A stretch of DNA of 17,458 bases. Origin: Candidatus Latescibacterota bacterium. Lineage in GTDB: Bacteria; Latescibacterota; UBA2968. Below the pieces are notes generated by a model, which worked only from the letters and a program-made list of their open reading frames with translations, was not told where the DNA came from and ran no database searches. The translations under genes and the position numbers were made by a program. This document shows, in pieces, positions 1 to 17,458 of this stretch (its first letter is position 1; every line of letters starts with the position of its first letter). The stretch lies in NCBI GenBank assembly GCA_038279365.1, contig JAYODI010000030.1, positions 1 through 17,458 on the forward strand. The letters are read 5' to 3'.

Positions 1-124
1 CCTGAACACCCTTTGGAGAATTTTTAGTCAAAGATCTTGTATAATCGAGTACTTTCTTTTGTTGCGCAATTTCCAAATCATGAATCTCTGCAATGATAGC
101 CTCTTCTACTGTATGGTTAGCCAT
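1..124 (-). CDS. Partial small protein, DUF2281-like putative antitoxin (runs off the window edge)
   Basis: Not in the ORF track; translated by hand as MANHTVEEAIIAEIHDLEIAQQKKVLDYTRSLTKNSPKGVQ..., preceded by a GGAGA RBS (130-134). The 'QQKKVLDYTRSL...PKGV' pattern recalls small antitoxins found upstream of PIN toxins. Confidence 0.6.
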   Translation of the reverse strand, partial: MANHTVEEAIIAEIHDLEIAQQKKVLDYTRSLTKNSPKGVQ

Positions 125-177
125 GCGTTTCTCCTATCATTAAAAGATCGATAGTATATAACAAGCAACACGCCATA

Positions 178-205
178 AGTATAGCCATCTTATTACAAAA
201 TTCAA
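178..205 (-). promoter_or_regulatory. Candidate sigma70 promoter for the partial minus-strand gene
   Basis: Minus strand reads TTGAAT-N16-TATACT; a second TATACT lies at 153-158. Confidence 0.35.
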
Positions 206-292
206 GAGCGATTGATACATTGCAAAAAGGAGCATACCACTTTTTTGTCGTTAAAAAAAGTGTGTCGCCGAAGGCAAAAAAGGAAAAACCCA

Positions 293-1810
293 ATGTCCCA
301 AACCGAACACTGGATAACCATGAACGACGGCGTAAAATTAGACGCCACCACCTTCACCCCCGATGGTGACGCTCCTCAAGAAGGATGGCCCGCCGTCCTT
401 CTCATTCACGGCCACGGCGACACCGGCAACAAAACCAGCATGTTTGCCCGCGCCCAACACTATGCTCAGCGCGGTTACTTCACCATCAGCTACAGCGTAC
501 GGGGTCAAGGCAACTCCGAAGGCCTCGTTTTTCACATGGGCCCGCGCGAACTCTTCGACCTCCAAGACGTCATCTCTTGGGCCTTACAAAACTGCCCCGT
601 TCACCCAAAAAAATTGGCTGCTGTGGGCAGTTCACAAGGTGGTTGGCATGCTTACATGGCCGCCGCACATCACCCACAAATTGCCACCGTCATTGCCGAA
701 AACATCTTCACCCAATACGACGAATTTGCCGTTCACAATGGCTGCCTCACCAAATGGTTCTTCACCCGCACCATGCGCCGCCGCATCCTCAGTGCAGGTC
801 TCCAAGACATGGTGCGCCAATGGGCCGTAGACGGCGATTGGTTCCGCATACAAGAATGGGTGCGCCCCACATCGCCCATGATCTTTGCCAACCGCATCCA
901 ATGCCCCATTTTCATCGTTCACGGCTGGCACGACATCGGCATGCCGCCCAATGAAGTTGTGACACTCTTTAACAAAATCACCGCACCCAAAAAACTCTAC
1001 CTCGGCGGCGGTGGGCACGACGGCTTAGACAGCGCATCCGCCAAAGATATGAGAACAGATCTCACCGACCGCTGGTTAGACCACCACCTCAAAGGTGAAA
1101 ACAATGGCATCATGACCGAACCCGCCATCACCTATGCCCAACGCCCAGGGTGGAACCACATCCCCGTCACATCCATGCCACCATCCGATGTCAAAATCAA
1201 AACGCTCTACTTAAGCGCACAAGCCCCCGAACAACAAACACCCAATGATCCCAATGCCACATTCGAGGTCTTACGCCCACAACCCATTCGTGCATTAACA
1301 GACCATGCACCCACAGGTCCAACAACGCACTCAAACATCACAAACCGACCCAGCAATCCCAACTATACCCTCAAAGACGCACTCAATGACGACATGGACG
1401 GCGTACCCAAAGCCCTAATAAAAGAAACCATCAGCTTTGCCAGCACACCCTTTCCATCTCCCACCGAAATTGTGGGATCACCCACCGCGAAACTTTTTGT
1501 GATGCCGAATCGTCCACAACTACAAGTTGTTGTCGATCTCTTCGATGTATCACCCAATGGCGAACGCACATTAATCACACGGGGTCAGTTTGGCACGCGC
1601 ACCGCACAACCCGGTCAACACCTTACCATAAACATCGACATGCGCACCATCGGTTATCTGATACAATCCAACCACCACCTGTGTTTAGACATCAGCAACT
1701 ACGACACAACCTATGCATTTCCCTACTTTGAACCCGTTGTGTCACGGCTCTATCACGACAATCAATATGCATCAGCCATTGAAATACCCATAAAACAAAT
1801 CTCATTCTAA
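293..1810 (+). CDS. CocE/NonD family alpha/beta hydrolase (peptidase S15-like)
   Basis: N-terminal 'ITMNDGVKLDAT', 'RGQGNSEG', nucleophile elbow GSSQGG, HGWHD acid, GGHDG histidine, and a PepX_C-like C-terminal domain (IVGSP...LFDVSPNG...LITRG). ATG at 293 follows an AGGA RBS, so it is preferred over the TTG at 212. Confidence 0.88.
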   Translation: MSQTEHWITMNDGVKLDATTFTPDGDAPQEGWPAVLLIHGHGDTGNKTSMFARAQHYAQRGYFTISYSVRGQGNSEGLVFHMGPRELFDLQDVISWALQNCPVHPKKLAAVGSSQGGWHAYMAAAHHPQIATVIAENIFTQYDEFAVHNGCLTKWFFTRTMRRRILSAGLQDMVRQWAVDGDWFRIQEWVRPTSPMIFANRIQCPIFIVHGWHDIGMPPNEVVTLFNKITAPKKLYLGGGGHDGLDSASAKDMRTDLTDRWLDHHLKGENNGIMTEPAITYAQRPGWNHIPVTSMPPSDVKIKTLYLSAQAPEQQTPNDPNATFEVLRPQPIRALTDHAPTGPTTHSNITNRPSNPNYTLKDALNDDMDGVPKALIKETISFASTPFPSPTEIVGSPTAKLFVMPNRPQLQVVVDLFDVSPNGERTLITRGQFGTRTAQPGQHLTINIDMRTIGYLIQSNHHLCLDISNYDTTYAFPYFEPVVSRLYHDNQYASAIEIPIKQISF

Positions 1811-1884
1811 AATTGGTCCAATACCAGCACTGTACAAACACAAAAGGAATAAATCCGTCACTTAACAGAATAACGGATCATCTA

Positions 1885-1913
1885 TTGGACAAGATGCAAA
1901 GATTAGATATATT
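1885..1913 (+). promoter_or_regulatory. Candidate sigma70 promoter for the toxin-antitoxin pair and possibly proS
   Basis: TTGGAC-N17-TATATT about 48 nt upstream of the ATG at 1961. Confidence 0.3.
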
Positions 1914-1960
1914 TCAAAAGACCAGAAATAACAGAACCTCATTTGATACAGAGATCTAAA

Positions 1961-2212
1961 ATGAAAACATTAACCATACCTTACGACGAACACTTGCTCT
2001 TGCTTACAGGTCAAGAACCAGCAGAATTTGAACAAGAAGCTCGATTTTTATTGGCACTCAAGTTTTTTGAATTACATCGTATTTCAGCGGGAAAAGCAGC
2101 TGAATTATCGGGTCTCAGCAAAGCCGATTTTCTATCTAAAACCAGCGCATTAAAAATTCCGGTTGTTGACCTGGACAACGATCAATTAACCACAGAATTC
2201 GGATATGAATAA
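1961..2212 (+). CDS. UPF0175 family protein, putative antitoxin
   Basis: 'EARFLLALKFFELHRISAGKAAELSGLSKADFL' is the typical UPF0175 HTH-like signature; the gene overlaps the downstream PIN gene by 8 nt. Confidence 0.85.
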   Translation: MKTLTIPYDEHLLLLTGQEPAEFEQEARFLLALKFFELHRISAGKAAELSGLSKADFLSKTSALKIPVVDLDNDQLTTEFGYE

Positions 2213-2696
2213 TGTGTTACTTGTTGCCGACTCAGGTCCACTCATAGGGCTGGCGGGTGTATCACAACTTAATCTTTTACCCATATTGTATCATCGTATT
2301 GTTGCACCTTTAGCAGTGATTAACGAAATTGCGACTGGAGAGCAAAATGTCTCCAGTCGTAACTTTTTAGATCAAACAACGTGGCTTAAGCATATCAAAG
2401 TCGAATCTTTATTGGAAACACTGTCTGGAGCATTGGGGCGGGGTGAAACAGAAGCCATTTCGTTAGCCAAACAACTACCTCATTCACGGTTATTATTAGA
2501 CGATCATCGTGCAAGAAAATTTGCAGACACATTAAATTTGGAAGTCATTGGTTCTGCTGGTATTTTGGTGCAAGCAAAACGAAGAAACTTTATTCAAGAA
2601 GTGGTCCCCATTCTTTATCTTATGAGAGAGAATGGTTATTATATCAGTGATCGTATCATTCATAGAGCAGCTTTTATTGCAAATGAAACGATCTAA
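2205..2696 (+). CDS. DUF3368 domain PIN-like protein, putative toxin
   Basis: PIN-fold acidic motifs 'VADSGPLI', 'LGRGETEAI' and 'LLLDDHRAR', plus the DUF3368-type tail 'GSAGILVQAKRR...LMRENGYYIS'; paired with UPF0175. Confidence 0.85.
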   Translation: MNNVLLVADSGPLIGLAGVSQLNLLPILYHRIVAPLAVINEIATGEQNVSSRNFLDQTTWLKHIKVESLLETLSGALGRGETEAISLAKQLPHSRLLLDDHRARKFADTLNLEVIGSAGILVQAKRRNFIQEVVPILYLMRENGYYISDRIIHRAAFIANETI

Positions 2697-2716
2697 ACTT
2701 TAAATGCGAGGCTGGA

Positions 2717-4456
2717 ATGCGTTACACTCAACTCATGACACAAACCCTAAGAGAAGTCCCCTCCGATGCAGAAGCCATCAGCCACCGTTGGGCCTTGCGT
2801 GCGGGTCTCATTCGCCCCTTGGCCGCAGGCATCTTCAGCTTCTTGCCCTTAGGGTTGCGCGTCAAACAAAAAATCGAAAACATCTTACGCGAAGAAATGG
2901 AAAGCGCCAACTGTTACGAAATCTCCATGCCAGTTGTACAACCCGCCGAAATCTGGCAAGAAACTGGGCGGTGGAATGACGTCGGCTCCGAAATGATGCG
3001 CATGAAAGACCGTGGTGATCGTGACATGTGTTTGGCAATGACCCACGAAGAAGCCGTCACAGACTTGGCACGTCACCTCATTCAAAGCTATCGCCAACTG
3101 CCCCTAAGCGTCTTTCAAATCCAAACCAAATTTCGCGATGAACCCCGCAGCCGAGCCGGTCTTATTCGCGTGCGTGAATTCACCATGAAAGATGGCTACA
3201 GCTTTCACATCAATCAAGAAAGCTTAGATGCATATTACCCCCACATGTATCAAGCTTACGAACGCGCTTTCAAACGCACAGGTTTAGGCAGTTCAACCAT
3301 TGCTGTTGAAAGTGACACGGGCATGATGGGCGGCACCGAAGCACACGAATTTATGTACTTAAATGACGGTGGTGAAGATACCCTCCTCATTTGCAAAAAT
3401 TGCGACTATCGCGCAAACCGCCAAGTGGCCACTTACACACGTGAAACCATAGATGCACAAGAAGTAAAGCCCATAGAAGAAGTTGCCACACCCAACTGCC
3501 AAACCATAGAAGAAGTCGCTACCTTCCTCAACGTACCTGCTACCCAAACTGCAAAGGCCGTGTTTTTTGCGGGCCTCATTGAGGGCGAAGAAAAAATCAT
3601 TTTTGCCGTTGTTCGGGGCGATCACGAACTCAATGAAACCAAATTGGGCAACGCCCTTAAAGCCCAAGACTTGCGCCCCGCCACCGATGACGAAATTCGT
3701 GCCATAGGTGCCATCCCTGGTTATGCATCACCCATCGGGGTGAAAGATGCACTCATCATTGTCGATGACGCCATCGCCAAAGGTTTCAACTTTGTATCGG
3801 GTGCCAACAAAGAAGGGTATCACAATCTCAACGTCAACATGGGGCGCGACTTTGAAGCCGACATCATCACCGATCTTGTTGCCGTTTCAGAAGGCATGGC
3901 CTGTCCCAATTGTGCCACACCCTTAGACAGCACGCGGGGCATTGAAGTGGGCAACATTTTCAAATTGGGTTCCAAATACAGCAAAAGCATGAATGCCCAA
4001 GTCTTAGACGAAAATGGCAAAGCACAAACCATCATCATGGGATGTTATGGTATTGGTGTTGGGCGACTGTTGGCCTGCATCATCGAAGAACACCACGACG
4101 ACAACGGCATCATTTGGCCCATTTCAGTCGCCCCTTTTCAAGTCGAAATTGTCGTGCTCACAGGCAAACAACCCGCCGGAGAATTGGAAGCCGCCGAAAA
4201 ATTGTATAGCGAATTGAAAGCCGTAGGCATAGACGTGCTCTTAGACGACCGCGACGAACGCCCCGGTGTCAAGTTTAACGATGCCGACCTCATCGGCATT
4301 CCCATACGTCTTACAGTGGGTGCCCGTGGTTTGGCAAACGGGCAAATCGAAATGAAACTGCGCCACGAAGCCGATCGTTCCGATGTGGCCATAGAAGAGG
4401 TGATCACGCGCGTTCAAGAAGAAATTGCAAAATTGTATGATGCTTTAAAACAATAG
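2717..4456 (+). CDS. proS: Proline--tRNA ligase, bacterial type with INS editing domain
   Basis: Motifs 'LAMTHEE', 'QTKFRDEPRSRAGLIRVREFTMKDGYSF', 'GIEVGNIFKLG', 'MGCYGIGVGR' and the anticodon domain 'DDRDERPGVKFNDADLIGIP'; GAGG RBS. Confidence 0.98.
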   Translation: MRYTQLMTQTLREVPSDAEAISHRWALRAGLIRPLAAGIFSFLPLGLRVKQKIENILREEMESANCYEISMPVVQPAEIWQETGRWNDVGSEMMRMKDRGDRDMCLAMTHEEAVTDLARHLIQSYRQLPLSVFQIQTKFRDEPRSRAGLIRVREFTMKDGYSFHINQESLDAYYPHMYQAYERAFKRTGLGSSTIAVESDTGMMGGTEAHEFMYLNDGGEDTLLICKNCDYRANRQVATYTRETIDAQEVKPIEEVATPNCQTIEEVATFLNVPATQTAKAVFFAGLIEGEEKIIFAVVRGDHELNETKLGNALKAQDLRPATDDEIRAIGAIPGYASPIGVKDALIIVDDAIAKGFNFVSGANKEGYHNLNVNMGRDFEADIITDLVAVSEGMACPNCATPLDSTRGIEVGNIFKLGSKYSKSMNAQVLDENGKAQTIIMGCYGIGVGRLLACIIEEHHDDNGIIWPISVAPFQVEIVVLTGKQPAGELEAAEKLYSELKAVGIDVLLDDRDERPGVKFNDADLIGIPIRLTVGARGLANGQIEMKLRHEADRSDVAIEEVITRVQEEIAKLYDALKQ

Positions 4457-4461
4457 ACAAA

Positions 4462-4499
4462 AAATGGGTACGGATTTAAACCTCTATCCGTACCCATTT
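4462..4499 (+). terminator. Perfect 14-bp inverted repeat after proS; probable terminator or RNA-stabilising hairpin
   Basis: AAATGGGTACGGAT-N10-ATCCGTACCCATTT. The plus-strand U-tail is short; the A-run on its left gives a U-tail on the minus strand. Confidence 0.6.
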
Positions 4500-4541
4500 A
4501 AAAAAACAGCGTCATCCTATTTTGCACAGAAAGGACAAACC

Positions 4542-5003
4542 ATGTCTATCGAAAACAAACTCAAAGCATTGGGCATTACCCTGCCCACACCCCCACAACC
4601 AGCAGGTGCATATGTTCGCGCAAAAAAAACGGGTAACTTGATTTTTGTTGCCGGACAATTGCCACTTGTTGCAGGAAAGTTAGAATACAGCGGGCGGGTT
4701 GGAGAGGATCTCAGTATCGAAGAAGGGTATGAAGCAGCCAAAATTTGTGCGCTCAATGTGCTGAGCATCTTACAAGCCGAAGCGGGTTCATTAGACGCCA
4801 TTGTACAATTGGTGCGTGTAGAAGGGTTTGTGTGTTCTGCAGACGGATTTACCGATCAACCCAAAGTCATCAACGGTGCATCCGATTTTTTTAGCCAAGT
4901 TTTGGGCGAAAAAGGCAGCCATGCACGACTGGCCATTGGTGTTAAAGAATTGCCATTGGGTGCATCGGTAGAATTGTCGGCCATTGCAGAAGTAGATACT
5001 TAA
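4542..5003 (+). CDS. RidA/YjgF/UK114 family protein (Rid1-like subfamily)
   Basis: 'LPTPPQPAGAYV...GNLIFVAGQLP', 'FTDQPKVINGASD', and the catalytic Arg in 'HARLAIG...LPLGASVE'. ATG at 4542 follows AAGGA. Confidence 0.92.
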   Translation: MSIENKLKALGITLPTPPQPAGAYVRAKKTGNLIFVAGQLPLVAGKLEYSGRVGEDLSIEEGYEAAKICALNVLSILQAEAGSLDAIVQLVRVEGFVCSADGFTDQPKVINGASDFFSQVLGEKGSHARLAIGVKELPLGASVELSAIAEVDT

Positions 5004-5048
5004 AAAACGTAAATGGATTCACGCCATTCAGGAAAGCCCAGGCGGTGT

Positions 5049-5190
5049 GCCAATTCACTGATTACGCGCTACACTCGATGTCAGGTAGGTTCACTACGTT
5101 CACTGTGCGCTTATGCGTCGATTCGTTGATGACTCACTACGCTCGTTGTAGCCTACGGCTGTGCGCCGATTCGCCGATTCGCCAATTCAC
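5049..5190. repeat. Degenerate short-repeat mosaic between convergent genes
   Basis: GCCGATTC twice plus GCCAATTC in tandem (5165-5188); GCCAATTCAC at 5049 and 5181; TCACTACG at 5091 and 5134; CTGTGCGC at 5103 and 5159; mini-hairpin AGCC-TAC-GGCT at 5150-5160. Confidence 0.6.
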
Positions 5191-5191
5191 C

Positions 5192-5917
5192 TTACTTTCG
5201 ACTCATCAATGTCAATTGTTTCAAAATTTTAGGTTTATCAGCCGCATAATCCAAAGCCGTTTTGCCGTTGGCATCGACAACTTTGATATTGGCACCCGCT
5301 CGAATCAGCACCATAACCACATCGAGATAGTTGTTTTCGATGGCCCATAACAAAGCCGTTTTGTCCTGTACATCTGCTTGTTCCAGCTTGGCTTTTTTTT
5401 GCAATAATGTCATTACGACATCTGTATGCCCACCATAAGCCGCATGCATCAAAGCATGCCAACCCTTTGTACCCACTGCGTTCACTTCGGCACCCGCATC
5501 CAAAAGTGTTTTTACAATTGATGTATCCCCCTTGTCTGCGGCATACATCAATGGCGTTTTATCAAATGTATCTTGTGCATTTGGGTTCGCTTTGGCCTTG
5601 AGCAACATATCCAAAATATCTTGATGTCCCAAACGCACCGCCTCCAAAAGCGGTGTCACATCATAGCGATCTTTTTCTATATCGGGTTGTGCATCGAGCA
5701 ACAAACGCACAATGGCAGGGTGATTTTTTTCTACAGCCCACCAAAGAGCAGTACCTTGATGAATCGTTGTATTTACATTGGCACCCGATTTTAAGGCCAC
5801 CTGCGCAATTTCTATGTTGCCAGTCGCTGCCGCTTGCACCAACAAGGAGTCCAATTGGCTTGCCTGCACGTGTGACATGCCAAATAAAAACACAATTAAA
5901 AAGCGCATTCCAAACAT
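5192..5917 (-). CDS. Ankyrin repeat protein with probable Sec signal peptide
   Basis: About 6-7 repeats of TxLxxA...G..xxVxxLL.xGA.xN; N-terminal MRFLIVFLFGMSHVQA with a VQA cleavage motif; AAGGA RBS. Confidence 0.92.
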   Translation of the reverse strand: MFGMRFLIVFLFGMSHVQASQLDSLLVQAAATGNIEIAQVALKSGANVNTTIHQGTALWWAVEKNHPAIVRLLLDAQPDIEKDRYDVTPLLEAVRLGHQDILDMLLKAKANPNAQDTFDKTPLMYAADKGDTSIVKTLLDAGAEVNAVGTKGWHALMHAAYGGHTDVVMTLLQKKAKLEQADVQDKTALLWAIENNYLDVVMVLIRAGANIKVVDANGKTALDYAADKPKILKQLTLMSRK

Positions 5918-5931
5918 AAACCATCCTTTTT

Positions 5932-5970
5932 AAAGAAAAGGGCGCAGTCCGTATACGGACTGCGCCTTTC
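5932..5970 (-). terminator. Intrinsic terminator-like hairpin immediately before the ankyrin RBS
   Basis: Perfect 26-bp palindrome GGCGCAGTCCGTATACGGACTGCGCC (5941-5966), followed on the minus strand by CTTTTCTTT. Confidence 0.75.
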
Positions 5971-6013
5971 TTATTGGCATAAAATAATCCGAAATATTCG
6001 CATATTTTAATAA

Positions 6014-6042
6014 AACATAGGCAGAGCAAAGAAATCTGTCAA
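6014..6042 (-). promoter_or_regulatory. Candidate sigma70 promoter
   Basis: Minus strand reads TTGACA-N17-TATGTT, with a consensus -35 and consensus spacing. Confidence 0.6.
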
Positions 6043-6047
6043 CAACA

Positions 6048-7676
6048 CTAAAAAATAATGGCCGCCTGAATGCGATGAAGCACTTCTTGCTCATACGCTT
6101 TAAAATGTTTGTCATAAATATCTTGGCGCAAGATGGCCACCACCTTATAAGACAAAGACCGAAAGCGTCCTCCCGGAATATACATGCGGCATTCAGGGTC
6201 TGTTCGGTCCCACAACCGAGGATCTTTGGGCGCCAAATAATTTAATATTTTTTGACTGCCATCTTCTTCACGCGAAAAAATAGCAATCAAATGAGGCGCA
6301 TGGCGGCTGTCATCGTGCCCAACACTTACAGCTTGTGAATCAGTGGTATCATACCAGCGCGGCTGATCACCCCTATTGACACTGATGCTTCCTCCTAACG
6401 AAACCATCGCACGTGCTGGCGCAATCACATCACTTTGCATATTACACAAAGCAACCATATAAGTCTGATAAAGACCCCCTTCGCTCAAATTGGCCAATGC
6501 CGTAATTGCTTCATGGCGCGACACGGGTTTACGCGCTTGCGTTCGGGAAATAAACACCTCGGCAATGGTTACAGGGATAATTTTTCGCAAATCCAGCTCG
6601 GTAAAAATTTTATATGAAAAATTGTCTTTTTCAAATTTTTCCGAAACCTTCACCTCATCACGTGTCTTGAAAAACTCCCGATGAAACGCAACTATTTCTC
6701 TATTTTCAGACAATCCAAAAATTCGCAATACACCCTCATGAGCGGCCAACTCTTTAATGTCTGAATGAAAAAGTACCAAATCAATAAGCGTTTCCGACAC
6801 TGTTTCAATTTGTGGCGTTTGTGCCACAACCATGGCTCCCCGAATCTCATGCCCATCCACCACCCCTGCTTGCCAAAGCCCCGCATCGTGCATAAAACCA
6901 CCCAAAAAAACTTCTACCAATTCACGCTTAAACAAAATCTGCTTTTTTTCTTTCAAAATCTTATCGTTCATATGCAGTGGTGGTGCTTCACCCAAATATT
7001 CAAAAATTTGTTCGGGAGAGGCTTTTGAAAAATATTCTTCCTCACCCATCATGGCCACCAACTCCGTGGCAAAACAAGCCACCTTCAGCGCGTGTTTAAG
7101 GCTCACCACATTGATGTCATGTTGGGTAATGAGATCCATAATCAATGTGTTGCCATGCTCAATATATTCTTCAATGGCATTTTCTGTGTTTTTGCGAAAT
7201 CGCTTTAACGCTGCGCCAAATACAGACAATGCCTGTTTGACCTCTGGGCGTGTAAAATCTTGCGATTTAAAGTGCATACCCGAAAGTACACCATGTACTT
7301 GTTCGGCATGTTTAGACACCCGCCTTGCAGAACGTGTAACCCTTTGCGTTGCCATCCTCGCACGTTCTTCACCATTTAACCGTTCAATATCATTTGCAAG
7401 TTCTGGGGGCAAGTCTTCTTTGTTGCGAAGTGTCTTAATTTTTTCACCATCGCCACTTTCATAAACAATAACCGAAATTGATGCATCCAAGTTGCGCTTT
7501 CGCCGCGCAATAAATTGCAAAGCACGAGGGGTTAAGTGAGAGTTATAAGTGATCATCTCTCCCCCGCCGGGTGCGTGGTGCGATTCGGCTATGCGAATGT
7601 CTAAGCCCAAATTTTGTCGCTCGTTTTTAACCAACAAATCATGTGCTTGACGTATGGTAAGTTTGCGAACATTCAT
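6048..7676 (-). CDS. Divergent HD-domain protein, degenerate HD-GYP-like, lacking the GYP motif
   Basis: Ordered HD-GYP-like motifs 'LKHALKVA', 'FMHDAG', 'GHEIRGA', 'LFHSD', 'TIAEVFISRT' and 'RKPVSRHEAI'; ATGA-coupled to the upstream REC-HD-GYP gene. Confidence 0.7.
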   Translation of the reverse strand: MNVRKLTIRQAHDLLVKNERQNLGLDIRIAESHHAPGGGEMITYNSHLTPRALQFIARRKRNLDASISVIVYESGDGEKIKTLRNKEDLPPELANDIERLNGEERARMATQRVTRSARRVSKHAEQVHGVLSGMHFKSQDFTRPEVKQALSVFGAALKRFRKNTENAIEEYIEHGNTLIMDLITQHDINVVSLKHALKVACFATELVAMMGEEEYFSKASPEQIFEYLGEAPPLHMNDKILKEKKQILFKRELVEVFLGGFMHDAGLWQAGVVDGHEIRGAMVVAQTPQIETVSETLIDLVLFHSDIKELAAHEGVLRIFGLSENREIVAFHREFFKTRDEVKVSEKFEKDNFSYKIFTELDLRKIIPVTIAEVFISRTQARKPVSRHEAITALANLSEGGLYQTYMVALCNMQSDVIAPARAMVSLGGSISVNRGDQPRWYDTTDSQAVSVGHDDSRHAPHLIAIFSREEDGSQKILNYLAPKDPRLWDRTDPECRMYIPGGRFRSLSYKVVAILRQDIYDKHFKAYEQEVLHRIQAAIIF

Positions 7677-9364
7677 AAGGCAACGGGCCCACTTTGATAA
7701 ACCACATCTGTAACATGAAGCACAGGATGTTCACGCAAAGCAATCACGCGCTTGTCTCGCACCACATTGCCTTGTGGATCATTTACAATTTGTATGGTTG
7801 GGCGCAATGGGTGAGCCTCATTCGATTCGATCACTTGCCCAACAGCCCCCGAATTAAGACGCACCAAACTGCCCAAAGGAAATGTCGATAATTTACCAAT
7901 TAAAACACGCATCAAAGCAGGCGAAAATTTAGCACGTGCACTACGGGTAATTTCTTGTACGGCCTGAAATGGCAAATATCCTGGTCGCTCTGGCCGTGCA
8001 CGCGTCAACCCTGCATATGTATCTGCCAACCCAATGATCTTGGCATAAGGCAAAATTTGATCACCCGACAAACCCTCAGGGTAACCCGATCCATCTTCAC
8101 GCTCATGTTCCTGATACACCACATCAGCCAACCAACTGTATCCAATTCCCAAAGACTTTAAGACCGTTTGTGCACGTTTGGGATGGTTGTGCAACAACTC
8201 ACGATCCTTTTTATCCAACTTCACTTTGGTAAAAAAGTCGGGCGGCAAATAGGCCATACCCACATCATGAAGCAATGCAGCCACCCCCAATTCCACCAAT
8301 TGGTCAGGTGTATATCGAAACCCTTCACCAATTTTAAGTGCATAAATACAAACATTGATCGAATGCAAGACCACACTTGCCGAAAAACCATAATCTTCGC
8401 CTGTTTCAGGTGTTTGAAGTGCCCATCGAAACAAATCATTTGTAGCAGAAGGGATGTTCACAATGTGATGCACCAACTCAAATGCGGGTTGCACTTCCAA
8501 ACGTTTAATGGTGTGTTGTGCACTCATAAACCCTTCAACATACGTATACAAATGTGTGTAAATTTTCTCTATATCAAGCACATTCAAATCGTCAGGTTCT
8601 GGCACATAAACAGGTTTTACATCCAAATCAGGCGCTTCAACACCAGATGAGATTTTGATTTCTTTTTGAAACTGGGCTTCAAACGCTTCTAAGCTTTTAC
8701 TCATATTTTGACATTCCCGCATACAGGTGCGCACCAGGCGATTCACAGGCCCCGGATACCCCCGCCCCTGTTTGCGACAGTTATCAGCCTGGTCGCGAAT
8801 GGCATCAACCGATTCATGCAAGGTGTCCAACTTCTCAATAATGCTGCGATACTGTCTTTCATAATGCAATATCTTGTCTTCCAACGCTTCCATCTCATCT
8901 TTGCGCGATGTAATCACGCGCTCAAGGCTACGCTGGTGTGCTTGTTGTTCCTCTATCAATTTGGCATTTTGGCGTTTGAGTTCGGAATGTTCCAAAGCAT
9001 TTACAATGGCCTGTAACAATTCCAACATTTCAAATGGCTTTTCGATATAATCATAGACCCCCAACCGAAGTGCCTCAATTGCCGATTCGGTTGAGGCATA
9101 ACCCGTCATCAAAATAACCGCCACGCCCGAGTGATTTTCCTGAACATAACGCAACAACTCCATGCCCGACATTCCCGGCATGCGAATATCTGTAACCAAC
9201 AGGTCATAAACATTTTCTTGAAGCCATTTGATCGCTTCATGCCCGTCATTTGCAGTATCAACAATAGTACCCTGATCTTGCAAAAAGTCGGCAAGACCTT
9301 TGACCAAAATATCTTCGTCGTCCACAAGCAAAATACGGCTGTTTTTAAATGCACTTTTGATCAT
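7673..9364 (-). CDS. Response regulator with REC, coiled-coil and HD-GYP domains; putative cyclic-dinucleotide phosphodiesterase
   Basis: Intact REC domain (LVDDE, TDIRMP phospho-Asp, MTGY, KPF); HD-GYP motifs 'HSINV', 'LLHDVG', 'NHP', 'QEHEREDGSGYPEGL' and 'LADTY'; C-terminal 'FPLGSLVRLNSG...PLRP' domain. Confidence 0.92.
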   Translation of the reverse strand: MIKSAFKNSRILLVDDEDILVKGLADFLQDQGTIVDTANDGHEAIKWLQENVYDLLVTDIRMPGMSGMELLRYVQENHSGVAVILMTGYASTESAIEALRLGVYDYIEKPFEMLELLQAIVNALEHSELKRQNAKLIEEQQAHQRSLERVITSRKDEMEALEDKILHYERQYRSIIEKLDTLHESVDAIRDQADNCRKQGRGYPGPVNRLVRTCMRECQNMSKSLEAFEAQFQKEIKISSGVEAPDLDVKPVYVPEPDDLNVLDIEKIYTHLYTYVEGFMSAQHTIKRLEVQPAFELVHHIVNIPSATNDLFRWALQTPETGEDYGFSASVVLHSINVCIYALKIGEGFRYTPDQLVELGVAALLHDVGMAYLPPDFFTKVKLDKKDRELLHNHPKRAQTVLKSLGIGYSWLADVVYQEHEREDGSGYPEGLSGDQILPYAKIIGLADTYAGLTRARPERPGYLPFQAVQEITRSARAKFSPALMRVLIGKLSTFPLGSLVRLNSGAVGQVIESNEAHPLRPTIQIVNDPQGNVVRDKRVIALREHPVLHVTDVVYQSGPVAL

Positions 9365-9466
9365 GATCAGTCGTTCAAATAAGAATTGGCAAATGTCAAA
9401 ATCGTATTTATCTCAAAATGTTTGAACACAACACCCAAACAAACATTCACAAAGGTAATGAATATA

Positions 9467-9483
9467 AGCACGAACCATACCAG
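9467..9483 (-). promoter_or_regulatory. Candidate sigma54 (-24/-12) promoter for the HD-GYP operon
   Basis: Minus strand CTGGTATGGTTCGTGCT has exact GG-N10-GC spacing and lies about 100 nt upstream of the ATG at 9364. Confidence 0.55.
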
Positions 9484-9727
9484 ACACATCATTTAACATA
9501 GCCTTTTCGTAATTATATGTAAAGCCTGTATTTAAAGATATTGATGCAGATCACATCATTCACACTTTAAACACAAAATGGTTAAAATGAAACATAATAT
9601 GGTAGATTTCATGCTATTTTTATTGTACCATATTTAATAAAGACCAACACACCTTATTCCTTGAAACAAAATACCCAAAAAACAAATCAAAAACCATTCA
9701 TACCAAATAAAAACAGGAATTTATGTC

Positions 9728-10486
9728 ATGGAAATGGAAAAAGCACTGCTTGAATTAGGGGTAAACGACAACACCCTCACCGACCAAGAAAAAGCATTTT
9801 TAGACGAAAATGGTTATCTGCCCCTCCACAACATCCTCTCACCCGAACAAGTCTCCGCCTTGCGCACCCGATATGACGAATTGGTCGAAGAAGAAGGCGA
9901 AGATGCAGGCAAAGAAGTACACCAAGAAGCCGGTACCAATCGGTTGGCCGATTTGGTTAATAAAGGACAAATGTTTGAAGTTTGCTTTACCCACCCCCGT
10001 GTCTTGGCCGCCATCAAACACGTTTTGGGTTCCTATTTTAAACTGTCTTCCCTCAATGGCCGAGCCGCCCTGCCCAACCAAGGCCTGCAAGGCATTCACG
10101 CAGATTGGGGCACTGCCGTTGAACCCGGCGATTATTATGTGTGCAACTCCATTTGGTTGCTCAACGATTTTTCGCCCGAAAACGGTGCCACACGTGTGGT
10201 GCCAGGTTCTCACAAAAGCCGGCAACACCCCCGCGATGTTTTAACCGATCCCAAAGCACCCGTGCCCAATGAGCTAATCATAACAGAAAAAGCAGGGACC
10301 GTGGTTATTTTTAATGCACATACTTGGCATGGAGGAACCCTCAACCGCAGCAAAGAGCCCCGTTATGGCCTACACAGCTATTATTGTCGCCGCGATCAAA
10401 CCCAACAATTGGTGCAAAAAGACTATATCAGGCCCGAAACATACAACCGCCTCAGCCAAGCCGCGAGAACCATTTTAGACGTTTAA
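9728..10486 (+). CDS. Phytanoyl-CoA dioxygenase (PhyH) family Fe(II)/2OG dioxygenase
   Basis: 'FLDENGYL', canonical triad H124-x-D126 (HADW) and H201 (TWHGG), 'NGATRVVPGSH', and the 2OG-binding Arg in 'PRYG'; AGGA RBS. Confidence 0.92.
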   Translation: MEMEKALLELGVNDNTLTDQEKAFLDENGYLPLHNILSPEQVSALRTRYDELVEEEGEDAGKEVHQEAGTNRLADLVNKGQMFEVCFTHPRVLAAIKHVLGSYFKLSSLNGRAALPNQGLQGIHADWGTAVEPGDYYVCNSIWLLNDFSPENGATRVVPGSHKSRQHPRDVLTDPKAPVPNELIITEKAGTVVIFNAHTWHGGTLNRSKEPRYGLHSYYCRRDQTQQLVQKDYIRPETYNRLSQAARTILDV

Positions 10487-10572
10487 ATCAGGCCCACTTT
10501 AGATACCCTGCCCACCATAAATCCCAAAATATTGGATGACTATTAAAACCGTCACCTATAATAGATTTAAAG

Positions 10573-10609
10573 AAAAACGGTGCTTATAAGCACCGTTTTT
10601 TATTTTTTT
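10573..10609 (+). terminator. Intrinsic terminator, probably bidirectional
   Basis: Perfect 28-bp palindrome AAAAACGGTGCTTATAAGCACCGTTTTT (10573-10600) followed by a further T-run. Confidence 0.8.
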
Positions 10610-10671
10610 GTGCAGAAACTCATGGATCTGCCGATCATGATGAATGTGAGGGTTTTTCCCTTTTTTATACC

Positions 10672-10802
10672 GTGATACCCATCTTGCGTGGGGCAAGATC
10701 GTATCACAAAGACCAACACGTGGGGTGTTGGTCATACAAAATCGATGGGGCCAGCGTCTTCATGGCGCATTTACATACCGCTCAAATCTGAGCCTTATGT
10801 AA
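10672..10802 (+). promoter_or_regulatory. Structured leader with two hairpins sharing an identical GUGGG loop
   Basis: GTGATAC-cc-ATCTTGC-gtggg-GCAAGAT-c-GTATCAC (10672-10707); GACCAACAC-gtggg-GTGTTGGTC (10711-10733); TTACATA..CTCA-aatc-TGAG..TATGTAA (10771-10802) just before the RBS. Confidence 0.55.
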
Positions 10803-10817
10803 GAAAGGGTATCTCTT

Positions 10818-12008
10818 ATGCGCATCTCAAGTTCCAATATCCAATTTGCGTCACAACATGTCGAAACGCAAACCTATACACAAAAAGAAACCATTACCGA
10901 ACGCATCCGCCAAATTCAAGAAGACGCACCCAACCGCACAACCACACGTGCCCAAAATGAAACGGATCGCCCTCAAACACCGCCACGCTTCAACATCTCC
11001 GACACCGTCAATCTCTCCAACCGTTTTGAAGGTTTGGGCACACTCATGCAACGTGCCACCCAAACCATCAAAGACAACACCATCGTCAACACCGCCACAC
11101 CCACCGAAGGCATGAACCCCGAAGACTTTGAATTCAGTGCTGAAGACAAAGCCAAAATCGAGATGATCATAGCGACTGTTGAACGTATTACGGGCAAAAA
11201 GATAAAACTCGTCGAACCCGACAAAGCCCTCAAAGAAGCCTACCAAACACCCACACTTGACTCACTGCCCGTAATGGCTCAAATGAAGGCCGACCAACAA
11301 GCCGCACAAGAAGCCATAGAAACTGCACCACCGCCCACACAAATACGGGAAGTGCGTTACCAATTTGAAGAATCATATTACGAAGCCGAGTCCACATCTT
11401 TTGACGCACAAGGCATTGTCAAAACAGTCGACGGCAAAGAAATTGCCATGGACATTTCATTGTCTATGAGCCGAGAATTTCTACAAGAAAAATCCATCGA
11501 CGTCACCATTGAACAAATCATCAAAGACCCACTCGTTATCAACTTCGATGGCACCGCCGCCGAGTTGACCGACCGCAAGTTTGCATTCGACATCGACATG
11601 GACGGCGCCACCGATCAAATCAGCTTTGTCAAACCTGGCAGTGGTTTCCTCGCCCTCGACAAAAATGGCGATGGCACCATCAACGACGGCAGTGAACTAT
11701 TCGGTGCCCGCACCGGAAACGGCTTTGCCGAATTGGCTGCCTACGACGACGATGCCAATGGTTGGATTGACGAAAATGATTCCATTTACGAAGGTTTGCG
11801 CATCTTCTCCAAAGACAGCGACGGCAATGACCAACTCGTTGCGCTTGGCCAGCGCGGTGTTGGTGCCATTTATTTGGGCCACACCGACACACCCTTTCAA
11901 GTAAAAGACGAAAACAACCAACTACAAGGCATCGTGCGCAAATCAGGCGTATTTCTAAACGAAAATGGTTCTGCTGGCACAGTACAACAACTCGATTTGG
12001 TTGTTTAA
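10818..12008 (+). CDS. Hypothetical protein with C-terminal Ca2+-binding FrpC-type self-processing (Asp-Pro) module
   Basis: D237-P238 'KDPLVINFDG', followed by 'FDIDMDG', 'GFLALDKNGDGTINDGSELFG', 'NGFAELAAYDDDANGWIDEND' and 'LRIF'; no Sec signal peptide. Confidence 0.75.
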   Translation: MRISSSNIQFASQHVETQTYTQKETITERIRQIQEDAPNRTTTRAQNETDRPQTPPRFNISDTVNLSNRFEGLGTLMQRATQTIKDNTIVNTATPTEGMNPEDFEFSAEDKAKIEMIIATVERITGKKIKLVEPDKALKEAYQTPTLDSLPVMAQMKADQQAAQEAIETAPPPTQIREVRYQFEESYYEAESTSFDAQGIVKTVDGKEIAMDISLSMSREFLQEKSIDVTIEQIIKDPLVINFDGTAAELTDRKFAFDIDMDGATDQISFVKPGSGFLALDKNGDGTINDGSELFGARTGNGFAELAAYDDDANGWIDENDSIYEGLRIFSKDSDGNDQLVALGQRGVGAIYLGHTDTPFQVKDENNQLQGIVRKSGVFLNENGSAGTVQQLDLVV

Positions 12009-12038
12009 TAAACGCCATCTACAAACACATAGTTTTAT

Positions 12039-12068
12039 AAAAAAAACCGCATTGCGCGGTTTTTTTTT
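12039..12068 (+). terminator. Bidirectional intrinsic terminator
   Basis: AAAAAAAACCGC-attgc-GCGGTTTTTTTTT, 30 nt after the stop codon. Confidence 0.8.
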
Positions 12069-12304
12069 GTCCATTTCTCAAGTCAAACAACAACCATCAC
12101 AGCGTGCCAATACCTTTTGCATATCCTTTTAAAAGTCTCTACATTACCACCCAGTTGTGCGCACACACCCCATCAATGGACAAAACGGGCTTTTTGTAAA
12201 CCGCACCTTCACCATACAAATAAAGGTGAAGTGCCCTTTTAAAGGATGACATAAAAGCACCTCTTACTGACAATCATAATAAACCAACATGAAAGCGAGT
12301 TGAA

Positions 12305-13237
12305 ATGTCTCCCGAAGAAAAAATGGATGTGCCCTTTCCGGCACTGACCCCAAGCCAACGCCTACACTTAGACGTCAATGGATATGTCGTCATCGAAAAC
12401 ACCCTCACACCCGATGAGTGCGGTGCCCTCATTGAGGCGTTGCAAAAACTCAAACGCGACATCATTGCCGCGGGCAGACCCCTATCCAAAAGTCACGATC
12501 AATCAACCAAGGTTCGAGGCGCCGGCCTCGCAAACAACAAACCAACGCACCACGATTTTATGCGCGATATCGAACAAGCAGACCCTCTCTTTGCGGCCTA
12601 CATCACACATCCCCGCATGGTGGGCATGGCGGCAGAAATCATCGGTGGCGAAGTGCGCATGGTAGAATCAAATGCCCACATCAATACACGCGCACCCGAT
12701 TGGGAATCTCAAGATCCCGCAACCTACAAATTTGGCTTTCACCGAGGCACCGACGTGCCCTTTGGCAGCCACACACGACACGGTCTCTATCACAGTAACT
12801 TTGTCAAAACACTGACCAACCTAACAGATCTGGGGCCAGACGATGGCGGTACCGTCGTCATTGCTGGCAGTCACAAAATCGACTTGCCCCCCCAACAACT
12901 CATCGAATGCGCGTATCAAGACCGTTCACTCATTCACCAAGTCATCGCGCCCGCAGGTTCTACCTTGCTTTTTGCAGAACCCCTTATTCACGCCACAGGA
13001 CATCTCATCAGTGAACGCGAACGCGTCATCATCATCACAGGATATGGCCCCGCCCAATTTCCATATTGGGGCGATGGTGAACTGACCGATGAATTCAAAA
13101 AACAGATCCCACCCAATCTGCACGTGTTATTCCACGGCCGTCAAAACTGGAACCGACGCGTTCAAGAACGCGAAGACCTAATGACCCCAGCCGACCCACG
13201 CCCCTTCAAATTGGGCACTTGGAATCAGAGAGATTGA
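12305..13237 (+). CDS. PhyH-family Fe(II)/2OG enzyme with HxG motif; halogenase candidate
   Basis: 'LDVNGYVVIENTL', 'HPRM', H146-R-G148, 'LTDLGPDDGGTVVIAGSHK', distal H229 (EPLIHA) and R240. The start could instead be the Met at 12323. Confidence 0.85.
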   Translation: MSPEEKMDVPFPALTPSQRLHLDVNGYVVIENTLTPDECGALIEALQKLKRDIIAAGRPLSKSHDQSTKVRGAGLANNKPTHHDFMRDIEQADPLFAAYITHPRMVGMAAEIIGGEVRMVESNAHINTRAPDWESQDPATYKFGFHRGTDVPFGSHTRHGLYHSNFVKTLTNLTDLGPDDGGTVVIAGSHKIDLPPQQLIECAYQDRSLIHQVIAPAGSTLLFAEPLIHATGHLISERERVIIITGYGPAQFPYWGDGELTDEFKKQIPPNLHVLFHGRQNWNRRVQEREDLMTPADPRPFKLGTWNQRD

Positions 13238-13238
13238 G

Positions 13239-13400
13239 GGTCAACTTTTAGCCTGCATCCCCACCAAGCAAATCGTGATCGAAGGGGGATACGAAGGCGA
13301 CCGCTCTCACCACCCCTACTTTCTGCCAGCGCCGTTTACCCAAGCGGTAGAAAGTGAATTCAAAACGGTTGTGCAGAAAACGATTGATACCCTGTCATAA
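13239..13400 (+). pseudogene. Headless C-terminal remnant of a neutral/alkaline ceramidase-like family protein
   Basis: Translated by hand as GQLLACIPTKQIVIEGGYEGDRSHHPYFLPAPFTQAVESEFKTVVQKTIDTLS*, matching the 'YIP(T/S)...EGGYE....LPAPF...VE' C-terminus. In-frame stops lie at 13179 and 13182, and there is no start codon ahead of the motif. Confidence 0.6.
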
Positions 13401-13450
13401 AAACGGCATCGTGCAAATTAGAAATTCACACCGTATAAAAGGAACACCCA

Positions 13451-14572
13451 ATGAATCTCAACACACTTGAAAGCAATACAGATTCATACCTCTGCCAAGC
13501 CCAGCTGAACCTGCAACGCATCTATACACAAGAAAGATTTCCAAATATTGTCATTACCCTCAAAGGAACAATCATCGCAACATGGGGCACAAAAAATTAT
13601 ATCGTTCGCCGAAGCGAAGATGGCGGCACAACTTGGCAACCTGAAATCCCTGTCGGGCCCGGTATGCACGGCGGAGGCGTCACCCTCGACGAAAACTCTG
13701 GCGACATTCTGGTCTTTATGCACCCAGAACATCCGCCCAAAGAAGGCAACTACGCAGCTCGAACCATGTTTCGCAGCACAGACGATGGCAAAACGTGGCA
13801 TAAGGAAGAAGCAAACTTTGCAGAAGATGAACGCGGCAACATACCCTCCCTTCACTTCCACGAACACGGCATCACACTACATCGCGGGCCCCACGTGGGC
13901 AGACTGCTCAGACCCGCACGCGTCTACATCCCCCAAGGTGGGTACAACACCGCCATTTTCAGTGACGACCACGGCAAAACGTGGCAACCAAGTGCACCCT
14001 TTCCCTTAAATGGAACCGGAGAAGGCTGCGTAGCCGAAATGCAAGATGGGCGCATTTATTACAGCTCACGCAAACACTGGTTTAATGAAGATGAACCCTA
14101 TCGGTCTGAACGTCTCAACAGCTGGAGTGATGATGGTGGCAGCACCTGGTCACAACCACAATACAACAAAGGCATTCCCGATGGCCCCCAATACCGAGGT
14201 GATGAACGGCGAGAAGCTTGTTACAACGGACACTTTGGCATGGCCGCCGGATTGGTTCGCCTACCCATTGCAGGCAAAGACATCCTCATCTACAGCAATG
14301 CCGACCAAGTCGAACACCAAAGAGATCGCATGACGGTTTGGGCAAGCTTCGATGGCGGTCAAACCTGGCCCATCAAACGACTTGTTTATGAAGGCCCCAG
14401 TGCTTACTCCTCTCTTAACGCAGGTCGGCCAGGTACACCCAGTGAAGGTTGGATCTATTTACAGTTTGAAGAACGGCAAGGCGGTGGACAAATTGCGCGA
14501 TTCAATCTTTCGTGGTTATTAGGCGGTGTAAAAACAAACGATGGTGCACTACCCGATTGGCTTGGCAAATAA
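13451..14572 (+). CDS. Sialidase-family (GH33-like) BNR/Asp-box beta-propeller protein
   Basis: Five Asp boxes (SEDGGTTW, STDDGKTW, SDDHGKTW, SDDGGSTW, SFDGGQTW), an RIP-like 'ERFP', 'GEGCVAE', 'YSSR', 'RDRM' and the nucleophile-type 'SAYS'; AAGGA RBS; no signal peptide. Confidence 0.88.
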   Translation: MNLNTLESNTDSYLCQAQLNLQRIYTQERFPNIVITLKGTIIATWGTKNYIVRRSEDGGTTWQPEIPVGPGMHGGGVTLDENSGDILVFMHPEHPPKEGNYAARTMFRSTDDGKTWHKEEANFAEDERGNIPSLHFHEHGITLHRGPHVGRLLRPARVYIPQGGYNTAIFSDDHGKTWQPSAPFPLNGTGEGCVAEMQDGRIYYSSRKHWFNEDEPYRSERLNSWSDDGGSTWSQPQYNKGIPDGPQYRGDERREACYNGHFGMAAGLVRLPIAGKDILIYSNADQVEHQRDRMTVWASFDGGQTWPIKRLVYEGPSAYSSLNAGRPGTPSEGWIYLQFEERQGGGQIARFNLSWLLGGVKTNDGALPDWLGK

Positions 14573-14612
14573 CCAAGTCTAAATATATTGGATATGGCTT
14601 TGCCGCTGTTGA

Positions 14613-14700
14613 TGTATAATAGGAAACGCGGCTCACAATGTGCTGATCGAGGCACCAGAACAACTGCCCAAGCTCATCAACAATTTCCATAGCAAACACC
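14613..14700 (+). pseudogene. Possible C-terminal remnant of an alpha/beta hydrolase
   Basis: The frame reads CIIGNAAHNVLIEAPEQLPKLINNFHSKH after a TGA at 14610, resembling the 'I..AGH....E.P......I..F' catalytic-His end of alpha/beta hydrolases. Confidence 0.45.
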
Positions 14701-14854
14701 AACAGGAGCACCGCAGATCACCTTTACCGACCCCTTCTGCCTCTCAAAAACCGGATCAACCCGTCACAAGAGACAAATCAAACACCCTTTGGGCACTCAC
14801 ACCCAATACAAAAACCGAAGTCTGGTGTCTTCAACTGGCTCATGTTTCCTGATG

Positions 14855-14943
14855 TTTACAAAAGATAATTATCGTATATTATGACGCATGTTACTCATGC
14901 CCATACGCACTTAAGCAACACAACCGATTTAAGTGCGTTTTTT
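14855..14943 (+). promoter_or_regulatory. Candidate sigma70 promoter plus leader hairpin with U-tract upstream of the ABC operon
   Basis: TTTACA-N16-TATTAT (14855-14882) with the palindrome GATAATTATC in the spacer; hairpin ACGCACTTAA-N14-TTAAGTGCGT followed by TTTTT (14905-14943). Confidence 0.4.
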
Positions 14944-15005
14944 GTTCGCACAATTATTTTCAAAAAGCAAAACCCAAATCGAAGTGATTCGGGTGGAGTA
15001 ATCTC

Positions 15006-16631
15006 ATGCGTCATTTTTTTATTGTTCTCATCCTACTCAGTTTGTTTGCCTGCACCAACCCGCCCCAACAAGATGGCATGGTGCGCATCGGATGGCCCGG
15101 AAGCCCCGATGCACGCCACCCCGGCATTGCTGTTTTGTCACAAGCATACAGCATTTTTGCGCTGGTTTATGACACCCTCTATGCCCTCGAACTCGACGGG
15201 TCGTATGCACCCAGTTTGGTCACCAATAGCACCCAGTCACAAGACGGCACCACCTATACGTTCCACCTTCAACCCAACGCATCCTTTCACGACGGACAAC
15301 CCGTCACCGCACACGACGTGGCTTTTTCTCTCAGTTTCTACCACGACCATCCCGACTTTCCACTCTTATATGCCTACACACGCCAGTTTAAAAAAATAAC
15401 CGCCACCGACAATCACACCGTTGTGCTCGAACTCACCGAACCGGTACCCAACATCGAAAGCCAACTGGCCTTCCTCTTCATTCTACCCAAGCACATTTGG
15501 CAATCACACACCGAAGGCGAAAAGGCATTGCAATTTGACAACGCCAACATGATTGGCAGTGGACCATTCCGTTTGGTCGAATATGCACAAAATGCATTTG
15601 TTCACTTAGAACCCCATGCATCACATCCTTTGGCACCCAAAAACATTCATGGCGTTATTTTTCAAACCTTTGCCAACCAAGACGCCCTCGTACAAGCCAT
15701 TCGCACCGGCCAAGTAGACGCCATTACCGAAATGCCTTTCACCGCTTTTGAAGGCCTTAAAACACAAGCCAACATACAGGTCTTTTCAGGAACACCTTCA
15801 CAACCCGAAGTCACCGATATCATCATCAATCAGCTCGATCCCCAAAACGCCCCAGAAGGCAGCATCACCTCAGGTCACCCTGCTCTTCGTGATGTGCGCA
15901 TGCGCAAAGCCCTTGCCTTGGCCACCAACAAACAACGCCTCATAGACATCGTTTTATTGGGTCATGGCAGCTTGGGCAAAACGCTCATTCCCGATGGATT
16001 GGGACATTGGTTTAACAGCGAACTGACAGATTATCCCTTTGATCCCGAACAAGCCAAAGCACTTCTCGACGACGCCAATTATCAAGACACAGACGGCGAT
16101 GGCATTCGAGAAATGCCCAATGGTCAACCCCTTAACTTTCGTGTCAGTTGGCCCACAGACAGCACCATTTCTCCACGCATGGCCCGCATGTTGTCCGAAA
16201 TGTGGGCAGACATTGGCATAAGTACCCAGTTGCAAGCCGTTGACCCCGATGCCCTCACCGCACTGTGTTGCCCCGCCTTTGATTACGACATCATACTCTG
16301 GGGGTGGACCACCGCTTCAGATCCTGCATTTTTACTCGACATCATGACCTCCTATGGCATTCCCACAGGCACCAACGAAACAGGATATGCCGACCCCACC
16401 TACGATGCCAAGTATCAGCAACAAGCCATTGCGTTGGATGCTCAAAAACGCCAACAAATTGTGTGGGATATGCAACGCCAAGTACACGAGGCAGTAACGT
16501 ATATCATTCCCTTTTACCCTAAAGTTTTGCAAGCCTATCGTACCGACCGATTCTCGGGTTGGGTCACAAACACCCCCCGTTTGGGCATCGAAACCCCACG
16601 TTCACTTTCAGCACTCACACCACAACCTTAA
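15006..16631 (+). CDS. ABC transporter substrate-binding lipoprotein, family 5 (peptide/nickel, DppA/OppA-like)
   Basis: Lipobox LFAC; 'SQDGTTYTFHL...FHDGQPVTAHDVAFS', 'IGSGPF', 'DVRMRKALA' and 'FDPEQAKALLD'; GGAG RBS. Confidence 0.93.
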   Translation: MRHFFIVLILLSLFACTNPPQQDGMVRIGWPGSPDARHPGIAVLSQAYSIFALVYDTLYALELDGSYAPSLVTNSTQSQDGTTYTFHLQPNASFHDGQPVTAHDVAFSLSFYHDHPDFPLLYAYTRQFKKITATDNHTVVLELTEPVPNIESQLAFLFILPKHIWQSHTEGEKALQFDNANMIGSGPFRLVEYAQNAFVHLEPHASHPLAPKNIHGVIFQTFANQDALVQAIRTGQVDAITEMPFTAFEGLKTQANIQVFSGTPSQPEVTDIIINQLDPQNAPEGSITSGHPALRDVRMRKALALATNKQRLIDIVLLGHGSLGKTLIPDGLGHWFNSELTDYPFDPEQAKALLDDANYQDTDGDGIREMPNGQPLNFRVSWPTDSTISPRMARMLSEMWADIGISTQLQAVDPDALTALCCPAFDYDIILWGWTTASDPAFLLDIMTSYGIPTGTNETGYADPTYDAKYQQQAIALDAQKRQQIVWDMQRQVHEAVTYIIPFYPKVLQAYRTDRFSGWVTNTPRLGIETPRSLSALTPQP

Positions 16632-16634
16632 ACC

Positions 16635-17458
16635 ATGCGTGCCTTTTTTCACAAAACGGCGTGGGCATTTTTTACCATTGGTATTGTGCTCATATTCAAC
16701 TTTTTTCTCTTTCGCGTTTTACCCGGTGACCCGGCACGTGCAGGAGTGAAAGACCCCCGCATGAGCCCCGAAGCCCAAGCCGCCATTCGTGCGCGCTTTG
16801 GCCTCGACCGCCCCATCATCAATGGCATCACAGCCCTACATCCACTGCGTTTTGGAAGTTGGACAACCAACCCCTTAGACACGCAGTTTTTTTTGTACTT
16901 TCGCAACCTTGCTCACGGTGATTTGGGCATCAGCTACCACACCGGTCGCCCCGTTTCAGATGTGCTTCAAGAACGCCTTGGCAACACCATTTTACTTGTC
17001 GGTGCAGGGCAACTGGTCGCCATCTTCATCGGCCTATCACTCGGTGCATTGTCTGCGTGGAAAGCAGGCAAAACGCTCGACCGTGCCACATTCACATTGG
17101 GGCTTATCGGTTGGAGTTTGCCCACCTTTTGGTTGGGCATCATGCTGCTCTTTTGGGGCAGTACCCATTTCAACTTACCCGTAGGTGGCATGCAAACACC
17201 CGGATTTTCTCGCGCTAACATATGGACACAGTGGGCAGATGTTGGAAATCACTTACTCCTACCGACCCTGGCCCAAGCCATTGTCTATCTGGCCCAATAC
17301 CTCCTCATTGCCCGCAGTGCCATGCTCGACACCCTCTCCGAAGACTACATACGCACCGCCCGCGCCAAAGGCCTCAGTGCCACGCGCATATTGACCCACC
17401 ATGCCGCCCGTAATGCTGCGCTGCCCATCATCACCATGGTGGCCCTCAACTTAGGCTT
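16635..17458 (+). CDS. ABC transporter permease, DppB/OppB-like (partial, runs off the window)
   Basis: Not in the ORF track because it has no stop in the window; translated by hand as MRAFFHKTAWAFFTIGIVLIFNFFLFRVLPGDPA...FGLDRP...GDLGISY...LPTFWLG, with the EAA loop 'EDYIRTARAKGL...HAARNA'. Confidence 0.95.
   Translation, partial: MRAFFHKTAWAFFTIGIVLIFNFFLFRVLPGDPARAGVKDPRMSPEAQAAIRARFGLDRPIINGITALHPLRFGSWTTNPLDTQFFLYFRNLAHGDLGISYHTGRPVSDVLQERLGNTILLVGAGQLVAIFIGLSLGALSAWKAGKTLDRATFTLGLIGWSLPTFWLGIMLLFWGSTHFNLPVGGMQTPGFSRANIWTQWADVGNHLLLPTLAQAIVYLAQYLLIARSAMLDTLSEDYIRTARAKGLSATRILTHHAARNAALPIITMVALNLG

Follow-up and report, generated by a model that had tools for sequence, protein, structure and literature searches.

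What does a self-processing module (SPM) of the FrpC type do at the end of a short, stand-alone protein? Experimentally the clip-and-link module is known from only a handful of pathogen RTX proteins, and it already serves protein engineering as NeissLock; by far the commonest natural form of the SPM is the short stand-alone protein. One such protein is encoded in the window analysed here, by which the whole stretch of 17,458 nucleotides from a Candidatus Latescibacterota bacterium is meant. A first-pass annotation had described it as a compact protein with the motif order of the FrpC module, which would cut its own Asp-Pro bond on binding Ca2+.

Architecture of the locus and the encoded protein

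The coding sequence (10818-12008, + strand) translates into 396 aa followed by a stop codon and has a DUF8379 + SPM architecture, homologues aligning with residues 1-396. The N-terminal fragment (residues 1-237, 10818-11528, +) was delimited by AlphaFold2 models and conservation, the self-processing module (residues 238-396, 11529-12005, +) by phmmer, profile, Foldseek, VIA-align and residue conservation. Asp237-Pro238 (11526-11531, +), the predicted scissile bond, aligns with D414-P415 of FrpC; its GAC CCA codons were confirmed in the DNA, and all the motifs quoted in the first-pass annotation were found in the translation. The protein terminates at the last strand of the SPM, and the computed masses of the predicted fragments on either side of D237-P238 are 26.8 kDa and 17.0 kDa.

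The stand-alone layout that had been claimed, without RTX repeats, Sec signal or type I secretion system (T1SS) genes in the window, holds according to Pfam and the survey of the window's genes. In the Pfam scan no RTX repeats were observed in the 396-aa protein (neither HemolysinCabind nor HCBP_related matched), it has no Sec signal or transmembrane segment, and there are no T1SS genes within the 17.5-kb window. RTX repeats together with a T1SS, which mark the clip-and-link RTX subclass (FrpC/ApxIVA), were thus not found for this protein. Scanned against Pfam and NCBIfam, the protein had 0 matches; since the Pfam set used was without the PF26745 model, the 0 Pfam matches are uninformative on membership. 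Elsewhere in the window, a response regulator-HD-GYP gene is found at 7673-9364, and at 15006-17456 the ABC components, a solute-binding protein and a permease, are of the Opp type.

The C-terminal module is a homologue of the FrpC SPM

In phmmer searches of the PDB sequences the FrpC SPM (6sjw_A) was matched with E=1.7e-6, query 238-384 to chain 1-158, and the FrpC precursor (6sjx_A) with E=3.7e-6 in an alignment starting from D237, while the FrpC SPM matched a profile built from 146 family members with E=1.4e-13. Foldseek of the AlphaFold2 model gave 6sjx (E=1.4e-6) and 6sjw (E=7.1e-6), each with probability 1.00, and VIA-align placed model residues 212-396 on chain 7-170 of the FrpC SPM with Z=13.6 and an rmsd of 3.5 A over 139 residues, the next chain reaching Z=3.8. 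The SPM of the model has pLDDT mostly >90, the residues 234-251 around the D-P bond 30-45. The precomputed domain PF26745, named 'SPM' in the Atlas, was present in the 97%-identical P0002 and in all 120 homologues listed. Sequence, profile and fold all identify residues 238-396 as a true FrpC SPM homologue, and the match which the first-pass annotation had proposed for residues 237-396 is borne out.

The D-P conservation expected across homologues was found throughout: D237, P238 and L239 are invariant in 121/121 and 146/146 aligned relatives, the 146 family sequences being otherwise 28% identical per column. The EF-hand residues D281, E293, D310, D318 and D321 are conserved in 146/146 sequences and D393, which sits in the C-terminal strand of the SPM, in 143/146; the C-terminus Q-Q-[IL]-D-L-V-V is conserved across the family alignment. 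The EF-hand-like loops are D281-E293 and D310-D321, with an additional DxDxDG loop at D258-D266. In the FrpC SPM four EF-hand-like Ca2+ sites are described, D419-G424 with D456, D462-E474, D499-D511 and D521-E532 (excerpts of PMC7078468). The equivalents of sites 2 and 3 are kept at the FrpC spacing (D281, N283, D285, E293; D310, D312, N314, D318, D321). The first site, D419/D421/D423/D456, corresponds to N242/x/x/S275 (N242 in 144/146 sequences, S275 in 139/146), and the fourth loop, K332-D333-x-x-G336-x-D338, is approx. 4 residues shorter than in FrpC.

FrpC also has a transient fifth Ca2+ site (D478 and D579, beside the scissile bond), of which D478 is not kept: its equivalent is A297, a position occupied by Pro in 68, Ala in 61 and Thr in 16 of the 146 sequences. 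D393 is probably the equivalent of D579, as judged from the fold alignment of model residue 396 with chain residue 170, which is not a residue-level one. Since D478 and D579 were shown to be non-catalytic in FrpC (excerpts of PMC7078468), the loss of the fifth site is no argument against cleavage.

The N-terminal part

According to AlphaFold2, residues 1-237 comprise three long beta-strands (3-33, 174-203 and 208-235, pLDDT >90) and helices at 108-125 and 134-141; the linker at about 50-100 is variable and disordered by model and conservation. The first 30 residues are predicted to form a well-packed, conserved strand with pLDDT 94-98. In the model the strands share one conserved, largely hydrophobic face, on which E189, E191 and R219 are invariant.

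Searches with this part gave little. In the Atlas, with SPM clusters skipped, scores of just 0.82-0.83 were obtained, and the best E of its profile was 0.056 against PDB sequences and 0.12 against PHROGs. In fold searches with the whole model and with the N-domain alone, no match of the N-domain rose above the noise marks (Foldseek E<=1e-3, VIA Z 8), which is no proof of a new fold. Below these marks there were weak matches to MACPF/CDC and gasdermin-type pore-state hairpins (Foldseek E=1.6e-3 to 1e-2 over approx. 64 columns, rmsd 2.7-3.2 A; VIA Z=5.8, 5.2, 4.5, 4.4). Complex prediction with three copies of residues 1-237 gave a score of 0.01 against a mark of 0.42, which is evidence neither for nor against self-association.

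Transcription unit and upstream region

An intrinsic terminator at 10572-10601 (+), a 13-pair stem followed by a T-run, closes the PhyH gene (9728-10486) and sets the SPM gene apart as its own transcription unit. Downstream, a hairpin CCGC-ATTGC-GCGG with A-run and T-run flanks (12040-12069, +), which was read by eye and not listed by the terminator scan, is likely the terminator of the SPM gene. The gene is monocistronic, between the terminator at 10572-10601 and this hairpin and T-run at about 12040-12069. Metatranscriptome contigs end at 12005-12026, which is a weak hint only for a terminator at about 12040-12069.

The consensus for sigma-28 promoters is TAAA-N15-GCCGATAA. Upstream of the window's own gene there is just a -10-like box, GCCGATCA (10630-10637, +; 7/8 matches to GCCGATAA, 181-188 nt before the start codon), without a canonical -35: no TAAA was found 14-16 nt from GCCGATCA, and a GAAA stands at 11 nt. 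The relative L002 (76% identity) has the block ATCTGCCGATCATGA unchanged, and all of the same-phylum members L091-L094 have GCCGAT[AC] within 300 nt upstream, likewise without a canonical -35. One of the flagellin genes of the same genome is preceded by TAAA-N11-GCCGATGT.

The 5' leader (10645-10817, +) is structured, with an MFE of -68.7 kcal/mol and z=-5.09, 0/200 shuffles being equally stable. It contains two hairpins with a common GUGGG loop, their stems at 10684-10698 (inside 10672-10707) and 10711-10733, and the Shine-Dalgarno region of the SPM gene pairs with the upstream CCCUUUUUU. The structure is kept in L002, where hairpin 2 has one compensatory and one wobble change; GUGGG-loop hairpins were not found upstream of other family members. 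No Rfam family reached its gathering score in the window, and the weak sub-threshold rows in 10560-10840 fall on the terminator hairpin.

The family is widespread and has no conserved operon partner

The family, labelled DUF8379+SPM in Pfam 38.1, comprises at least 2,241 50%-identity clusters at E<=1e-30 across at least 6 phyla. At E<=1e-3 it has 13,546 representatives, mostly unnamed or called 'VCBS repeat-containing', in agreement with the "widespread hypothetical proteins" of the first-pass annotation; the SPM proteins of RTX type are distant relatives of the stand-alone family (E=1e-11 to 1e-21). Among the hosts are many free-living bacteria (sulfur oxidisers, methanotrophs, syntrophs), and 35 genomes in a Clostridia-type sample of 300 show that monoderm Bacillota carry the family too. 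Literature searches found no paper on the DUF8379 family and none linking the SPM to flagella, the SPM papers found being RTX and NeissLock work. A secretome table of Pseudomonas plecoglossicida (PMC10746435) lists a 'VCBS repeat-containing protein' next to FlgL and FlgE, and another appears in a table of the Methylomicrobium album S-layer fraction (PMC13274458), as far as the excerpts of these papers go; the likeness is by name only and these entries were not counted as evidence.

A conserved operon partner was rejected, because no neighbour family was present in more than 13 of 81 loci when 1,040 ORFs were clustered. The recurrent neighbours (ABC ATPase, GGDEF-EAL, hemH/hrcA/recN/grpE, response regulator-HD-GYP, Ser/Thr kinase) are accounted for by synteny within lineages or by the abundance of their gene families, and close same-strand neighbours are rare (6/71 upstream, 8/75 downstream). 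Genes of c-di-GMP turnover lie nearby in 19/81 loci, the window included, a raw count with no base rate set beside it. No T1SS component recurs beside the family genes in the 81 loci; the distances and orientations of the ABC ATPases in 13/81 loci vary.

The family is tied to flagella

Promoter type, co-occurrence and occasional gene linkage tie the family to flagella. When the 260-nt upstream regions of 52 family genes were compared, the 6-mers with the highest enrichment were CCGATA, present in 23 loci (3.0 expected), GCCGAT in 20 (2.8 expected) and CTAAAG in 17 (3.3 expected). The upstream regions were scanned for TAAA-N14-16-GCCGATAA, at least 11/12 matches being called strong, with ORF upstreams of the same loci as controls. 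Strong sigma-28-type sites were detected in 17/52 family upstreams and in 4/866 controls (Fisher p ~2e-19), and any such site in 25/52 and 30/866, respectively (Fisher p ~1e-19); the other 27/52 family upstreams had no sigma-28-like site in the scan. The sites were found in members from Beta-/Gammaproteobacteria, Desulfobacterota and Bacillota.

Profiling of the family against flagellar genes, which the first-pass annotation had proposed, turned out strongly positive. FlhA (PF00771, E<=1e-30) was present in 49/50 genomes with family loci, and FliA (TIGR02479, over the cut-off) in 48/50, the single genome missing FlhA among them. Of the 300 Clostridia-type genomes, 110 have FlhA, which is found in 34/35 family-positive and 76/265 family-negative ones (p=9e-16); since related genomes are not independent, the p-values overstate the flagellar association. 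Within the window's phylum the family occurs in 9/125 genomes, and an FHIPEP match was obtained in 8/9 family-positive (7 full length) and 31/116 family-negative genomes. Among the exceptions, the complete genome G049 is without FlhA and keeps a copy missing the last approx. 66 residues, G121 has an FHIPEP fragment only and G289 no FlhA; in the FlhA-positive G046 and G048 the family copies contain an in-frame TAG. The presence of the family in 34 of the 110 flagellated Clostridia-type genomes indicates that it is accessory.

Genes for FlhA, FliA and at least 6 flagellins are present in the genome of the window, whose 17.5 kb contain no flagellar gene. Flagellar neighbours were seen in 5/80 loci and none in 75/80; a limited set of flagellar query proteins was used, which makes the count of 5/80 a floor. 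In L025 the order is flagellin-fliB-[gene]-fliD-fliS-flgN-flaG and in L012 fliD-fliS-orf-[gene]; in L032 the gene is divergent from flaG-fliS, in L074 flagellin and flaG lie within 8 kb, and in L059 fliW follows the gene after a gap of 24 nt.

Composition, habitat and traces in RNA libraries

The 396-aa protein is without cysteine and has a pI of 4.4. Cysteine makes up 0.10% of 269 family proteins (210 have none), compared with 1.37% in 242 neighbouring ORFs of 300-500 aa (12 with none). Known flagellar export signals are disordered; in contrast, the N-terminus of this protein is predicted to be a well-packed strand. Metagenomes of estuarine, marine and marsh origin contain the window's DNA, and fragments of the gene turned up in four metatranscriptome assemblies, which belong to three studies, although contigs from RNA libraries are no proof of transcription, as DNA may contaminate such libraries. 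These contigs cover parts of 10730-12026 and none extends over 10501-10729 or past 12041, gaps which prove nothing.

A model for the function of the protein and its alternatives

In our judgement there is an even chance that the protein belongs to the late flagellar regulon, is exported unfolded via the flagellar type III system and undergoes a Ca2+-triggered cut at Asp237-Pro238 which leaves a reactive Asp. According to this model the SPM gene would be transcribed alongside the flagellar genes of the late class (class III, sigma-28), and the protein would stay unfolded in the low-Ca2+ cytoplasm, as the FrpC SPM does without Ca2+. It would then leave the cell as a late substrate of the flagellar type III channel, a route present in both monoderm and diderm hosts; this proposal gives a specific form to the non-Sec export that the first-pass annotation had thought possible. 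Outside the cell, here in Ca2+-rich brackish or sea water, the SPM would fold around Ca2+, strain and cleave the Asp237-Pro238 bond, giving a 237-aa beta-rich N-fragment which ends in an Asp anhydride at D237. The anhydride would be hydrolysed, or would form an isopeptide bond with a nearby lysine. The most economical candidates for an acceptor are the cell's own filament or cap, or a surface touched by the flagellum; the gene order in L025, between fliB (flagellin lysine-N-methylase) and fliD, hints at the lysines of flagellin. The wider reading, that the whole family is an unrecognised, widespread late flagellar export substrate grafting its N-domain onto lysines of the filament, cap or touched surface, seems to us doubtful.

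A different use of the same chemistry would be a Ca2+ sensor of the flagellar regulon which is not exported: a rise of Ca2+ from envelope damage or signalling would cut the protein irreversibly inside the cell, freeing or activating the N-domain to act e.g. on the motor or on late flagellar expression. The flagellar link suits a regulator equally well as a substrate, classical secretion signals of every kind are absent, and the conserved N-terminal strand and the helix at 105-134 resemble parts of a folded domain. The FrpC SPM, however, is unstructured without Ca2+ and has a Kd of ~150 uM, against <100 nM cytosolic free Ca2+ (excerpts of PMC7078468), so it acts outside the cell only. Near-absent cysteine and an acidic pI are typical of exported proteins, and a one-shot, irreversible cut would be an odd design in a motility regulator. 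The nearby c-di-GMP turnover genes (19/81 loci, with 7673-9364 in the window) would fit a sensor, but their frequency is the raw count given above. We consider a cytoplasmic sensor unlikely. Export could also take a non-flagellar route (type I reading the C-terminus, vesicles or lysis), with the flagellar tie reflecting co-regulation with the motile planktonic state. All of the characterised SPM proteins are T1SS substrates, according to the excerpts of PMC7078468 and PMC3034196. Most loci are without a flagellar neighbour, and the C-terminal Q-Q-[IL]-D-L-V-V is strongly conserved; that conservation is explained by the last strand of the SPM fold, onto which this segment maps (model 396 to chain 170). 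Monoderm Bacillota, in which the RTX-type T1SS is not known to operate, commonly carry the family (35/300 Clostridia-type genomes). Moreover, no T1SS component recurs beside the gene, the ABC ATPases (13/81 loci) varying in placement, and the 98% co-occurrence with the export gate FlhA is tighter than co-regulation needs, which makes a non-flagellar route decidedly improbable.

The remaining alternatives concern what the two domains do. Gasdermins are freed by removal of an inhibitory C-terminal part, and by analogy the SPM could be a Ca2+-operated safety catch on an N-domain which, once freed, forms a beta-pore or another oligomeric beta-barrel or fibre. The three predicted strands of about 30 residues with one conserved, largely hydrophobic face would be compatible with this, and the N-domain's best fold matches, weak as they are, are the MACPF/CDC and gasdermin-type pore hairpins. 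Every one of these matches is nevertheless below the noise marks (no Foldseek E<=1e-3, VIA Z <8), the 'hydrophobic' face carries the invariant E189, E191 and R219, unlike a lipid-facing surface, and many hosts, being free-living sulfur oxidisers, methanotrophs and syntrophs, have no obvious target cell, so that a pore-former is very unlikely. A C-terminal domain which merely binds Ca2+ and folds, the conserved Asp-Pro being structural and uncut, has just as slight a probability. It would account for the first Ca2+ site and D478 of FrpC not being kept, for the shorter fourth loop, and for AlphaFold2 being unsure of residues 234-251 (pLDDT 30-45). On the other hand, D-P-L is invariant (146/146) in an otherwise divergent family (28% identity per column), D478 and D579 are non-catalytic in FrpC (excerpts of PMC7078468), and the SPMs 60-71% identical to FrpC were all cleaved on test, as given in excerpts of PMC12538545.

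What is new here is that promoter type, phyletic pattern and gene linkage, three independent lines, connect the family with flagella, which suggests an undescribed, flagellum-associated role. If late flagellar export is true, flagellar secretion would be extended by a new type of cargo and, with Ca2+-gated covalent ligation, by a new chemistry, and the working of the SPM in monoderm bacteria would be explained. If the grafting reading is also true, it would mean a self-catalysed covalent decoration or adhesion of flagella common to Gram-positives and Gram-negatives, and the first SPM class functioning without RTX repeats or a type I system. The hypothesis is directly testable in culturable carriers.

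Comparison with known systems

With FrpC the protein shares a homologous module with the Asp-Pro at its first residues, two EF-hand-like loops equally spaced, the 'narrow port' glycines (G296, G302), an aromatic pair (F270/W330, where FrpC has W451/W519) and, on the C-terminal strand, a conserved Asp (D393). By analogy the same logic may be expected, i.e. an unfolded state without Ca2+ and a cut outside the cell. Unlike in FrpC, where it lies inside an 1,800-aa RTX protein, the module stands at the extreme C-terminus of proteins of approx. 360-400 aa, without RTX repeats, HCBP-related domain, T1SS gene or a gene for an FrpD-like partner. The first Ca2+ site and D478 are replaced, and some 4 residues are missing from the fourth loop. 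The family occurs in monoderms and diderms and is tied to flagella instead of iron regulation.

FlgM, flagellin and FliD are examples of substrates that the flagellar type III system exports late (class III, sigma-28-dependent), and non-flagellar proteins such as Campylobacter FlaC/FspA and Yersinia YplA have been reported to leave by the same route. The family resembles the late substrates in the sigma-28-type promoter of many members, in its co-occurrence with FlhA/FliA with few exceptions, and in adjoining fliD, fliS, flaG or fliW in some genomes. Like these substrates, the protein has no Sec signal and almost no cysteine, is acidic and contains a large disordered stretch. It differs from them in having 0 Pfam/NCBIfam matches to flagellar families and no coiled-coil termini of the axial-protein type, and the family is found in about a third of the flagellated genomes sampled (34/110); export by this route is here a proposal.

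Self-generated covalent linkers are also known from the isopeptide domains of Gram-positive pili (CnaB2, the parent of SpyCatcher, among them) and the thioester domains of adhesins. The proposed reaction would be analogous to theirs, an enzyme- and ATP-free chemistry leading to an amide bond with an extracellular lysine; those linkers, in contrast, use intramolecular bonds or a Cys-Gln thioester and are structurally unrelated to the SPM family. An Asp anhydride generated by cutting the chain, as proposed here, has been engineered in NeissLock (excerpts of PMC7846742), and thousands of natural SPM variants with differing Ca2+-site make-up are available for such engineering.

The self-processing module

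The ORF at 10818–12008 (+) is the longest frame of its region and gives 396 residues on translation, the codons of Asp237-Pro238 (GAC-CCA) being at 11526–11531. A FrpC-like module starting at this pair had been proposed in the first-pass annotation, and both the sequence and the structure comparisons confirmed it. When the protein was compared with all PDB sequences by phmmer, the only significant match was the FrpC module (6sjw_A, E=1.7e-6; 6sjx_A, E=3.7e-6), with the first aligned position exactly at the Asp-Pro; a profile of 146 family members matched it with E=1.4e-13. The AlphaFold2 model of the whole protein (mean pLDDT 77.9, pTM 0.62, module mostly >90) retrieved the same structures in Foldseek (6sjx, E=1.4e-6; 6sjw, E=7.1e-6), and in VIA-align residues 212–396 of the model matched the FrpC self-processing module (SPM) with Z=13.6 and an rmsd of 3.5 Å over 139 residues, the next chain reaching Z=3.8. 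The Asp-Pro pair, the conservation of which had been named as a check, was present in all 146 homologues; D237, P238 and L239 are invariant in this set, which averages 28% identity per column. The last 159 residues of the protein form a genuine self-processing module.

The FrpC residues discussed by Kuban et al. (PMC7078468) were transferred to the family via the phmmer alignment. The second and third EF-hand loops are kept with identical spacing, the 'port' glycines are retained as G296 and G302, and the tryptophan pair W451/W519 corresponds to F270/W330. The first Ca2+ site is non-acidic, consisting of the near-invariant N242 and S275, the fourth loop is shorter by about 4 residues, and D478 is replaced by Ala, Pro or Thr. 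Since D478 and D579 of FrpC were shown by these authors not to be catalytic, and all tested SPMs with just 60–71% identity to FrpC underwent cleavage (PMC12538545), autocleavage of the family protein is likely.

The N-terminal domain

Three antiparallel strands of about 30 residues (3–33, 174–203 and 208–235; pLDDT >90) and short helices were predicted for the N-domain by AlphaFold2, the strands being alike whether the domain was folded alone or within the whole protein. Neither sequence profile nor fold searches gave a match above the noise marks of the tools. The best of the weak fold matches, below these marks, were to MACPF/CDC and gasdermin-type proteins in the pore state, namely to their long hairpins (VIA Z=4.4–5.8, Foldseek E=1.6e-3 to 1e-2), and this likeness is a geometric resemblance only.

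Genomic surroundings

The gene, the single family copy in its genome, is flanked by two genes for PhyH-family dioxygenases, upstream at 9728–10486 and downstream at 12305–13237. The terminator scan placed a strong terminator upstream of it at 10572–10601; a downstream hairpin with a T-run at about 12040–12069 was read by eye and is absent from the list of the scan. The absence of RTX repeats and of a Sec signal from the 396-residue protein, and of type I secretion genes from the window, agreed with the first-pass annotation.

Elsewhere in the window, a 542-aa ORF without Pfam match at 6048–7676 (-) shares a 4-nt overlap with the end of a response-regulator/HD-GYP gene of c-di-GMP phosphodiesterase type at 7673–9364 (-), which suggests an operon. 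Of the 81 loci, 7, including that of the relative 76% identical to the window's protein (L002), have a response-regulator/HD-GYP gene close to the family gene. At 1943–2696 (+), with the gene of an S15 X-Pro dipeptidyl-peptidase on one side and proS on the other, genes for a UPF0175 and a DUF3368 protein share an 8-nt overlap and resemble a toxin-antitoxin pair. The 241-aa protein encoded at 5192–5917 (-) consists almost entirely of ankyrin repeats; such proteins are uncommon among free-living bacteria.

Family size, architecture and hosts

The family had been recognised as widespread, and an exhaustive search of 50%-identity representatives agrees with this, yielding 13,546 proteins at E<=1e-3, of which 2,241 reach E<=1e-30. 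In a word-indexed search 7,184 of the 8,000 candidates scored had E<=1e-3. Precomputed PF26745 was found on 120 of the 120 matches listed, most of them carrying PF28292 too; these are the SPM and DUF8379, the N-domain family, in Pfam 38.1 (names as in the Atlas). Relatives occur in at least 545 stretches among the 600 pattern-matched ones listed in a scan of one genome per species. The hosts of the best 80 relatives are Beta- and Gammaproteobacteria, Desulfobacterota, many Bacillota, Nitrospirota, Acidobacteriota, Fibrobacterota and Latescibacterota, together with one MAG labelled Bacteroidota.

Family members have 330–470 residues and every one ends at the last strand of the module. Beyond the module, conservation is seen at the N-terminus over ~30 residues (M-[KR]-I-x-S-S-x-I-x-L-x-S-x-H ... 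E-S-L), in a helix at about 105–134 (E-x-L-T-G-K-K-I-x-L-x-x-P) and in residues 177–236, these parts being joined by a disordered variable linker. Cysteine makes up 0.10% of the family and is missing from 210 of 269 proteins, compared with 1.37% and 12 of 242 for neighbouring ORFs in the same size range. SPM proteins of the RTX type, which have HCBP_related and HemolysinCabind domains, are distant relatives only (E=1e-11 to 1e-21). Just two close relatives of greater length were found (P0271 and P0272), both with an extra C-terminal tail. These proteins of 705–758 aa have an enlarged N-domain and an extension of ~250 aa past the module; in all other close relatives found, the SPM is at the C-terminus.

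Association with flagella

Co-occurrence with flagellar genes, another of the checks proposed, was evident: of 50 genomes with the family that were searched (genomes of 50 of the 80 loci, omitting 11 on short contigs and L063–L081), 49 have the export gate protein FlhA, and FliA scored above its curated cut-off in 48 of the 50, including the one without FlhA match. In 300 evenly drawn genomes of the class of Acetobacterium the family is present in 35 and FlhA in 110; reading one table against the other, FlhA occurs in 34 of the 35 family-positive and 76 of the 265 family-negative genomes (p=9e-16; because related genomes are not independent, the evidence is at most as strong as the p-values given here suggest). 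Among 125 genomes of the window's phylum 9 hold the family and 39 have a FHIPEP match, the latter being present in 8 of the 9 family-positive genomes (7 at full length) versus 31 of the 116 family-negative ones. The window's own genome has flhA, fliA 2 kb from flhA, and at least six flagellin genes, all of them located outside the window. The family is associated with flagella.

Three family-positive genomes (G049, G121, G289) have no full FlhA. The family copy in the complete genome G049 loses homology past residue 330 and is without the last third of the module; this single case fits decay following the loss of flagella. An in-frame TAG was seen in the family copies of two FlhA-positive genomes. 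The Bacteroidota-labelled MAG contig (L036) carries two tandem family copies (3782–5589 and beyond); since FliA is present in its genome and no FlhA match was found there, this may be a mixed or an incomplete bin.

No neighbour conserved across the 81 loci was found, and with a limited set of flagellar queries linkage to flagellar genes was detected in 5 of 80. In a Pelotomaculum MAG (L025) the gene of a giant flagellin is followed in turn by fliB (flagellin lysine-N-methylase, 255 bits), two small ORFs, the family gene, fliD, fliS, flgN and flaG. In a Selenomonadales MAG (L012) fliD, fliS and an ORF precede the family gene, in a Syntrophomonas MAG (L032) flaG-fliS is divergent from it, in a Nitrospirota MAG (L059) fliW follows it after a gap of 24 nt, and in a further Bacillota locus (L074) a flagellin gene and flaG lie within 8 kb.

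Other features of these neighbourhoods were also recorded. The giant flagellin (L025:12-6512) has 1,681 aa and a weak CBM5/12-like match. Four Desulfobulbales loci and one Nitrospirota locus (L017, L018, L021, L034 and L059, e.g. L059:5107-5907) have a 'SprA-related' (PF12118) gene no more than three genes away from the family gene. An SLT lytic transglycosylase gene, the best NCBIfam match of which is the sub-threshold 'flagellar assembly lytic transglycosylase', adjoins the family gene in 5 loci.

Promoter and leader

The family gene is mostly its own transcription unit. Upstream regions were compared in the 52 of 81 loci where the start codon was fixed by the N-terminus pattern and 260 nt of flank were available, the other 29 being omitted. 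The most enriched 6-mers were CCGATA (23 loci, 3.0 expected) and GCCGAT (20, 2.8 expected), followed by CTAAAG (17) and CGATAA (16), each with 3.3 expected; these correspond to both halves of the sigma-28/FliA promoter consensus. Composite sigma-28-type sites with at least 11 of 12 matches precede 17 of the 52 family genes versus 4 of 866 other ORFs of the same loci, and looser sites 25 of 52 versus 30 of 866 (Fisher p ~1e-19 for both). The sites are spread over four classes or phyla and lie 35–125 nt ahead of the start codon; in 27 of the 52 upstream regions no such site was found.

The window's gene has no canonical site, only GCCGATCA at 10630–10637 with GAAA 11 nt upstream of this box. Three observations speak for the box: it and its flanks are identical in L002, GCCGAT[AC] without a canonical -35 element is found upstream in four more members of the phylum, and one flagellin gene of the window's genome is preceded by TAAA-N11-GCCGATGT, others by canonical sites. 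The true fliA of this genome (277 bits, contig C48:13352-14020) adjoins flhA, and about a dozen FliA/WhiG-like sigma-factor paralogues (12 places listed) scored 87–138 bits, below the cut-off. Some such paralogue might read the non-canonical promoter of the family gene.

The 5' leader (10645–10817) is unusually structured (MFE -68.7 kcal/mol, z=-5.09, none of 200 shuffles as stable). The GUGGG loop is identical in two of its hairpins, and the upstream CCCUUUUUU forms pairs with the Shine-Dalgarno region. In L002 the leader is kept and shows one compensatory change; it matched no Rfam family and was not found upstream of other family members.

Proposed mechanism and comparison with known systems

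In the model suggested, the family gene would be expressed with the late flagellar genes and the Ca2+-free, unfolded chain would be exported via the flagellar type III channel, which is to our knowledge the only dedicated signal-peptide-independent route common to the monoderm and diderm hosts. Outside the cell Ca2+ would drive folding, and after cleavage at Asp237-Pro238 the Asp anhydride would be hydrolysed or captured by a lysine. The window's DNA was detected in metagenomes of estuary, marine and marsh origin. Pieces of the gene are present in four assemblies of metatranscriptomes, which come from three studies; this is consistent with, but no proof of, expression of the gene.

Both the SPM and the DUF8379 domains are already recognised in Pfam 38.1. 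In our literature search no paper was found on the stand-alone SPM family, nor on a link between the SPM and flagella. The chemistry of the module is known from FrpC, FrpA, ApxIVA and two more RTX homologues (PMC7078468; PMC12538545). The present family is this known module in a new architecture and a new host range and, probably, in a new export context.
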